The position numbers and the translations under genes were made by a program. A stretch of 64,000 nt of DNA from positions 160,001 through 224,000 of IMG/VR virus record IMGVR_UViG_3300002834_000024; one strand, given 5' to 3'. Below the pieces are notes generated by a model. The model was not told where the DNA came from. It saw nothing but the letters and a program-made list of their open reading frames with translations, and ran no database searches. The DNA is from a virus. Lineage: Duplodnaviria > Heunggongvirae > Uroviricota > Caudoviricetes. Shown here piece after piece: positions 1 through 64,000 of this stretch (position 1 is its first letter; every line of letters begins with the position of its first letter).

Positions 1-1
1 G

Positions 2-3000
2 TCATGTTGGTGGGGTATTAAACTTTTTGGTAAAAAAATTGGTTTTGACCCATGTAAATTAATTGCAAAATTGTTTTGTGCAATGTACAAATTAATGGGC
101 GGTTATATTTCATTGGGCGATGGTTGGTGTCCTTATTATGAAGTAATAGCAATACCTGGCGGGTGTGCTTGTACTGATGGAAGGAATAACTGTTTAATGG
201 ATATATTACAAGAGAAGTATCCTGGTGAAAACTTAATGTGTAATGCAGAGGAATTATTAGATTGTGTAATTAGTGCATTAGCCGAACAATATGAAATCGT
301 AAAATATGATTTTGGAAATGATTGGATAAATGGTGTAATGTATTTTCCAACATATTATTATAGAGAAGTACGAAAAGTTAGACGTAAATGGCTGGGGTTA
401 TTTGGTCCAAAAAAAGTTTCATTTAAAAGAGAATTTTGTGGTATAATCAATGAAGATGAGAGAGCAGCATCACATAAAACATGGTTTAGACGTGGTGTAT
501 CAACTAATGCTTTATATTATAATTGTTCTGTTGCTTATCAAACAGAGGATAATGAATCTTATGATTATAGTATGGATTTTGAGGCTAATAAAAAACCATC
601 AAGTGTTATTGAAGATTTAAGTCCACAAGATATAGGAGAATTAGTATTTTCTGGTGGCACAAGTATTATTAAAAACATTTTTGATAAAAAGACTTGTAAA
701 AAAGATCAGTGTTATAAACAAAAATCACGTGTTCAATTTGCTAATGGATTAGTAAACTTACATACAGATAAGTATGATGAAGATTGGTTTTATTATAGAC
801 CATATGACAAGAAGAAAAAATTTAGATTATATACAACTGATATAATTTTACTTGGTTCACTTAATGATTGTGATATAGATGGTGTATTTCAATTACATAC
901 ATATTTACCTTTAACTTCATACAACATGCCATCTATCTTAAAAGATATATATGTTGCCGAAGATGAAGATGAAAATACAACTGGAAAACGCCCAGAGGGC
1001 GGTGGGGGTGAAACTACTGCATCTGATAAAGATGAAGATATGGCAACTGAATTTAGTGGACCAATAATTGCTACTGGTGCAAATTGGGGAAAAGGTGCTG
1101 GTAGAAATAACACTACCGATCAAATACTTGGACAAAATAATTATAGTTACACCAGACGAAGTAGTGGATTATTTTTGGGTATTGATTGTATTGAATCAGC
1201 CACTACAAATAAAAGTTGTGTTAATGTTCAGCGTGTATGTGAAGTTGGTGTTGAATTAAATATTACCAGAGAAAAATATTTCACTTGTGATGATTTAATA
1301 AAACGTGGAAAAATTGAGGGTGAAGACCCATTACCAATTGCAGCTGATGGTTATATCAGTAAAGATGAATTGATAGATGGGTTAGAAATTAGACAAATGT
1401 TTGCAACACTAAATCATCATAGGTTAATTAATGATAATATTATTGAATATAAAGGGCATAAAACATATAAATTTGAATACCATTATCCAACAAATTTTGA
1501 TGGTAAGTTAGCTAACAATGATACATTTAATTATCCCAAAGTTACTTATAATGGTAAGATGCACGATTCAAGAGGATGTATTGGTTGTCCTAATCAAAGA
1601 GAAAAAGGAAATCCTGATCCTGATTTTAAAGATAGAATAAATTACAAAGATGAATGGTTTGATAAATATTATCATCAATTCAGGTTTGGTCATTCAAGGA
1701 TTGATCCAGAACATGATTATTATGATACTGAATGGTTAAGGGGGGCAAGACCTGTTAATTCATTTTATTTTTATTTTGGCGTTAAACCTGGTAAAACAGC
1801 AATTGAACAGTTTAGGCAAAAGTTTTGGGGGACATGTGTTAGGGATACAGGAAATGATTTGACAGCACAAGTTACTATTATTAATCATGCAAGTGTTTGT
1901 ACTTGTAATGATGACGATGCCCCAAAAGTTAAGTTTTTAGTCGAAATCAGAAATTTTAGTGGTTCGTATGATTTAGTAATGACTGATGAGTGGGGTAATG
2001 CAATTGAATTGGAAATCGGTCAAAAAGCACAAGAATTAGAAATTGATGAACCAGTTGATTTGACATTAGTCGAACTTTTATTTTCCGAAGAAGATGATAG
2101 TGATGTTCATTTCTACAATGAAATATTTAAAAAGGGGGGTAAATATAATTTAACTGTTACTGATGCAAGTGGGCAACAATTTACTACTGTTATTAATATT
2201 TTAATACAAAACATAATTGATTTTAATTCTGCAATGGCAGAAGAAATTACAGCAGGTTTATCAGATTCAGAATGTGATGGTAAAAAATGTCCAAAGGATG
2301 ATTGTACAAATGATTGTGATTGCGTTTGTTGTAATGATTATTTAAAGAAACCAGAAGATGATAATGTAAATGCTTTAAAAGCAAGAGTACAGTTAAAAGG
2401 TTTTGATAAAATTATAAAAAAGGGTTGTACATTATGTGATTATGAACTTGTAATAAGTAGATATAGAACTATTGGTTTAGCTTTAACCTTTAAAGTAACA
2501 GGTAATAAAACCAATGGTGTAACTGCACTTGAAATTAAAAAATATGATGATGGCGGTAGCGGATGGGAAGTTACTCCGCCACCAGGAACACCTGAATTAA
2601 CATATACAACAAGTAGTGGTTTAACTAAACATAATCCAATGGATTTTATACAAATACCAGGTGGTAATGGCGGTTTAATGAGAATTACAAAAGTTGATAC
2701 TAATGGGACTGTTAGTATGTCTCCATTGGGATTGGAAATTGTTGAACCTGGTACAGATTATAACAATTATGATAGTGTTACAGTAAATCAAGCCAGAGCA
2801 TTACTTAACAGAAAAATATATGATTTAGGTAGTGAAGCTTTTTGGTTTAATTGTGAACAAAAATCTTGTTCAGACTTTGAAAAAGATATGGATAGAGATT
2901 TTGGTATTGATTTATATATGTGTTCAGGTGAATATGAAATTACAATAAGAAATAAAGATAAAGAGGAAGGCTGTATTTTTGATTCTCATACCGAAACAAT

Positions 3001-6000
3001 ATCAGTAACCGAACATGAACCATTATGTTTAACAATGGATTCAGGTACAATTAAAGCCTGTAAAGTTGAAGAACGTGGAGAAGATAGGGAAGAAAAGGAT
3101 TGTTGGTGGTATTGGTTTTATTTGTGGTTAATAAATGATAATTACAAATATGAAATAGATGAAACTAAACCACCAGCTAATGGTTTACCTGATAATGTTC
3201 CATCACCATGTCCTGCTGACCCAAATAATAATGACAATTGGAAAAATGCACCTGAAGAACAGGGTATCATGTTTTGGTATTCTGACAATCTAATGGTTAA
3301 TACTGATGAACTTAGTGTTAGACAATGGAAAGATAAATTAAGGGCTACATTTATTGCACAATGTGATGATAATATGGGAATAACATTAGGTGGAACTGGT
3401 TTTGCACCACCTTATGTAACATTATTATTTGGTGCAAATTATCCAGCAAAAGGAGGACCAGATCCAAGCGACCAAGATTGGTGTGAAGATTGTAATCCAG
3501 GAACTGGCGCTGATGCTAATGACAGTGCAAGTAAATTTAAAAGCATATTAATAGATGCCTCAAATCCAAATAATGAAATGCTTGGGGAATTGGATTGTTC
3601 TAAAATAATTACACTTGGTTGTCAATATAACATACCATATAAAACATCAAAAACATCATTTTCTGGTAATGTTACAAAATTAAAATCTATATGTGAAACT
3701 GTTAATCCTGGCGAACAATTAGTTCCTGATGGTGTTGCATTAACTATAAGTCGAATACCAAAAGAACATCCTTGTGGTGTATGGAAAAATTATGAGGCTG
3801 GTGGATATTATGCTGGTGTTATGGGATTAGCTGGTTTTGGTACTGGTTGGCCAGGTGGTCTTGGTGGCATAATGAAAAAAATTCGTTCAGAAAATGGACA
3901 AACTGCTTGTGAACCAGTTGATCCAAGTATGGTAATTAAGTTTGAACAGGTATGGGATAAATTAGAAAGTATGGGATTTCCGACTGCTGCAAATGATAAT
4001 TTATTTTATTTTCATATTATTGACAAAAGATTAAAAATCTTAAAAGATTATGCAAGAGTTGCAGCATTTAAGGCTGATTATGCACAACCAGAAAAGAAAG
4101 ACCAAGATGTGACAGAATGTCATGTTCGGAACATAAATGGATTTTTTGATATATATTATCAAAACGGTCCAAACATTGATTTAAGACAAGATAAAGAGGG
4201 TACTGATTATGAATTTGTGGTTAGTGGGGTAGATGATTTTGGAATAGATCAAGACTATCATTTATCAACAACTGACAAAACATTACCTGGTGTTAGACAT
4301 ATATATTCAACTGATAACAGCAAGATTGAAGCCGAAGAATATACAATAACATTGGAACATTATCAAATTGAATATAATGCTGATGGAACAGTTTCTGGTT
4401 CAACATTAATTTGTACAGAAGAAGTTGATTACCCATTTGGTACAGCTCTTAATTATGGTTATATAACAGTTGAACCAAAAGTACAATGTCCAATAGGTGA
4501 AGCTGATGTAAATAATCCACATCCGCCTGTAAAAGTGGCAAACAGTTATTGTTATAATTTAATAGTAGATGGTACACCTTATGCAAATATTGGATTAGGT
4601 TGTTTTGATTTCTTTAAAATACGGTATAAATCTGAAGAACCAGCTTTTGGTTGGGGAGCTAAAATTAGTTTCTTTTCCAGTTTTATGAATGGTCATTCAG
4701 TACAAGGTTGGAATCTCGTAAATAGGGGCGGTGCATATCAAAAAGACCAAGTAATTTATGCTTATCCGTCAGAACCAGGTGGTAGTCCTGCATCTTTTAG
4801 AATTACTGATGTTGATCCAAATACAGGGGCGATAACAGGTATAACAATGATGTCACCAGGTGCTGGGTTTAAATGCCCAAATCCAACAGGTGGATTTTTA
4901 CAAATGTGTGTATTTACAAGTATTTCATTATATCCACCACCTGTACCAATTGAAGATAATATACCCGAAAATATATTATATTTTCCATATCCTGATTATT
5001 GGGGTGGTGATATGGGGCATTTTAACAGACCGTTATTTACCTATGATGTTATTAATGATTTACATTTAGATGAGCCAGGTCCAGCACCAAATCAAGACCT
5101 TGATATTGAAACTTGTTCTCCAATTGCTGAATGGAATAGTAAATATATAAAACCTGATTTATTAGAGGCTGAAAATGATCCTAAATGGAATGTTCAATCA
5201 ACCTTAACTGAAATTGCGCCATGGGTTAGAGTTGGTAACGAATGGCAGGAATACATTGATCCAATCACAGGTCAAAATTATAATAAATTTATGTGTGGTG
5301 GATTGCCTGCTGATGGAAGTGCCATGATTACAGATGAAACAGATGAAATTTATTTTACGATTGTACATGATAAATTTACAAATGTAAGAGCATTTTCACA
5401 ACCATTAGATTTTGGTAATTATTTAAGGGTATGTATGATAGAGTGTGATCCAGAGCCATTTGATAATTTAAAAAACTATCAAGGTGATGATACATTTGGA
5501 GGTTCGACTGCAAATACTACTAATGAGGTGACAAAGGCTGCTGGTGCATGTATGTTAAATATGTATTTAGAGGTTGTTGGTAGAAACGCATATCGTTGTT
5601 ATGGTTACACATGGACTATTCAACAGGGAAACTATGAATACAGGGAAGATAAACCAAAAGCTAATGAATTAGGTTGGGAAAATTATTATTGTAAAGATAA
5701 TAATGTTTTATTTGTTAATGACAAATATGAAAACAGTCAAAATTGTTGGATAAAATTTATTCCAACATCTGACCCATACATATATGATAGTGTTAAAATG
5801 AGAGCAAAAGAAGGTCTTGATCCACAAATATATTCTAATGAAAACAATGGTGTATTAGAAGCACCACTCATTGAAATGGATGTTAAGGATAGGGATAAAA
5901 TTGTTCGTATTTCTATGGTGGATGTAACTGGTACAGAATTTTATATGTACACAAGTGTATTTAGATGGATTGATACATGTCCATATGTTACATATTGTAT

Positions 6001-6409
6001 TTACGATTGTAATGAAAGAGATTTTTCATTAGATAATAATGATTGGGGAATAGTTGTAGATTTTGAAATATTTGATAGTACTGGAAGTTGGTTATTTAGA
6101 GATGTAACTAATAACTATTATGCACCTAATAATGGGGCTGGATATAATCAATCTACAAATCAGACAAATAATTTGCCAGATTTTCCACGATATGGCACAA
6201 TTAGTAAATCACCAACTGGGGGTACTCCGATTTTACAACAAGGTAAAAATTGGATAAAAGTTAATCAACCTTTGTCAGATGGTACAATACTTGAAAAGGA
6301 TTACAGAGGCAAACTATTCTTTGGATATGGTGGTGTCTTTGTTGAATTAGATGAAGTAGTTGTAAGTAATTGCAACTTTATATATAAAGCACAAATTAAT
6401 TTAGGATAA
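2..6409 (+). CDS. Very large Cys-rich virion structural protein (tail/baseplate region), 5'-truncated by the window edge
   Basis: Frame is open from base 2 (no stop before the track start at 71); >2100 aa; contains copies of the I-x-I-x-x-x-G-x-G-Y beta module also found in the 3073-aa protein; first gene of a co-oriented giant-ORF operon. Confidence 0.7.
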   Translation, partial: SCWWGIKLFGKKIGFDPCKLIAKLFCAMYKLMGGYISLGDGWCPYYEVIAIPGGCACTDGRNNCLMDILQEKYPGENLMCNAEELLDCVISALAEQYEIVKYDFGNDWINGVMYFPTYYYREVRKVRRKWLGLFGPKKVSFKREFCGIINEDERAASHKTWFRRGVSTNALYYNCSVAYQTEDNESYDYSMDFEANKKPSSVIEDLSPQDIGELVFSGGTSIIKNIFDKKTCKKDQCYKQKSRVQFANGLVNLHTDKYDEDWFYYRPYDKKKKFRLYTTDIILLGSLNDCDIDGVFQLHTYLPLTSYNMPSILKDIYVAEDEDENTTGKRPEGGGGETTASDKDEDMATEFSGPIIATGANWGKGAGRNNTTDQILGQNNYSYTRRSSGLFLGIDCIESATTNKSCVNVQRVCEVGVELNITREKYFTCDDLIKRGKIEGEDPLPIAADGYISKDELIDGLEIRQMFATLNHHRLINDNIIEYKGHKTYKFEYHYPTNFDGKLANNDTFNYPKVTYNGKMHDSRGCIGCPNQREKGNPDPDFKDRINYKDEWFDKYYHQFRFGHSRIDPEHDYYDTEWLRGARPVNSFYFYFGVKPGKTAIEQFRQKFWGTCVRDTGNDLTAQVTIINHASVCTCNDDDAPKVKFLVEIRNFSGSYDLVMTDEWGNAIELEIGQKAQELEIDEPVDLTLVELLFSEEDDSDVHFYNEIFKKGGKYNLTVTDASGQQFTTVINILIQNIIDFNSAMAEEITAGLSDSECDGKKCPKDDCTNDCDCVCCNDYLKKPEDDNVNALKARVQLKGFDKIIKKGCTLCDYELVISRYRTIGLALTFKVTGNKTNGVTALEIKKYDDGGSGWEVTPPPGTPELTYTTSSGLTKHNPMDFIQIPGGNGGLMRITKVDTNGTVSMSPLGLEIVEPGTDYNNYDSVTVNQARALLNRKIYDLGSEAFWFNCEQKSCSDFEKDMDRDFGIDLYMCSGEYEITIRNKDKEEGCIFDSHTETISVTEHEPLCLTMDSGTIKACKVEERGEDREEKDCWWYWFYLWLINDNYKYEIDETKPPANGLPDNVPSPCPADPNNNDNWKNAPEEQGIMFWYSDNLMVNTDELSVRQWKDKLRATFIAQCDDNMGITLGGTGFAPPYVTLLFGANYPAKGGPDPSDQDWCEDCNPGTGADANDSASKFKSILIDASNPNNEMLGELDCSKIITLGCQYNIPYKTSKTSFSGNVTKLKSICETVNPGEQLVPDGVALTISRIPKEHPCGVWKNYEAGGYYAGVMGLAGFGTGWPGGLGGIMKKIRSENGQTACEPVDPSMVIKFEQVWDKLESMGFPTAANDNLFYFHIIDKRLKILKDYARVAAFKADYAQPEKKDQDVTECHVRNINGFFDIYYQNGPNIDLRQDKEGTDYEFVVSGVDDFGIDQDYHLSTTDKTLPGVRHIYSTDNSKIEAEEYTITLEHYQIEYNADGTVSGSTLICTEEVDYPFGTALNYGYITVEPKVQCPIGEADVNNPHPPVKVANSYCYNLIVDGTPYANIGLGCFDFFKIRYKSEEPAFGWGAKISFFSSFMNGHSVQGWNLVNRGGAYQKDQVIYAYPSEPGGSPASFRITDVDPNTGAITGITMMSPGAGFKCPNPTGGFLQMCVFTSISLYPPPVPIEDNIPENILYFPYPDYWGGDMGHFNRPLFTYDVINDLHLDEPGPAPNQDLDIETCSPIAEWNSKYIKPDLLEAENDPKWNVQSTLTEIAPWVRVGNEWQEYIDPITGQNYNKFMCGGLPADGSAMITDETDEIYFTIVHDKFTNVRAFSQPLDFGNYLRVCMIECDPEPFDNLKNYQGDDTFGGSTANTTNEVTKAAGACMLNMYLEVVGRNAYRCYGYTWTIQQGNYEYREDKPKANELGWENYYCKDNNVLFVNDKYENSQNCWIKFIPTSDPYIYDSVKMRAKEGLDPQIYSNENNGVLEAPLIEMDVKDRDKIVRISMVDVTGTEFYMYTSVFRWIDTCPYVTYCIYDCNERDFSLDNNDWGIVVDFEIFDSTGSWLFRDVTNNYYAPNNGAGYNQSTNQTNNLPDFPRYGTISKSPTGGTPILQQGKNWIKVNQPLSDGTILEKDYRGKLFFGYGGVFVELDEVVVSNCNFIYKAQINLG

Positions 6410-6411
6410 TC

Positions 6412-8064
6412 ATGCCAGCTTGGACAGGTAATTATAAAGAATATGCAAGTAATCAAGATAGTAAATATGCAATAGGTTTTGCACAAGCTGACCTTAATTG
6501 TGTAAAGGGTGTTAGAATTTGGCCCAATGGAAGTTCAAAAATGTGCGGTTATGATGAAGTAGATTTAAGTGGAAAAATCGTAATCGAATATACTGATTAT
6601 TGTTATCAGAATCCAAGAGGGGAAATTGATCCAGGACCTTATAATCAGGTTTCATCAAATCCTGATAAATACTTATATCCAGATCCATTTTATTATATAA
6701 AAGGTGATCCAGCCCCAATATGTCCAACTGTATCACCATTTTCTGACCCAACAGGTATTAATCATGCACCTAAAAAGGTATACATTACAGGTAAAGAATA
6801 TGCAGCATTAGGTTGCTGTAAAGTTCTCGAAGATTTACCAACATGTTTGTCAGTTGAAATGAGGGTAGATATATTTCCATCTGTTGATGCCATTGGAATA
6901 CCAGATGATCAAGTAATAAGACCTGATTGTCCATCACCAATTTCATATAATGGTGAATGTAGACAGTATGAAGCAAAAGTATTTGCAGGTGATGAACCCG
7001 CACAGGCTGTTACATGGTCAGTAGAAGGTGGAACATCAACTAAAAACAAAATATCATCTATTGATCCTGGTGGGGATTTAACATTTTATAAAGCACAACT
7101 TTGTATTGCTAATGATGAAAAGGCTGAAAAAGTTAGAGTACAAGCATGTTCAACATTTGATAATAGTGTTTGTGGATATAGCGATGTTAGATTAAAACCA
7201 AGAATAATTATAAAAGTTCCAGAAGGAATTGATGGATTTACTCCATGCCAAGTTATTGATTTGGATGCGTGGATATTTGGTGGTGGAAATAATCAAAATC
7301 TTACTGTAACAGTAAGTGGACAAACTAATGCTGGTACACAAGTAATTAGAAATAATGATGGCAAGTTTCAACTCCAAGTTAGTTGTAATGAATCAAATGG
7401 TGCTACTGGTGCTGTTGCACCATTAAGAATAACAGCATGTGATGCAACAGGATTTAATTTTATTCCACAATTAGAACCAGCTGGTAATGGCGGATGTGCA
7501 TGGTTTGAATTACCTAAAAAATGGTTAAGTGTTGAGGGCGTAAATCCAAATAGTGTTGGTTGTGCGACATGTGGAAGCTCAACAAGTCCTGGATATACTC
7601 CTTGTGGAAACTGTACAACATATCAAGCATGGATGAATTGGGGGCAACCATGTCCAAGACGAGAAAATGTAACTGATAAGGTGGCTTGGACAATTGAAGG
7701 TGCTGTTAATTCAAATACTAAAATAAGTGTTTCTGGTACTGGAGCTGCTGCTGTTGCTACATATTGTAGAGGTGGTAATATATACAGTAGAGAACAAGTT
7801 GTTACTAATGTTGTTACTAATTGTACAGATATATATACTTATATGTGTGATGTATGTACAGGTACAGGATATATTTATACACCTGATGGTACTTATTCAT
7901 ATACTTATAGTTACGCATGTAACTGTCGTAATGTAAGAACAGGTCAAACTTGTACAACAACTCAAACAAGACAATATGTTTTAGTTGAAGCATGTGAACC
8001 AGGTCCAGTAACAATTGTTGCTACATCTAATGAGCAAATTAGAGGAACTAATCCAGCTACATAA
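6412..8064 (+). CDS. Ig-like-domain virion protein, Cys-rich (550 aa)
   Basis: Three Big_2-like units (AVTWSVEG, LTVTVSG, VAWTIEG, each followed by a V/L-x-V/I-x-A-C/T strand). Confidence 0.65.
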   Translation: MPAWTGNYKEYASNQDSKYAIGFAQADLNCVKGVRIWPNGSSKMCGYDEVDLSGKIVIEYTDYCYQNPRGEIDPGPYNQVSSNPDKYLYPDPFYYIKGDPAPICPTVSPFSDPTGINHAPKKVYITGKEYAALGCCKVLEDLPTCLSVEMRVDIFPSVDAIGIPDDQVIRPDCPSPISYNGECRQYEAKVFAGDEPAQAVTWSVEGGTSTKNKISSIDPGGDLTFYKAQLCIANDEKAEKVRVQACSTFDNSVCGYSDVRLKPRIIIKVPEGIDGFTPCQVIDLDAWIFGGGNNQNLTVTVSGQTNAGTQVIRNNDGKFQLQVSCNESNGATGAVAPLRITACDATGFNFIPQLEPAGNGGCAWFELPKKWLSVEGVNPNSVGCATCGSSTSPGYTPCGNCTTYQAWMNWGQPCPRRENVTDKVAWTIEGAVNSNTKISVSGTGAAAVATYCRGGNIYSREQVVTNVVTNCTDIYTYMCDVCTGTGYIYTPDGTYSYTYSYACNCRNVRTGQTCTTTQTRQYVLVEACEPGPVTIVATSNEQIRGTNPAT

Positions 8065-8091
8065 TTTATATAAAAATTCTATTTATTTACG

Positions 8092-10869
8092 ATGGAAGAT
8101 ACATATAAAATAATGATGGCTGGTGCCAAATCCAAACAGGCTGTACCAGCTGGTACAAAACTGAATATTGGAGTTGAAAGAGATTTTCATTTACTTGAAA
8201 ATATTGATTATAAAGGGACTGTTGATACATATCAAGTATATCTTGATGAACGTGATGCTTGTACTCTTTACCGATTAATTGTTACGATTGATCCTGTTTG
8301 TACTAATGTTCTTTTTAATCCATGTTCAATTATTGTAGATAAAGATTATACAAGAATTTTTAATGAAGATGAATCATCAACACCAGCTACAGCATTAATC
8401 TATGAACCTGATAAGGGAAAAGATAAAAACCCACCTATCACATATTTTTGTGGATATGATATTTTTGATAATGTACAATTCAGAACAACAAGATTTCAAA
8501 GAGCAAAAAAGTTAGATTCATTAGTACCATTAAAACCAGACCCAGATGTTTTACCATTGGAAGATGATGAAGAAAATGAACCACTTATTCATGTTTATAC
8601 ATTAGATGATATTACTGATGTTCATACAGCAGCTAATAATTATTTAGTTGAGTATGATGGATGGATTTCATTTAAAAATCCAAATAAATTAACAATATAT
8701 CAGTTAAAATTTAATGACAAAACTGATTATGAATATGATAAAATAGCCATTGATAAAGAAGATCCAGATGATAGATTGGAAAAAGAAAGATATTTTTTAC
8801 CATTTGCATCTGAACATGCAAATTGTGATACAATAGATATGTTTCCTAAAAGAGAAATGTTTTCTTTTAACCCAATGGTTGAATATAATGTAAATCCCGA
8901 AACTTTTAAATATGAAAGATGTCAATTTTTAAAAGAAGAAAATTGGCGATATTTTATAACATATCCTTACCGAAATGATTTTGAACACTGGTTAGTTACT
9001 GGTGAAGATGGGGAAAATGGTATTCCAATTATTTTTGGAAAAAAACTGGAAGCAGATGATAAAGAAAATATTAAATTTAATGTTCCAGTTGGAAAATTTA
9101 CGACAGCATACCCACATAATTTACAAAGGTCTGATAGAATTTATTTAACAAGTGATCAAAAAGAATATACCGTATTAGATATTGAAGATAAACGTACAGC
9201 ATATTTGTGGATTGAGGGTGTAAATACATCAGATCCAGTATGGGATAATGCAAGAATAAGAAGGATTGTTAATAATACTAAATCAGATTATTATATAAGA
9301 GTATTTAGAAAATTACCTAATTGGAAATTTGAAGAAGAAGAAATTACACCTAAAAATTTTGAAGATAGATTAGAAGTAAACAATACTGAATTTACTAATT
9401 CAAAACAAGCATTATCTTATGCTACAACAATATTTACAGATAGTATAAGTCAAATTGTTTTTACAGATAGTATTAATATTAATTTATTAACAGATAATCG
9501 TTGTCGACCATTAACAGAAATGTATTTAACAATTTTGAAAAATAATGAAGGTGATAAACAGTGGACAAGTGGTTCATGGGGTTCGTATGAAACTAAATAC
9601 CAAAGATTTTGGTCTAAAAATACAGTCGGATTTGAATTAACAAATCTTAAAGAAAAAGATATGGTACAACCAACTCTTAATGATAAAAGTACCTATGAAA
9701 CAAATTATCCTTCTGTATTTTATCTACATAATCTACAAGAAGCACCTGGTGGTGAATGGCAAGAAGGTGAAGCGGGTCCACCACAGAAAATAGAAATTAT
9801 TGATAAACAAGTTGAACCAGCACAGGAACAACCTGGATACACGAAAAATATTGAATTTGTTTATTCTCCAAAAAGTTTACAAACATCTGAAAATTTAGGG
9901 GATGTTGATGATGAAGAAACAGTTGAATTTTATGGCGATATTGCTGAATGGTCGCCTGGTGATTTTCAAGAAACAGTATTAGCACCTGTTTGTTACAGAT
10001 TTAACACCACAAGTAGAGAATCATTTGAATGGGCTGATAAAATGATGGTATTTCACCAAATTTGGCAAGATGATGAAGATAGAGGGTATGATCCAGATAC
10101 AGGTGCAACTCTATTAACTGATGAATATGATCCAGAAACAGGTGATGAATCAGAGGGGCCAGATTATGAAATCCCTGAAACATTAGATGATTGTAATGAT
10201 TTGTATAGCAATGGGACAAAATTTGTTTACAGAGGTTATATGAACATTGGACCAAGACCAGAGGGATATTATCATCGAGCTCATCATAAAATACCTTTTA
10301 AATGGTATTCAAATAAATTAAGACAAAAAACAGGAAAAGAAATAAAAGTAAAAATTATGCAACCAGAAAATTGTGTTGATGAACCAATGATTGCTTTTAT
10401 TACTTATACAAAACATAGTTTAATGTCAAGAGATGTAATTAGAATACATATCAATGATAAAGAACCAAATGATCCACCATGTGATAAATTATTTAGAGTT
10501 ACTTGTCCTGCAATTGACAGAGCAAAGTTTTTAATTCCGATGGATGATGAGATTATGGCAGCTGGTAAAGATGGTATTACTATTACCCATTATCTTGAAG
10601 AAATACCAACATGGGCGCAAAAATTAGAAGATGGTAGTTATGTATGGAGAAATATATTATTAAATGATGAACAAGATAGTACACATGCAGAAGACCAACA
10701 TGAAGAATTTCCATTTACAAATGGTCATTTTTACGTTCACAATTTGATTAAATTTTATTTAAGACGACAAGGCAGAGCATTATATTATAAACCATATCTG
10801 AATGATATTGCAATGGATCCATATCACCCAGATATACATGATGAAGAACCACCAAAAGATATTTGTTAA
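8092..10869 (+). CDS. Putative structural protein (925 aa)
   Basis: Long ORF within the structural operon; TATTTAT motif at 8080. Confidence 0.6.
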   Translation: MEDTYKIMMAGAKSKQAVPAGTKLNIGVERDFHLLENIDYKGTVDTYQVYLDERDACTLYRLIVTIDPVCTNVLFNPCSIIVDKDYTRIFNEDESSTPATALIYEPDKGKDKNPPITYFCGYDIFDNVQFRTTRFQRAKKLDSLVPLKPDPDVLPLEDDEENEPLIHVYTLDDITDVHTAANNYLVEYDGWISFKNPNKLTIYQLKFNDKTDYEYDKIAIDKEDPDDRLEKERYFLPFASEHANCDTIDMFPKREMFSFNPMVEYNVNPETFKYERCQFLKEENWRYFITYPYRNDFEHWLVTGEDGENGIPIIFGKKLEADDKENIKFNVPVGKFTTAYPHNLQRSDRIYLTSDQKEYTVLDIEDKRTAYLWIEGVNTSDPVWDNARIRRIVNNTKSDYYIRVFRKLPNWKFEEEEITPKNFEDRLEVNNTEFTNSKQALSYATTIFTDSISQIVFTDSININLLTDNRCRPLTEMYLTILKNNEGDKQWTSGSWGSYETKYQRFWSKNTVGFELTNLKEKDMVQPTLNDKSTYETNYPSVFYLHNLQEAPGGEWQEGEAGPPQKIEIIDKQVEPAQEQPGYTKNIEFVYSPKSLQTSENLGDVDDEETVEFYGDIAEWSPGDFQETVLAPVCYRFNTTSRESFEWADKMMVFHQIWQDDEDRGYDPDTGATLLTDEYDPETGDESEGPDYEIPETLDDCNDLYSNGTKFVYRGYMNIGPRPEGYYHRAHHKIPFKWYSNKLRQKTGKEIKVKIMQPENCVDEPMIAFITYTKHSLMSRDVIRIHINDKEPNDPPCDKLFRVTCPAIDRAKFLIPMDDEIMAAGKDGITITHYLEEIPTWAQKLEDGSYVWRNILLNDEQDSTHAEDQHEEFPFTNGHFYVHNLIKFYLRRQGRALYYKPYLNDIAMDPYHPDIHDEEPPKDIC

Positions 10870-10882
10870 AAAATTTTAGATT

Positions 10883-12997
10883 ATGATTTTAAACCGTTAT
10901 CAAGCAAATAATAAAAATATAGTATCAAAAATACAGAATTTCAAAATTGTTCAAGCGTTTGACAATGTTGATGCTGGATTTTTTGAATTTTATTTTGATA
11001 AACCACATATGTTAAATGATGGTTCAATGCTTAATATCAGTGATCCTGAAAATTATGATTATAAAATGGATTTATATCCAAATGTACTTAGAGGAAATGC
11101 TATTATCAGATTAAGACCACAAGTTCGGATTGGAATAACAGCAACTATGAAATACAAATGGAGATATGCAGATAATTCCAATGATTGGGTTTTAATGGGT
11201 GGTGGAGGCGCATTGCAAGGTACAGTTGATATTCCTATACCTGGTGGAATGGTTGAACAAGAATTTGTAACTTATAAAGATTCATTAAATCACGTTGGTA
11301 TTGGAGAACCATTTGTTATTCAAATTGGTAGTTTAAATGGTATGATTGCAGTAAAAGAACAACATTCATCAGAGTGGCAACCACTAATAAACCCATCAGA
11401 TTTACCTGATTGCGGTGTTTGGTCAGATCATTCGATAGTTGCTTCTGTTGTAATAAATGATACTTATTTACGAGTAAATAGATTCGATTTATGTAAAAAA
11501 ATTAACATAAAAAGACGTGGGTATGATGATTGTGGAAAATATTATTTTTTCACAGATTATGGTTGGAATCAAACTAAAAATAAATGGTTTGATCACTTAT
11601 ATACATCACCTTGTGAATGTCAAGAAATATGTGCTGTAATAGATAATATGCCATGGTGGGAAGTTTTTGGTGGGTTATTACATAGTAATGAAAGTGGAAC
11701 TGCTTCTTGTCCAGTTGATCCACCACAATCAAATCCAGATGGTATATATGGTGGGGGCGCAATTCAACAAAAACCGAAAGCACCTGAACAATGCGAAATA
11801 GTTTCAATTCAAGTATATAAACATTGTGATGATTTATATGAACCAATTTGTGCAAACAAAGCAAATATTTTAAAACCTGGTTCATCAAATATAGATTACT
11901 CTTTTTCTATTTTAAATGATATTGAATTTGAAAATGTAAGAGAAATTAGAAAATGTTTAGCATTGAATTGTTTAAAATTTTGGCGAGATGTTACAGGTTT
12001 TCAATGTGAAATAGGTTTAGATATGAATTTTGATGTTTCATTAGGAAGAAATGACAAATGGAATACAAAATTTATTGAAGATGAAAAAAAGAAAACAATT
12101 AACCCAATTCTTGATAATGAACGAGTAAGATTTGAACCATATTGGAAAAATGGTGATGATGATTTTACTATGATTAATCATATAAAATTTCAATTAGTTT
12201 TCTTGGATGAAGAAAATAAACCTGATACATGGACAGATGAAAAAACACCAATACCAGAGGATCCAACTTGTTGGAAAACATTAGGATTTATTGATGATGA
12301 TGTCAAATATCAAAAAATGAAATTGAAAAAGTGTTTCCTAAGATTATCATTTTATGATAATAACAATCCAAGTCAATATCTTTTAGAACATTGGAATACT
12401 GTATTTGTTGACATTAATATGATGTTTTCTGATTTTATATATGGAATTAATTCAATATCAGGATTTAATTACAATACAATTCCAATTTCAAAATTCAAAG
12501 ACCCATATACAGGTGAGGATACAGAGGGATTTAGAACAACTTTTCATGTATATAATCCTTATATAAAGAATATTGAAAGAACACCACATCCTGATGATGA
12601 TGAAGCATATCGAAAAGACGGTCCGTTTAATATGAATTATTCCAATACTTCCGATGGTTATTATATTTATTTATATGATCCAGCATTGGATTGTAAATGT
12701 AATCCACATAATGGATATTGGGATCAAATACCAAATGCTTTGTATATGAAATTAGAATTTAATAATGCTAAGACAGGTAAAAGACATTTATTCTTTCATG
12801 GAAAAAATAAGAGTGGTTATGACATGGATCAAGTCTTTTTTGGTGAACAAGCAATTTGGACAAAGATATGGGTTGAATATAATAAAAAATTAAATAAATT
12901 TATTTGGTATCCTGATCCTGAAAGTTCAAATGTTGAACAAGATGAAAAGTGTAAAGATACAATGATATTTAGATTTTGGGAAGCATATGTTAAGTAA
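10883..12997 (+). CDS. Putative structural protein (704 aa)
   Basis: Long ORF tightly packed in the structural operon. Confidence 0.6.
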   Translation: MILNRYQANNKNIVSKIQNFKIVQAFDNVDAGFFEFYFDKPHMLNDGSMLNISDPENYDYKMDLYPNVLRGNAIIRLRPQVRIGITATMKYKWRYADNSNDWVLMGGGGALQGTVDIPIPGGMVEQEFVTYKDSLNHVGIGEPFVIQIGSLNGMIAVKEQHSSEWQPLINPSDLPDCGVWSDHSIVASVVINDTYLRVNRFDLCKKINIKRRGYDDCGKYYFFTDYGWNQTKNKWFDHLYTSPCECQEICAVIDNMPWWEVFGGLLHSNESGTASCPVDPPQSNPDGIYGGGAIQQKPKAPEQCEIVSIQVYKHCDDLYEPICANKANILKPGSSNIDYSFSILNDIEFENVREIRKCLALNCLKFWRDVTGFQCEIGLDMNFDVSLGRNDKWNTKFIEDEKKKTINPILDNERVRFEPYWKNGDDDFTMINHIKFQLVFLDEENKPDTWTDEKTPIPEDPTCWKTLGFIDDDVKYQKMKLKKCFLRLSFYDNNNPSQYLLEHWNTVFVDINMMFSDFIYGINSISGFNYNTIPISKFKDPYTGEDTEGFRTTFHVYNPYIKNIERTPHPDDDEAYRKDGPFNMNYSNTSDGYYIYLYDPALDCKCNPHNGYWDQIPNALYMKLEFNNAKTGKRHLFFHGKNKSGYDMDQVFFGEQAIWTKIWVEYNKKLNKFIWYPDPESSNVEQDEKCKDTMIFRFWEAYVK

Positions 12998-13020
12998 GAA
13001 ATATAAAAAAACAAATAATT

Positions 13021-13953
13021 ATGTTACATGAAGGGGTATTTTATCGAAAATCAAAAACTATACCATTTATTGGTGAATATGTTGCATTAATACGAAATAG
13101 TAATAGGTTTGCATATAGTAATGATGCTGTTACATGGTATGATGATTTTTTACCAACCATAGAAGATTGGTCATCTATATGTTATGGTGATAATAAATTT
13201 GTGGCTGTTGCACGAAATACTGATACCATGATTTATACAAGTAGTAGTACTGGTTGGTCAATAGGTACAATGCCAACTGTTGCTGATTGGGTGTTAGTTA
13301 GATATGGAAATGGAAATTTTATTGCTGTTGCTGATGATGGACAAACAGCACTTTCTGTGGATGGTGTTAATTGGGTATCAGGTGGAAATCTTGGTTATTC
13401 AGGAACACGTGTATTATTATATCTTAATGGTGTTGGATTAGATAGTTTTGTAACTTGGAGTGTACAAAGTGGTAGAATAATGAGAACAAATAATGCTGGT
13501 GTAACATGGTCTGGGGTTGGAAATTCTCAAGCAGGGACTTCCTATGTTAATTGTGGGGCTGATATTGCACCATATAGTCGTTATACTTTTGTTAGACCAA
13601 ATTATGTTAATACTGGTGGAATTGCTTATTTTTCTTATACTGGTAGTATGGGTTCTGGAAATTTTAATGCTTCTTCTATTGATATGGTTTTTGTCAACCC
13701 AACAGCAGTTATGATATGTACTAATGGTAATGTTTATCATTCAACTACTGGTACTTCTTTTAGTCTTGTTGGTACTTTACCATTGACAAGTAATGATTGG
13801 AAAGCATTAATATATGGTGTTAATAGTGCTAAATATGTTGCAATAGCAAAAGATAACACAAATGTTGCCGCATATTCAAGTGATGGATTGAACTGGACAC
13901 AAACCCAAATGCCATTTAATGGTGAGTGGTTTGTGATTGCAGCAAAAACTTAA
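13021..13953 (+). CDS. Beta-propeller (Asp-box/BNR-like repeat) protein, candidate receptor-binding or tail accessory
   Basis: Repeated S-x-D-G-x-x-W motifs (YSNDAVTW, LSVDGVNW, RTNNAGVTW, YSSDGLNW) and YG-x-x-x-F-V/I-A blades. Confidence 0.65.
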   Translation: MLHEGVFYRKSKTIPFIGEYVALIRNSNRFAYSNDAVTWYDDFLPTIEDWSSICYGDNKFVAVARNTDTMIYTSSSTGWSIGTMPTVADWVLVRYGNGNFIAVADDGQTALSVDGVNWVSGGNLGYSGTRVLLYLNGVGLDSFVTWSVQSGRIMRTNNAGVTWSGVGNSQAGTSYVNCGADIAPYSRYTFVRPNYVNTGGIAYFSYTGSMGSGNFNASSIDMVFVNPTAVMICTNGNVYHSTTGTSFSLVGTLPLTSNDWKALIYGVNSAKYVAIAKDNTNVAAYSSDGLNWTQTQMPFNGEWFVIAAKT

Positions 13954-13970
13954 TTAATTTTTTATTGGTA

Positions 13971-15698
13971 ATGGAATTTTATAGTCGAACATTCAACATA
14001 CATAACTTTATATGTCATTCCGTAAATCCAAATATTAGGGTTTTCGTTAATGGATCATGGGTACAAAATAAAACCACAGGTGAATATTATGGTGCTGTTA
14101 TTTCTGATGTTACAAAACCAGGATTAAATCAATCCTATAACCCATATAAAACAATTAGTGTTTTATCATATAAAGATGTTTTAATAATATATAGAAAATT
14201 AGCAAAATTTCAAAAATTTGTTAGATACCTTTGTTTAAGATGTACATTACCAACAAATGCTATTATTGATAAGTATATTGATTTGGCTGATGATTGGATG
14301 ATATATGAAGGAAATACTTTATATCCATTTACATATTATTTAACATCACAAAATATTGATTTTGATACAAATCAAGTAAGACCTGGTACTTATTATCCAA
14401 CAAGTGGAACAACACCATTTATTACTATGGTTATGAATAAATATGGCGGATTAGATACTGTTGTTTGGAAAGGTGAAACACCCGATCCAAATGATAAACG
14501 TGTTGATTTATTTATGCAAGATTATATTGATAATCCAGGTAAACTTGGAAAATTAATTACTGCTGTTTATGAATATAGAGTAACAACCATTAATACCAAT
14601 TCTTCATCATGTGATATAGCATCTGATTTGTTTGAACAAATTTCAGATGATATATTGGGAATGGCTTATAGTTTTCATAATTCCAATCATAATTGTGTGC
14701 CAAAACCAATACCAAATCCTGGTAGTTCTCCAACAAACAGTGCAAATTATAAAATGGATATATTATTATCTAATAATATTGATGATTTGGGAATATTTTT
14801 TGTACCAGCAAATGTATGGAAATGTGGAAAAAGATATGAACCTGGTGATTGTGTAACAATGAATGGGGTTGTATATACACCTTCAAGTAGTTTTGCTGGT
14901 TGGTATAATGAAAAAGCTAATAAAATCTATTTTGATGAATGTGAATTGGATGATAATGGATTTCCGACAGGTGTACTGATAATGAATGGTCATAATTATA
15001 CTAATTTTCAAGCCACAACGATGGATACAGCAACAGCTGTTACATTACAAGCAAGATGGGATGGTCAATTAGCAGGGTTAAGAGCATATCGAAAAGGTGC
15101 AACCAACTGGTTTGATGAAGAAGGTTTTTATAAAGTTGGCGTTAAATTTCATGAAGAAGCTGTTGATGAAAGTGGAAGTATAAAATACGAAAGTTTTATA
15201 ACTAATATTCAACAATCATCACCCGAAGTTGGACATGATATTATAACATATACATATATTATTGACCAATTAAGTACAAATCCTTATCCACAAACAGGTG
15301 TACAATTTAAAGATGAATATCATAGATATAAAATTGGTTCAAGTGATTTTTATTATGATTTTGGTCAAAAATCATACATTGTTTATCAAGCAAAAACATT
15401 AGGAAATTATACAACTGTATATAAAGGTAATAGTGGTATTTTTCCATTTGGTGATCCTGACAGATTTGACTATTTTCCATTATCCAAAATGGATTATTAT
15501 GAGGGATTGGCATTTGAACCAGTTATATATAAAGATGTCAATATTGACAGACAAATCAACAGAGCATGGGACAGACATTTTGCTTTGGGTGAATGTCGAA
15601 CATTTTATCAAGTTCTAAATTATCGGAATGGCGGATTTTTTGTTATCAAAGATTTAACTGATACCAATAATAAGAATGAGATAACACAAAGAAGTTAA
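13971..15698 (+). CDS. Putative structural protein; likely start ATG 13971
   Basis: Long ORF in operon; ATG 13971 follows the preceding stop; short carbohydrate-binding-like motif (WKCGKRYEPGDCVTMNGVVY). Confidence 0.6.
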   Translation: MEFYSRTFNIHNFICHSVNPNIRVFVNGSWVQNKTTGEYYGAVISDVTKPGLNQSYNPYKTISVLSYKDVLIIYRKLAKFQKFVRYLCLRCTLPTNAIIDKYIDLADDWMIYEGNTLYPFTYYLTSQNIDFDTNQVRPGTYYPTSGTTPFITMVMNKYGGLDTVVWKGETPDPNDKRVDLFMQDYIDNPGKLGKLITAVYEYRVTTINTNSSSCDIASDLFEQISDDILGMAYSFHNSNHNCVPKPIPNPGSSPTNSANYKMDILLSNNIDDLGIFFVPANVWKCGKRYEPGDCVTMNGVVYTPSSSFAGWYNEKANKIYFDECELDDNGFPTGVLIMNGHNYTNFQATTMDTATAVTLQARWDGQLAGLRAYRKGATNWFDEEGFYKVGVKFHEEAVDESGSIKYESFITNIQQSSPEVGHDIITYTYIIDQLSTNPYPQTGVQFKDEYHRYKIGSSDFYYDFGQKSYIVYQAKTLGNYTTVYKGNSGIFPFGDPDRFDYFPLSKMDYYEGLAFEPVIYKDVNIDRQINRAWDRHFALGECRTFYQVLNYRNGGFFVIKDLTDTNNKNEITQRS

Positions 15699-15786
15699 AA
15701 AAACATTTTTTAATCTAATTATAGGGTAGTAGAAATCTTTAAAAAAATATAATTTTTACTACATTATTATATAATTAAATTAAAAG

Positions 15787-16728
15787 GTGTCAAGAAGATT
15801 AACAATAAATGAAGTTATTGAAAAAGCCATGAAAATTCATGGTGATAGATATTGTTATGATCTTGTTGAATATAAAAATAATAAAACAAAAGTTTGTATA
15901 ACTTGTAGAGAACATGGTATTTTTTGGCAAACCCCCCACAATCATATAGATATAAAAAGGGGGTGTCCGAAGTGTAATGGCGGTGTAAGATTAACACAAG
16001 ATGAAGCAAACAATAACATTATTTTTAGATTGAAAAATGATATTATTTTAAGTAAACCTTATATTCATAAAAATAACAGAAGTAGATTATATTTAAAATG
16101 TTTAAAAGATGGTTATGAATGGAATACTATATATAATAATTTTGTAAATACTGAAACTGGATGCCCAAAGTGTAGTAATGTAGCAACACTAACACAAGAA
16201 GAAGTAGAAGAAAATATTAAAAAAAGATGTTTAGAAGAAGATTGTATTTTATATAAACCACTCAAATATAATATAATTCAAAAAACAAGATTACATTTAT
16301 TATGTAATAAAGATAAACATAAATGGAGTACAAGTTATAATAATTTTGTGAATTGTAAAACTGGATGTTCAGTTTGTAAACAATCTCATCTTGAAAAAGA
16401 TATATTTTTATTTTTATTAAAAGATAATATAATCTTTGAACAACAAAAAAGATTCAAATGGTTAGGTAGAAAAAGTTTGGATTTTTATTTACCTGATTAT
16501 AATATTGCAATTGAGTGCCAAGGTGGGCAACATTTTAATTCACATAAACGATATGGAGGAGAAATTGGTTTAAACACAATTATGAAACGTGATAAAGAAA
16601 AATTTGAACTATGTAAACAGAATAATATAAATTTAATATATTATTCATATAAAAAACTTTTACCAAAAGAGTATCATTCATTCATTTTTACAAATGTTGA
16701 AAAAATAAAAGAAATTATAAATATTTAA
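15787..16728 (+). CDS. Free-standing homing-type endonuclease (DUF723-like Zn-ribbon repeats plus Vsr/DUF559-like nuclease domain)
   Basis: Three C-x-x-H/D...GCPKC/GCSVC repeats; C-terminal LDFYLPDYNIAIECQGGQH; interrupts the structural operon. Confidence 0.8.
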   Translation: MSRRLTINEVIEKAMKIHGDRYCYDLVEYKNNKTKVCITCREHGIFWQTPHNHIDIKRGCPKCNGGVRLTQDEANNNIIFRLKNDIILSKPYIHKNNRSRLYLKCLKDGYEWNTIYNNFVNTETGCPKCSNVATLTQEEVEENIKKRCLEEDCILYKPLKYNIIQKTRLHLLCNKDKHKWSTSYNNFVNCKTGCSVCKQSHLEKDIFLFLLKDNIIFEQQKRFKWLGRKSLDFYLPDYNIAIECQGGQHFNSHKRYGGEIGLNTIMKRDKEKFELCKQNNINLIYYSYKKLLPKEYHSFIFTNVEKIKEIINI

Positions 16729-16732
16729 TATT

Positions 16733-17653
16733 ATGGCAATTGGCGTGTATGGAATTAACAAGGTAGCTAATGTAGATCCATCAAAGGATGTTGAATTATA
16801 TTATCATTTTAGACCAACAAGAAATTCGTCTGATCCTGAATTTGGTGATAAATTTAAGTTACATTCAAACCCATCAGAATTTTTAATTCAAGCTAAGTAT
16901 CAGAAAACAGGTCAACCTGTTTCTGACAATTTGACAGGTATGTTCACATTAAATTTACCATTATCAGTTTTCAATAAAAAAGGAATTTATACAATTCTTA
17001 TTACACCAAAAAGATGTTTTACCACAATTGCTGATGCACCTGCGGTATTATCAGCCTTTCCTGATGTTAGGGGTGTTATTATTGATTCAAGTAAGGTAAA
17101 AGATTTGACTCCAGCACAAATGGATAATGGACAACTTGTTGGATGGAGAATAGATTATTATGACAGTTCGGGGAATTTACAAGATAATTTTAAAATTATT
17201 ACATCAAACAATTTTGCAGAGGCAATGATGGATAATTTGTCAAATGCAAGTATGAAATCAATATCATACCGATATAATGATTCATCTAATTTAATATTTT
17301 GTACAGTTAGTCCAGGTGCAGCACCTTCACAAAAGGCATCTGCATTACCATACATTGGAGAAACAGGACAACAAATAGCATTAGTTAATACTAAATTTAA
17401 TTCACAAGTTATTGAGATAGAATTTGTTGAAAATGATGCTGACACATTGGCAGCATTAACAATGGGTAGTCAGGCATTAAATCTTGACAAGGGATTATTA
17501 ACAACATATACTGATGATGGTGAAATACTATCACAAGTTGAAATTCTTCAAGTTAAATCGGCATATACAAATAAGGCTGGATATAATTTGAGAATTAAGA
17601 AAGATGGTATTATAGATAGAGCTGAAACATTTGACAATGTTATGCCAGGATAA
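16733..17653 (+). CDS. Putative baseplate-region structural protein (306 aa)
   Basis: Operon position directly before the wedge-like giant gene. Confidence 0.55.
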   Translation: MAIGVYGINKVANVDPSKDVELYYHFRPTRNSSDPEFGDKFKLHSNPSEFLIQAKYQKTGQPVSDNLTGMFTLNLPLSVFNKKGIYTILITPKRCFTTIADAPAVLSAFPDVRGVIIDSSKVKDLTPAQMDNGQLVGWRIDYYDSSGNLQDNFKIITSNNFAEAMMDNLSNASMKSISYRYNDSSNLIFCTVSPGAAPSQKASALPYIGETGQQIALVNTKFNSQVIEIEFVENDADTLAALTMGSQALNLDKGLLTTYTDDGEILSQVEILQVKSAYTNKAGYNLRIKKDGIIDRAETFDNVMPG

Positions 17654-17672
17654 TTCAAATAACATAAGATAA

Positions 17673-20600
17673 ATGGCAGTATATTCAGACTTAAATAAGG
17701 TTATTGGAAGAACAATGTATTCCAAGAGAGAGCGACACCAAACATTGGGCGGTAGTGCTTTATCTGTTATTTATGATACAAACTGGTCGACCGTACAAAA
17801 TTCAGCAATATTTAATGAATATGGCTCTGGTGTTCAAGCTGGAAATTTTCAAATATTGTTTAATAATGATGGAAATACCGGAAAACAGTATAATAATGGC
17901 GATTGGATACGAAATAAAAATGGCGATGGTGCAACTTATAACATATCAGTAAATGCTTATGGACATATTCTATCAGCCACTCCAAATAATAATGGAACAG
18001 ATTACAGGGTTGGTGATAGATTTAGTGTAATTGCTGGTGGTGGTATTGAGGGTCTTGTAGAAATCAGTTCAATTGGACCAAATGGTAGTGTTATAGGTTT
18101 AATTGTAATTGAACCAGGTAGAGGTTATCCAACTTCAACAGCATTGCCATTAAATGATGATTTTTGGTCATTTAATGAACTTGTTTCAGACAGAGTATCA
18201 GAGGATACATTAGCAAAAAATGATGATTGGAAATTAAAATTAGATTTTAAAAACTTAAATAGTTTTGCATTATATGGTTCATTGAGTGAATTAATTAGAG
18301 CAAGTTTTGAAGATATTGTTTTAAAATATCCCGCATCATTGTGGATGATACCAACCAATTTGTCAACTGGGTTAAATTATGAATTACAAAACCCATTTAA
18401 CATAGATGTTTTTACAGAAAGTATGGTTTCAGATAACATAAGAATTTTTATTCCAAATTATCATAAGTATGAAATTGTACAAACACATTGGGTTGAATGT
18501 CATAATTTATGTGATAATCCAACACAATATTCAAAAAATGTTTTAAGTGATTGTATTACTGATATATCAAAAATTGATCCTTCATATAGATATGTTTATG
18601 TAAAAAAACCAGCATATCACAATAATCCACCAAATCCAAATGATCCATTTATCAATGGTTTTATTGGAGTTATTAATGACCCAGTATATGCGGATCCACC
18701 TGGTGGTTTTACTGTGAAAAATAATGAATTAATTGTTACATCGAAAGAAAATTTACTGTTAAATTCATTAAACGCATATTATTATCCTGTCAAATTATTA
18801 GACAGGATTGATATTGAAACAATATTAAGAAATGATTCACCAGCGTTTGCTACTGCATATCCATGTGCAACATGTGATGGACAACCAACAGTAACAGGTT
18901 CTGGTAGTGGTGCAACTGCAACAGTTACAGTTTCAAATGGCGGTATATTGTCAATACAAGTTGTCAATCCTGGTTCAAATTATGATCCAGTAACCACACA
19001 AATAATTATCAATGATCCAACAGGTAGTGGTGCAACTGCTGATCCAATTATTGATAGTAATGGTTCAATAACATCTATTCAACTAACAGCATCAGGTTCA
19101 GGTTATACAAATCCAACTGTAACTATTGTTGATAATACCAATCATAGAGAAGGATATGCGGTTGCTGTTATGGATGATGGTGTAAATGTTATTAATATAA
19201 TTAATGGTGGTTCTGGATATACGGATCCACAAGTTACAATTACAGGGGATGGTACAGGTGCAACAGCTGAAGCAAGAATAAACAGAGGTATTCAATCAAT
19301 TACTGTTACCAATGGCGGTGATGGTTATACTTCTCCAGTTGTTAGTATTACAGATTCAACAGGAACTGGTGCAAGAGGTCAAGCCATATTAGGAAATGGT
19401 AGAATAACACAAGTTATTTTAACAAATCCTGGTGTAAATTATTCAAATAGCCCAATTATAACTATTACAGATCCAACAGGTGTTGGTGCAGTTCTTCAAG
19501 CAAATGTAGATAGGAATATACAATCAATAACAGTAACTAATAATGGAACTGGTTATACTTCACCAACAGTTGTAATAACAGATGGTAGTGGAAGTGGTGC
19601 AACTGCAATTGCGAATCTGGATTGCCGAATTGATACAATATCAATAGTAAATCCTGGTTCTGGGTATATTAATCCACAAGTAGTAATTGATGATGTAAAT
19701 GGTTCTGGTGCGGTTGCGACTGCAATAGCAAATCGTGATATTACTGCAATAAATGTAACAAATCAAGGTCAAAATTATAGAAATCCAAGTGTAGTTATAA
19801 CAGATTCAAATGGATTGGGTGCAACAGCCAATGCTATATTGGGTGGTGATGGTAGCATAACAAGTGTAACAATAGATAATCCTGGTACTGGTTATACTAA
19901 TCCAGTTGCCACAATTCAAGATCCAACAGGTAGTGGCGCTATTATTACAGTTGGTGCAAGTAGGGGTATTGATAGAATAATAGTTACAAATGGTGGCGAT
20001 GATTATACATTACCAACAGTTGTAATCACTGATCCAACAGGTACAGGTGCAACAGCCACGGCTGAAATTGATGATACAATTACAATAATAGAAGTTGTTA
20101 ATCAAGGTTCTGGATATACAAATCCACAAGTGGTTATTACTGATCCAACAGGAACAGGTGCAACAGCTATTGCTGTATCTGATTGGGGATTAGATACAAT
20201 AACATTAACAAATTCAGGTACAAGTTACATAAATCCACAAGTAGTTATTACTGATCCAACAGGAACAGGTGCAACAGCCACAGCAATATCTAATACATTA
20301 GCAACTGTTACTGTTACAAATGGAGGTACTGGTTATATAAACCCAACAGTATCATTGACAGATTCAACTGGTTCTGGTGGAGTTATAACACCAATAATTA
20401 CAGGTGGGGTTATAACAGGATTTACAGTGATTAATCAAGGACAAAATTATACATCGCCAACTATTACAATTGAAGAATCAAGAATTGATAGTATTAGTGT
20501 AACAAATGGTACTGGAAATTATTCTAATCCAAGAGTAAGTATTTCTGATCCAACAGGAACTGGGGCAACTGCAATAGCAATATTTGATGGTGTTTTAAAT

Positions 20601-23600
20601 ACTATTTCAACAATTACTGTTACAAATGGGGGTACTGGATATGTAAATCCAAGAATTATTATTACTGATCCAACAGGAACTGGGGCAAGAGCAAGTGCTG
20701 TTATAACAGCTGGTGTAATTACCTCAATAAATGTGGATAGAATTGGAAATGGATATACTGCACCAACAGTAACCATTGTTGATGAACATATAGATACAAT
20801 TACCATTACAAATGGCGGTTTTGGATATGTAAATCCTTATGTAACTATTACTGACACAACAGGTACAGGCGCAAGAATTACACCAGTTATAACAGGTGGA
20901 GTAATAACAGATTTAACAATTGATGATGGTGGTAGTGGTTATACATTACCAACAATTAATATAATAGAAAATAGAATTGATAGTATTACCATTACAAATG
21001 GTGGTAGTGGATATAGCAGACCAACAGTTGTAATTACTGATATAACAGGTACAGGCGCAACAGCCACAGCATCTCAAACAACTGGTGTTATAGATAACAT
21101 AACATTAACAAATTCAGGTAGTGGTTATACATCCCCAACAATATCGTTTGGTGATGAGATTTCTTCCTTAACTATTGTGAATGGTGGTAATGGATATATT
21201 GCACCTGTTTTAAATATCTCTGATCCAACAGGAACAGGTGCAACTGCAATAGCAACGGTTGATGGGGTAGTTGGTGCAATTTCAACAATTACTGTTACAA
21301 ATGGGGGTAATAATTATGTTGCACCATTAGTTAGATTTATTGATCCAACGGGAACAGGTGCATCAGCAAGTGTTACACAAGTTGGTGGTGTTATCACTTC
21401 AATCACAGTTAATACAAGAGGACAAGGATATACAAGCCCAAGTATAGTAATAACTGATAGATTATCATCAATCAATTTAACAAACGGTGGTAGTGGATAT
21501 GTTTCACCTACTGTAACTATAACAGATCCAGGTGGTATTGGTACAGGTGCGACTGCCACAGCAACAATAGATGGTCAACCAGGTCAAATAGCATCAATTA
21601 CATTAACAAATGGTGGTAGTGGATATAGCAGACCAACTGTTATGATAAGTGATCCAACAGGCACAGGGGCTATTGCAACAGCAATGGTATCTGGTGGTGT
21701 TATACAATCAATAAATGTTACAAACAAAGGAAATGGTTATACTTCGCCAACCATTACAATTGGCGATAGTATTTCAGCAATAAATGTTACAAATCAAGGT
21801 AATAATTATTCAAGCACAGCAAGAGTTACCATAACAGATTCAACTGGTTCTGGTAGTGGTGCTGTTGGTGTTGTAAATGTTGTTGCAGGGAAAGTCATTG
21901 GGGTTTCTGTATCAAGTAGAGGACAAAATTATATAAATCCTGTTGTAACCATCGTAGATAACATGGGAGCTGGAACTGGGGCAACAGCAGTTGCTGTGGT
22001 TGGAACTGGGGCAACAGCCACAGCAACAATAGCAACAGGTGCAATACAAACAATAACATTAAATGCACCAGGTTTAAATTATTCAAATCCACTTGTAACA
22101 ATAAATGATACAAATGGTTCTGGCGCGACAGCAACAGCTGTAATAGGAACTGGTGCTATCTTTACAATTACAACAACAAGTGGTATAATTAATACCGCAA
22201 ACATTAATAATAGAGGGGTAAATTATACATCTCCCACAATTACAATTGGTGATAGATTATCAAGTATTACAATTACAAATGGTGGTTCTGGATATACATC
22301 CCCAACTGTAACTATAACAGATCCAACTGGACGACAATCTGTTTGTGTTGCAACCCAAGTCGCTGGTGTTATAACAGAAATAAGAGTTGTTAATGGTGGA
22401 AATAATTTTACATCTCCGACTGTAACCATTAATGATCCAACAGGAACAGGTGCAACTGCCACAGTAATAGTTGCTGGAACTGGTGGTATAATCAATGCTG
22501 TAATTGGTACAGGTGCAACTGCCACACTTGTTATTGGCGGTACAGGTGCAACTGCCACAGCAACAGTTGCTGGAACTGGTGGAACTGCAACCCCAACACT
22601 TGGAACTGGTACAATAACATCTATTGTTGTTACAAATGGTGGTTTTGGATATACTGCACCAATTGTAACTATTATGGATCCAACAGGCACAGGGGCTATT
22701 GCAACAGCAACAATTACAGGTATAGGTGCGACAGCAACAGCAAGTGTAAATTATGGAGTACAATCTATAACTTTAATCAATGCAGGTAAAGGATATACAA
22801 ATCCAAAAGTATCTATCATAGGTCAAATTGGTACAGGTGCGACAGCCACAGCAACGGTTAATACAGGTATTACAGAAATAATTGTTACAAATCCTGGTAG
22901 CAGTTATACAAATCCAACAGTAACAGTTACAGACCCAACAGGAAGTGGTGTTGTTCTCAATATTATCAGGGGTATTATATCTATAACAGTTACAAATCCT
23001 GGTAGCGGTTATACAAATCCACAAGTTGTTATTACCGATCCAACAGGTTTTGGTGCAACAGCCACAGCAATAATCAATTCTGGTATTGATTCTGTATCAT
23101 TTACACCAGGATTGGGATATTCAAATCCTACTATTGTTGTATCTGATCCAAACGGTTCTGGTGCAACCTTTATTGTTGAAATTAATAGATTTATACAAGC
23201 AATTAATGTTACAAATGGTGGTTCTGGTTATCTTAATCCAATTGTAACAATAAACGACACAAATGGCTCTGGTGCAACAGCCGAAGCTGTTGTTGATACA
23301 ACATTATCATCTATTACAGTTTTGAATGGTGGTTCTGGTTATACATCACCAACAATAACAATAGTTGAAGATTATATTTCAGAAATACTTATTGTAACAG
23401 GGGGTAGTGGTTATACAAACCCACAAGTGGTTATTACTGACCCAACAGGAACGGGTGCAACAGCTAATGCTACAATTGGTGTTTCTGGTGATATAGAAAC
23501 AATTACTGTTACAAATGGTGGTTTTGGCTATATATCACCGACAATAACAATTACTGATCCAACAGGTTTTGGTGCATTAACTATTGCATCAATAGATGGA

Positions 23601-26600
23601 ATAGGTGCAACAGTTAGTTATACTACTACATGTATAATTTCATCAATAACAGTTACAAATGGTGGTTCAAATTATTCAAACAATCCGACAATAACAATTA
23701 CTGATCCAACAGGTTCAGATGCAACAGCTACAGCAACAGTTAATACAGGTATTTCTTCAATAACAATATTAAGTTCTGGAAATGGTTATACTTCGCCAAG
23801 TATTTCAATTTCAGATTCAACAGGAACGGGTGCAAGAGCGCAGTTAAGAACATCATTTAGTATTATAGCAGTAAATGTATTAGCACCTGGTAATAATTAT
23901 ACATCACCAACAGTAATAATCACCGATCCAACAGGAACAGGTGCAACAGCCACAGCAACGGTTAATACATCAATATCATCTATTGTTATAACTAATCCTG
24001 GTTCTGGCTATACCAATGCAACAGTAACAATCACTGATCCAACAGGTACAGGTGCAATTGCAGAAGCATTAGTTGGTAACAGTGTTTCTAAAATAATTGT
24101 TATGGATGGTGGAAGTGGGTACTCAAATCCTCAAATAGTTATTACAGATCCAACTGGTTCTGGTGCAACAGCCGAAGCAGTATTAGGTAATAATGGCACA
24201 ATTACAAGCATATTTGTAAGAAATCATGGTATTGGTTATTCAAACCCAATAGTAGAAATTGTTGAACTTGATCCATACAACAGAGCATCAGCAATTGCAA
24301 CAGCTGATAGTAGTATTGAATCAATTACATTAACAAATGGTGGTTCAAGTTATATTAATCCTATTGTAATAATCAAAGATACTTGTGGAGGTGGTGGTGT
24401 TGGCGCAGTAGCTGAATATGAATTATCTAATGGTGTCATTACAAATTTAATTTTGGTATCTGGTGGTTCTGGATATAGAACTGGTTGTGTTGTAGTTGAA
24501 ATAAAAGATGAAGTTGTTTGTCAAGCACATACATTTACAATAAATTATCTTTATAATGATCATAATGGGGAACCTTGTGATTTAATTAAAACAGAAGTAG
24601 AAGTTGATGGTGGAACAATGTTTTCGGAAGGGACTTTAACCAATCCAAGCATTTCATTTCATATAAGACCAAAACTTTATTATGTTGAAGATTTTTTTAA
24701 TAACTTAAATGATTTTCAAAGAGTAATATTAAATAGATATACAATACCTATTTACACATCAATATTTCGTGTACCTATTCCAAATGAAATGGGTGATTAT
24801 GTTGGTATTTGGGGGGAACTTAAATATAGCTGGCCAATGCCTGATGGATGGAATTTAGATATTCAAACAAATGCCTTTAATGATTATGTTTCTAATTTAT
24901 CTAATATTTCTCAATATCTTGATAATAATGGTGGTAGATGTGATAATTTGTATCGGATGCTTACACATGAATCTTTAAAAAATCTTGACTGGTCATTCCA
25001 AAGAATTGAAGATGATAAATTAGCCGAAGCACACATGCTTGGTGAAAGTAAATTTAAAAAGATGATGCGTGTTTATGGTCGTCAATATGATGAAGTTAAA
25101 AAATATATTCATGGTATTGAATTAATGAACAATTTATCATATAATGAAAGGGATAATTATCCAGATGCAATGTTGAAAACGAATGTTGAATACTTTGGAT
25201 GGAAAGCATTATCACTTGAAAATAAACATAACATAGGAAATTCAAGTGGTCAATTATATTATGGGTGGACGGAAGATTATAATTCACATAATTTAGAATT
25301 GGAGTTTTATAGACGTTTATTATTAAATTCTGCTCATTTATCCAAATGGAAAGGAACCAAACATGGTTTAGAAATGATTATGAACTTATTTGGAATTGAC
25401 CGTAGAAATTGGGAAATTAAAGAATATGTTTATGTTGCTACTGGTAGTAATTTTATGTCCACAGATAAAAACTATATGTTTAGTAACAACAGACCAGCAA
25501 CAACAGTATTAGATGGGTATTTTTATAGGGTTGCCACTGGAGTAGTAACTTATAATGGTAGAACATATTATCCTGGACAAGGGTTTTCTGGCTGTCCAAA
25601 TGGTGGTGCAGCCACAGGGGGAACATTTTATATTGATGAGGTTGAAAGTATTGCTTATCTAAATTCAAAACGTGAATATACATTGAGGGGAGAAATTTTC
25701 TTTCATGGGGAATTAACACAAGAAAATGAGAATGAATATAATGACCCAGATGATTTACATGATTTGTGTATTGAACGATGGTATTATGGAGATTTTAAAG
25801 TTTGTCCAATTTGTGGACCTTATAATCCAGCAACAGGATTAGGTGGTGGTATTATTTCATCAGCTGGTTCTGGTAGAACAATTTGTCCTCGTTGTCATGG
25901 GACAGGTCAAGTTAGGGATTTTGTAGGTGTTCCTGCATTTAAAGGAAATACAAATATACTTTATTATCAACAAAAAGGAGGATGGTATCAAGATACAATG
26001 ACAACTATTGGACTTGCAAATACAATGACTGATTTGTTTAGAACAAATAGAAATGATTTACAAGAAGGTATGGTATATTTTGTAAAATCTGATGGAATAA
26101 TAGGTTCAACGCATTATTGGGTATTAGTTGATTTAAACAATTGGTCATCATTAAAAGGTTGGCATCCTGTAACCCAATCAGAAATGGGTGGATTTTCGTT
26201 TGTTGGTGCTGTTTCAAAAGACCATATTAGTGTTAATATTAATTTAATGTTACAAATACAGGATGAAAATTCTGGTAATAACCCACATACAGGTGGTATT
26301 GATGGTTATGATGATGGTTTGTCGTATTTACAAAATATTGGTAGTCGAATTAAAGATTGTACAGGTACTAATGTAGTATGTCGTTATAATCCTCCTCGTT
26401 CAGCAGTTCTTAATTGTCAAGGATTATTCAAATATGTTTTGGATAATTCACCTGAATGTATATGGTCAGAAACACAGTATTCAAATCTCGAAAATATTGG
26501 ATTTATCATTAATTGTGAATTAGATACCAAAAAATGTTGGGGTGTGTATTCAAATAATGATGATAAATTACATACAGATAATACTTATAACATTTTAGAA

Positions 26601-26894
26601 AAACATAGAAAGGATTTATGGTGTATTCCTACTTGGGATGATGATAATGATCCATCAACTCCTGATAAATGTGATTTTAGATGGTATTCTGAATTAAATA
26701 CAAGAAAAGTTAATTATTCAGTTCAAAATCCTGAACATTATAAAATAATTAATGTTAAAAATATTACATTATCATATTATCTAAATAGTAATCCCAATTA
26801 TTTTGATTATGATGAACAAGAGTTTATCAATTACATATTACCATATATTGAAGATATGATTCCAAGTAATACAATTATTGACCTTCAATACTAA
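17673..26894 (+). CDS. Giant baseplate wedge-like protein (3073 aa) with a long internal beta-repeat array
   Basis: C-terminal FYRRLLLNSAHLSKWKGTKHGLEMIMNLFG resembles the KGT-x-x-G-L motif of P2 gpI/T4 gp7-like wedge proteins; ends YIEDMIPSNT; about 1850 aa of repeats. Confidence 0.7.
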   Translation: MAVYSDLNKVIGRTMYSKRERHQTLGGSALSVIYDTNWSTVQNSAIFNEYGSGVQAGNFQILFNNDGNTGKQYNNGDWIRNKNGDGATYNISVNAYGHILSATPNNNGTDYRVGDRFSVIAGGGIEGLVEISSIGPNGSVIGLIVIEPGRGYPTSTALPLNDDFWSFNELVSDRVSEDTLAKNDDWKLKLDFKNLNSFALYGSLSELIRASFEDIVLKYPASLWMIPTNLSTGLNYELQNPFNIDVFTESMVSDNIRIFIPNYHKYEIVQTHWVECHNLCDNPTQYSKNVLSDCITDISKIDPSYRYVYVKKPAYHNNPPNPNDPFINGFIGVINDPVYADPPGGFTVKNNELIVTSKENLLLNSLNAYYYPVKLLDRIDIETILRNDSPAFATAYPCATCDGQPTVTGSGSGATATVTVSNGGILSIQVVNPGSNYDPVTTQIIINDPTGSGATADPIIDSNGSITSIQLTASGSGYTNPTVTIVDNTNHREGYAVAVMDDGVNVINIINGGSGYTDPQVTITGDGTGATAEARINRGIQSITVTNGGDGYTSPVVSITDSTGTGARGQAILGNGRITQVILTNPGVNYSNSPIITITDPTGVGAVLQANVDRNIQSITVTNNGTGYTSPTVVITDGSGSGATAIANLDCRIDTISIVNPGSGYINPQVVIDDVNGSGAVATAIANRDITAINVTNQGQNYRNPSVVITDSNGLGATANAILGGDGSITSVTIDNPGTGYTNPVATIQDPTGSGAIITVGASRGIDRIIVTNGGDDYTLPTVVITDPTGTGATATAEIDDTITIIEVVNQGSGYTNPQVVITDPTGTGATAIAVSDWGLDTITLTNSGTSYINPQVVITDPTGTGATATAISNTLATVTVTNGGTGYINPTVSLTDSTGSGGVITPIITGGVITGFTVINQGQNYTSPTITIEESRIDSISVTNGTGNYSNPRVSISDPTGTGATAIAIFDGVLNTISTITVTNGGTGYVNPRIIITDPTGTGARASAVITAGVITSINVDRIGNGYTAPTVTIVDEHIDTITITNGGFGYVNPYVTITDTTGTGARITPVITGGVITDLTIDDGGSGYTLPTINIIENRIDSITITNGGSGYSRPTVVITDITGTGATATASQTTGVIDNITLTNSGSGYTSPTISFGDEISSLTIVNGGNGYIAPVLNISDPTGTGATAIATVDGVVGAISTITVTNGGNNYVAPLVRFIDPTGTGASASVTQVGGVITSITVNTRGQGYTSPSIVITDRLSSINLTNGGSGYVSPTVTITDPGGIGTGATATATIDGQPGQIASITLTNGGSGYSRPTVMISDPTGTGAIATAMVSGGVIQSINVTNKGNGYTSPTITIGDSISAINVTNQGNNYSSTARVTITDSTGSGSGAVGVVNVVAGKVIGVSVSSRGQNYINPVVTIVDNMGAGTGATAVAVVGTGATATATIATGAIQTITLNAPGLNYSNPLVTINDTNGSGATATAVIGTGAIFTITTTSGIINTANINNRGVNYTSPTITIGDRLSSITITNGGSGYTSPTVTITDPTGRQSVCVATQVAGVITEIRVVNGGNNFTSPTVTINDPTGTGATATVIVAGTGGIINAVIGTGATATLVIGGTGATATATVAGTGGTATPTLGTGTITSIVVTNGGFGYTAPIVTIMDPTGTGAIATATITGIGATATASVNYGVQSITLINAGKGYTNPKVSIIGQIGTGATATATVNTGITEIIVTNPGSSYTNPTVTVTDPTGSGVVLNIIRGIISITVTNPGSGYTNPQVVITDPTGFGATATAIINSGIDSVSFTPGLGYSNPTIVVSDPNGSGATFIVEINRFIQAINVTNGGSGYLNPIVTINDTNGSGATAEAVVDTTLSSITVLNGGSGYTSPTITIVEDYISEILIVTGGSGYTNPQVVITDPTGTGATANATIGVSGDIETITVTNGGFGYISPTITITDPTGFGALTIASIDGIGATVSYTTTCIISSITVTNGGSNYSNNPTITITDPTGSDATATATVNTGISSITILSSGNGYTSPSISISDSTGTGARAQLRTSFSIIAVNVLAPGNNYTSPTVIITDPTGTGATATATVNTSISSIVITNPGSGYTNATVTITDPTGTGAIAEALVGNSVSKIIVMDGGSGYSNPQIVITDPTGSGATAEAVLGNNGTITSIFVRNHGIGYSNPIVEIVELDPYNRASAIATADSSIESITLTNGGSSYINPIVIIKDTCGGGGVGAVAEYELSNGVITNLILVSGGSGYRTGCVVVEIKDEVVCQAHTFTINYLYNDHNGEPCDLIKTEVEVDGGTMFSEGTLTNPSISFHIRPKLYYVEDFFNNLNDFQRVILNRYTIPIYTSIFRVPIPNEMGDYVGIWGELKYSWPMPDGWNLDIQTNAFNDYVSNLSNISQYLDNNGGRCDNLYRMLTHESLKNLDWSFQRIEDDKLAEAHMLGESKFKKMMRVYGRQYDEVKKYIHGIELMNNLSYNERDNYPDAMLKTNVEYFGWKALSLENKHNIGNSSGQLYYGWTEDYNSHNLELEFYRRLLLNSAHLSKWKGTKHGLEMIMNLFGIDRRNWEIKEYVYVATGSNFMSTDKNYMFSNNRPATTVLDGYFYRVATGVVTYNGRTYYPGQGFSGCPNGGAATGGTFYIDEVESIAYLNSKREYTLRGEIFFHGELTQENENEYNDPDDLHDLCIERWYYGDFKVCPICGPYNPATGLGGGIISSAGSGRTICPRCHGTGQVRDFVGVPAFKGNTNILYYQQKGGWYQDTMTTIGLANTMTDLFRTNRNDLQEGMVYFVKSDGIIGSTHYWVLVDLNNWSSLKGWHPVTQSEMGGFSFVGAVSKDHISVNINLMLQIQDENSGNNPHTGGIDGYDDGLSYLQNIGSRIKDCTGTNVVCRYNPPRSAVLNCQGLFKYVLDNSPECIWSETQYSNLENIGFIINCELDTKKCWGVYSNNDDKLHTDNTYNILEKHRKDLWCIPTWDDDNDPSTPDKCDFRWYSELNTRKVNYSVQNPEHYKIINVKNITLSYYLNSNPNYFDYDEQEFINYILPYIEDMIPSNTIIDLQY
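18891..24480 (+). repeat. Array of 50 degenerate ~37-aa half-repeats (consensus ITSITVTNGGSGYTNPTVTITDPTGTGATATA)
   Basis: Counted directly in the translation; DNA motif gatccaacagg(a/t)acaggtgcaac recurs. Confidence 0.9.
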
Positions 26895-26927
26895 TAATTA
26901 AAGATATTTATAAGAAAAATTAAAGAA

Positions 26928-27488
26928 ATGGAAGTAACAAAAAATCAATTATATTTCCTGATTAAAGAATGTATTCAAGAGGAAATTTTGAAATCTATTG
27001 GAAATAGATTAAATGAAATAGATGCAACTAATTTTTCACAAGGGACACCAAATGTAGAACCAAATGGTTATCAAGTAGGAAATACTTTACTTATGGATGA
27101 TCATTTTAAATTACTTATTATTAGAATACAGGATGGAAAAGTTATTGTTAGAGATAAGAGAGATGATGTATCTGGTTATTCAACACAAGAAATTAATAAT
27201 GATATAGCAACTGGTTTCATTAAAGTATTAGGTGAAAGTAAACAAAGGAAAATAACCGAAAATTTTGATAATTTTAGACCGCAAGGTTATGTTACAATAT
27301 CAAATACAGGAGGGATTGAAGTTGAGGTTGATAACAGGGGCGATGGAGTAAGATATAGATGGGTATTTAGCGATAGTGATGAACAACCTGTTGAAGAATC
27401 TGAAATATTATATGATCCAGACAGTGGTGAACCATATTTTCGTGTTGGTGATATGGAAATTGAACTTGGTGAAGTTATGAAAATATAA
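26928..27488 (+). CDS. Hypothetical protein with L-x-x-L/I-I-K-E N-terminus (putative head-packaged protein)
   Basis: TATTTATAAGAAAA at 26905; N-terminus QLYFLIKECIQEEI. Confidence 0.6.
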   Translation: MEVTKNQLYFLIKECIQEEILKSIGNRLNEIDATNFSQGTPNVEPNGYQVGNTLLMDDHFKLLIIRIQDGKVIVRDKRDDVSGYSTQEINNDIATGFIKVLGESKQRKITENFDNFRPQGYVTISNTGGIEVEVDNRGDGVRYRWVFSDSDEQPVEESEILYDPDSGEPYFRVGDMEIELGEVMKI

Positions 27489-27516
27489 AAATAGTTACAA
27501 ATCTTTAAAAATATAT

Positions 27517-27554
27517 AATATCCTTTATCTTAATGGTAAAGGATATTTTTTTTT
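27517..27554 (+). terminator. Intrinsic terminator ending the structural operon
   Basis: AATATCCTTTA/TAAAGGATATT stem followed by a T run. Confidence 0.75.
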
Positions 27555-27555
27555 A

Positions 27556-27891
27556 ATGTTAGGTTATGTTTATTTAGTGGTTGAATGGGATAAAATTGAA
27601 AAAGACAATAACCCAGTAAAGATTGGGGTTACAACTGGTTCCATTGAAAAGAGAATTAAAAAATTACAAACAGGTAATTCATCAGAATTATATGTTTTGA
27701 AATATTTTAAAAGTATTAAACCATTTACTCTTGAAAAAATGCTACACTTACACTATTTTAAATATAAAGGTATTGGCGAATGGTTTAATTTAACTGATGA
27801 AGAAGTAATGAAATTTGAAAATATCTGTAAAGAAAAAGAAGAAATAATAAAAATACTAAAAGAGAATGAGTATTATGACACAAGATTTTAA
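27556..27891 (+). CDS. GIY-YIG nuclease (T5orf172/Mug113-like)
   Basis: GYVYLV...VKIGVT...IEKRIKKLQTGN...LEKMLH...GEWF. Confidence 0.85.
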   Translation: MLGYVYLVVEWDKIEKDNNPVKIGVTTGSIEKRIKKLQTGNSSELYVLKYFKSIKPFTLEKMLHLHYFKYKGIGEWFNLTDEEVMKFENICKEKEEIIKILKENEYYDTRF

Positions 27892-28666
27892 AATTTATTT
27901 AGGATTAGATATATCAACTACAACAATTGGGATTGCTGTTATAAAACATGTAGATGGTAATCCAAATACAGAATGTGAAATAGTTTTATTAGAAGGATTG
28001 GTTCTTAAAAGCAAAGAATTAAACAAAATTAAAGGAATTGAATCATTGTTTCTAAAGAACAAAATGTTTCGTGAAAAATTACTTCATATTAAAGCAATCA
28101 TTTATCAAACATATCAAAAAGAAATTGATAAAGTAATAATTGAAGAACCTCTATATGGTTCAAACAATATATTAACAGTTGGTATTTTGATGAAATTTAA
28201 TGGAATTATAAGTAATACAGTTTATGAAGAAACTGGTTTGGTTCCAGAATACATATCTTCTTATGACAGTCGAAGTTTTGCATTTCCACAATTACTTGAA
28301 GTTCATGTTTTCAATAAGAAAAATGAAAGACGTGATATAAAAGAAGTAAGAAAAGCACTTAAAAACAATAATCTTGTTTTATTTGGTGGTTATCCATTTC
28401 AAATTGATAAGAAAACTGTTATACACGAATTAATATCAGAGAAATTTCCAAACATAGAATGGTTGTATAACAAAAAGGGTGATTTGGATAAATCCTCTTT
28501 TGATAGTACTGATGCTTTAGCTTGTTTACTTGGTTATATAAACAAAACGCAACATAATGAAACAAAACCTATAATAGTTGATGTGGTTGATACAGGAAAA
28601 GAGATTAAGTACACAACAGCTTTTACTGATAATGACGAAAAATTTATCCACAAGATAACTTTTTAA
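27866..28666 (+). CDS. ruvC: RuvC-like Holliday junction resolvase
   Basis: LGLDISTTTIG, VIIEEP and D-x-x-DA catalytic motifs. Confidence 0.8.
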   Translation: MSIMTQDFKIYLGLDISTTTIGIAVIKHVDGNPNTECEIVLLEGLVLKSKELNKIKGIESLFLKNKMFREKLLHIKAIIYQTYQKEIDKVIIEEPLYGSNNILTVGILMKFNGIISNTVYEETGLVPEYISSYDSRSFAFPQLLEVHVFNKKNERRDIKEVRKALKNNNLVLFGGYPFQIDKKTVIHELISEKFPNIEWLYNKKGDLDKSSFDSTDALACLLGYINKTQHNETKPIIVDVVDTGKEIKYTTAFTDNDEKFIHKITF

Positions 28667-28692
28667 TGTACATGATTTTATTTTTTTTTTTG

Positions 28693-28738
28693 ATGAAATG
28701 TCCGAAATTAAACATATTTTTCGGACATTTTCATTTTT
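28693..28738 (+). terminator. Intrinsic terminator
   Basis: ATGAAATGTCCGAAA/TTTCGGACATTTTCAT stem plus T run. Confidence 0.75.
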
Positions 28739-28781
28739 AACATCCAGTTTTATAGTTTTCTAAATTTTTTTTATATCTTTG
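28737..28781 (+). promoter_or_regulatory. Bipartite promoter TTAACATCCAG-N26-TATCTTTG
   Basis: One of six copies with 26-27 nt spacing; TAnnTTTG is the Bacteroidota -7 box. Confidence 0.75.
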
Positions 28782-28809
28782 TATTTTGAAATTAAATAAT
28801 ATAAGATAT

Positions 28810-29439
28810 ATGAATAAAGATTGGTCTGGAGATACAAATAGTGTTTATAAAATATTAGGTGCTTCTAATCATACTGATAAAGAACGGCAAAATGAAGATT
28901 TTTATGCTACTGAACCAAAAGCATCTGAATTACTTTTAGAAATTGAAGATTTTTCTCAAATTAAAACTATTTGGGATAACAGTTGCGGATCTGGGCATTT
29001 AATGGAAGCATTTGAAAAGAACGGTTTTAATGTTATAGCAACTGATTTGATTGATAGGGGATATGGTCAAGGTAATATTGATTTTCTTAAATTAACACAT
29101 GAAGATGTTAAAAATTGGAATTTTGATGCTATTGTTATGAATCCCCCATATAAGTTTGCTAAAGAATTTGTTGAACATTCAATAAAATTATTACCCGAAC
29201 ATGGAAAGTTATTTGCATTTTTAAAATTAACATTTCTTGAAGGTAAATCACGTAAAAAACTGTTTGAAAAATATCCGCCAAAAAGAATATGGGTTTCTTC
29301 AAGCAGATTGTTATGTGCAAAAAATGCACAATTTCATGATGAGGGGAGTGCTGTTTGTTATTGTTGGATGGTATTTCATTCAAAATCATATTATAGTAGA
29401 ACATCACAATTTAGAACTGAACTTTCTTGGTTTAATTAA
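28810..29439 (+). CDS. DNA N6-adenine methyltransferase
   Basis: EDFYATE, WDNSCGSG (SAM-binding) and MNPPY motifs; ATG 28810 follows the promoter. Confidence 0.85.
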   Translation: MNKDWSGDTNSVYKILGASNHTDKERQNEDFYATEPKASELLLEIEDFSQIKTIWDNSCGSGHLMEAFEKNGFNVIATDLIDRGYGQGNIDFLKLTHEDVKNWNFDAIVMNPPYKFAKEFVEHSIKLLPEHGKLFAFLKLTFLEGKSRKKLFEKYPPKRIWVSSSRLLCAKNAQFHDEGSAVCYCWMVFHSKSYYSRTSQFRTELSWFN

Positions 29440-30404
29440 TGTACGATAAATTATTACATATTTTTGAGGCATTTTTAGGAAATAGTCCAAGGGGTGTATC
29501 TGATCATGGTCAAGTTCAATTCAATTGTCCGTTTTGTGATTCAGGTAAGCCAAATATGGAATGTAATTTCCAAAAAGGTGTTTATAAATCTTGGTGTTGC
29601 CCAGATGAGAGTGGAAAACTATCTAAACTCATAAGAAAATTTGGTAATGAAACATTATTTCAAGAATATGTTAATGAGATTAAGTATATTAGAGAAAGTA
29701 GATTATATCAAATTTTAAATAAAGACAGTTTTCTAGATGAAGATTTTGGTGAAAACTTTTTAACATTACCAAATTGTTGTTCCAAATTAAAATTAAATAA
29801 TTTTAAACATAAATCAGCATTTGATTATTGTAAATCTCGTGGAATAACTGAAAATATAATAAACAAATACAATATTCATTGTACAGATTCTTATTGTAAT
29901 GATTGGAAATACAAAAACCGAATTATTATACCTTCTTATGATAGGTGGAATAATTTGAATTATTGGGTTGGACGAATTTATAAAAAGAATTTATATCAAA
30001 CAAAATATCTAAACCCAACAGACATAAGTAAGAAAAATATTATATTTAATGAAAACTTAATTCAATGGGATGGCGATGTTAGATTGTTAGAAGGTCCATT
30101 CGATCATATTGTAGTGCCAAATTCAACACCAACACTTGGAAAAGTATTAGACACAACATTTTATTTGTATGAGATGTTGATGAAAAAGGCTGTGTCAGTA
30201 ACACTTGTTCCTGATATGGATGCGTTTGATGATTGGTTACAGATTGGTTATATTCTCAACAATGGAAGATTAAAAGGTAAAATAAAAATCTGTATAGGAA
30301 ACATATACAATAAAGATTTGGAAATTACTGATCCATCAAGTGTTTTTGAAAAATTAAATTATAAAGGTATATTTCAACTATTAAATGATACAATAACGTT
30401 ATGA
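29439..30404 (+). CDS. DNA primase (Zn finger plus TOPRIM)
   Basis: CPFC zinc finger, RIIIP, KYLNP, LEGPFD and PDMDA motifs. Confidence 0.85.
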   Translation: MYDKLLHIFEAFLGNSPRGVSDHGQVQFNCPFCDSGKPNMECNFQKGVYKSWCCPDESGKLSKLIRKFGNETLFQEYVNEIKYIRESRLYQILNKDSFLDEDFGENFLTLPNCCSKLKLNNFKHKSAFDYCKSRGITENIINKYNIHCTDSYCNDWKYKNRIIIPSYDRWNNLNYWVGRIYKKNLYQTKYLNPTDISKKNIIFNENLIQWDGDVRLLEGPFDHIVVPNSTPTLGKVLDTTFYLYEMLMKKAVSVTLVPDMDAFDDWLQIGYILNNGRLKGKIKICIGNIYNKDLEITDPSSVFEKLNYKGIFQLLNDTITL

Positions 30405-30844
30405 CAGCAATAAAGCAAGTTAAAGAAGCGTTCAAAGTGATGAAAGAAAGAAATTGGGAAAAGGTTTATTTTTTGTTTGATATTCATGGAACAATAATAA
30501 AACCATCTTATAAAAATCTTTCTGATAATAAGGAAATAGAATTTTATCCATATGCACAAGAAGCATTGGAATTAATTACAAATGATCGTGAAATTGTTAA
30601 TATTTTATGGTCATGTTCACATGATGATGAACTTGATATATACAATCAATTTTTTCACAAACTTAACATAAATTTTAAATACATTAATCATAATCCTGAA
30701 GTCAATAATACCAAATTATCATGTTTTGATAGTAAAATGTATTATTCCGCAGGATTTGACGACAAATTTGGGTTTGATCCATTGACAGATTGGGAAGATA
30801 TGTATAATTACTTTTTTAACAGACAAATTGGTAAAAATTTATGA
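30401..30844 (+). CDS. HAD-superfamily hydrolase
   Basis: FDIHGTI (motif I), LWSCS, K...FDDK motifs. Confidence 0.7.
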   Translation: MTAIKQVKEAFKVMKERNWEKVYFLFDIHGTIIKPSYKNLSDNKEIEFYPYAQEALELITNDREIVNILWSCSHDDELDIYNQFFHKLNINFKYINHNPEVNNTKLSCFDSKMYYSAGFDDKFGFDPLTDWEDMYNYFFNRQIGKNL

Positions 30845-31071
30845 AAAAACTATTTGGTATATTATTAGTATTAGTGTTATTTTCATCATGTGATAGAAAC
30901 TATCAAGAAAAAGAAAAAAAAATAATTTATTCAGGTCATAGATGGGATATAATTAAAATGAACGATTCAATTTATGTTGCATTACCTGGTTTAAATGGTG
31001 ATAAAAAATCAATACCAGTAATTTTTAATATAAACAAGATAGAAGATAATGCAAATATCATTATACAATAA
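30841..31071 (+). CDS. Small lipoprotein
   Basis: MKK plus hydrophobic core and LFSSC lipobox. Confidence 0.65.
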   Translation: MKKLFGILLVLVLFSSCDRNYQEKEKKIIYSGHRWDIIKMNDSIYVALPGLNGDKKSIPVIFNINKIEDNANIIIQ

Positions 31072-32017
31072 AGATTGTTTAGAACAAATGGATTTACTGA
31101 TACATGATGGTGTTATCGTAGATTCAATATTGGTAGATTTACCTTATGGTTCTACATCACAAGTATGGGATGTTATTATTCCGTTTGATGATATGTGGAA
31201 AAGGATTAGACAAATATTAAAACCGAAAGGTGTTGTTTGTATATTTGGTTCAGAACCATTTGCATCATTATTAAGGTATAGTAATCTTGAATGGTTTAAA
31301 TATGATTGGATATGGGAAAAAAATAATGCTGGAAACTTTCAGTTAGTCAATTATCAACCATTAAAAATACATGAAATAATATGTGTGTTTTATAATGATA
31401 CCCCAAATATGGAATTTGCTGATATAATGAAATATCATATGGAAAGATTAAATCTTAAACAAATTGATATTTCACGATTGGAGTTATCACGAAATGGTGG
31501 ATTAACTGGATGGGTAACAAATAAACTTAATGGCTCCCAACTTCCAACAGAACAACAATGGAAAAAAATTTGTAATTTATTCCAAATTGAAAATGAATAC
31601 CATAAAATATTATCTAATGTTAAATCTGTTACATACAATTTAAAATTAGATAATACTCATTTAAGATTATCTAACAAAAATAAAGGGGGTACTCTTGGTC
31701 ATATGTCAAGTGAAAGTAAAAGAGATACCTATATACAAAACAAAACAGGTTATCCAAAGTCAATCCTTAAATTTGATAGGGAAGTTAAATTTCATCCAAC
31801 TCAAAAACCATTAAAATTAATGGAATTTTTAGTTAAAACTTATACAAATGAAAATGATACTGTATTGGATTTTTGTATGGGTTCTGGAACAACAGGTATT
31901 GCTTGTAAAAAACTAAACAGAAATTTTATTGGAATTGAAAATAATTTCAATTATTTTAGAATAGCTGAAAATAGGATTACAGAATATTCGGTATCTGATC
32001 TTCAAAACCAGGTTTAA
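31049..32017 (+). CDS. Beta-class DNA N4/N6 methyltransferase with an inserted HTH-like segment
   Basis: DLPYG, WIWEK, HPTQKP, DFCMGSGTTG motifs. Confidence 0.9.
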   Translation: MQISLYNKDCLEQMDLLIHDGVIVDSILVDLPYGSTSQVWDVIIPFDDMWKRIRQILKPKGVVCIFGSEPFASLLRYSNLEWFKYDWIWEKNNAGNFQLVNYQPLKIHEIICVFYNDTPNMEFADIMKYHMERLNLKQIDISRLELSRNGGLTGWVTNKLNGSQLPTEQQWKKICNLFQIENEYHKILSNVKSVTYNLKLDNTHLRLSNKNKGGTLGHMSSESKRDTYIQNKTGYPKSILKFDREVKFHPTQKPLKLMEFLVKTYTNENDTVLDFCMGSGTTGIACKKLNRNFIGIENNFNYFRIAENRITEYSVSDLQNQV

Positions 32018-33749
32018 ATTGTACTTTCCAAATATTACTTGAATTAAGTCTTTCAAGGGTTAATTTACCAGGTTCTAATCTATCAAAATATTCTGTTATT
32101 TCATATAACAATTCTAATCTATCTTGTTGGCTAATTTCATTATATTCATCTTTCCAAACACAGCCAGGATCTGTATAAGTTTGGCATGGTGTTCTATCAT
32201 TAATCACCCTATATATTTGCCAGCGTAATTCTTTCCATTCGCATTGAATATTAAATTTAATATATCTAATGGTTGGATGAAGTATTGCAATTCTATTTAG
32301 ATATATTTTATAAATTTCATCAAAATTTTGTTTGAATTTGTGTATTCCATTTGTACAAAATAAATTATAAACATCTCTATCTATACCCCATAAACGACAC
32401 ATATTTACATCATAATACTCCGCACATGTATCTAAATCCAAATCTGTTTGTGCATTTGTATAAAATCTAATAAGATACATAGCATCTCTCATATCTAAAC
32501 ATGTTCCATCTGGTTGTTTATCTATACATTCATCTCCATCAATAGTTGGTTCTGGAATACCAGGTAATTGTGGCCAGGCTGGTCGCCATGTTCCATGAAC
32601 AAATTTTGGAAATACACAATCTAATCTTCTTTGTTGTTTGCTTTGATCATCAATCCATGTACTATCAGGATTATTAATGAATGGTGGGTTTTGGCAACTG
32701 GAATGTTGTCCCCTAAATAATATACAAGATTCATATCTATCATCTTCCTTTTTGATTTTAATAGATAATCTTTCATGTACATATAAGTGAAAATATGGGC
32801 ATGTATAAACATCAAATTCCTCATCATCTCTTTTTAATGAAAACCAACTAACATTTGTTGTTTCTACACTTCTAACCAACATATCTTCATCTAATCTGAA
32901 TTTTGCAGTTGGCTTACTTCCAATAGCAAATGAAACCCTCAAATCTATTCCCTCACACTTATCATCTTCTTCTATAGTAACACATGGTTTGTATTTTCTT
33001 TCTGTATCAAGTGCGATTAATGTTCTTGTTTGTAATCTTACTCGTCTAAAATCATCTTCTTTTAAAAGATAACCCTTTACTAATATTTTATATGATTGTG
33101 AGTAAAATCGTCTTGCCTCCAAATCATATTTACTTTCATCAGTAATACTTTTTAATTCCATTGACATAAATTGTCCTTGAACTCGAATGTAATCTTCAAG
33201 CGATTTAAAGCGATTTAAGACTATTGTAGCAAAATTGTTAATGTTATCTAGCTTTGTTGAGAAAATGCTTACAGTGTAGTTTAAATCAACGCACATGGGT
33301 TGTTTCATCTCAATCCTATCCACGCTTTCAATTCCATTTTCAATAACTGGAATATATCCAACTGGCCAATATTGGTTATCTTGGGGAATATTAAAACCAC
33401 CAACACCTTGTTGTGTTCCTTGTTGTGGGTTTAATTCCCTACTTATTGTTTTGAAATTTAACAATAAACCACCCTCCGAATCGTTGATTTTCCACATTTT
33501 AGAAAATTCAGAAAGTCGTTGACTACTTAGCAAAAAATGAGTGGATAATAGATTACCATCATAAGAACATTCAAGTGCAGTTTCGACCCACTCATTAAAA
33601 GCTGCATCTATATCTTTTAATGATATAGTTTTCGGTATGTATCCCTGCCCAACAAAACTTTCCAACGCAAGTTTTATTCTTCGGTCTAGTCCATAACTGG
33701 GTTCGGTTAATTGTGTGTAATTTATATTGTTTTTCCCTGAATTTATCAT
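31977..33749 (-). CDS. Putative structural (tail completion-like) protein, 590 aa
   Basis: Long ORF; TATTTAT motifs upstream on the minus strand; function inferred only. Confidence 0.5.
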   Translation of the reverse strand: MINSGKNNINYTQLTEPSYGLDRRIKLALESFVGQGYIPKTISLKDIDAAFNEWVETALECSYDGNLLSTHFLLSSQRLSEFSKMWKINDSEGGLLLNFKTISRELNPQQGTQQGVGGFNIPQDNQYWPVGYIPVIENGIESVDRIEMKQPMCVDLNYTVSIFSTKLDNINNFATIVLNRFKSLEDYIRVQGQFMSMELKSITDESKYDLEARRFYSQSYKILVKGYLLKEDDFRRVRLQTRTLIALDTERKYKPCVTIEEDDKCEGIDLRVSFAIGSKPTAKFRLDEDMLVRSVETTNVSWFSLKRDDEEFDVYTCPYFHLYVHERLSIKIKKEDDRYESCILFRGQHSSCQNPPFINNPDSTWIDDQSKQQRRLDCVFPKFVHGTWRPAWPQLPGIPEPTIDGDECIDKQPDGTCLDMRDAMYLIRFYTNAQTDLDLDTCAEYYDVNMCRLWGIDRDVYNLFCTNGIHKFKQNFDEIYKIYLNRIAILHPTIRYIKFNIQCEWKELRWQIYRVINDRTPCQTYTDPGCVWKDEYNEISQQDRLELLYEITEYFDRLEPGKLTLERLNSSNIWKVQFKPGFEDQIPNIL

Positions 33750-33943
33750 TTTTTAATTATTTTATTTAATATTGTATATATTTTTTCCTCAATATTTTCA
33801 TTATATTTTATGTAATATAATTTAACATTGTTTTCCATACATAAATAGTTTTTTAAGGTGTCATTATTTTTGGTATATAGTAATTTTTTATCACCCCCAA
33901 ATCCAATTATTTCTTCAAAATGTTGAACACCTTGACATTCAAT
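33746..33943 (-). pseudogene. C-terminal remnant of a Vsr/DUF559-type homing endonuclease
   Basis: Translates IECQGVQHFEEIIGFGGDKK...NDTLKNYLCMENNVKLYYIKY, matching the C-terminus of 15787..16728; no start codon at the 5' end, in-frame stop immediately upstream. Confidence 0.8.
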
Positions 33944-34052
33944 TTATAAATATAAATACAACGTTTAACAGAATTAAGAAAAATATATTATTATTGGTAA
34001 TGTTAAAACATTTTTTTTTTATATCTATTTATGATTGAAAAAGAATAAAATT

Positions 34053-34844
34053 ATGCTTTATAATACCATTTTTATATCTAGAAAATTTAATTTTGATGGA
34101 ATGTTATGGATGCGATTAACTAATAATACAGGTAGCCCATTTAATGCTATATCTGGATATTCATTTGATCATTTATTTAATGTGGCATATAGTTCTGGAT
34201 CTCCAAAATTAACATCTGCTGTTGTTGAACGTTCTGGTGGAACTGTTACTAATGTTAAAGGTACAGGTAATTCTATACTTGGTTTTTCGGTTGCAAATGG
34301 TGAAAGTTGTGTAATTAGGTTTTCATGGGTTGATGGGTTATTTGTTTTATATGGTTCTGATACAACAAATCATTATAGAAATATTGTTACAAGTGCTGGG
34401 TGTAAAATATATGGTAATTATGATATACCAACATGGTTTATGTATAATTTGTTTAAAGATTGTGTAAATTATGTTCAAGACCCAAATGATATATTCGATA
34501 CATCCCAATTACGTCCCAATAATATAGGTAATTATGTTTTTCAAAGAACATTCAGTGGTTGTACACGTTTAACAAATGCTGTTATGCCAGATGCAACAAA
34601 TTGGACACCAGGAAGTATTGGAGCTCCGTTTATTATTGATACATTTACTGGATCATTTCCATCTCTAGCATCAACCTTAACATTAAAAGGTGTTTTGTGG
34701 GTTACAACAGTATTTAATACAAATAGTATGGGTATTGATAATAATCGAATTACCAATATAAAAGTTGATCCAGGATTGGTAGGATTATATCAAGCAAGTC
34801 CTAACTGGTCAAATATTTCAGATAGTAAATTTATAACTTGGTAA
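34053..34844 (+). CDS. BspA/LRR_5-like repeat protein
   Basis: MYNLFKDC, GNYVFQRTFSGCTRLT and C-terminal IKV...LYQASPNWS cap. Confidence 0.55.
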   Translation: MLYNTIFISRKFNFDGMLWMRLTNNTGSPFNAISGYSFDHLFNVAYSSGSPKLTSAVVERSGGTVTNVKGTGNSILGFSVANGESCVIRFSWVDGLFVLYGSDTTNHYRNIVTSAGCKIYGNYDIPTWFMYNLFKDCVNYVQDPNDIFDTSQLRPNNIGNYVFQRTFSGCTRLTNAVMPDATNWTPGSIGAPFIIDTFTGSFPSLASTLTLKGVLWVTTVFNTNSMGIDNNRITNIKVDPGLVGLYQASPNWSNISDSKFITW

Positions 34845-34845
34845 T

Positions 34846-35295
34846 ATGAAAAAAATATTTTTAATAGTATGGCAGTTACCACAATATTTAATTGGTTATC
34901 TTGTATTGTTGTGGTTTAAGTTATTTTATAAAAACAGATTGACAAATATTGGCGGGGTAAGATGTGATGATTATAAAAACATTGTACCAGTTATGTACAC
35001 TTATCGTGCAAAATGGATGGGTGGTAAATATATGGCATTTTCACTTGGTCCACACATGTTCCTTATTTATGATGATTTATATAGTGATGTTACAAAGATG
35101 CGAAATAAATTGATAACAGCAATATCACATGAATATGGTCATTCCGTACAATCTATGTATTTAGGTTGGTTATATCTTATTATTATAGGTATTCCATCAT
35201 TTATTACTGCTCCAGTAACAAGGAAAATCTATACAGAAGAATGGGCTGAATCTATTGTCTTCAATAAAGAAGTTCGTGCTTCAAATTATATATAA
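34846..35295 (+). CDS. Membrane-associated HExxH metallopeptidase-like protein
   Basis: HEYGH, downstream E-x-W-A, hydrophobic helices. Confidence 0.65.
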   Translation: MKKIFLIVWQLPQYLIGYLVLLWFKLFYKNRLTNIGGVRCDDYKNIVPVMYTYRAKWMGGKYMAFSLGPHMFLIYDDLYSDVTKMRNKLITAISHEYGHSVQSMYLGWLYLIIIGIPSFITAPVTRKIYTEEWAESIVFNKEVRASNYI

Positions 35296-35309
35296 AAAAA
35301 TGTAAACAA

Positions 35310-35612
35310 ATGAAAATAAAATTAAACGAATTAAAAAATATTATTAAAGAAATGGTTATTAATGAACTTGAAAGAATTAATGACATTCTTGAAGATAATA
35401 ACTTTTATAGTATTGAGTATGGAAATGGTAAATACCATATTACAATAAAAAACAAAGCATTGTATTTAGGTCTTTTAATAAAATATCCATCAGTCAAAAT
35501 GAAAAAAGATAATCAGGGATTATATCACATTGATTTTTTGTATGAGGATATGACTAATTATCAAGAATTAATAGATTTTTTGAAAAGATATTATGTAAGA
35601 TATTCAAAATAA
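35310..35612 (+). CDS. Hypothetical protein with ELKNIIKE N-terminus
   Basis: ORF; shared N-terminal motif. Confidence 0.6.
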   Translation: MKIKLNELKNIIKEMVINELERINDILEDNNFYSIEYGNGKYHITIKNKALYLGLLIKYPSVKMKKDNQGLYHIDFLYEDMTNYQELIDFLKRYYVRYSK

Positions 35613-35623
35613 AATATAACAAA

Positions 35624-35926
35624 ATGAAAATAAGATTAAGTGAATTAAGAATTATTATTGATGAAACTGTTAAAGAAGTAATTAAGGAAAGTCAACCAGA
35701 AGATTTTTATCGTGCGATTGGGGCTACCCATCTAAATTATCATACTATAAATGATGTATTGGAAGATTATCTTGATGGTGTCATTGATGATTATACAGCA
35801 GCACAAGCATTAGCTTATGGAATAGATGTTCCAATGGATTGGGATGATGCTATGATACTTCTTGATGAATGGGATGCAGGTGTATATGACGAAATTCCAA
35901 TTCTTGATAAATATCCCGATTCTTAA
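35624..35926 (+). CDS. Hypothetical acidic protein with ELRIIIDE N-terminus
   Basis: ORF; shared N-terminal motif. Confidence 0.6.
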   Translation: MKIRLSELRIIIDETVKEVIKESQPEDFYRAIGATHLNYHTINDVLEDYLDGVIDDYTAAQALAYGIDVPMDWDDAMILLDEWDAGVYDEIPILDKYPDS

Positions 35927-36447
35927 TTAGTTTTTGTATAAAATCTATCTTTTAATTCCCTTAAAACATCTTTTGGGTTATTGATAATATCATATTCCTT
36001 AAACCTGATTAATACAAAGTTATTATAAGCAGCCCACTCATTTTTTGCTTTATCTTTTTGTATTTGTCTTTTTTGATTTTCATAAATTGGTTCTGGATAT
36101 ATTCTTGGATCAGAGTGCCAAAATTGTCCATCTATCTCCAGTAGGGCATCAATTTGCCCACCATCTTGTGTTAATATGGCAAAATCATAAACAAATTTAG
36201 CTGGTGTAAAAAATTGATGAATATATTTTATTCCTAACTTATCCAAAAAATTTCGCATAAAAGTATATTCCAGTTTTGAACTGGTAACTCTACTTTTTAA
36301 CATTTCATCCATATCTTCTTTGGATATGGAATTTTTTTTATTTATCCAAAAATCAATACTTTTAGGTATTGGTTGTTTAATAGTCTTTACCTTTTTAGTA
36401 GGTATTGGTTTTGGAAAACAAACATCAACTTTTTTTGGAAGTTTCAT
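35923..36447 (-). CDS. DUF559/Vsr-like endonuclease
   Basis: SKLE, YDFAI, LEIDGQFWH, KD-x-x-KN, LIRFKE motifs. Confidence 0.8.
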   Translation of the reverse strand: MKLPKKVDVCFPKPIPTKKVKTIKQPIPKSIDFWINKKNSISKEDMDEMLKSRVTSSKLEYTFMRNFLDKLGIKYIHQFFTPAKFVYDFAILTQDGGQIDALLEIDGQFWHSDPRIYPEPIYENQKRQIQKDKAKNEWAAYNNFVLIRFKEYDIINNPKDVLRELKDRFYTKTN

Positions 36448-36482
36448 CTAATTAGGTACATTTACAAATAAATATAATTAAT

Positions 36483-36665
36483 ATGGAAAAGGTTTTTGTG
36501 GTTTTAAGTAAAAATGGTATTTTTTTAGGTGTAGATTCTAATAAGAAAGGTGCGCTGAAATTAAAGAAAACATTTTGTGAGATACATCCAGAATGTATTG
36601 GTGGTATTACAGTTAAGGAAATACAAATTAAAGAAATGTATTTTGGAACTATAAGAATAATGTAA
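36483..36665 (+). CDS. Hypothetical protein
   Basis: Short ORF heading a co-oriented run. Confidence 0.45.
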   Translation: MEKVFVVLSKNGIFLGVDSNKKGALKLKKTFCEIHPECIGGITVKEIQIKEMYFGTIRIM

Positions 36666-36668
36666 AAC

Positions 36669-37157
36669 ATGACTGTTGAAATTAAAAAGAAGATAGAAAA
36701 GCAAATTCAAATGTATTGTAATCTCAATAATTTGGATATTAATGACTATGTTAATGATTTGATACAGAAACTTGTTACAGCAGACATATATGGGCAAGTA
36801 CCTGATTTTGTGAAATTGACCGAAATGAAACAAGAAGTAAAGGAAGAAAAAAAATCACAAAAAGAGGTAGAAACACTTAAAACAGAGTTAAATGAAAAGA
36901 ATAATAGAATAGATGAATTAAATATTCTGGTAGAAGAATTAAAAAATAAAAAGCCAATTGAAATAATAAAAGAAGTTTTTGTTGAAAAAGAATCCACAAA
37001 AGTTTCTGAAACTACTATAACAACAGAAAATACAGTAGTTAAACCTGAAAAACCGCCTATAACATATGATTTTTCACAGTTTAATTCAACAACAACTGTA
37101 TATGAAGAAGAAATTGAGGAAAAGAAATCAACTAAACCTAAAAAAAGAAAATTATGA
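36669..37157 (+). CDS. Hypothetical coiled-coil protein
   Basis: ORF, Glu/Lys-rich. Confidence 0.6.
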   Translation: MTVEIKKKIEKQIQMYCNLNNLDINDYVNDLIQKLVTADIYGQVPDFVKLTEMKQEVKEEKKSQKEVETLKTELNEKNNRIDELNILVEELKNKKPIEIIKEVFVEKESTKVSETTITTENTVVKPEKPPITYDFSQFNSTTTVYEEEIEEKKSTKPKKRKL

Positions 37158-37381
37158 TAAAACCGAAACAATACAAAGGATATAGTGTTGAAACTAATAA
37201 CCTGTTGATTGGATATTATGTTGAACTGCGGAAATGTGGTGGTAAAGATTGTAAATTATACCCCTATATAATTAAACCAGGTATGTATGTTCTTAATATG
37301 ACATATTGGGGTTTACGTGATTATCAAATAAATCCAGATACATTAGAAGAATATGTTGGTGATATAATTAACGAAAATTAA
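37154..37381 (+). CDS. Hypothetical protein (YopX N-terminus-like)
   Basis: KG...GYYV...INPDTL pattern; ATGA overlap. Confidence 0.5.
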   Translation: MIKPKQYKGYSVETNNLLIGYYVELRKCGGKDCKLYPYIIKPGMYVLNMTYWGLRDYQINPDTLEEYVGDIINEN

Positions 37382-37388
37382 AATAGAT

Positions 37389-39794
37389 ATGACAGAATTT
37401 TCAAGACAAGGAAAGTATATAATTCGATGGAATACATTTGCATGGGATTATTCACGTGAAAATGAGAAAAAGATAATTGATGCTTTTTCCAAAAAGTATA
37501 ATATACCTAAATCACAAATAAAGGTAGAACCAAATACTATTGTTGTTGATGATAATGGTAAAGAAATATCAATAAAAAGCGAAGTTATTGATAACATTCA
37601 AGACAAAACATTTCAGCAGAAATTATTTCAAGATTATATCAAAATGAACAATATTGAAAATATTAATTTTGATGAAATTTTGAAATTTGATAATGAGGTT
37701 AATGATCAAATAGATTATACACAATATGAAAAATTATCTAAAATTAATGTGAAATGGATTGAATTTAAAAATTTCCTTTCATTTGGTTCTGAATTACAAA
37801 GATTAGAGTTTACTACATTGAATGGAATTGTTTTAATCAATAGCACACCAGTTAATCAAGCTGGTAAAACAACAATCTCATTAGAACTCACAAGATTTTT
37901 ACTCTATGGAAAAACATCTAAATCAAAAACACTTGATAAAATTTTTAACAGATTTTTGAAAAATGAAACCGAATTAATTGTTCGTGGTTGTGTTTCAATA
38001 AATGGTGATGATTTTATAATTGAACGTATTATTACAAGACCTAAAAAACGAAGTGAAAAATCAAAAGCAAGCGGTATTGTAAAATATTATAAAGTGATTG
38101 ATAAGACATGGAATCCTGATGAACCACTATTAGATTATGATCCATTAACTTTTGATGATAAATCGGGAGATGTTAATGCAACCAACAAGATTATTAAAGA
38201 ATCATTGATGAAAGAAAGCGATTTTGAATTAATAAGTATTGCTGATTCAAAATCATTAGATGCTTTAATTGATACAGGTGAGGCAAATTTATCAAAGATT
38301 TTCAGTAGATTTTTGGGAATTAATATATTAGAAGATAAAGAAATAATTGCTAAAAATATTTGGAAAGAAAAATCATCAAAACTTTTATCTAATCAATACA
38401 GTACAGATAAATTGGTAGAAGAAAACATTGAACACAAACAAAACATTGAAACCAATAATAATGAAATAACATTAAAGAAAGACAAAGTATCTATTTGTGA
38501 TGAAAATTTAAAAAGATATGATAGTGAAAAAAATAACATATTTGCCACCAAGGGAAAAGTTGATGAATCTCTTGTTAAATTGGATATTCAAACACAAGAA
38601 CAATCAAGAAGTTTTTTAATTGAACAAGGAAGGGGTTTACGTGCCGAACAAAAGACATATACGGATAAAATTAATGAATTGGTAAATATAAATGTTGATA
38701 AAAATTTAGTTGAAAATAATAGAAGATTTATTTTAAATTTAACATCTGATATTGCAACAATTAAAACCGAAATAAAAAATTTACAAAACGCAAATTCACA
38801 ACTTGAAAATTCAAAGGTATGTCCAACCTGTAAAAGAGATTATGATAAACAAACAATCTCACAGATTGAAGGATGTATTTTTGAAAATAGTCAAACAGTA
38901 GATAAATTAATACAACAAGGAATTGAAAAAAACAATCAGAAGCAAAATATTGAAAATCAAAATACAAATCTTGAAGAACAACTTAAAAAGGTTGATGAAA
39001 GAAACAAATACGAATTAAAGTTAGCACAAGTAAATGTAAATATTGCTAATACAACAAACCAGTATTTACAGGTTGATCAACTGATTAATAATTATCAAGC
39101 AAATAGAGATGCTATTGCACGAAATAATCAGATTGATATTTCCATCAATAACATCAATATCAAGATTAAGACAGAAAATGATTTACGAGATACCTTATTG
39201 AGAGAGATTGCACAATTAGATAATATTAATGTACAATTATCAAATAACATTCAAAAAAATGATGATATAATAGGAAAATTATATATCGAAAATGAATTTA
39301 TAAGACATTATAAACTTTTCTTAACACTTTTAAGTAAGGATGGTATCAAAAAAATCATATTGAGAAATGTATTACCAATTATTAATAGTTCAGTAAGTAA
39401 CTTATTGGGTGATTTAGTAAATTTTGGTGTCGAAGTAACAATAAGTGATAAAAATGATATTGGATTTTCAATCATAAAAGAAAATGAAAGTGGTGAAAGT
39501 GAATATGGTGATTTAACAAGTGCTTCTGGTTTTGAACGTACAATGTCAGCATTAGCATTAAGATCTGTTCTTGCCAAATATTCTTCTATACCATCACTTA
39601 ATTTTGCATGTATGGATGAAATTACAGCAAGGACTGGATCTGAAAACTTTGGTGTTCTTTTTGAAATGTTTCAAAGAATTGAATCCGCATATCAGTTCAT
39701 ATTTGTTATATCACATTCAACTGAATTTAATCAATATTTTGATAATATAATAACAGTTATTAATGAAAAAAATATAAGTAGAATAAAGTCATGA
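37389..39794 (+). CDS. Rad50/SbcC/gp46-like recombination ATPase
   Basis: FKNFLSFG, Walker A NQAGKTT, zinc hook CPTC, signature ASGFE, Walker B CMDE, ISH. Confidence 0.92.
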   Translation: MTEFSRQGKYIIRWNTFAWDYSRENEKKIIDAFSKKYNIPKSQIKVEPNTIVVDDNGKEISIKSEVIDNIQDKTFQQKLFQDYIKMNNIENINFDEILKFDNEVNDQIDYTQYEKLSKINVKWIEFKNFLSFGSELQRLEFTTLNGIVLINSTPVNQAGKTTISLELTRFLLYGKTSKSKTLDKIFNRFLKNETELIVRGCVSINGDDFIIERIITRPKKRSEKSKASGIVKYYKVIDKTWNPDEPLLDYDPLTFDDKSGDVNATNKIIKESLMKESDFELISIADSKSLDALIDTGEANLSKIFSRFLGINILEDKEIIAKNIWKEKSSKLLSNQYSTDKLVEENIEHKQNIETNNNEITLKKDKVSICDENLKRYDSEKNNIFATKGKVDESLVKLDIQTQEQSRSFLIEQGRGLRAEQKTYTDKINELVNINVDKNLVENNRRFILNLTSDIATIKTEIKNLQNANSQLENSKVCPTCKRDYDKQTISQIEGCIFENSQTVDKLIQQGIEKNNQKQNIENQNTNLEEQLKKVDERNKYELKLAQVNVNIANTTNQYLQVDQLINNYQANRDAIARNNQIDISINNINIKIKTENDLRDTLLREIAQLDNINVQLSNNIQKNDDIIGKLYIENEFIRHYKLFLTLLSKDGIKKIILRNVLPIINSSVSNLLGDLVNFGVEVTISDKNDIGFSIIKENESGESEYGDLTSASGFERTMSALALRSVLAKYSSIPSLNFACMDEITARTGSENFGVLFEMFQRIESAYQFIFVISHSTEFNQYFDNIITVINEKNISRIKS

Positions 39795-40138
39795 AAACAC
39801 AAAAACGATTTTTAACAGCATTAAACCCAACTAAAAGCAAATTGAATTTAGTAACCAATTATGGTTATAATTTTATAGGTATATTAGATAGTCAAGATCG
39901 TAAAATTATAACACCTGACAAAATTATTAATAATATCCCTTCAAGGTTAAATAAGTATTTTGAAGAAGATTATACATATTGGTGGTTTGTTAATACATAT
40001 GATACAATAGAAGAAGCAAAAATTGGATATAATGAAAGACTTGATTATTTGATACGATACGCTCAAGAAAGTCAGATACATCCATTAAAAAAACAATTAG
40101 CGGAAGAAAATATGTCTAAACATAAATTTATAATATAA
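39791..40138 (+). CDS. Hypothetical protein
   Basis: ORF with ATGA overlap. Confidence 0.55.
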   Translation: MKTQKRFLTALNPTKSKLNLVTNYGYNFIGILDSQDRKIITPDKIINNIPSRLNKYFEEDYTYWWFVNTYDTIEEAKIGYNERLDYLIRYAQESQIHPLKKQLAEENMSKHKFII

Positions 40139-40139
40139 A

Positions 40140-40964
40140 ATGAAATTTTTAATACACATAGCGGATATACATATAAAACAGAACCGCTTACATACAGAAT
40201 ATAAAGAAATTCTTACTAACTTCATTAATGATATTAAACCATTTGTTGAAGCAAATAAAGATGATGTTGCTATTCTTATAGCAGGTGATTTAGTAGATAA
40301 TTTTACAAACATTACAAATGAATTAGAAATTCTTTTGGCATGGTTTTTAAAATCATTGGATAACATTTGTCCTGTTATGATAATTGCCGGAAATCACGAT
40401 TTAACAAGGAGTAATTTAACCAAAATGGATACTTTAACTCCATTATTCACATTGATAGATTTTAAACAGACTACATATTTGGATATGGTGACTGAATATA
40501 AATCTGGGTGTATTGAACTTGATGATAATATTGTATTAGCATTATATTCAATATTTGACAATTACAAAAGACCAAATATTGAACAAGTAAATGGATCTGG
40601 TAAAAAAATCATTGGTTTATGTCATGGACCTGTTATCGGGACTAAAACTGATATAGGATTTACGATGGATAAGGGGATTAAATCAGATATATTTACAGGT
40701 TGTGATATGGTTTTACTTGGGGATATTCATAAACAACAGTTATTTTATAATAATGACAATGTACCAATGTATTATCCAGGTTCATTAATTCAACAAACAT
40801 CAGGCGAAACTACAAATAAACATGGATGGTCAAGTATAAACTTATCTAATTTAGAAATCGAACACCACGAGGTTGAAAACCCATATAAAACATATAAGTT
40901 TGAGATTAGTAGCATTGATGATCTTGATAACAATTTAGAGGCTTGGAAAAACAAGGGGGTATGA
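40140..40964 (+). CDS. Mre11/SbcD/gp47-like metallophosphoesterase nuclease
   Basis: ADIH, AGDL, GNHD, CHG, LGDIH, YPGS motifs. Confidence 0.92.
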   Translation: MKFLIHIADIHIKQNRLHTEYKEILTNFINDIKPFVEANKDDVAILIAGDLVDNFTNITNELEILLAWFLKSLDNICPVMIIAGNHDLTRSNLTKMDTLTPLFTLIDFKQTTYLDMVTEYKSGCIELDDNIVLALYSIFDNYKRPNIEQVNGSGKKIIGLCHGPVIGTKTDIGFTMDKGIKSDIFTGCDMVLLGDIHKQQLFYNNDNVPMYYPGSLIQQTSGETTNKHGWSSINLSNLEIEHHEVENPYKTYKFEISSIDDLDNNLEAWKNKGV

Positions 40965-41146
40965 CAAAAAGATATTATCAAAGGTGGATTGATTCTGTTA
41001 AGGAATTTCAACTTCTTCCAACAGTCGAAAAAAATAGATGGTGCAGTTATTGTGGGTGTACTGGCGGTTGTAATATGTGTGAAGATTTAACAAAATTGGA
41101 TTTATCAAATCCCATAACTTATGAAGAAGAAAGTAAATATTTTTGA
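40961..41146 (+). CDS. Small Cys-motif protein
   Basis: CSYCGCTGGCNMC; ATGA overlap at 40961. Confidence 0.55.
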   Translation: MTKRYYQRWIDSVKEFQLLPTVEKNRWCSYCGCTGGCNMCEDLTKLDLSNPITYEEESKYF

Positions 41147-41400
41147 CGGTTATACTATATATAATTGGAAAAAATATTTATGAAATGATAGATTGTAAGG
41201 TGAATAATATATTCAAAGTATTACTTTTAGATGATTTTAGAATTGAATTACCAATCAATATTGAATTTGAAATTGATGACAATATTTCGTTAAATGGAAA
41301 AATATATAGAATAATTAGAATATCTCATTTTTTTGAAATTGTTTCAAATGGAGATGGGGTTATTTTAAATAAAATATATCACACAAGAAATGGTATCTAA
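41143..41400 (+). CDS. Hypothetical protein (possible start ATG 41185)
   Basis: ORF filling an operon gap. Confidence 0.45.
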   Translation: MTVILYIIGKNIYEMIDCKVNNIFKVLLLDDFRIELPINIEFEIDDNISLNGKIYRIIRISHFFEIVSNGDGVILNKIYHTRNGI

Positions 41401-42133
41401 TAAAGGAAAAAAGTTATGTATAATGATAAGTGAATATGATGAAAATGTAAAAAGGTATTTTGATAGTATAGCAAAATATAAACCATTAACACTGAAAGAA
41501 GAAAAAAAAATATTTAAAAGTTTCAAGGAAACTGGGGATGTTAATTTACGAAATAAACTTGTTCAATCCAATTTAAAATGGGTTGTTGAAGTGGCAAATA
41601 AATACAAAAACAAAGGTGTTGATTTTGGAGAATTGATATGTGAAGGAAATGATGGTTTGATGATTGCTATTGAAAAATATGATCCAGTTAATTTTGACAA
41701 TAAATTTTTTACTTATGCTAACAGTTGGATTAAGTACAAGATAACTGATAGAATAAAAAGAGAATCATTTTTGAGTGAAAACGTTGATAGAGATTTTCTT
41801 ATTAATGTTAAAAATCTTGAAGATAAAGAAGATGATAATAAAACTGTTACATTAGATGATTGGATAAATAATATTCCTGATTTTGTTTATGAAGATAATA
41901 TTAGGCGAGAACACAGTTATAAGAAAACAGTAAATGATTTATTTTCAGAACTGGAAACATTAGAGGTTGATATTCTGAATATGTCTTATGGAACCAATGA
42001 CAGTGATATTTATACTCTCAAAGAAATAAGTGATAAATATTCTATTAGTCAAGAGCGAGTTCGTCAAATAAGAGATAAAGCATTTATGAAAATGCAATCA
42101 ATGGCATTAGAAAAAAATATTACAATGGATTAA
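41390..42133 (+). CDS. Phage sigma70-family RNA polymerase sigma factor (likely start 41423)
   Basis: Region 1.2 YFDSIAKYKPLT, region 2 LVQSNLKWVVEVANKY...EGNDGLMIAIEKYD...FFTYA-x-x-WI, region 4 TLKEI...SQERVRQI. Confidence 0.9.
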   Translation: MVSNKGKKLCIMISEYDENVKRYFDSIAKYKPLTLKEEKKIFKSFKETGDVNLRNKLVQSNLKWVVEVANKYKNKGVDFGELICEGNDGLMIAIEKYDPVNFDNKFFTYANSWIKYKITDRIKRESFLSENVDRDFLINVKNLEDKEDDNKTVTLDDWINNIPDFVYEDNIRREHSYKKTVNDLFSELETLEVDILNMSYGTNDSDIYTLKEISDKYSISQERVRQIRDKAFMKMQSMALEKNITMD

Positions 42134-42158
42134 TTATGAATAATAAATTTTAAAATAT

Positions 42159-42518
42159 ATGTTAGATAAATTAAAAGGTTGGTTTGCGGAAAATTATTTT
42201 TGGATAATTACAATTTTTATTGCAATTCTCTGGATGAATGGATGCAATCAGACAAACAAACAAATTAAAATTAATGACAAGTTAGTTAAACATAATATTG
42301 AGTTGGTACAAACATTGGATTCATTAAAAAATCTTATTCCAACACAAGAAAAAATTCAATTAATGATGGAGATTAGTAGTTATGAAACATCAGAAAATAT
42401 GTTGAATGATTATAATGACTTTGCAAGGTCAAAAGCAAGCCCTACTGAAAGATCGAGATATTATCAAAGTAAGAAAAATGCAGCAACCGAGAAGTTAAAA
42501 AATTTGAATAAAGAATGA
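42159..42518 (+). CDS. Membrane-anchored hypothetical protein
   Basis: N-terminal transmembrane helix followed by Cys. Confidence 0.55.
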   Translation: MLDKLKGWFAENYFWIITIFIAILWMNGCNQTNKQIKINDKLVKHNIELVQTLDSLKNLIPTQEKIQLMMEISSYETSENMLNDYNDFARSKASPTERSRYYQSKKNAATEKLKNLNKE

Positions 42519-43468
42519 AAAAGTTTTTAAGTTGGCTTAAAAAAAATCAGGATGTTGTACTTCGCATGGTGTACAGCATCCCTGTTATTTTAGCAGTTAT
42601 CGTATCAATTAACCATGCAATAACATGGTTTGATATTTCAAATCCAAACTATTGGAGTGTTTTTTTATCTATATCGGTTGAAATTGTTGCCTTAACAACA
42701 CTTGTTGCGCTGATTTTAGGGAAGAACACATTTTCTGTGGTTACAACATTTATTATAATAACATTAGTACAAATATTAGGTAATATTTTCTTTTCATTTA
42801 ATTTTATAGATGAGAGTGGCAATTTATTTCAATCATGGGTTAAATTTGTTGATATTATTTTTACAGATAGTGAATTGACAATGGATAAACATAAATTTTG
42901 GTTGGCTACAATTCAAGGTAGTGTTGTACCATTATTATCGCTTCTTTCAATTCATCTAATTTATAGTCTGAAACTGAAAGAAGATAAAGATACTAAAAAG
43001 TTAAGTGAGGAAATAAAACCAATCCAAATTCAGAAAGAGGTAGAAGTAATTCCTGAAAAGGTTTTTAAAAAACCAACTAATTTTGAACCAATAGAAGAAG
43101 ATTTTAATGAAATAGAAGAATATTTACCTGATTTTCCAATTATTGATGAACCAAATATAGATGAAGAAGAAATTCCAGAAATTCTTGAAGAAGTTACAAT
43201 GCCTGTAATAAACGAACAGGTTGAACCGATTAAAAGGGTAAAGATACCAAAACGAATACACAAACCAGATGTAGTTGAAATATCTAATGGCGAATTTGTT
43301 CCTATTAAAGAAGATGAGACTAAATCTGATGTGGAAGAAATAATTGTTCAGGATGAAGAACCAGAACAACTGTATTATGAAGATATGGGACAACCAGCAT
43401 CAAGGGTAATCAATAAACAAAAACGTCAATCATTTTTACCAAGAGTTAAAATAAATAACAGAAAGTAA
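42515..43468 (+). CDS. Multi-pass membrane protein with acidic C-terminal tail
   Basis: About four hydrophobic helices, then a Glu/Pro-rich region. Confidence 0.6.
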   Translation: MKKFLSWLKKNQDVVLRMVYSIPVILAVIVSINHAITWFDISNPNYWSVFLSISVEIVALTTLVALILGKNTFSVVTTFIIITLVQILGNIFFSFNFIDESGNLFQSWVKFVDIIFTDSELTMDKHKFWLATIQGSVVPLLSLLSIHLIYSLKLKEDKDTKKLSEEIKPIQIQKEVEVIPEKVFKKPTNFEPIEEDFNEIEEYLPDFPIIDEPNIDEEEIPEILEEVTMPVINEQVEPIKRVKIPKRIHKPDVVEISNGEFVPIKEDETKSDVEEIIVQDEEPEQLYYEDMGQPASRVINKQKRQSFLPRVKINNRK

Positions 43469-43501
43469 CAGACAAAACTATTTATAAGAAAATTATATAA
43501 G

Positions 43502-43963
43502 ATGTCTAGAAATGATGATAAATATACACGATTAATGCTTGAAAGTATTAGGAATTTTCAACATAACCCTAATAAACCTATTCTATTGAATGAAGATACC
43601 AATACTGATTATAATAGTGTTCAAAGTATTACAATAACAAAAGAAAATTTTCCAGATTTATTTGAAGAAATTAAAAGTTCATTAATTCAAAAAATACCAA
43701 ATGTTAGACTTTCTGATGATTATCTACAATTGGATAAACAGAAAAATACTTTAACTCTATCTGGTGTTGTTCAAAACTTAAATAATTTGGAATTTACTAT
43801 TACAACCGATATTAGTAATGATGATGGGCTTTATGTAACAGTTGAAGGTCTTAATCTTACACAAGGAACATTACAAACACTCCAAGTATTACAAGGGTTT
43901 AGTAAAGTATTTATTAATGAGTGGACAATCAATAAAGTTGCTGATACCTTTAAAATGACTTAA
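43502..43963 (+). CDS. Hypothetical late protein
   Basis: TATTTATAAGAAAA at 43479. Confidence 0.6.
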   Translation: MSRNDDKYTRLMLESIRNFQHNPNKPILLNEDTNTDYNSVQSITITKENFPDLFEEIKSSLIQKIPNVRLSDDYLQLDKQKNTLTLSGVVQNLNNLEFTITTDISNDDGLYVTVEGLNLTQGTLQTLQVLQGFSKVFINEWTINKVADTFKMT

Positions 43964-43970
43964 TATCTCT

Positions 43971-44735
43971 ATGCAATATATTAACACCAAAGATTTAATA
44001 AGTAAAATAGTTACTGAATGTCTTTTTGAGATTAGTAAATTAAATAATGAATCACTGATAATAGAAGGATTAAGTGATTTATTATATCATTTTACGGATA
44101 TAAAGGGTATTAATAAAATAGCAGAAACAGATTCATTTGTTGATAATTTGGATAGAACAGGTAATACTGCATTTTTTTCCTTTTCAAGATCAAAAAACGC
44201 AAATATTGGATATGCACGAAGAAAAGGATTATGTGTTAGAATAACATTTGATGGTGTAAAATTGCAACAAAATTTTAAAGGTAGTCAGTTTGATTACTAT
44301 CGAAACAAGGGTGACTATGGGTATCTTAATTTGGGGGATGATATAAGTGGTAAAGAAGCAAGAAGAAATTATGATATACAATATAAACGCACTTTTAATG
44401 ATAAAGAACGTTTTAGTATGTTAAATCAAGAAACGGAATTTGAAGATAGGATTGAAGTAGATAAAAGAAAACCAAATAAACGTGTAGATATTGATAATAA
44501 TAATAAAGTATACATTAAAAATGTTTCAAATTACATAATACGAATTGATGTACTTCCACCAGCTTTTGAAGATGTATATTTTTTATCCCAAAGTAAGTTG
44601 GCTCAAATAACATATGTTTATTTAGATCAAAATTCATATGCGCTACAACTTAATAGAGATGTGCTTCGATTAACTGATATGGGTAAAAATCCAGCAAATT
44701 TTTCATTTAATACAAATCAGGTATATAGAGTTTAA
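43971..44735 (+). CDS. Putative ADP-ribosyltransferase-fold protein (paralog 1)
   Basis: LYHFT / FSFSR / ETEFE motif triad; paralogous to 44921..45910. Confidence 0.5.
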   Translation: MQYINTKDLISKIVTECLFEISKLNNESLIIEGLSDLLYHFTDIKGINKIAETDSFVDNLDRTGNTAFFSFSRSKNANIGYARRKGLCVRITFDGVKLQQNFKGSQFDYYRNKGDYGYLNLGDDISGKEARRNYDIQYKRTFNDKERFSMLNQETEFEDRIEVDKRKPNKRVDIDNNNKVYIKNVSNYIIRIDVLPPAFEDVYFLSQSKLAQITYVYLDQNSYALQLNRDVLRLTDMGKNPANFSFNTNQVYRV

Positions 44736-44754
44736 TTATAAAAGACAAATAACT

Positions 44755-44919
44755 ATGACACAACAAGAACTTGAAAAAGAAATCGAAAAAAGACTTGACA
44801 AAATAATGAAAAGTCGGGACTTTGAAAAGACAGTAAAAAAGATAATTTCTGATTGTTTTGTCGAGTTCAATAGAGTTATGTGGGCAAATAGACACTTTTT
44901 AAAAAATCAAATAGGATAA
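44755..44919 (+). CDS. Small hypothetical protein (54 aa, not in ORF track)
   Basis: MTQQELEKEIEKRLDKIMKSRDFEKTVKKIISDCFVEFNRVMWANRHFLKNQIG fills the gap exactly. Confidence 0.6.
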   Translation: MTQQELEKEIEKRLDKIMKSRDFEKTVKKIISDCFVEFNRVMWANRHFLKNQIG

Positions 44920-44920
44920 G

Positions 44921-45910
44921 ATGTTAAATGAAGAAAAAGATGAAGTTACTTTTTATCAGTTTCTTTCTGAATTGAAAAGTTTTTTACGTGATTTACTCCA
45001 ACACCCAGTTAAATCCGAATTGGATGATTTTTTTAAATCCAGGGGATTTAGTAAGAGTAAATTAATTGAATATCTAATCAAGACTGAAATGATTAAAAAA
45101 ACCGAAAAAGTTAATAGTGATGATCCAGAAAATGTAACACTTGAAGTTTCTTATCTTATTCCCAAGAAAGGGTTTGAAAGGAAAGTTCAAAAAATGTTTA
45201 TAAAACTATTTGAAATAAGAGAAGATATTGATAAATCATGTTTAATAGAGGGGTTAAGTGATGTATTATATCATTTTACACGTTTTGACAGACTTCTTGA
45301 TATATTAGATTCAGATGAAATGAAAGATAATGTAGATCAAGATAAGGCTAATTTTTATTTTTCATTTTCACGAGTAAAAAATGCAAGTATTGGTTATGCA
45401 AGAAATGAAAAGTCACATGTTAGAATAACCTTTGATGGAAGAATGTTATCTTATAATTTTAAAGGAAATCCCTTTGATTATTATAAAAAGAGTCAGCATA
45501 CATGGGAACGAGATTCAGATTTAAGTGGAAAAGAAAGAAGAAGACAACAAGATAATGAATTTAGGATTAATTTCAATGATGAAAAAAGTTCCCTGAATAC
45601 TGAAACTGAATTTGAAGATAGAATTGAAGTACCCTCTAACAAATTTAATAAAAATGTTAAAAGAGTTGATTCTGGTATTGTGATTAAAAATATATCAAGA
45701 TATATAAGACGAATTGATGTTTATGTTAGTGAAAAAGAATTAGATATATGGTGGATAATCAATAGACTTGTGAGGTTACATGAAAATAAACTTTCAAATA
45801 TTATATTTATTTATACTGACAAAAAGGACTTTGATTTACAAACTAATAATACAATGAAAGTAACAGATTTTATAGAAAAAAATTTTAAAGGAGAATACGG
45901 ACCGCTATGA
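44921..45910 (+). CDS. Putative ADP-ribosyltransferase-fold protein (paralog 2) with an extra N-terminal domain
   Basis: LIEGLSDVLYHFT / FSFSR / ETEFEDRIEV. Confidence 0.5.
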   Translation: MLNEEKDEVTFYQFLSELKSFLRDLLQHPVKSELDDFFKSRGFSKSKLIEYLIKTEMIKKTEKVNSDDPENVTLEVSYLIPKKGFERKVQKMFIKLFEIREDIDKSCLIEGLSDVLYHFTRFDRLLDILDSDEMKDNVDQDKANFYFSFSRVKNASIGYARNEKSHVRITFDGRMLSYNFKGNPFDYYKKSQHTWERDSDLSGKERRRQQDNEFRINFNDEKSSLNTETEFEDRIEVPSNKFNKNVKRVDSGIVIKNISRYIRRIDVYVSEKELDIWWIINRLVRLHENKLSNIIFIYTDKKDFDLQTNNTMKVTDFIEKNFKGEYGPL

Positions 45911-46239
45911 GAGAAATATCTAAATTTAAACCTAATATGAGTGATGAAATTGCACCAGTTGTATCAGTGAAATTTGAACAATCACCAAATAAAGAAGTTA
46001 TTAAAGAACATGAGAATAAACAGATAAGTTATGCTAAAACTTATCAAGATATTCAAAATGAGAATTATCAAAAAGCATTGAAAACTAAACAACAACTTGA
46101 AGAAGCATATAAGGGTGATGAAAATGGTATTATTGATTATGATAAGATTACAGAATTAAACTATCAGCTCTTATGTCAGGGAATGTGGTTGTCCAATATC
46201 CATAAAAGCGAGTATAACAGATATAATCCATTAATTTAA
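45907..46239 (+). CDS. Hypothetical protein
   Basis: ORF with ATGA overlap. Confidence 0.55.
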   Translation: MREISKFKPNMSDEIAPVVSVKFEQSPNKEVIKEHENKQISYAKTYQDIQNENYQKALKTKQQLEEAYKGDENGIIDYDKITELNYQLLCQGMWLSNIHKSEYNRYNPLI

Positions 46240-46264
46240 TTAATAAACTATTTATTATAAAAAA

Positions 46265-47647
46265 ATGAGTAAGACGATGAAATGGTCGGAAATACAACAG
46301 ATAATTAAAGAGGAAATCAATACCGAGATACAAAGAAATCCAACGATGTCTAAATCTGCTTTTCCTGAAACTGAAAAAACTTCAAATCAAGTATATAAAG
46401 ATGCGGAGTCTAAAAGGGTTGAAACTGATACTAAAAAAGCACCTGGGGCTTTACAAGCCAAAGATACCCCTATGCAACCTTATACTGGTTTTGATAGAGA
46501 TAATAATAAAGGGTTGGAACGTATTAAGTATGATAATATTGATGATAAATTTCAGAAACGAGTAAATGCTCTTGCAATGGGAAAAGATAGTCCATTACAA
46601 AAAGATATTGATGAGTCTGAACAAGGGGTATCAACTAGCGGTAATGAGAAATTTGTAAATAGATCAAAAGAAGCAAATCAATATGATAATGATACAAATG
46701 GGTTTGGTAAAGATAATAAAGCAGGAATATTGTTTGGTAGTGATATAGAAGTTTTAGATGGTGATAAACCAGCACATCAAGATTCAGCATTTGAAAATAC
46801 AAATAATAACACAAAAAATCAAATGAACGAGGAAAAAACATTGGAAAATAAAATACAAAAGGGCGAAATTTTTATTGAATCTAAAAGAGGTTTATCTTTG
46901 AAAGTAATTGGATTATCAGAAGATAAAAAAAGTATTAAATTTATAGATGAAAGTACAAATAAACAATATAGTTTATTAAAAGAAAATTTCAAAAGGTCTA
47001 TTGAAAACAATACCTTATTAAGAGAAAATGTTTTTAATGCGTATAGAGAGTGGGCATTAGCAGTTAGAAATTTTGATTTAGACCGTTCTAAACAACTTTC
47101 AGATAGTTTTAATCAAAAATATGGTATGCACCCAGTTAATACTGAATCTTTTGAGAAAGATAAAAAAACACAAGAAGCATTAGATCAAATGGCTAAAATG
47201 AACGAAGATATTGCTGCCCCTAATGCTCAATATGATGCTGATGGAAAAATAGATTCAATTTCAGAACCATTTAAAAAAGTAGTTAAAGAACCAGTTACAG
47301 GTCAAGTACCTACACCTCAACATGGTACTCTTAAAGAACAAAAATCAAGATTAATATTTAACAAGACAAAGTTCCTTTGTGAATCTCATGTGTTTTCATT
47401 AATACCTGAACATTTTAAAGTTGATGGTAAGCAATTCAAAATGATTGATAATACTGGTAATGAATATTTAATTGAATGGAACCAAAAAGCAGAAATACTT
47501 GAACATAAAAATGAAAATGCTGTTCAGGAACAAATGAAACGTATGAAGCAATTATGGGAACATAAACCAGAAAATACTGATAGAAAAATACAAGAAAATA
47601 CATGTATCTTGGATGAAGTTAGAAAAAATATTCAAAAAGAAGAATAA
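46265..47647 (+). CDS. Hypothetical late/head-associated protein (460 aa)
   Basis: TATTTAT at 46249; EIQQIIKEEI N-terminus; many L/I/M-x-E motifs. Confidence 0.6.
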   Translation: MSKTMKWSEIQQIIKEEINTEIQRNPTMSKSAFPETEKTSNQVYKDAESKRVETDTKKAPGALQAKDTPMQPYTGFDRDNNKGLERIKYDNIDDKFQKRVNALAMGKDSPLQKDIDESEQGVSTSGNEKFVNRSKEANQYDNDTNGFGKDNKAGILFGSDIEVLDGDKPAHQDSAFENTNNNTKNQMNEEKTLENKIQKGEIFIESKRGLSLKVIGLSEDKKSIKFIDESTNKQYSLLKENFKRSIENNTLLRENVFNAYREWALAVRNFDLDRSKQLSDSFNQKYGMHPVNTESFEKDKKTQEALDQMAKMNEDIAAPNAQYDADGKIDSISEPFKKVVKEPVTGQVPTPQHGTLKEQKSRLIFNKTKFLCESHVFSLIPEHFKVDGKQFKMIDNTGNEYLIEWNQKAEILEHKNENAVQEQMKRMKQLWEHKPENTDRKIQENTCILDEVRKNIQKEE

Positions 47648-47661
47648 TTAAAATAAAAGTT

Positions 47662-47829
47662 ATGTTTTCATTTATAAAAAAATTTTTTGTTAAACCTGTT
47701 GAATATAAAACATTTTCAGCAGATGAAAGATTACTTGAAAGAGAAAAAATATATGAATTAATAAAAAATGCTAAGAAAGAGATATGGATAGTTGCAGACG
47801 AACCAGATCCTTTTGTCATAACCGAATAA
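47662..47829 (+). CDS. Small hypothetical protein (55 aa, not in ORF track)
   Basis: MFSFIKKFFVKPVEYKTFSADERLLERE...; AT-rich leader. Confidence 0.45.
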   Translation: MFSFIKKFFVKPVEYKTFSADERLLEREKIYELIKNAKKEIWIVADEPDPFVITE

Positions 47830-47920
47830 AAAAAAGTATTACAACCAAAATTTTTCACCAACAATCATTGAATTGTTGGTTTTTTTTTATATATTAATCT
47901 GTATAATACATTTAATTTAT

Positions 47921-48322
47921 ATGGATGAAAAATATTATTTAATATATGTTAATCAAAGTGGATTGTCTGTTGATGGATTTAATTCATATGATTTTCTTTT
48001 TGCAAAAGATCCAACAATTGTTTATGGCGAAGGGTGGAATGTAATGCCATCAGGAATTTGTAGTCCAGAAGAAAAATTACCCCATGAATCAACTTATGAT
48101 TTACAAAAACGTGTTACAACTCAATTAAAACTTGGATTGGCACAAAATAACAATTGTTTTGCTATGCAAGATTGTATGGATGGGGTAATATGTTTAGCAT
48201 ATGAAGATATATCCGAATATGAAGAATATCCTGTAAATCGTCTTATTCTTAATTTTGGTGAAACATATGAAAATGTTGATAGAAAATTAGATGAAAAATG
48301 TTTAACACTTAAAGATATTTGA
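47921..48322 (+). CDS. Hypothetical protein
   Basis: ORF, ATG 47921. Confidence 0.6.
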   Translation: MDEKYYLIYVNQSGLSVDGFNSYDFLFAKDPTIVYGEGWNVMPSGICSPEEKLPHESTYDLQKRVTTQLKLGLAQNNNCFAMQDCMDGVICLAYEDISEYEEYPVNRLILNFGETYENVDRKLDEKCLTLKDI

Positions 48323-48324
48323 TT

Positions 48325-48528
48325 ATGGAAAAATTAATTTTATTTTTTTTCGTTTTATCATGTCTGTTTATTGTAAGAGAAATATATCTGTTTACTCAAT
48401 CTATATTGAAAAACAGAACATTAATAGATACTGATATTTTACCATATTCTGTTCCAATATTAAGACTTATTGGTATATGGATTAGTAGTGGATATATTAT
48501 AACAACATTAATTTGTGGGTTTAAATGA
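48325..48528 (+). CDS. Small two-helix membrane protein
   Basis: Two hydrophobic stretches. Confidence 0.5.
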   Translation: MEKLILFFFVLSCLFIVREIYLFTQSILKNRTLIDTDILPYSVPILRLIGIWISSGYIITTLICGFK

Positions 48529-49109
48529 CACTTGATGAAGGCATAAAACTATTGGGTGGAAGATTTCTTGGAATGAATAAAGAATCTATTCAACATGACC
48601 AAAATGGCAAAAATAAATATTTGTCAAGAATAGAAGTTAATTTTGGATCTAATGTAAAGAAACATCAATGGAGTGTTTTTGGTCATCCTATTAATATGGA
48701 TGAAGAACAACAACAGATACGAATTGTTAAAAAACGTTCCGATGATTCTGTTTTTTATTTATTTTCAATAGATGAAAATATTGATTTTGTAGATTTAATA
48801 TCACATGCAATTACTATTGTTAATGTTAATTCCGAAATGGAAAAGAAAATGATATTAATGCAAGAAAAAATAAACGAACTTGGCGAACTTTTTCAAAATT
48901 TAACATATAACGAATTAACAACACTTAAATTTGTTTATAAAGCACCCAAGAATAAAAAACAAAAATCTCCAATTAAAAATACACAAACCAATAATATTGA
49001 TGTTCACCCAGAAAATGTTGTTGAGGAACAATTTGAATACATATCACAGCCAAATGGTAAGTTTAGGGTTGATGAAACACCAGATAATGTTATTCCAGAA
49101 GATTTATAA
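48525..49109 (+). CDS. Hypothetical protein
   Basis: ORF in operon. Confidence 0.6.
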   Translation: MTLDEGIKLLGGRFLGMNKESIQHDQNGKNKYLSRIEVNFGSNVKKHQWSVFGHPINMDEEQQQIRIVKKRSDDSVFYLFSIDENIDFVDLISHAITIVNVNSEMEKKMILMQEKINELGELFQNLTYNELTTLKFVYKAPKNKKQKSPIKNTQTNNIDVHPENVVEEQFEYISQPNGKFRVDETPDNVIPEDL

Positions 49110-49130
49110 TTTAAAAACAATTTATATAAT

Positions 49131-49508
49131 ATGAACATACTTTTATTTTTTTTAGTAGTATATACCCTATCATTTGCAGTGGTATATAAAAGACCTGCAA
49201 TATTTAAACCAGTTGAATGGACATTTGAAAAGATTGGATTAGGTCCTGCATTGGATTGTATGTTGTGTATGCCAATGTATATTGGGGCTGCATTATCAAC
49301 ATTTAGTTTAATCTTTTTACCAAAGTTAATCTTTTCCCCATCATTATATTTATTTGGAACACCCGAAAGTTGGTATTATATTGTAGCCTATGTTTTCATT
49401 GATATGTTAAGTGCATCTGGAATGATTTATTTAATTGATCAAATACAGGTATATTTGGAAAACAATTATAGAGGTTTTACAAATAATACACAAATGTTGA
49501 ATGACTGA
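49131..49508 (+). CDS. Membrane protein with CxxC (DUF1360-like)
   Basis: Three hydrophobic helices; CMLC motif. Confidence 0.5.
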   Translation: MNILLFFLVVYTLSFAVVYKRPAIFKPVEWTFEKIGLGPALDCMLCMPMYIGAALSTFSLIFLPKLIFSPSLYLFGTPESWYYIVAYVFIDMLSASGMIYLIDQIQVYLENNYRGFTNNTQMLND

Positions 49509-49737
49509 TGATAATACATTATATGATTTCAAAATAACTTGGATACCAACACAAATATTAGATGATTTAATTCAGAATAAGTATTTGGACGATGTAGAAT
49601 GTCCATATTGTTTTAAAACAAACAGACAAGTATTTTCAAATGGGGATGTTTTTGATGTTACAAGTAATGGGTGTGAATTAAAATGCCCTGATTGTGAAGA
49701 AATGTTTTATCTTTCATGGGAGGGTGAACCATTATGA
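49501..49737 (+). CDS. Zn-ribbon protein
   Basis: CPYC...CPDC. Confidence 0.6.
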   Translation: MTDDNTLYDFKITWIPTQILDDLIQNKYLDDVECPYCFKTNRQVFSNGDVFDVTSNGCELKCPDCEEMFYLSWEGEPL

Positions 49738-50132
49738 TGAAAGTTAGATTAAAATATGATTATCAATTCCGTGGGGCTGAAACTTTAAAAGCTGGTACTG
49801 AATATTATATTGATGGTTATTTTTATTCCAATGAAATAATATCACAATTTATATCATCTTTGTATGCAGTTCTGATTAAAATTGATTATGATTATAGATT
49901 TGGATGTGCATTTACCTATTGTCCAGTAGAATATTTGGAAATTATTGAACTAAATAATGTAACAAATAACCTATTTATCAATAATTCAAATAAATTAAGA
50001 TTGGATTCATTTCCAACCAATTCAGTTTCAAGTAGCGAAATAGAAATAGTTGAAGAATTGGATAATTTAACTGAAATTAAAATTAATAAAGACCCTGTTT
50101 ACTATGAAGATATGGGGTTACAAGATTATTAA
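49734..50132 (+). CDS. Hypothetical protein
   Basis: ORF in operon. Confidence 0.55.
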   Translation: MMKVRLKYDYQFRGAETLKAGTEYYIDGYFYSNEIISQFISSLYAVLIKIDYDYRFGCAFTYCPVEYLEIIELNNVTNNLFINNSNKLRLDSFPTNSVSSSEIEIVEELDNLTEIKINKDPVYYEDMGLQDY

Positions 50133-50134
50133 TT

Positions 50135-50356
50135 ATGGGAGAATATAATACCGATATAGAGAATTTAGATAAAGCAATTATTTTGTGTAATAAACAAATG
50201 GAAATTGATAAGACCACCTTGATACTTAATCTTGAACAAGGTTTAGGTGATGAAATTATTAATCATTTGAATAAACAACAAAAAATAACATGGTTTAACA
50301 GATTTAAACAATCATTTGGGTATTATATAAGAATGTTTTTTAGAATGTTTGGATAA
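50135..50356 (+). CDS. Hypothetical protein
   Basis: ORF in operon. Confidence 0.55.
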   Translation: MGEYNTDIENLDKAIILCNKQMEIDKTTLILNLEQGLGDEIINHLNKQQKITWFNRFKQSFGYYIRMFFRMFG

Positions 50357-50357
50357 T

Positions 50358-50651
50358 ATGAAGAAGATAAGAAGTGAACAGGATTTGATGAGGATTATGG
50401 AAATAATATCATCTGAATATGAATGTGATGGGATGTGGATTAAGATACCAATGCCATCATATAATTTGCGAAGATTAGATGAATATTTGTTTCAAAAGTT
50501 TAATCTAAATCAAAAATATAATAATGTAAAAGTCCCAAATGAAGAAGTATATGTTAAAATGGGGAATATACAATTTCAATTAGTTGGAGATGGTAATTAT
50601 GAAAGACCAATAAAAAAAGATGAAGTTGATCAAGAATATTTTGATGATTAA
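50358..50651 (+). CDS. Hypothetical protein
   Basis: ORF, ATG 50358. Confidence 0.55.
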   Translation: MKKIRSEQDLMRIMEIISSEYECDGMWIKIPMPSYNLRRLDEYLFQKFNLNQKYNNVKVPNEEVYVKMGNIQFQLVGDGNYERPIKKDEVDQEYFDD

Positions 50652-50699
50652 TAAAAAAAGATTATTTCCAACACAAGATACAGCAGAATTTAAAAATTT

Positions 50700-51005
50700 T
50701 TAATCTTTCATAGGTGGAATTTTTTGATATTTTTGATTGAGTTTAATTAATACTTCACGATGATTTAGTTCGTCACCAATAATTTCTTGTATTTTCTTAA
50801 TATCTTCTTTATCTGTAATATTTTTTAAAATATTCAAATAAATTTCAATAGCATCACTTTCTGATTTAATTGCGCCTTCAATGCTGGCAGCAACTTCAAG
50901 ATTTGGCATTGGATATAATTTACCATCTTGATAGTATTCATTTTCTTCTTTTAATCTTTTTAAAACATCTTTAACAATGTTTTCAATTACAAATTTATCT
51001 TTCAT
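50700..51005 (-). CDS. Ferritin/rubrerythrin-like two-helix protein
   Basis: AIKSESDAIEIY...IIGDELNH (E...ExxH). Confidence 0.6.
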   Translation of the reverse strand: MKDKFVIENIVKDVLKRLKEENEYYQDGKLYPMPNLEVAASIEGAIKSESDAIEIYLNILKNITDKEDIKKIQEIIGDELNHREVLIKLNQKYQKIPPMKD

Positions 51006-52216
51006 AGTTCATCTATATTAAAATATTTATTATCATCTGATAAAGATTTTCTTTTTTCATCTATTTCATTATCAAAATTTTCTTTATCTAAATTGTATTG
51101 TATTCCATCATATAAAGACATAAGTTCAATACTACCCTTTTTTGTATCAGCAAAAACATTAATTAATAAATCATTAAATTTTTCTACTGGTTTGGTAACT
51201 ATTTCATAAAACAGATATGGAATTACATCAACCCTTAAATTTTTGGGTAATTGGTTTTCGATTTTATACCATAATGGTATTCCAAAACGTTCATCCCATT
51301 TGCTGGCAAGTCTAAAATCTGATTTTTTAATAATATATGTTGCTTTACTCTTATCTTCTGGTAATCCATTGAATGAAATTAAGTCCAAGATAGCACGAAT
51401 GGTTTCATATAATAATGATAGAAAATTAATCCCTTTTACATTAACAACAGACTTATCATAGGTTTTAACAATAACTTCTGATATGCTGCCATTAGTTACT
51501 TCATTTTCATTTAAAATATTAGCATCTTCAAGATATAATATATATTCATTCAATGCAAGAATTTTTTTATATAGTGGTAATAACTCATCACTAATTTTAA
51601 AAATATCTTTTATATAATATTCATTAAGATTAATAATACGATTGGCTATTCCTTGCATAATACAATTTATCATTCGTCTTTTATAAATTTCATCATTTAC
51701 ACCACGAATGTCCTCAATTCCATTGAAAACAACATCTTCAACACTTTCTGGTTTTAATGGTGTCTTTAAATCAACATTTTGTATTTTATCAACCATTTCA
51801 ATGGTCAAATCAACATCATTTTTGTCAATATCAAACATTTTTTTAATAATGTTCATAACAATAAATTCTAATTGATTTTTTAATGGATTTTCTATTTCAT
51901 AACACCTTTTTAATAATTCAGATAATGTTTTTTTTAATAATGTTTCATCATTTATATCAATATCAGGAAAATTCTTTATCAAGTTGTTTTTAATCCAAGA
52001 ATAACTATTTAACAATAATCGAATAACAAATTTGTTTTCATCATCGGGTGGAAATGCAGGATGATTACCAAGTGATGTTTTATCAAGTTGAATAGCAGTA
52101 ATAATGTGTTTTGGTAGAGTTGGTTCACCAGGACCATAGTCTTCCATCAATAATCTTTTATTTTCTTTAATCACATTCAATTGATTTTGTGTTATTTTTA
52201 TTTTTTTTAGATTCAT
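51002..52216 (-). CDS. Hypothetical late protein (404 aa)
   Basis: TATTTATAAGA on the minus strand at about 52235-52245; ITQNQLNVIKE N-terminus. Confidence 0.65.
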   Translation of the reverse strand: MNLKKIKITQNQLNVIKENKRLLMEDYGPGEPTLPKHIITAIQLDKTSLGNHPAFPPDDENKFVIRLLLNSYSWIKNNLIKNFPDIDINDETLLKKTLSELLKRCYEIENPLKNQLEFIVMNIIKKMFDIDKNDVDLTIEMVDKIQNVDLKTPLKPESVEDVVFNGIEDIRGVNDEIYKRRMINCIMQGIANRIINLNEYYIKDIFKISDELLPLYKKILALNEYILYLEDANILNENEVTNGSISEVIVKTYDKSVVNVKGINFLSLLYETIRAILDLISFNGLPEDKSKATYIIKKSDFRLASKWDERFGIPLWYKIENQLPKNLRVDVIPYLFYEIVTKPVEKFNDLLINVFADTKKGSIELMSLYDGIQYNLDKENFDNEIDEKRKSLSDDNKYFNIDEL

Positions 52217-53306
52217 TATTTCGCTCTAATTCCATCTTATAAATAGTATCAAGTTTGTTTGTAATCACTTCATCATAAATCTCACATAGTTTTAATGAAG
52301 TATCAACTGGTCCCATAAATGTTATATTATTGTATTTCTTTTTTTTACAAAAACCTTGAAGAAATTTGTACAATTCTATAATGATATTAACATGTGGGGC
52401 ATATATTAATTCAGTTTCGTTTGTACTGTATTTCAATATTAGGTAACAATCATATATAAATATATGTATAGGTCTGTCATCAAATATTAGATTATCTAAA
52501 ATGTACTTTACTTCTTTATCTCTATACTTGGCAAGTGTATTATCTGATCCAAACGATTTGAATAATTTTACAGTAGAAACACCAACATGATGAAATTTAT
52601 CTTCAACATTCCATTTATGTTTATTAATGATAACCCAATTACTTTTAGAATCAACAATATTATCAATCAATTTTCCATAGTCATTTGGAAATTGTGATGG
52701 TTCAGTATCATCTTCCAGTTTTAATAACAACAATTCATCATTAGCTTTATGTAATTCTCGATTGAGATAAAAATATTTTCGTGGTAATAGAATGTTTTTA
52801 TTTTCATTTAATAAATTTTCAACACCATCAAATGCTTCTTCTTGGGTAATATATTTATCAAATGATTTTTTTTGAATGTATTTATCAGTAATTACAATTT
52901 GATATACAAATTTAGCCTTTTCATCTTTTTCTTGTGCAAGTTTAAGTTTTCTTCTTTCCAACCCTAATTGCATGAAGGCTTTTCCAGCACATTCTTGTGA
53001 ACAGTATTGCCAATTATAATCTTTGCCCCTTAGTCTTGGTTTTTTCTTAAATTCACTTCCGCACCAATCACATATCCACCATATAGGTTTTTTAATTACA
53101 TAGTTTTTTATATAACCAAGTTTTTTTCGGTATCCTTCTTTGCCTTTTGTTTTATACCATTCTTTATAGAATTTCTTTTTTTGAGCTGCTAAATGAGTAG
53201 CCCATTGAGCATCAGTATAATCTTTTTTTCTTTTTCTTGTTTTTATACCTTTTGCTTCACGTTCTTCAATAGCATTTTTTCTATATTCTGGTATTTTTTT
53301 TGGCAT
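52167..53306 (-). CDS. Basic protein with CxxC...YCSxxC zinc finger
   Basis: CDWC...YCSQEC; Lys/Arg-rich N-terminus. Confidence 0.6.
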   Translation of the reverse strand: MPKKIPEYRKNAIEEREAKGIKTRKRKKDYTDAQWATHLAAQKKKFYKEWYKTKGKEGYRKKLGYIKNYVIKKPIWWICDWCGSEFKKKPRLRGKDYNWQYCSQECAGKAFMQLGLERRKLKLAQEKDEKAKFVYQIVITDKYIQKKSFDKYITQEEAFDGVENLLNENKNILLPRKYFYLNRELHKANDELLLLKLEDDTEPSQFPNDYGKLIDNIVDSKSNWVIINKHKWNVEDKFHHVGVSTVKLFKSFGSDNTLAKYRDKEVKYILDNLIFDDRPIHIFIYDCYLILKYSTNETELIYAPHVNIIIELYKFLQGFCKKKKYNNITFMGPVDTSLKLCEIYDEVITNKLDTIYKMELERNNESKKNKNNTKSIECD

Positions 53307-53383
53307 TTTATTTGGTTTTATACTTTTTTTGGAATATTATTGCATTACTTTTAATATAATATAATTATCAAAATTTTAAATAC

Positions 53384-53827
53384 ATGGCAGCAAGTAAATT
53401 TTTTCCAATGAGTGAGGATATTGTAGATTTAATCCTTGATGTAATGAAAGATGATACACCCTATCTGGCGACATTAGGTCTTGATTTTACTTATCTTGGA
53501 GTTGCAAAACAACCATCAATAATTAAAGTATCAAAGATTGCACCAATAGCTGAATATCTTATTGAAAAGGAAACAATTGTAATAACAATTTATGAACAAG
53601 CATTTGAAATGCTAACACCAGAATATAAGAAGATGGTTATAGCACATGCGTTAAATTCAATTGAATATGATTCAGATAAAGATAAATTGAATATTCGTGG
53701 AAATGGTGGAACAGCCATTGATGAAGGGATATACAACAAATATAAAGAAACATCTGTACTGGCAGTATTTGCTGGCGAACATGCAATCAGACAAATCGAA
53801 GAAGATAAGAAAAAAGATAAACAATAA
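53384..53827 (+). CDS. Phage metallopeptidase-like protein with a degenerate HExxH
   Basis: W/F-x-x-L-x-x-x-x-K-x-x-V-I-x-H pattern, but HALNS in place of HExxH. Confidence 0.45.
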   Translation: MAASKFFPMSEDIVDLILDVMKDDTPYLATLGLDFTYLGVAKQPSIIKVSKIAPIAEYLIEKETIVITIYEQAFEMLTPEYKKMVIAHALNSIEYDSDKDKLNIRGNGGTAIDEGIYNKYKETSVLAVFAGEHAIRQIEEDKKKDKQ

Positions 53828-54150
53828 TGGACAAAATTGAAATTAGAGTTGGTATTGGTTTGGATAGTATAACTTTTGCTATATTACCATCCAGAAGACA
53901 ATATATAAATAATTGTTATCCAGATACAATTCAAGCAAACTATGTTACCATTAACTATGATATTAATAAGTGTGAAAATGTTGAAAACTTTATTTTGAAG
54001 TATAAACATAATATTTCCACAATCTTATTTGGAATAGATAGTCAAATTGTTTTATCTGATGATAAAGTTAGAGAAATACAATTTGTGTATTCCAAAGACG
54101 AAAAAATATTATATACCTATACAATGTCAGATCATTGTAGAAAAATATAA
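53827..54150 (+). CDS. Hypothetical protein
   Basis: ORF with TAATG overlap. Confidence 0.55.
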   Translation: MDKIEIRVGIGLDSITFAILPSRRQYINNCYPDTIQANYVTINYDINKCENVENFILKYKHNISTILFGIDSQIVLSDDKVREIQFVYSKDEKILYTYTMSDHCRKI

Positions 54151-54154
54151 TATA

Positions 54155-54304
54155 TTATTTAGTTCTGATAATAGCACGTCTTGTATTCACTCTTGGAGTA
54201 ACCCCACCATAGTTACCATTAGGTTTAACCCCAATATTTCTTGGTGCTTGTTTTTGAACCTGTGTTTTAACAGCTGGTACAGCTCTTTTTGAACAATTGC
54301 ACAT
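54155..54304 (-). CDS. Small basic protein (49 aa, not in ORF track)
   Basis: MCNCSKRAVPAVKTQVQKQAPRNIGVKPNGNYGGVTPRVNTRRAIIRTK; TATTTATA on the minus strand at 54322-54329. Confidence 0.6.
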   Translation of the reverse strand: MCNCSKRAVPAVKTQVQKQAPRNIGVKPNGNYGGVTPRVNTRRAIIRTK

Positions 54305-54419
54305 AATATTAATTATTTTAATATAAATATGATTAAAACTTGGAATATTGAAATATTTATACTATATTTATAAATGAAATTACAGAGGTAATTCAAGAAA
54401 AAAGAAAATAACAAGGTAA

Positions 54420-54515
54420 AGGAAATTCACAGCAATTTTTTAAAAATTAACAATTATTCAATTCAAAGACCGTAGGGTTGATCTATCGGGATCAACAAAC
54501 AAAAACAAATTTCCT
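54420..54515 (+). ncRNA. ACAGCAA stem RNA, unit 1
   Basis: AGGAAATT/AATTTCCT closing stem, ACAGCAA, internal GTTGATC/GATCAAC hairpin, 3' T run. Confidence 0.55.
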
Positions 54516-54527
54516 GTCTTTTTTAAA

Positions 54528-54586
54528 GGAAAACTAACAGCAATTTTTAAACATACAAATTTTAGGCGTGTATTAAAGAGTTTTCC
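54528..54586 (+). ncRNA. ACAGCAA stem RNA, unit 2
   Basis: GGAAAACT/AGTTTTCC closing stem, ACAGCAA, ATACA/TGTAT hairpin, 3' T run. Confidence 0.55.
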
Positions 54587-54645
54587 GTTTTTTTTTTGAA
54601 AATTTAGAAATAATCAATATATTTATATTTGATTAAAAATTATAT

Positions 54646-54717
54646 CGTGGGATGGAGAAGTGGTATCTCGTGGGGCCCATAACCCCAAGATCGCAGGATC
54701 GTAACCTGCTCCCGCAA
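54646..54717 (+). tRNA. tRNA-fMet (CAT), initiator type
   Basis: C1:A72 mismatch, A11:U24, GGG/CCC anticodon stem; atypical C33 and T-loop ATCGTAA. Confidence 0.9.
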
Positions 54718-54727
54718 CAAACTTATA

Positions 54728-54792
54728 GGAAAACTAACAGCAATGTTTAAAAACCATCATTCTGAATCAATGACGACATTAAAATGTTTTCC
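54728..54792 (+). ncRNA. ACAGCAA stem RNA, unit 3
   Basis: GGAAAAC/GTTTTCC closing stem, ACAGCAA, TCATT-CTGAATC-AATGA hairpin, 3' T-rich run. Confidence 0.55.
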
Positions 54793-54813
54793 GTTATTTT
54801 TTAAAAATTGAAC

Positions 54814-54821
54814 TATTTATA
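54814..54821 (+). promoter_or_regulatory. Putative late promoter TATTTATA driving leader 1
   Basis: Same motif precedes many late-type genes and leader 2. Confidence 0.5.
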
Positions 54822-54842
54822 ATTCTAAAAGAAATTAAAAAA

Positions 54843-54977
54843 ATGTTTTTAGTAACAATGACATCTTATATTCAAAATTCTATCAATTTACGTGGTGGAA
54901 ATAAGAATAATAAACCCTTTGGTGATGATGAACAACCAAAAGGGCAAGACCTGTTATTGCAAAAATTTGAAACATAA
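54843..54977 (+). CDS. Attenuator leader peptide 1 (44 aa) for tRNA operon 1
   Basis: MFLVTMTSYIQNSINLRGGNKNNKPFGDDEQPKGQDLLLQKFET; core residues match the downstream tRNA set. Confidence 0.75.
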   Translation: MFLVTMTSYIQNSINLRGGNKNNKPFGDDEQPKGQDLLLQKFET

Positions 54978-55006
54978 ATGAAGATATAAGTTTCCATAGT
55001 TTTTCA

Positions 55007-55065
55007 GAGAACTCTCAATAACAAGGTCAAGAATAGGGCAAGTTATTGGGAGTTTTCATTTTTTT
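55007..55065 (+). terminator. Attenuator terminator 1 (competes with antiterminator 54948-54959 : 55016-55028)
   Basis: 16-bp stem GAGAACTCTCAATAAC/GTTATTGGGAGTTTTC plus T7. Confidence 0.8.
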
Positions 55066-55108
55066 AACATCCAGTTCAAAAGAGTTTGAATAATTTGGAT
55101 TACTTTTG
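55064..55108 (+). promoter_or_regulatory. Bipartite promoter TTAACATCCAG-N26-TACTTTTG just upstream of tRNA-Glu
   Basis: Conserved motif and spacing. Confidence 0.7.
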
Positions 55109-55118
55109 TAAAAAATAT

Positions 55119-55193
55119 GGCGGTATCGTATAACGGTTAGTACGACTGACTTTCGCTCAGTAAATAGGGGTTCGATTCCCCTTACCGCTACCA
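55119..55193 (+). tRNA. tRNA-Glu (TTC)
   Basis: Cloverleaf; ACTGA-CTTTCGC-TCAGT; encoded CCA. Confidence 0.92.
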
Positions 55194-55198
55194 AGAAA

Positions 55199-55210
55199 GT
55201 TCTTTGAAAT
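55199..55210 (+). promoter_or_regulatory. boxA-like antitermination element
   Basis: GTTCTTTGAAAT resembles rrn boxA. Confidence 0.45.
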
Positions 55211-55217
55211 ATAAAAT

Positions 55218-55289
55218 TCCCCTGTAGCTCCAATGTAGAGCGACAGACTGTTAATCTGTGGGTTCGTGGTTCAAGTCCACGCAGGGGAG
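55218..55289 (+). tRNA. tRNA-Asn (GTT)
   Basis: Cloverleaf; ACAGA-CTGTTAA-TCTGT; G73. Confidence 0.92.
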
Positions 55290-55297
55290 CTAAAAAA

Positions 55298-55374
55298 CGA
55301 AAGGTAGAGGAGTCTGGTTCCCTCGTCATCTGATGTGCAGGTGGAGTACAATGGTTCAAATCCATTACTTTCGA
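55298..55374 (+). tRNA. Atypical tRNA-like gene with a Pro-type body and an abnormal anticodon arm
   Basis: C1:G72, A73, D-loop AGTCTGGT, T-arm AATGG-TTCAAAT-CCATT; anticodon arm TCATCTG-ATGTG-CAGGTGG. Confidence 0.6.
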
Positions 55375-55381
55375 CTAATAT

Positions 55382-55457
55382 CTAGATGTATAGGAGTCTG
55401 GTTTATCTAGCTCGCCCTGGAAGCGAGATCACGTTGGTTCAAATCCAACCATCTAGA
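55382..55457 (+). tRNA. tRNA-Pro (TGG), atypical C33/A37
   Basis: CTCGC-CCTGGAA-GCGAG; C1:G72, A73. Confidence 0.85.
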
Positions 55458-55464
55458 CACAAAT

Positions 55465-55538
55465 GCAGGTGTCGTATAACGGTATTATTATATCTGGCTT
55501 CCAACCAGAGGACGTGGGTTCGATTCCTATCACCTGCT
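55465..55538 (+). tRNA. tRNA-Gly (TCC)
   Basis: TCTGG-CTTCCAA-CCAGA; U73. Confidence 0.92.
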
Positions 55539-55548
55539 CAACAAATAT

Positions 55549-55621
55549 GGGATTTGTGGTGTAATGGCTAGCATATAACACTGTCACTGTTAAGGTTGGG
55601 GTTCGAGTCCCCCAGATCCCG
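55549..55621 (+). tRNA. tRNA-Asp (GTC), apparent 8/4 acceptor/T-stem fold
   Basis: TAACA-CTGTCAC-TGTTA; GGGATTTG/CAGATCCC; G73. Confidence 0.88.
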
Positions 55622-55629
55622 CAAAAAAA

Positions 55630-55702
55630 CGAGTAGTCGCACAGTTGGTAGTGCGCTTGGTTTGGGACCAAGAGGTCGGGAGTTCGAGTCTCTCCTATTC
55701 GA
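55630..55702 (+). tRNA. tRNA-Pro (TGG), canonical
   Basis: CTTGG-TTTGGGA-CCAAG. Confidence 0.93.
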
Positions 55703-55718
55703 CATAAAAATAGAAATT

Positions 55719-55766
55719 ATGAAGAAGATTTTTAAAATAAAACGAAAACATATGCAGTCCCCATAG
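55719..55766 (+). CDS. Mini leader peptide 3 (MKKIFKIKRKHMQSP) before tRNA-Lys/Arg/Gln
   Basis: AT-rich leader; five Lys codons, then Arg and Gln; stop codon inside hairpin 55759-55784. Confidence 0.55.
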   Translation: MKKIFKIKRKHMQSP

Positions 55767-55799
55767 TCACTATCGGCTATGGGGTCGCTATCAGGCTAT

Positions 55800-55870
55800 T
55801 TCCTCATAGTTCAATGGTAGAACTCTACACTTTTAATGTAGATATTCAGGTTCGATTCCTGATGGGGAAA
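55800..55870 (+). tRNA. tRNA-Lys (TTT)
   Basis: CTACA-CTTTTAA-TGTAG. Confidence 0.92.
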
Positions 55871-55902
55871 CAAAAAAAAAATAGATATATGATAATTAAT
55901 AT

Positions 55903-55974
55903 GGTTTCATAGTTCAACGGATAGAATATTTGACTACGGATCAAAAGATGAGGGTTCAAATCCTTCTGAAATCA
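55903..55974 (+). tRNA. tRNA-Arg (ACG)
   Basis: TTTGA-CTACGGA-TCAAA. Confidence 0.92.
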
Positions 55975-55985
55975 CAAGCATATAT

Positions 55986-56057
55986 TGTCCTATGGTGTAG
56001 TTGGAAACACACATCCCTTTGACGGATGTATCTTTTGTTCGAGGCAAAATGGGACAA
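55986..56057 (+). tRNA. tRNA-Gln (TTG)
   Basis: CATCC-CTTTGAC-GGATG; U1:A72. Confidence 0.9.
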
Positions 56058-56076
56058 CAAATTAAAATATAATGTT

Positions 56077-56379
56077 ATGGATAAAATAATGATGTTTGAT
56101 AAAGAACATGAAGTTCTTGTTAGTAATGATACTAATGGATTAGTATGTGAAACTGAAATGATGAATATGATTGGGAAATCAACAATTCCAGTTTTTATGA
56201 ATAGAAAGCAAAAATTAGAAGAACATGCAAGTTTGTTGTTAAATGATTTAGATGTTGAAATTATTCAATCACATCCAGTTGAACCATCTAAAATTCATGT
56301 AAAAGTAAAATCATTTGAGGATTGGAAAGAATCTATAAAAGATATACCGCCAATTGGAGTAGTAACCATACCTAATTGA
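56077..56379 (+). CDS. Hypothetical protein
   Basis: ATG 56077 lies downstream of tRNA-Gln. Confidence 0.55.
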   Translation: MDKIMMFDKEHEVLVSNDTNGLVCETEMMNMIGKSTIPVFMNRKQKLEEHASLLLNDLDVEIIQSHPVEPSKIHVKVKSFEDWKESIKDIPPIGVVTIPN

Positions 56380-56393
56380 TAATACCATCTAAT

Positions 56394-56438
56394 TTAACAT
56401 CCAGTAAAATTTATTTTTATATAAGTTTATTATTTTTG
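56394..56438 (+). promoter_or_regulatory. Bipartite promoter TTAACATCCAG-N26-TATTTTTG
   Basis: Conserved motif and spacing. Confidence 0.75.
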
Positions 56439-56471
56439 TATCATTATTAACACAAATAATTTAAAAAAGTT

Positions 56472-56819
56472 ATGAGAATTGCATTTAGGCTTTGTGATAA
56501 TACAAAACAGTTAAAAACAACTGATAAAAATGCACATGTTTTTGAAAGAGTAGATGATACATTCATAATTCCAAGAAAAGGTGATGTAGTTGTTTTTTTT
56601 GGTATAAAATATGAGGTAATTTCAGTAGAATTTACCTATAAAGAAATATCATTATTAAATATGTATCATGATGAAGCAAAGAAGATTTATCCATTTATTG
56701 TGGGACAAGATGATAAAATAACAGATACGGTAACTGTTCATTTATTTGAATATAGTCCAAAAATAAAGAAAAAGGGGTTTATTCGCACACTTCTTTCACA
56801 TGGGTTTACTAATTTTTAA
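56472..56819 (+). CDS. Hypothetical protein
   Basis: ORF after promoter; IPRKGDVV motif. Confidence 0.6.
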   Translation: MRIAFRLCDNTKQLKTTDKNAHVFERVDDTFIIPRKGDVVVFFGIKYEVISVEFTYKEISLLNMYHDEAKKIYPFIVGQDDKITDTVTVHLFEYSPKIKKKGFIRTLLSHGFTNF

Positions 56820-56848
56820 AATTCATATTTATAAGAAAATATGTTTTT

Positions 56849-57088
56849 ATGGAAAAAATTGAAAATATTATAAAAGAAACTATAACTGAATATGTTTTGC
56901 AACCAGAGGGGTTGGATCAAAAGATTAGAAATAAATTAACACCAATATATAATCTCATTGAAGTATTAAAAATGTATGATAAAGATCCAGATCCAAAAAT
57001 ATGGGCGTTTATTATGAAAGAAAACAGTATGGTTGAAAAATCTATTCAAGAGATATTGGAATTAACAAAAGATTATCAACACACTTAA
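56849..57088 (+). CDS. Hypothetical late protein (IENIIKETITE N-terminus)
   Basis: TATTTATAAGAAAA at 56826. Confidence 0.6.
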   Translation: MEKIENIIKETITEYVLQPEGLDQKIRNKLTPIYNLIEVLKMYDKDPDPKIWAFIMKENSMVEKSIQEILELTKDYQHT

Positions 57089-57102
57089 AATCATATAATG
57101 TT

Positions 57103-57315
57103 ATGACAGAAAAACAGAAACAAAAAATTTGGAATTTCAAGGATACCAATCTTCAACAATGGCAACATGAAAGAACTATTGTTGAAAATGAATTATCTAA
57201 TAATCAATCCATGTTTTGTGTTTGTGGTAAATTAGCCACAGGATTTCATGAAATGAATTGTAGAAAATTCAATGATAAAGTGGATATAGAAACTCTTAAA
57301 AGATTAAAATTATAA
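57103..57315 (+). CDS. Small Zn-binding protein
   Basis: CVCG...H-x-x-x-C. Confidence 0.55.
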   Translation: MTEKQKQKIWNFKDTNLQQWQHERTIVENELSNNQSMFCVCGKLATGFHEMNCRKFNDKVDIETLKRLKL

Positions 57316-57317
57316 AA

Positions 57318-57362
57318 TTAACATCCAGAACACTTTTTATTAATATGTTATGTTTATCTTTG
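57318..57362 (+). promoter_or_regulatory. Bipartite promoter TTAACATCCAG-N26-TATCTTTG
   Basis: Conserved motif and spacing. Confidence 0.7.
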
Positions 57363-57415
57363 AGTAATTTTTAGAGATAAAAGGATATTTATTTAGTAGA
57401 AAAGATAAAAATAAT

Positions 57416-58147
57416 ATGATTATGAACAAAGATAAAAAAGACTTGATAGTTGAGAGTTATAAGAACAAATTTTCCTTTTTACTTGGATATGATCCAGAAA
57501 TTGGGGGCGAATTGATAGAAGCAAACCACCATAATTTTATGTCAGAAATTATGGGACAAGATTCATTCAATAAACAACCAATGCAAAGATTAGATGAAAT
57601 AACAACTGACAGATTGTTAGGAAAACATTATGAAAATGGATTTGTTATTCTGTCAGCATCAAGGAGTGAATTATCCGATGCAGAAAATGTAACACGAAAT
57701 CAAAAACTTTTAAATATTTTACAAAGTAGTAGTAATGTTTTTTCATTTTTACCAGTCTATGGTGGATATATCGAAAATAAGGGTACAGAAAACGAACAAC
57801 GTGTTTTTGAAAGAAGTTTTGTAATCTTGAATTTTGATAAAAATGGTAATGTTGGAGATTTTGATGATTTAATGAGTTTTTCACAAGAACTTTCTAATCG
57901 TTTTCATCAAGAAACATATCTTATCAAAAAACCAGGTAATGCACCACCATATTATATTCGTACAAAAAGTGGCAAGGTAGATTGGGAATTTACTGGTGAA
58001 ATCAAAATAGATGATTTAACACAAAAATATTTTACCCGATTAAGACAACTTGGAAAACAATTTACATTTGAAGGTGTTTATATTAATCCAAAACCAATGT
58101 GTTATAGTGAAAGACATTGTAGATATTTGAAAAATGAAATATTTTAA
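57416..58147 (+). CDS. Putative S-adenosylmethionine lyase (T3 SAMase-like) with N-terminal extension
   Basis: ILSASRSELSDAEN-x-x-R, GGYIE, FERSFVI, F-HQE motifs follow the order I recall for T3 SAMase (VSAFRS-x-L-x-D-x-x-N-x-x-R, GCYRE, EEKTV, WEQD). Confidence 0.6.
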   Translation: MIMNKDKKDLIVESYKNKFSFLLGYDPEIGGELIEANHHNFMSEIMGQDSFNKQPMQRLDEITTDRLLGKHYENGFVILSASRSELSDAENVTRNQKLLNILQSSSNVFSFLPVYGGYIENKGTENEQRVFERSFVILNFDKNGNVGDFDDLMSFSQELSNRFHQETYLIKKPGNAPPYYIRTKSGKVDWEFTGEIKIDDLTQKYFTRLRQLGKQFTFEGVYINPKPMCYSERHCRYLKNEIF

Positions 58148-58189
58148 CATCCAGAAGATTGTTTTTTAAAAAAATTGTTTGTACTTTTG
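58144..58189 (+). promoter_or_regulatory. Bipartite promoter TTAACATCCAG-N27-TACTTTTG
   Basis: Conserved motif and spacing. Confidence 0.7.
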
Positions 58190-58195
58190 TATCAC

Positions 58196-58412
58196 ATATA
58201 GAGTAATCTATATTGTTTAAATTTAGTTATGAGGATGTGGACTGAATTGTGTGATGTATGTCATTGCAAAATGCACAATTCAAGGGATACAGCAAGACAG
58301 CTAACAAGGTGAATTAACATCAAAGGGTGAAAATCTCACAAACATAAGGTTGAAAGCCCGTAAAAGAATTTGATGCGTGTTGATTGTGTAGTAATTATTT
58401 TAAACTTTTTTT
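58196..58412 (+). ncRNA. Candidate ~200-nt structured ncRNA
   Basis: Own promoter, GTAA-capped 5' hairpin, closing stem, two internal domains, 3' T run. Confidence 0.45.
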
Positions 58413-58432
58413 TAAAAATTGAATTTATTGAC

Positions 58433-58440
58433 TATTTATA
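58433..58440 (+). promoter_or_regulatory. Putative late promoter TATTTATA driving leader 2
   Basis: Similar context (A/G-ACTATTTATAAT) to that before leader 1. Confidence 0.5.
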
Positions 58441-58463
58441 ATAAAATTAAAAATTTTTTAACA

Positions 58464-58574
58464 ATGAAACGATTTAGTTTACATATTAGTATTACCTTAT
58501 CAGCAATGGCGTATTGCTGGTTGGTGTCTTATTGTACACTTTTTACACATTTTGGTGGAATTGTTTCAAGTTAA
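58464..58574 (+). CDS. Attenuator leader peptide 2 (36 aa) for tRNA operon 2
   Basis: MKRFSLHISITLSAMAYCWLVSYCTLFTHFGGIVSS; residues 4-30 are exclusively the 12 amino acids of the downstream tRNAs. Confidence 0.8.
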   Translation: MKRFSLHISITLSAMAYCWLVSYCTLFTHFGGIVSS

Positions 58575-58605
58575 TATTATATGAAATAAAGATAGGAAAG
58601 ATTAT

Positions 58606-58662
58606 AATCCCCTTGAAACAAATTAGTCAAAAAGTGATGAAAAGTTTTAAGGGGATTTTTTT
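58606..58662 (+). terminator. Attenuator terminator 2 (competes with antiterminator 58561-58570 : 58612-58621)
   Basis: 14-bp stem AATCCCCTTGAAAC/GTTTTAAGGGGATT plus T run, ending 2 nt before the first tRNA. Confidence 0.82.
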
Positions 58663-58664
58663 AT

Positions 58665-58736
58665 TGTGTTATAGTTCAGTGGTAGAACAGGTGTTTCATA
58701 GGCATCAAGTCGGGGGTTCAAATCCCTCTAACGCAA
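58665..58736 (+). tRNA. tRNA-Met (CAT), elongator type (Ile2 not excluded)
   Basis: GGTGT-TTCATAG-GCATC. Confidence 0.85.
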
Positions 58737-58746
58737 CAAATATATT

Positions 58747-58831
58747 GGAGAGTAAACCTGGACATGGGTTAGGGACCGCCTGCTAAGCGGATCGTTCCGC
58801 AAGGAATTTGGATCGAGACCAATGCTCTCCG
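58747..58831 (+). tRNA. tRNA-Ser (GCT), apparent 8/4 fold, T-loop ATCGAGA
   Basis: CCGC-CTGCTAA-GCGG; long variable arm; G73. Confidence 0.85.
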
Positions 58832-58840
58832 CAAAATTTT

Positions 58841-58932
58841 GGAGGTGTAACCCTAATGTGTAAGGGACTGGTCTTGAAAACCAGCAGTAATCATGTAAAA
58901 GTGATGTGTCAGTTCGAGTCTGACCACCTCCG
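58841..58932 (+). tRNA. tRNA-Ser (TGA)
   Basis: CTGGT-CTTGAAA-ACCAG; long variable arm. Confidence 0.9.
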
Positions 58933-58944
58933 CCTTAATAATGA

Positions 58945-58956
58945 GGTCTTTGACAT
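58945..58956 (+). promoter_or_regulatory. boxA-like antitermination element
   Basis: GGTCTTTGACAT resembles rrn boxA. Confidence 0.5.
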
Positions 58957-58972
58957 GTTGGTAAAAATAAAT

Positions 58973-59060
58973 GAGAGTGCGCTAGCGTTGGAGAGCTGGG
59001 ATGGGCTGTAACCCCATTGCCTTTAACAGGGCTTAGTAGGTTCGATTCCTACCACTCTCA
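58973..59060 (+). tRNA. tRNA-Tyr (GTA)
   Basis: ATGGG-CTGTAAC-CCCAT; long variable arm. Confidence 0.9.
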
Positions 59061-59065
59061 CATAT

Positions 59066-59140
59066 GGGAATATCGTATAGGTGGTTATTGTACGCTGGAC
59101 TGAAAATCCAGAGGCTGGGGTTCAACTCCCTGTGTTCCCA
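59066..59140 (+). tRNA. tRNA-Phe (GAA)
   Basis: CTGGA-CTGAAAA-TCCAG. Confidence 0.9.
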
Positions 59141-59150
59141 CAATAAGTGA

Positions 59151-59234
59151 GGGGATGTGGCGAAATTGGTAGTACGCATCGGGTTTAAGCCCCGATTCCC
59201 AAAAGGAGTGTCGGTTCGAGTCCGACCATCCTCA
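59151..59234 (+). tRNA. tRNA-Leu (TAA)
   Basis: TCGGG-TTTAAGC-CCCGA; variable arm. Confidence 0.92.
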
Positions 59235-59242
59235 CAACAAAT

Positions 59243-59327
59243 GGGGATATGGGGGAATTGGCAGACCCGCCTGTTTTAGGAACAGGTGCAGTAATGCGTG
59301 TGAGTTCGAGTCTCACTATCCCTACCA
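59243..59327 (+). tRNA. tRNA-Leu (TAG)
   Basis: CCTGT-TTTAGGA-ACAGG; encoded CCA. Confidence 0.93.
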
Positions 59328-59330
59328 AAT

Positions 59331-59401
59331 GTTCCATTAGCATAATGGTAGTGTACTGGTCTGCAAAACCAGGTGTATCCGTTCAATTCGGATATGGAAC
59401 T
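59331..59401 (+). tRNA. tRNA-Cys (GCA)
   Basis: CTGGT-CTGCAAA-ACCAG; U73. Confidence 0.92.
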
Positions 59402-59415
59402 CAAAAAATATTAAA

Positions 59416-59488
59416 GGGGCTGTCATATAGTTGGCTATTATGATAGATTTGCAATCTATTCACTGGGGTTCGAGACCCCACAGCTCCA
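59416..59488 (+). tRNA. tRNA-Ala (TGC)
   Basis: ATAGA-TTTGCAA-TCTAT; G3:U70. Confidence 0.92.
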
Positions 59489-59494
59489 CAAAAA

Positions 59495-59568
59495 GTTTCT
59501 GTATTTCAGTGGTTTAGAATGTTACTCTTACAAGGTAAAGGTCGTTGGTTCAAATCCAACCAGAAACA
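59495..59568 (+). tRNA. tRNA-Val (TAC)
   Basis: TTACT-CTTACAA-GGTAA. Confidence 0.92.
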
Positions 59569-59578
59569 CTCATAACAT

Positions 59579-59651
59579 TGGCACGTATATCAATGGTCAG
59601 ATTACCACCCTGATAAGGTGGGGGTTACTGGTTCAAGTCCAGTCGTGCCAA
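59579..59651 (+). tRNA. tRNA-Ile (GAT)
   Basis: CCACC-CTGATAA-GGTGG. Confidence 0.92.
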
Positions 59652-59666
59652 CTAAATTTTTTATAT

Positions 59667-59737
59667 AGGTACATGGTGTAATGGTAGCATTTTGGTCTCC
59701 AAAACCAACGATCAGGGTTCAAATCCTTGTGTACCTG
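59667..59737 (+). tRNA. tRNA-Trp (CCA)
   Basis: TTGGT-CTCCAAA-ACCAA; G73. Confidence 0.92.
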
Positions 59738-59743
59738 CTACAT

Positions 59744-59817
59744 GGTATCGCTGGTGTAATGGTTAGCATGGCACATTGTGAGTGTGTAGGTTAGGGGTTC
59801 AAGTCCCCTGCGATACC
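59744..59817 (+). tRNA. tRNA-His (GTG)
   Basis: GCACA-TTGTGAG-TGTGT; G-1:C73. Confidence 0.92.
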
Positions 59818-59823
59818 CAAATA

Positions 59824-59855
59824 TTTGGAAAACAATTTTAAAAACAGTATTTTTG
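59824..59855 (+). promoter_or_regulatory. Canonical Bacteroidota promoter TTTG-N20-TATTTTTG
   Basis: Matches the -33/-7 consensus and spacing, upstream of the lipoprotein gene. Confidence 0.65.
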
Positions 59856-59873
59856 TATTAAAATTTTAAAAAT

Positions 59874-60380
59874 ATGAATAAAAAAATGATTTTATTGTCA
59901 ATATTAATGACAAGTCTGTTTTATGGTTGTGGAAGTATGGGTAGTGTTGCTGTTAAAAATGTAAATTCATGTACATATAAAATTGTTAATACAACTTTTA
60001 TTTATGATTTGTTTGATAGTGATGAAGAATATGAAAATAAATTTAGGTTAATTAAATTAGCAATTTATGATATATTTCCTAATATGGATGGTAACACATT
60101 TTTATTTGATGATGAATTAAAAGTTATTCAAGGAAAAATGATTTATAATGTACATACAGATTCTTTTTTTGGAACAAAATATGAAGGGAGAAGTAATTTC
60201 AAAATTATTAATAATAAGATAACATTTAGTAATCCCGAAATATTTTTTTTACCATCTCGTTATAGTAGTGGTGGGTGGGAGAAAATACCAAATGAGGGAA
60301 CTATATCTGAAAAAACCGCATGTAATACAATAGATGTGTGGGAAAAAATGGTAATAAAACTTTTAGAAAACATAAAATGA
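59874..60380 (+). CDS. Lipoprotein
   Basis: MNKK plus hydrophobic core and LFYGC lipobox. Confidence 0.7.
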   Translation: MNKKMILLSILMTSLFYGCGSMGSVAVKNVNSCTYKIVNTTFIYDLFDSDEEYENKFRLIKLAIYDIFPNMDGNTFLFDDELKVIQGKMIYNVHTDSFFGTKYEGRSNFKIINNKITFSNPEIFFLPSRYSSGGWEKIPNEGTISEKTACNTIDVWEKMVIKLLENIK

Positions 60381-60385
60381 TTAAT

Positions 60386-60457
60386 GCTTCTGTAGTTCAA
60401 TGGCTAGAACATCTGCTTTGTAACCAGAAAATATCAGTTCGATTCTGATCAGAAGCT
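60386..60457 (+). tRNA. tRNA-Thr (TGT)
   Basis: TCTGC-TTTGTAA-CCAGA (31:39 mismatch); acceptor GCTTCTG/CAGAAGC. Confidence 0.88.
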
Positions 60458-60476
60458 CTCAATTTTTACCAACAAA

Positions 60477-60647
60477 ATGTCAAAAGAATTATATAATTGG
60501 TTAGAATTTCGTTTCAGACATGATAATTTAAAAAAATATCATAAATATTTTCAACAATGGGTTGATAATATAACTGAAAATCAAGTTCAAGGTTTTTATA
60601 ATCAATTTACCAGTTTCATAGGTCAAGATATAATTTGGAAACCATAA
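60477..60647 (+). CDS. Small hypothetical protein (56 aa, not in ORF track)
   Basis: MSKELYNWLEFRFRHDNLKKYHKYFQQWVDNITENQ... Confidence 0.6.
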   Translation: MSKELYNWLEFRFRHDNLKKYHKYFQQWVDNITENQVQGFYNQFTSFIGQDIIWKP

Positions 60648-60657
60648 TTTACCAACA

Positions 60658-60981
60658 ATGAAAAATTTCAATAAACTTAGAGAGGAAGAAAAATATATTT
60701 ATGAATCCATTATGGCAGCCAGAAAGGTTCAATCTTTTTTATGGGGCGAATTTGAAGAAACAAGTGCTGACATAGAAGAATTTTGTCGAATGTTTCGGAA
60801 AAGAGTTTCAAAAATTGATGAAATAGATTTTAATAATCCACATTATAAAATTGAATTAAAAAAGAGGGTACTTCAAATTTGTGCTATTGGTATTAATTTT
60901 ATCAATAAATTGGAAAATAATGACTTTCCTGAAAAACCACTATTACCATCTAATCTTTCAAACTATTCATTATCCAATTAA
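60658..60981 (+). CDS. Hypothetical helical protein (possibly MazG-like)
   Basis: LKKRVLQICAI resembles a MazG-type helix. Confidence 0.5.
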   Translation: MKNFNKLREEEKYIYESIMAARKVQSFLWGEFEETSADIEEFCRMFRKRVSKIDEIDFNNPHYKIELKKRVLQICAIGINFINKLENNDFPEKPLLPSNLSNYSLSN

Positions 60982-61032
60982 TTTTGTTAATTAATTTTAT
61001 TTTAAATATTTTTATATAAAATATTAATTTTT

Positions 61033-61500
61033 TTGGAAAAACAGCTTGATTATATATCAATATTTAAAGTACATAGTGTTGAACCCATTAAACCTTCAAA
61101 CTGTGATGGTACTATTCGTTACATTACATTGTGTATTACTTGTGATACCAAACCCAATGATACATCCTTTGATTCATTAAGAGTTCTTACAACCTCTAAA
61201 ATTCCAGATGCTTATCATGAAGGATTTACTACATTTGAGGAATATGAGGAAATACCTTTTAGAGTGATTACTACACTAATTCAATGTAATAAGATTGATG
61301 ACATATTTTATTTGGAACTTGATATGTCAAAACCATCTTGCGATATGGGTATTACAATTGATGGTTACATTGGTATTGATCCAAGAATTGATATTGATGT
61401 AAGTAACTTTTTAATAACTTCTAACCAAGATGTGTTTAATTCAAATACAATTACTTTTAATGAGGATTTTTTTAATAATATAAAAAACATAAAATTTTAA
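61033..61500 (+). CDS. Hypothetical protein ending FNNIKNIKF
   Basis: ORF with TTG start. Confidence 0.55.
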   Translation: MEKQLDYISIFKVHSVEPIKPSNCDGTIRYITLCITCDTKPNDTSFDSLRVLTTSKIPDAYHEGFTTFEEYEEIPFRVITTLIQCNKIDDIFYLELDMSKPSCDMGITIDGYIGIDPRIDIDVSNFLITSNQDVFNSNTITFNEDFFNNIKNIKF

Positions 61501-61898
61501 TGGAAGAACTATCAAATAATAAGATGGAAAAAGTAATGACTGAAACATGGGAAAAGTTTTTTCGTTGTATTTTTCAATCAAAGAAAAAAAGTTATGATAA
61601 TTATTCAGTTTATCAATCTTTATTAAAATTTTATTTTAAAGAATGTGTAGTTAAAAATTATAGTTTAGATTTTTATTTAAGTAACTTTCGGAAAATTAAA
61701 TTCATATATAAAACTTATGATGATATTTTTGATTTCATTGTTGCTGGTACATTGAATGATAGATTGGATTTTACTTTTTTCAAAAAAATTGGTAATATTG
61801 TAAAAGAAAATATTGAAATAGAGATGCAAAATAATAAAATAGAAATTTCAAAATTTGATGAAAATTACTTTAATAATATAAAAAACATAAAATTTTAA
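61500..61898 (+). CDS. Hypothetical protein ending FNNIKNIKF
   Basis: ORF with TAATG overlap. Confidence 0.55.
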   Translation: MEELSNNKMEKVMTETWEKFFRCIFQSKKKSYDNYSVYQSLLKFYFKECVVKNYSLDFYLSNFRKIKFIYKTYDDIFDFIVAGTLNDRLDFTFFKKIGNIVKENIEIEMQNNKIEISKFDENYFNNIKNIKF

Positions 61899-61902
61899 AA
61901 AG

Positions 61903-62295
61903 ATGAAAGACAATAACAAAGAAGCCAAAAAATTTGACTTAACAATTAGAAAATTAAAGGGAATTTTAAATTCCGAAACCATTAGTTTACCCACAAAAGT
62001 TCAGGCAACCGAATTATCAACATTGATTCAAGACTTATTCAAGGAGGAAAATGAAAATAATATAAAGTTATTGAAAGAACAATTGAGGGAACTTTTGAAG
62101 AAACATGTTCAATTAGAAAAGAGTGTTAAAGAAAAGGAAAAAGAATTAATTAAATTGAAAAAGGAAAAACAGGCTGAATTTGTTAAAGCATGTGATGACT
62201 TGTTTAATAAAATATCCGATATTGATACTCTTACTTCTCAATACGAAGATTCACTCAAAAGCGCAATTGTAGAAGAAGTTGATGAAGGATATTAA
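61903..62295 (+). CDS. Hypothetical coiled-coil protein
   Basis: ORF, Glu/Lys/Leu-rich. Confidence 0.6.
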   Translation: MKDNNKEAKKFDLTIRKLKGILNSETISLPTKVQATELSTLIQDLFKEENENNIKLLKEQLRELLKKHVQLEKSVKEKEKELIKLKKEKQAEFVKACDDLFNKISDIDTLTSQYEDSLKSAIVEEVDEGY

Positions 62296-62318
62296 AATCA
62301 AATTATCTAAAAAGTATT

Positions 62319-62360
62319 AAAAGGTTGTGAATAGTCATTTTTATTTCACAACCTTTTTTT
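62319..62360 (+). terminator. Intrinsic terminator
   Basis: AAAAGGTTGTGAA/TTCACAACCTTTT stem plus T run. Confidence 0.8.
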
Positions 62361-62404
62361 AACATCCAGTAAATATCTACCATATAATTTTTATTGTATT
62401 TTTG
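62359..62404 (+). promoter_or_regulatory. Bipartite promoter TTAACATCCAG-N27-TATTTTTG
   Basis: Conserved motif and spacing. Confidence 0.75.
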
Positions 62405-62431
62405 TAATACATTAAAAAAATACAATAAAAA

Positions 62432-62638
62432 ATGACTAATTTTTCAAGTACAACAACAATGTTATTGTTAAATACTGCTGCTGCATCAGCATCTAATAAT
62501 TCTTTGATAAGAACATCCAAAAATTCTAATCAAGATGATGATAACAAGATCACATTAACCAAAGCGATTATTATGATAGTATTAATTATTACTCTTTTTT
62601 CTTTATTTTTATGGATATTTTTAGAATTTATTATATAA
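62432..62638 (+). CDS. Small membrane protein
   Basis: C-terminal transmembrane helix; follows promoter. Confidence 0.55.
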   Translation: MTNFSSTTTMLLLNTAAASASNNSLIRTSKNSNQDDDNKITLTKAIIMIVLIITLFSLFLWIFLEFII

Positions 62639-62639
62639 T

Positions 62640-63068
62640 ATGGAATACATTGACAAAAGAATATTACAAAAAATAGCATATGTTCAAAATGAATTGGACA
62701 AATATGTTTATTTACGAAAAGATGATAAGGGATACTACATTGAGTATGCTTTTGCGGATATAGAAGAAAAATATCCTCATGATAATCGTTGTTTATCATG
62801 GTATGTAAAAAGGGATAATGATCCAACATTTGTATCAATGGAAGTTGATAAAATATATAGATTATCATCTTTTTCATGCTCACCAGATAGTGGTTGTTCA
62901 CCAGGTAATCCAAAATTGAATTGTGCATATTTGGCTGGCAATACAGAAAAATGGTCTTATGATGACCCAAAGAAATGTGCTTGTTGGCATTTAGAAACTC
63001 TTAATTTAGAAAAACATTCTTTTAGGTTAACATTTGAACAAGTAAAACGTTTATTTAACTTAATTTAA
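62640..63068 (+). CDS. Hypothetical protein
   Basis: ORF in operon. Confidence 0.6.
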   Translation: MEYIDKRILQKIAYVQNELDKYVYLRKDDKGYYIEYAFADIEEKYPHDNRCLSWYVKRDNDPTFVSMEVDKIYRLSSFSCSPDSGCSPGNPKLNCAYLAGNTEKWSYDDPKKCACWHLETLNLEKHSFRLTFEQVKRLFNLI

Positions 63069-63084
63069 AAAAATCAGTAATTTT

Positions 63085-63252
63085 ATGGAAAATAAAAAAG
63101 TAAAAATACAACGATTGGATGGACGTTACTATGAAGGTAGAAGTGCATGTGGTTTACAGATGTGGGGATACACAGGTAAAGAGTTCGATGAATCGGAACC
63201 ATTTTTAAAAACATTAAGTGAAAATAAAGAATATAAAATTATAAAGTTATGA
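63085..63252 (+). CDS. Small hypothetical protein (55 aa, not in ORF track)
   Basis: MENKKVKIQRLDGRYYEGRSACG...; ATGA overlap with the next gene. Confidence 0.55.
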   Translation: MENKKVKIQRLDGRYYEGRSACGLQMWGYTGKEFDESEPFLKTLSENKEYKIIKL

Positions 63253-63827
63253 GAAAAATTAGGTCTAATATTTTTGAAACAAACAGTTCTTCATCACATA
63301 GTTTTAGTATAAATACTGAAACTTTTGAATATGAAGGTAAATGGTTGTTAGAAGCCATTGAAAATGGAACTCTTATTTTGAGGGGCGGCGAGTATAGTTG
63401 GGGATATGAATTACTAGCTGAAAGTGTGGAAAAAGCAAATTATTGTGCTGTTGCATTTGAATATAACTGGCTTGAATATGATTACAAAAAAATGTTTAGA
63501 TCATATGAGACTGGCGATGTACGTGAAGTTGTTAAAAATATTTTTGAAGATGTTTTAAAAAGAGAACTGGGATGTACAGATATTAAATATGATTTCAGAA
63601 TAGATAGATGGACCGATAATGATTTGAATAATGAAGATGATGATATTAATTGGGCATACATTGACCATCAATCATGTGATGTTTTGTATCGAGGATTAAG
63701 AGATGCTGGGTGCATTACCAAATACAAAGATAATTTTAAGGTTAATAAAGAAAAGACAGATAAATTTTTTGTTGATCTTATTTTTAACAAAAATTCAACA
63801 ATTGAAGTATATAACGATAATGTTTAA
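63249..63827 (+). CDS. Phage protein with IR-x-x-x-FETNSSS-x-H N-terminal motif
   Basis: MRKIRSNIFETNSSSSHS; YIDHQS. Confidence 0.7.
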   Translation: MRKIRSNIFETNSSSSHSFSINTETFEYEGKWLLEAIENGTLILRGGEYSWGYELLAESVEKANYCAVAFEYNWLEYDYKKMFRSYETGDVREVVKNIFEDVLKRELGCTDIKYDFRIDRWTDNDLNNEDDDINWAYIDHQSCDVLYRGLRDAGCITKYKDNFKVNKEKTDKFFVDLIFNKNSTIEVYNDNV

Positions 63828-63841
63828 TAATTTATAAAGAA

Positions 63842-64000
63842 ATGGCAAAGAAAAAAGGATGCGGTTGTTTCATAGGCGGATTTGGCGTTGGTTCAGTCCT
63901 TGCTATGATATTAAGTTTTATGAAGTGGAACTCAATACTGTGGACATTGTTTCATGGTTGTCTTGGATGGATTTATGTTATTTATTATGTAATCTTTTTA
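63842..64000 (+). CDS. Small membrane protein, 3'-truncated by the window edge
   Basis: MAKKKGCGCFIGGFGVGSVLAMILSFMKWNSILWTLFHGCLGWIYVIYYVIFL. Confidence 0.6.
   Translation, partial: MAKKKGCGCFIGGFGVGSVLAMILSFMKWNSILWTLFHGCLGWIYVIYYVIFL

Follow-up and report, generated by a model that had tools for sequence, protein, structure and literature searches.

Why phages carry arrays of tRNA genes has been an open question for more than 50 years (PMC10264068), with codon compensation set against the replacement of destroyed tRNAs. The locus described here raises the question of how such an array might be controlled: a short ORF, which we call leader 2, stands with a predicted terminator directly before a phage tRNA operon, and its regulatory codons are cognate to tRNA genes rather than to enzymes. 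Judging from the sequence and from computed folds, we consider it very probable that leader 2 is a ribosome-mediated transcription attenuator that places the tRNA operon under feedback control.

The stretch of DNA that was analysed, 64,000 nucleotides (64 kb) and hereafter the window, lies inside a virus record of 274,786 bases with 29% G+C, and a 347-kb contig encodes proteins identical to those of its phage. The phage occurs in termite-gut metagenomes, with no RNA data set listed among them, and encodes a terminase as well as a major capsid protein of the T4 type; the closest cultured capsids are only ~40% identical, and blastn against INPHARED with the tRNA block returned single tRNA matches only. 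A second DNA run has an identical leader 2 at low depth and adds no variants. Three sigma70-type genes (sigma70-r2) are present across the phage genome, and a search of that genome and two complete relatives gave no match to the beta subunit of multi-subunit RNA polymerase, which together with the T4-type capsid makes transcription by the host polymerase in the cytoplasm plausible. The host is probably a member of the Bacteroidota, because in 25 of 26 copies genome-wide a TAACATCCAG box has TAnnTTTG, which is the Bacteroidota housekeeping -7 box (PMC9723704), 26-27 nt downstream of it, and because gene starts throughout the genome are A-rich and lack a G-rich ribosome-binding signal. Since leader-peptide attenuation has been reported as likely in Flavobacterium, of the Bacteroidota (PMC9723704), such a host could plausibly run a switch of this kind. 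Another motif, TATTTAT, is most frequent 20-29 nt ahead of ORF starts across the genome, those of virion-type genes among them; a reading of it as TATTTATA, which reverses the T4 late promoter TATAAATA, is disfavoured, as this sense-strand peak favours TATTTAT as written. The TAACATCCAG boxes of the window are at 55065, 56395, 57319, 58145, and 62360, and the TAACATCCAG-TAnnTTTG class looks as if an activator box, comparable to the T4 MotA box, stood in place of the -33 element in a Bacteroidota promoter.

The leader 2 locus consists of the following elements:

58431..58440, plus strand: TATTTAT(A) motif, candidate phage-sigma promoter for leader 2, 31 nt upstream of the ATG
58464..58574, plus strand: leader 2 ORF, 36 codons, with a start context in the top 1.1% of the genome's ATGs
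58465..58474, plus strand: segment 1, the start-codon region, a candidate anti-antiterminator if no ribosome loads; pairs with 58559-58568
58473..58553, plus strand: sensor run, codons 4-30, with all 12 block amino acids and no others
58501..58519, plus strand: mid-leader hairpin, candidate RNA polymerase pause signal (-11.4, z -3.0)
58538..58570, plus strand: antiterminator 5' strand, core 58561-58570; pairs with 58612-58645
58606..58662, plus strand: predicted intrinsic terminator, 14-bp stem 58606-58619/58644-58657, T7 at 58656-58662
58665..59818, plus strand: tRNA block 2, with Met-CAT, Ser-GCT, Ser-TGA, Tyr, Phe, Leu-TAA, and Leu-TAG in its first half and Cys, Ala, Val, Ile-GAT, Trp, and His in its second
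60386..60458, plus strand: tRNA-Thr(TGT), 570 nt past block 2 and behind a 168-aa ORF

The sensor run draws on M, S, Y, F, L, C, A, V, I, W, H, and T, each represented by one to four codons, and excludes E, N, P, G, D, K, R, and Q. An earlier note on this DNA had singled out these 27 codons as coming only from the amino acids of the block, and re-reading of the sequence confirms both residues and codons. Its chance estimate of about 1e-7 is arithmetically sound, given that the set makes up 54.8% of the proteome (0.548 to the 27th power being 9e-8), but the underlying null ignores the U-rich bias: shuffling the run's own 81 bases yields an all-in-set run at 8e-5 and an all-in-set run with all 12 residues at 5e-6. 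A six-frame search of the genome recovered seven in-set runs of at least 27 residues, and only that of leader 2 contains all 12. The extension of the match to isoacceptors, for which the codons are as that note listed them, carries no weight as evidence on its own (p 0.27-0.80): the absence of ATA among three Ile codons has p=0.27, the use of both Ser boxes 0.80, and that of both Leu boxes 0.71. The claimed 12-amino-acid operon holds for the set of tRNAs, with the exception that tRNA-Thr lies outside the block proper; being placed 570 nt on and behind an ORF for which there is a separate TAnnTTTG promoter at 59848, it would belong to block 2 only by read-through. Within the block, tRNA-Met starts at 58665, and one TAnnTTTG match falls inside tRNA-Ala at 59444. 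Neither ARAGORN nor Rfam reported the Ser-GCT gene (about 58747-58831), whose sequence gives a cloverleaf that has GCT in its loop.

The RNA helices form the other part of the evidence. The terminator (-21.2 kcal/mol, z -4.8) begins 31 nt past the stop codon and ends 2 nt before tRNA-Met, and no promoter motif of the three classes is found in the gap between them. Its 5' arm is also complementary to the 3' end of the leader ORF: 58561-58570 stops 1 nt short of the TAA and is the reverse complement of 58612-58621 without a mismatch. The share of genome windows with a perfect inverted match of 10 nt at such range is 0.8%. The earlier note had recognized this 10-nt complement, and the pairing in fact extends to an interrupted helix of up to 30 bp (58538-58570/58612-58645; -23.3 kcal/mol, z -3.05). 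Measured against base shuffles, the duplex of leader 2 and terminator has p 0.009; against synonymous recoding it has p 0.083, which is not significant. Segment 1 can form a 10-bp helix (-11.3 kcal/mol, shuffle p 0.03) that is a minor state in equilibrium folds, and the mid-leader hairpin is a candidate for the RNA polymerase pause signal. We then folded transcripts at equilibrium under a ribosome mask, with the footprint assumed to reach 9 nt beyond the A-site codon. For transcript ends of 58635-58650, the antiterminator is dominant with A-site codons 2-30 and lost from 31, a boundary that depends on footprint and transcript end and that coincides, at codon 30/31, with the end of the matched codon run. 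With the transcript ending at 58652, the switch moves to about codon 23-25, and at 58656 the full-length terminator wins at equilibrium under any mask. Thus, in these models any control exerted by leader 2 must be kinetic.

Upstream of block 2 lies a sister arrangement:

54843..54977, plus strand: sister leader 1, core 54891-54950 (R, G, N, K, P, D, E, Q), antiterminator strand near 54948-54960
55009..55066, plus strand: leader 1 terminator
55065-55108: box-type promoter, able to bypass the leader 1 terminator; its TAACATCCAG copy at 55065 is kept in L134
55119..56058, plus strand: tRNA block 1, with Glu, Asn, Pro, Gly, Asp, Pro, Lys, Arg-ACG, and Gln

Block 1 serves the eight amino acids complementary to the 12 of block 2. 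ARAGORN also calls a Thr gene at 55298; with its poor fold and without an Rfam match, this is no normal tRNA, and it was dropped from block 1 by hand but kept in the blind scan described below. Homologs of leader 1 are found in the relatives L134 and G004. That of L134 shows a mismatch, with a Gly codon and no Gln codon before a block that seems to contain a Gln-like tRNA (by eye) and no Gly.

Relatives were reached through a 404-aa protein encoded at 51002-52216. The most informative comparison for leader 2 is with G004 (IMGVR_UViG_3300009784_000001, 360 kb), the sole match in a leader-2 pattern search. Its ortholog (L299:14387-14497) has 36 codons and the same length, start, and stop, with the spacing kept as well, and the last 14 nt of the leader 2 ORF are identical in it. 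The peptides share 8-11/36 residues (8/36 ungapped, 31% when aligned). The antiterminator core helix is kept while the lower stem of the terminator (z -5.1) has been rebuilt, which is the conservation of pairing that the earlier note had named as its test. An 8-bp mid-leader hairpin (-9.2 kcal/mol) occupies the equivalent place, and the segment 1 helix is kept with a G-U to A-U change (p 0.12). Masked folding of the G004 leader switches at the same codon as that of leader 2, so that the stall-dependent choice of helices proposed earlier is reproduced by modelling in both phages. Behind the ortholog lie Ser-GCT, Tyr, Ser-TGA, Phe, Leu-TAG, Cys, Thr, and Ala, then Ile and His, with tRNA-Thr here inside the block. 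Within this set fall 25/27 core residues; the two exceptions are Gly codons, and the block has no tRNA-Gly. M, V, and W are missing from the core as well as from the block, and the single Leu codon of the core is CTT, Leu-TAA being absent from the block. A third block of G004, with Gln, Gly, and Trp, stands behind a Q/G/W-rich leader (L328:752-844), and the core of its leader 1 is without Q and G, both present in leader 1 of the window. Judged by the joint absence of M, V, and W, by the Q/G/W leader, and by the absence of Q and G from leader 1, codons follow tRNA genes between operons. The anatomy of leader 2, its mutually exclusive helices, their conservation, and this codon-tRNA covariation are what the sequences and computed folds show.

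The same relation is seen in other relatives. In G031, four leaders share out all 20 amino acids as C,V,L; F,E,D,A; P,K,G,Q,Y,T; and S,H,W,I,M,N,R, and the fourth leader, looked up after the pattern had been fixed, matches the S,H,W,I,M,N,R block. In G001, a block mixing the two sets (T, Y, E, H, D, N, Q, P, L) follows a leader that holds all nine. Over 16 hand-collected leader-block pairs, chosen by eye, the matched score is 48.3 versus 10.5 +/- 4.4. When a single leader stands for each homology group, none of the 362,880 assignments scores better than the true one, whether the window's genome is included or left out; the leaders compared come from one phage clade and are not fully independent. 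In this hand-collected set, TATTTAT is found upstream of 12/16 leaders, a terminator hairpin followed by a T-rich tract is present in 16/16, and the distance from stop to hairpin is 21-34 nt in 15/16. For 13/16 leaders, synonymous recodings give a weaker duplex with the terminator (p<0.05), leader 2 not being among them. As the 16 pairs had been chosen by eye, we ran a scan of the relatives that was blind to composition and set block limits automatically, requiring TATTTAT upstream, 15-50 codons, a stop 10-60 nt before a terminator, and a terminator <=150 nt from a tRNA. It returned 13 leaders, of which 11 ranked their own block first, with a score of 39.9 versus 8.9 +/- 3.9 that was reached by 0/200,000 permutations. 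In the gut relatives G007, G012, G014, G015, G021, G024, and G025, no clear leader was seen in the stretches examined, so that the design is documented for part of the clade. A Ser-GCT pattern search found other phages without clear leaders, and a promoter-motif scan of viral contigs gave scattered single matches.

Leader 2 thus combines a usable short ORF, cognate codons, a predicted intrinsic terminator, and, by computation, a ribosome-dependent and mutually exclusive antiterminator. From this combination we infer that the ORF is translated in coupling with transcription, that the polymerase pauses and can read through, and what the trigger may be. The TATTTAT motif at 58433 is probably a phage-sigma promoter, from which host RNA polymerase, directed by the phage sigma, would transcribe leader 2 with a ribosome trailing. 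If Met, Ser, Tyr, Phe, Leu, Cys, Ala, Val, Ile, Trp, His, and Thr codons are promptly decoded, the ribosome would pass codon 30 and cover 58561-58570; the terminator would then form and no tRNAs would be made. If the ribosome is delayed in codons 4-30, the 3' end of the leader would pair with the 5' arm of the terminator, and the polymerase would read into the 13-14 tRNA genes. Since the sensor codons are decoded by the very tRNAs produced, synthesis of these tRNAs would close a negative feedback loop. Leader 1 would exert equivalent control for the other eight amino acids.

As each amino acid has only one to four codons in the sensor, the switch should respond best to long stalls, such as follow the loss of a tRNA species or broad depletion, and less to mild limitation; in theory, few regulatory codons give low sensitivity (PMC1183508). 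The sensor cannot distinguish the causes of stalling. Loss or shortage of functional tRNA appears to be the more sensible trigger, given this low sensitivity to mild limitation and given that extra tRNA is no cure for amino-acid starvation. Host anticodon nucleases are known to deplete tRNA, and phage tRNAs are known to remedy this (PMC10264068, PMC11464382, PMC11555353). It is conceivable, and we advance it tentatively at somewhat less than even confidence, that the two to four leaders of a phage together provide codon-resolved surveillance of the whole tRNA pool, with the 20 amino acids divided among them, as an inducible counter-defence. The loss of a tRNA species, for instance to host anticodon nucleases, would then stall the ribosome and switch on only the block that holds the replacement, and the switch would shut itself off once the new tRNAs act.

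The codon match and the helices have also to be weighed against explanations other than tRNA-specific attenuation. The leader might be an attenuator that gauges general translation speed, as altered by host shut-off, ribosome shortage, or antibiotics; its codon match would be real, yet it would open upon any slowdown and thus be a stage switch and no tRNA-specific sensor. The low sensitivity to a single tRNA species that theory predicts for so few codons per amino acid (PMC1183508) would suit such a gauge, as would the dominance of the antiterminator in short transcripts with no ribosome at all (0.65-0.82 on a scale with a maximum of about 0.83). However, it needs no codon match, yet the codons follow the tRNA genes between operons (W, Q, and G in G004) and the sister leaders of one genome use disjoint amino-acid sets, so that we regard it as unlikely. 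The position of the hairpin 2 nt before tRNA-Met, at the site of 5' processing, recalls a different role, in which the leader would act after or beside termination, with the ribosome's position steering the processing or stability of the tRNA precursor or a Rho-type termination, and the hairpin being a processing or protection signal. A related K/R-rich mini-ORF before tRNA-Lys indeed has a hairpin without a U tract. Here, on the other hand, the hairpin is followed by T7, as it is by a T-rich tract in all 16 leaders; the alternative pairing strikes its 5' arm in the manner of an attenuator; and the gap from hairpin to first tRNA varies among leaders from 9 to over 100 nt. Such a role is therefore very improbable.

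The composition of leader 2 bears on a further alternative, namely a small hydrophobic peptide of membrane or signal type followed by an ordinary terminator, with the match arising from U-rich codons and the tRNAs from leaky read-through. Its peptide does begin with MKR, and the residues that come next are apolar (hydropathy 1.46 over the best 19 residues), and the other long in-set runs of the genome occur in membrane segments and antisense frames. Yet the Ser/Thr/Gly-rich ortholog in G004 has a hydropathy of 0.75 and the hydrophobic segment is not conserved, while the RNA helices persist at 8/36 identical residues. The leader 2 peptide matches no Pfam family, and among the leaders compared, hydrophilic ones stand before hydrophilic tRNA sets and mixed ones before mixed sets. 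This leaves the peptide a slender chance at best. T-box riboswitches share with leader 2 a choice between terminator and antiterminator that is tied to tRNA status, and the tRNA-related context of this pair might suggest one. They differ in that they bind uncharged tRNA directly and need no ORF; the conserved ORF with 12 kinds of codons would be superfluous to a single-specifier T-box, and the region has no Rfam match at the gathering threshold or at E<=5, the T-box model with its stem I, specifier loop, and antiterminator bulge included. A T-box-like element is hence barely credible.

Ribosome-mediated attenuation, which we thus prefer for leader 2, is known in kind. The multivalent thrL and ilvGMEDA leaders and pheM, which precedes pheST, are examples of attenuators. 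With the leader-peptide attenuators of amino-acid biosynthetic operons, trpL, hisL, and pheL (PMC1183508, PMC3082878), leader 2 shares a short ORF with regulatory codons, exclusive antiterminator and terminator helices, a U tract, and predicted read-through upon slow decoding; sequences that are candidates for a 1:2 helix and a pause hairpin are present in it. Unlike them, it is encoded by a phage and would control tRNAs rather than enzymes; it samples 12 amino acids with one to four codons each, whereas classical leaders sample one to three amino acids with runs of codons. It also departs from classical attenuators in having its antiterminator strand within the 3' end of the ORF and sister leaders that divide the 20 amino acids. 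A comparable logic is seen in the trn operon of Anabaena PCC 7120, a 26-gene tRNA array that TrcR represses and translational stress induces (PMC8421152, PMC10272220). Both are mobile tRNA arrays that would stay off until translation is impaired, but the Anabaena operon uses a protein repressor at the promoter, with no codon specificity, and PMC8421152 uses neither the word attenuation nor the word leader. Phage tRNAs also counter tRNA-cleaving defences, as those of T5 do against PARIS and retrons and as do anticodon-loop variants (PMC11464382, PMC11555353, PMC10264068). These counter-defence tRNAs are similar in that the phage array is a reserve against the loss of host tRNA; the studies concern tRNA action, and no demand-sensing switch was seen in their abstracts. 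An attenuator of tRNA genes was not found in the literature searched, whose coverage is partial, with most subscription journals outside it. The tRNA target of leader 2, its place in a phage, its 12-way input, and the way in which the leaders divide the code are, to our knowledge, new.

If leader 2 acts as proposed, attenuation would extend from amino-acid enzymes to tRNA genes, with a natural 12-input sensor of tRNA supply. A block-by-block switch set by decoding speed would make the phage tRNAs an on-demand reserve and would explain the sorting of their genes into blocks. Whichever stress opens the switch would then be what the phage tRNAs are for, which makes the old question directly testable. 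Should the more tentative surveillance reading also hold, tRNA genes would regulate their own transcription through a translated leader as an inducible counter-defence.

Several further features of the region deserve mention. Between the two tRNA blocks, 57416-58147 encodes an S-adenosylmethionine lyase family protein (PF23780, E 3.5e-7), likely anti-restriction, with homologs in other contexts; it has no relative among the viral contigs and is a poor anchor for finding related loci. Behind a box promoter, 58195-58420 is a non-coding stretch that ends in a long-range stem and a T run; it has no Rfam match and a fold z of only -1.4, and its transcript could run into leader 2. In block 1, the tRNA-like element at 55298-55375, after tRNA-Asn, has an irregular anticodon arm and recurs at the same position in G004 (L299:12395-12466). 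A second tRNA-Pro(TGG) is found at 55382-55458, L134:1138-1214, and L299:12633-12708, with C instead of U at position 33 in the window and G004. The K/R-rich mini-ORF of 12-15 codons before tRNA-Lys lies at 55719-55790 in the window, at L299:12762-12800, and on the minus strand of L134, where tRNA-Lys is at 1028. This mini-ORF is conserved in the three phages, and at its stop it runs into a strong hairpin (-20 to -26 kcal/mol) that lacks a U tract; it is possibly a second-level or processing switch. Outside the window, a tRNA-Arg(TCT) and a third CAT tRNA are placed directly behind protein genes (G000:C1:235336 and 237769), with no leader or terminator seen at either. Around the tRNA-Met at 54646, repeated stem-loops with ACAGCAAT occupy 54429-54800, and similar ACAGCA elements flank tRNAs of G004 (L299 about 8330-8390, 8775, and 14210-14350). 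Finally, the minus strand of L134:3250-3550 carries five 36-nt direct repeats with a 66-nt period and 30-nt spacers, downstream of a gene for a 417-aa Cas12f/TnpB-like protein (3847-5100; PF07282) and beside a tRNA-Met, forming a compact CRISPR-like locus in a phage.
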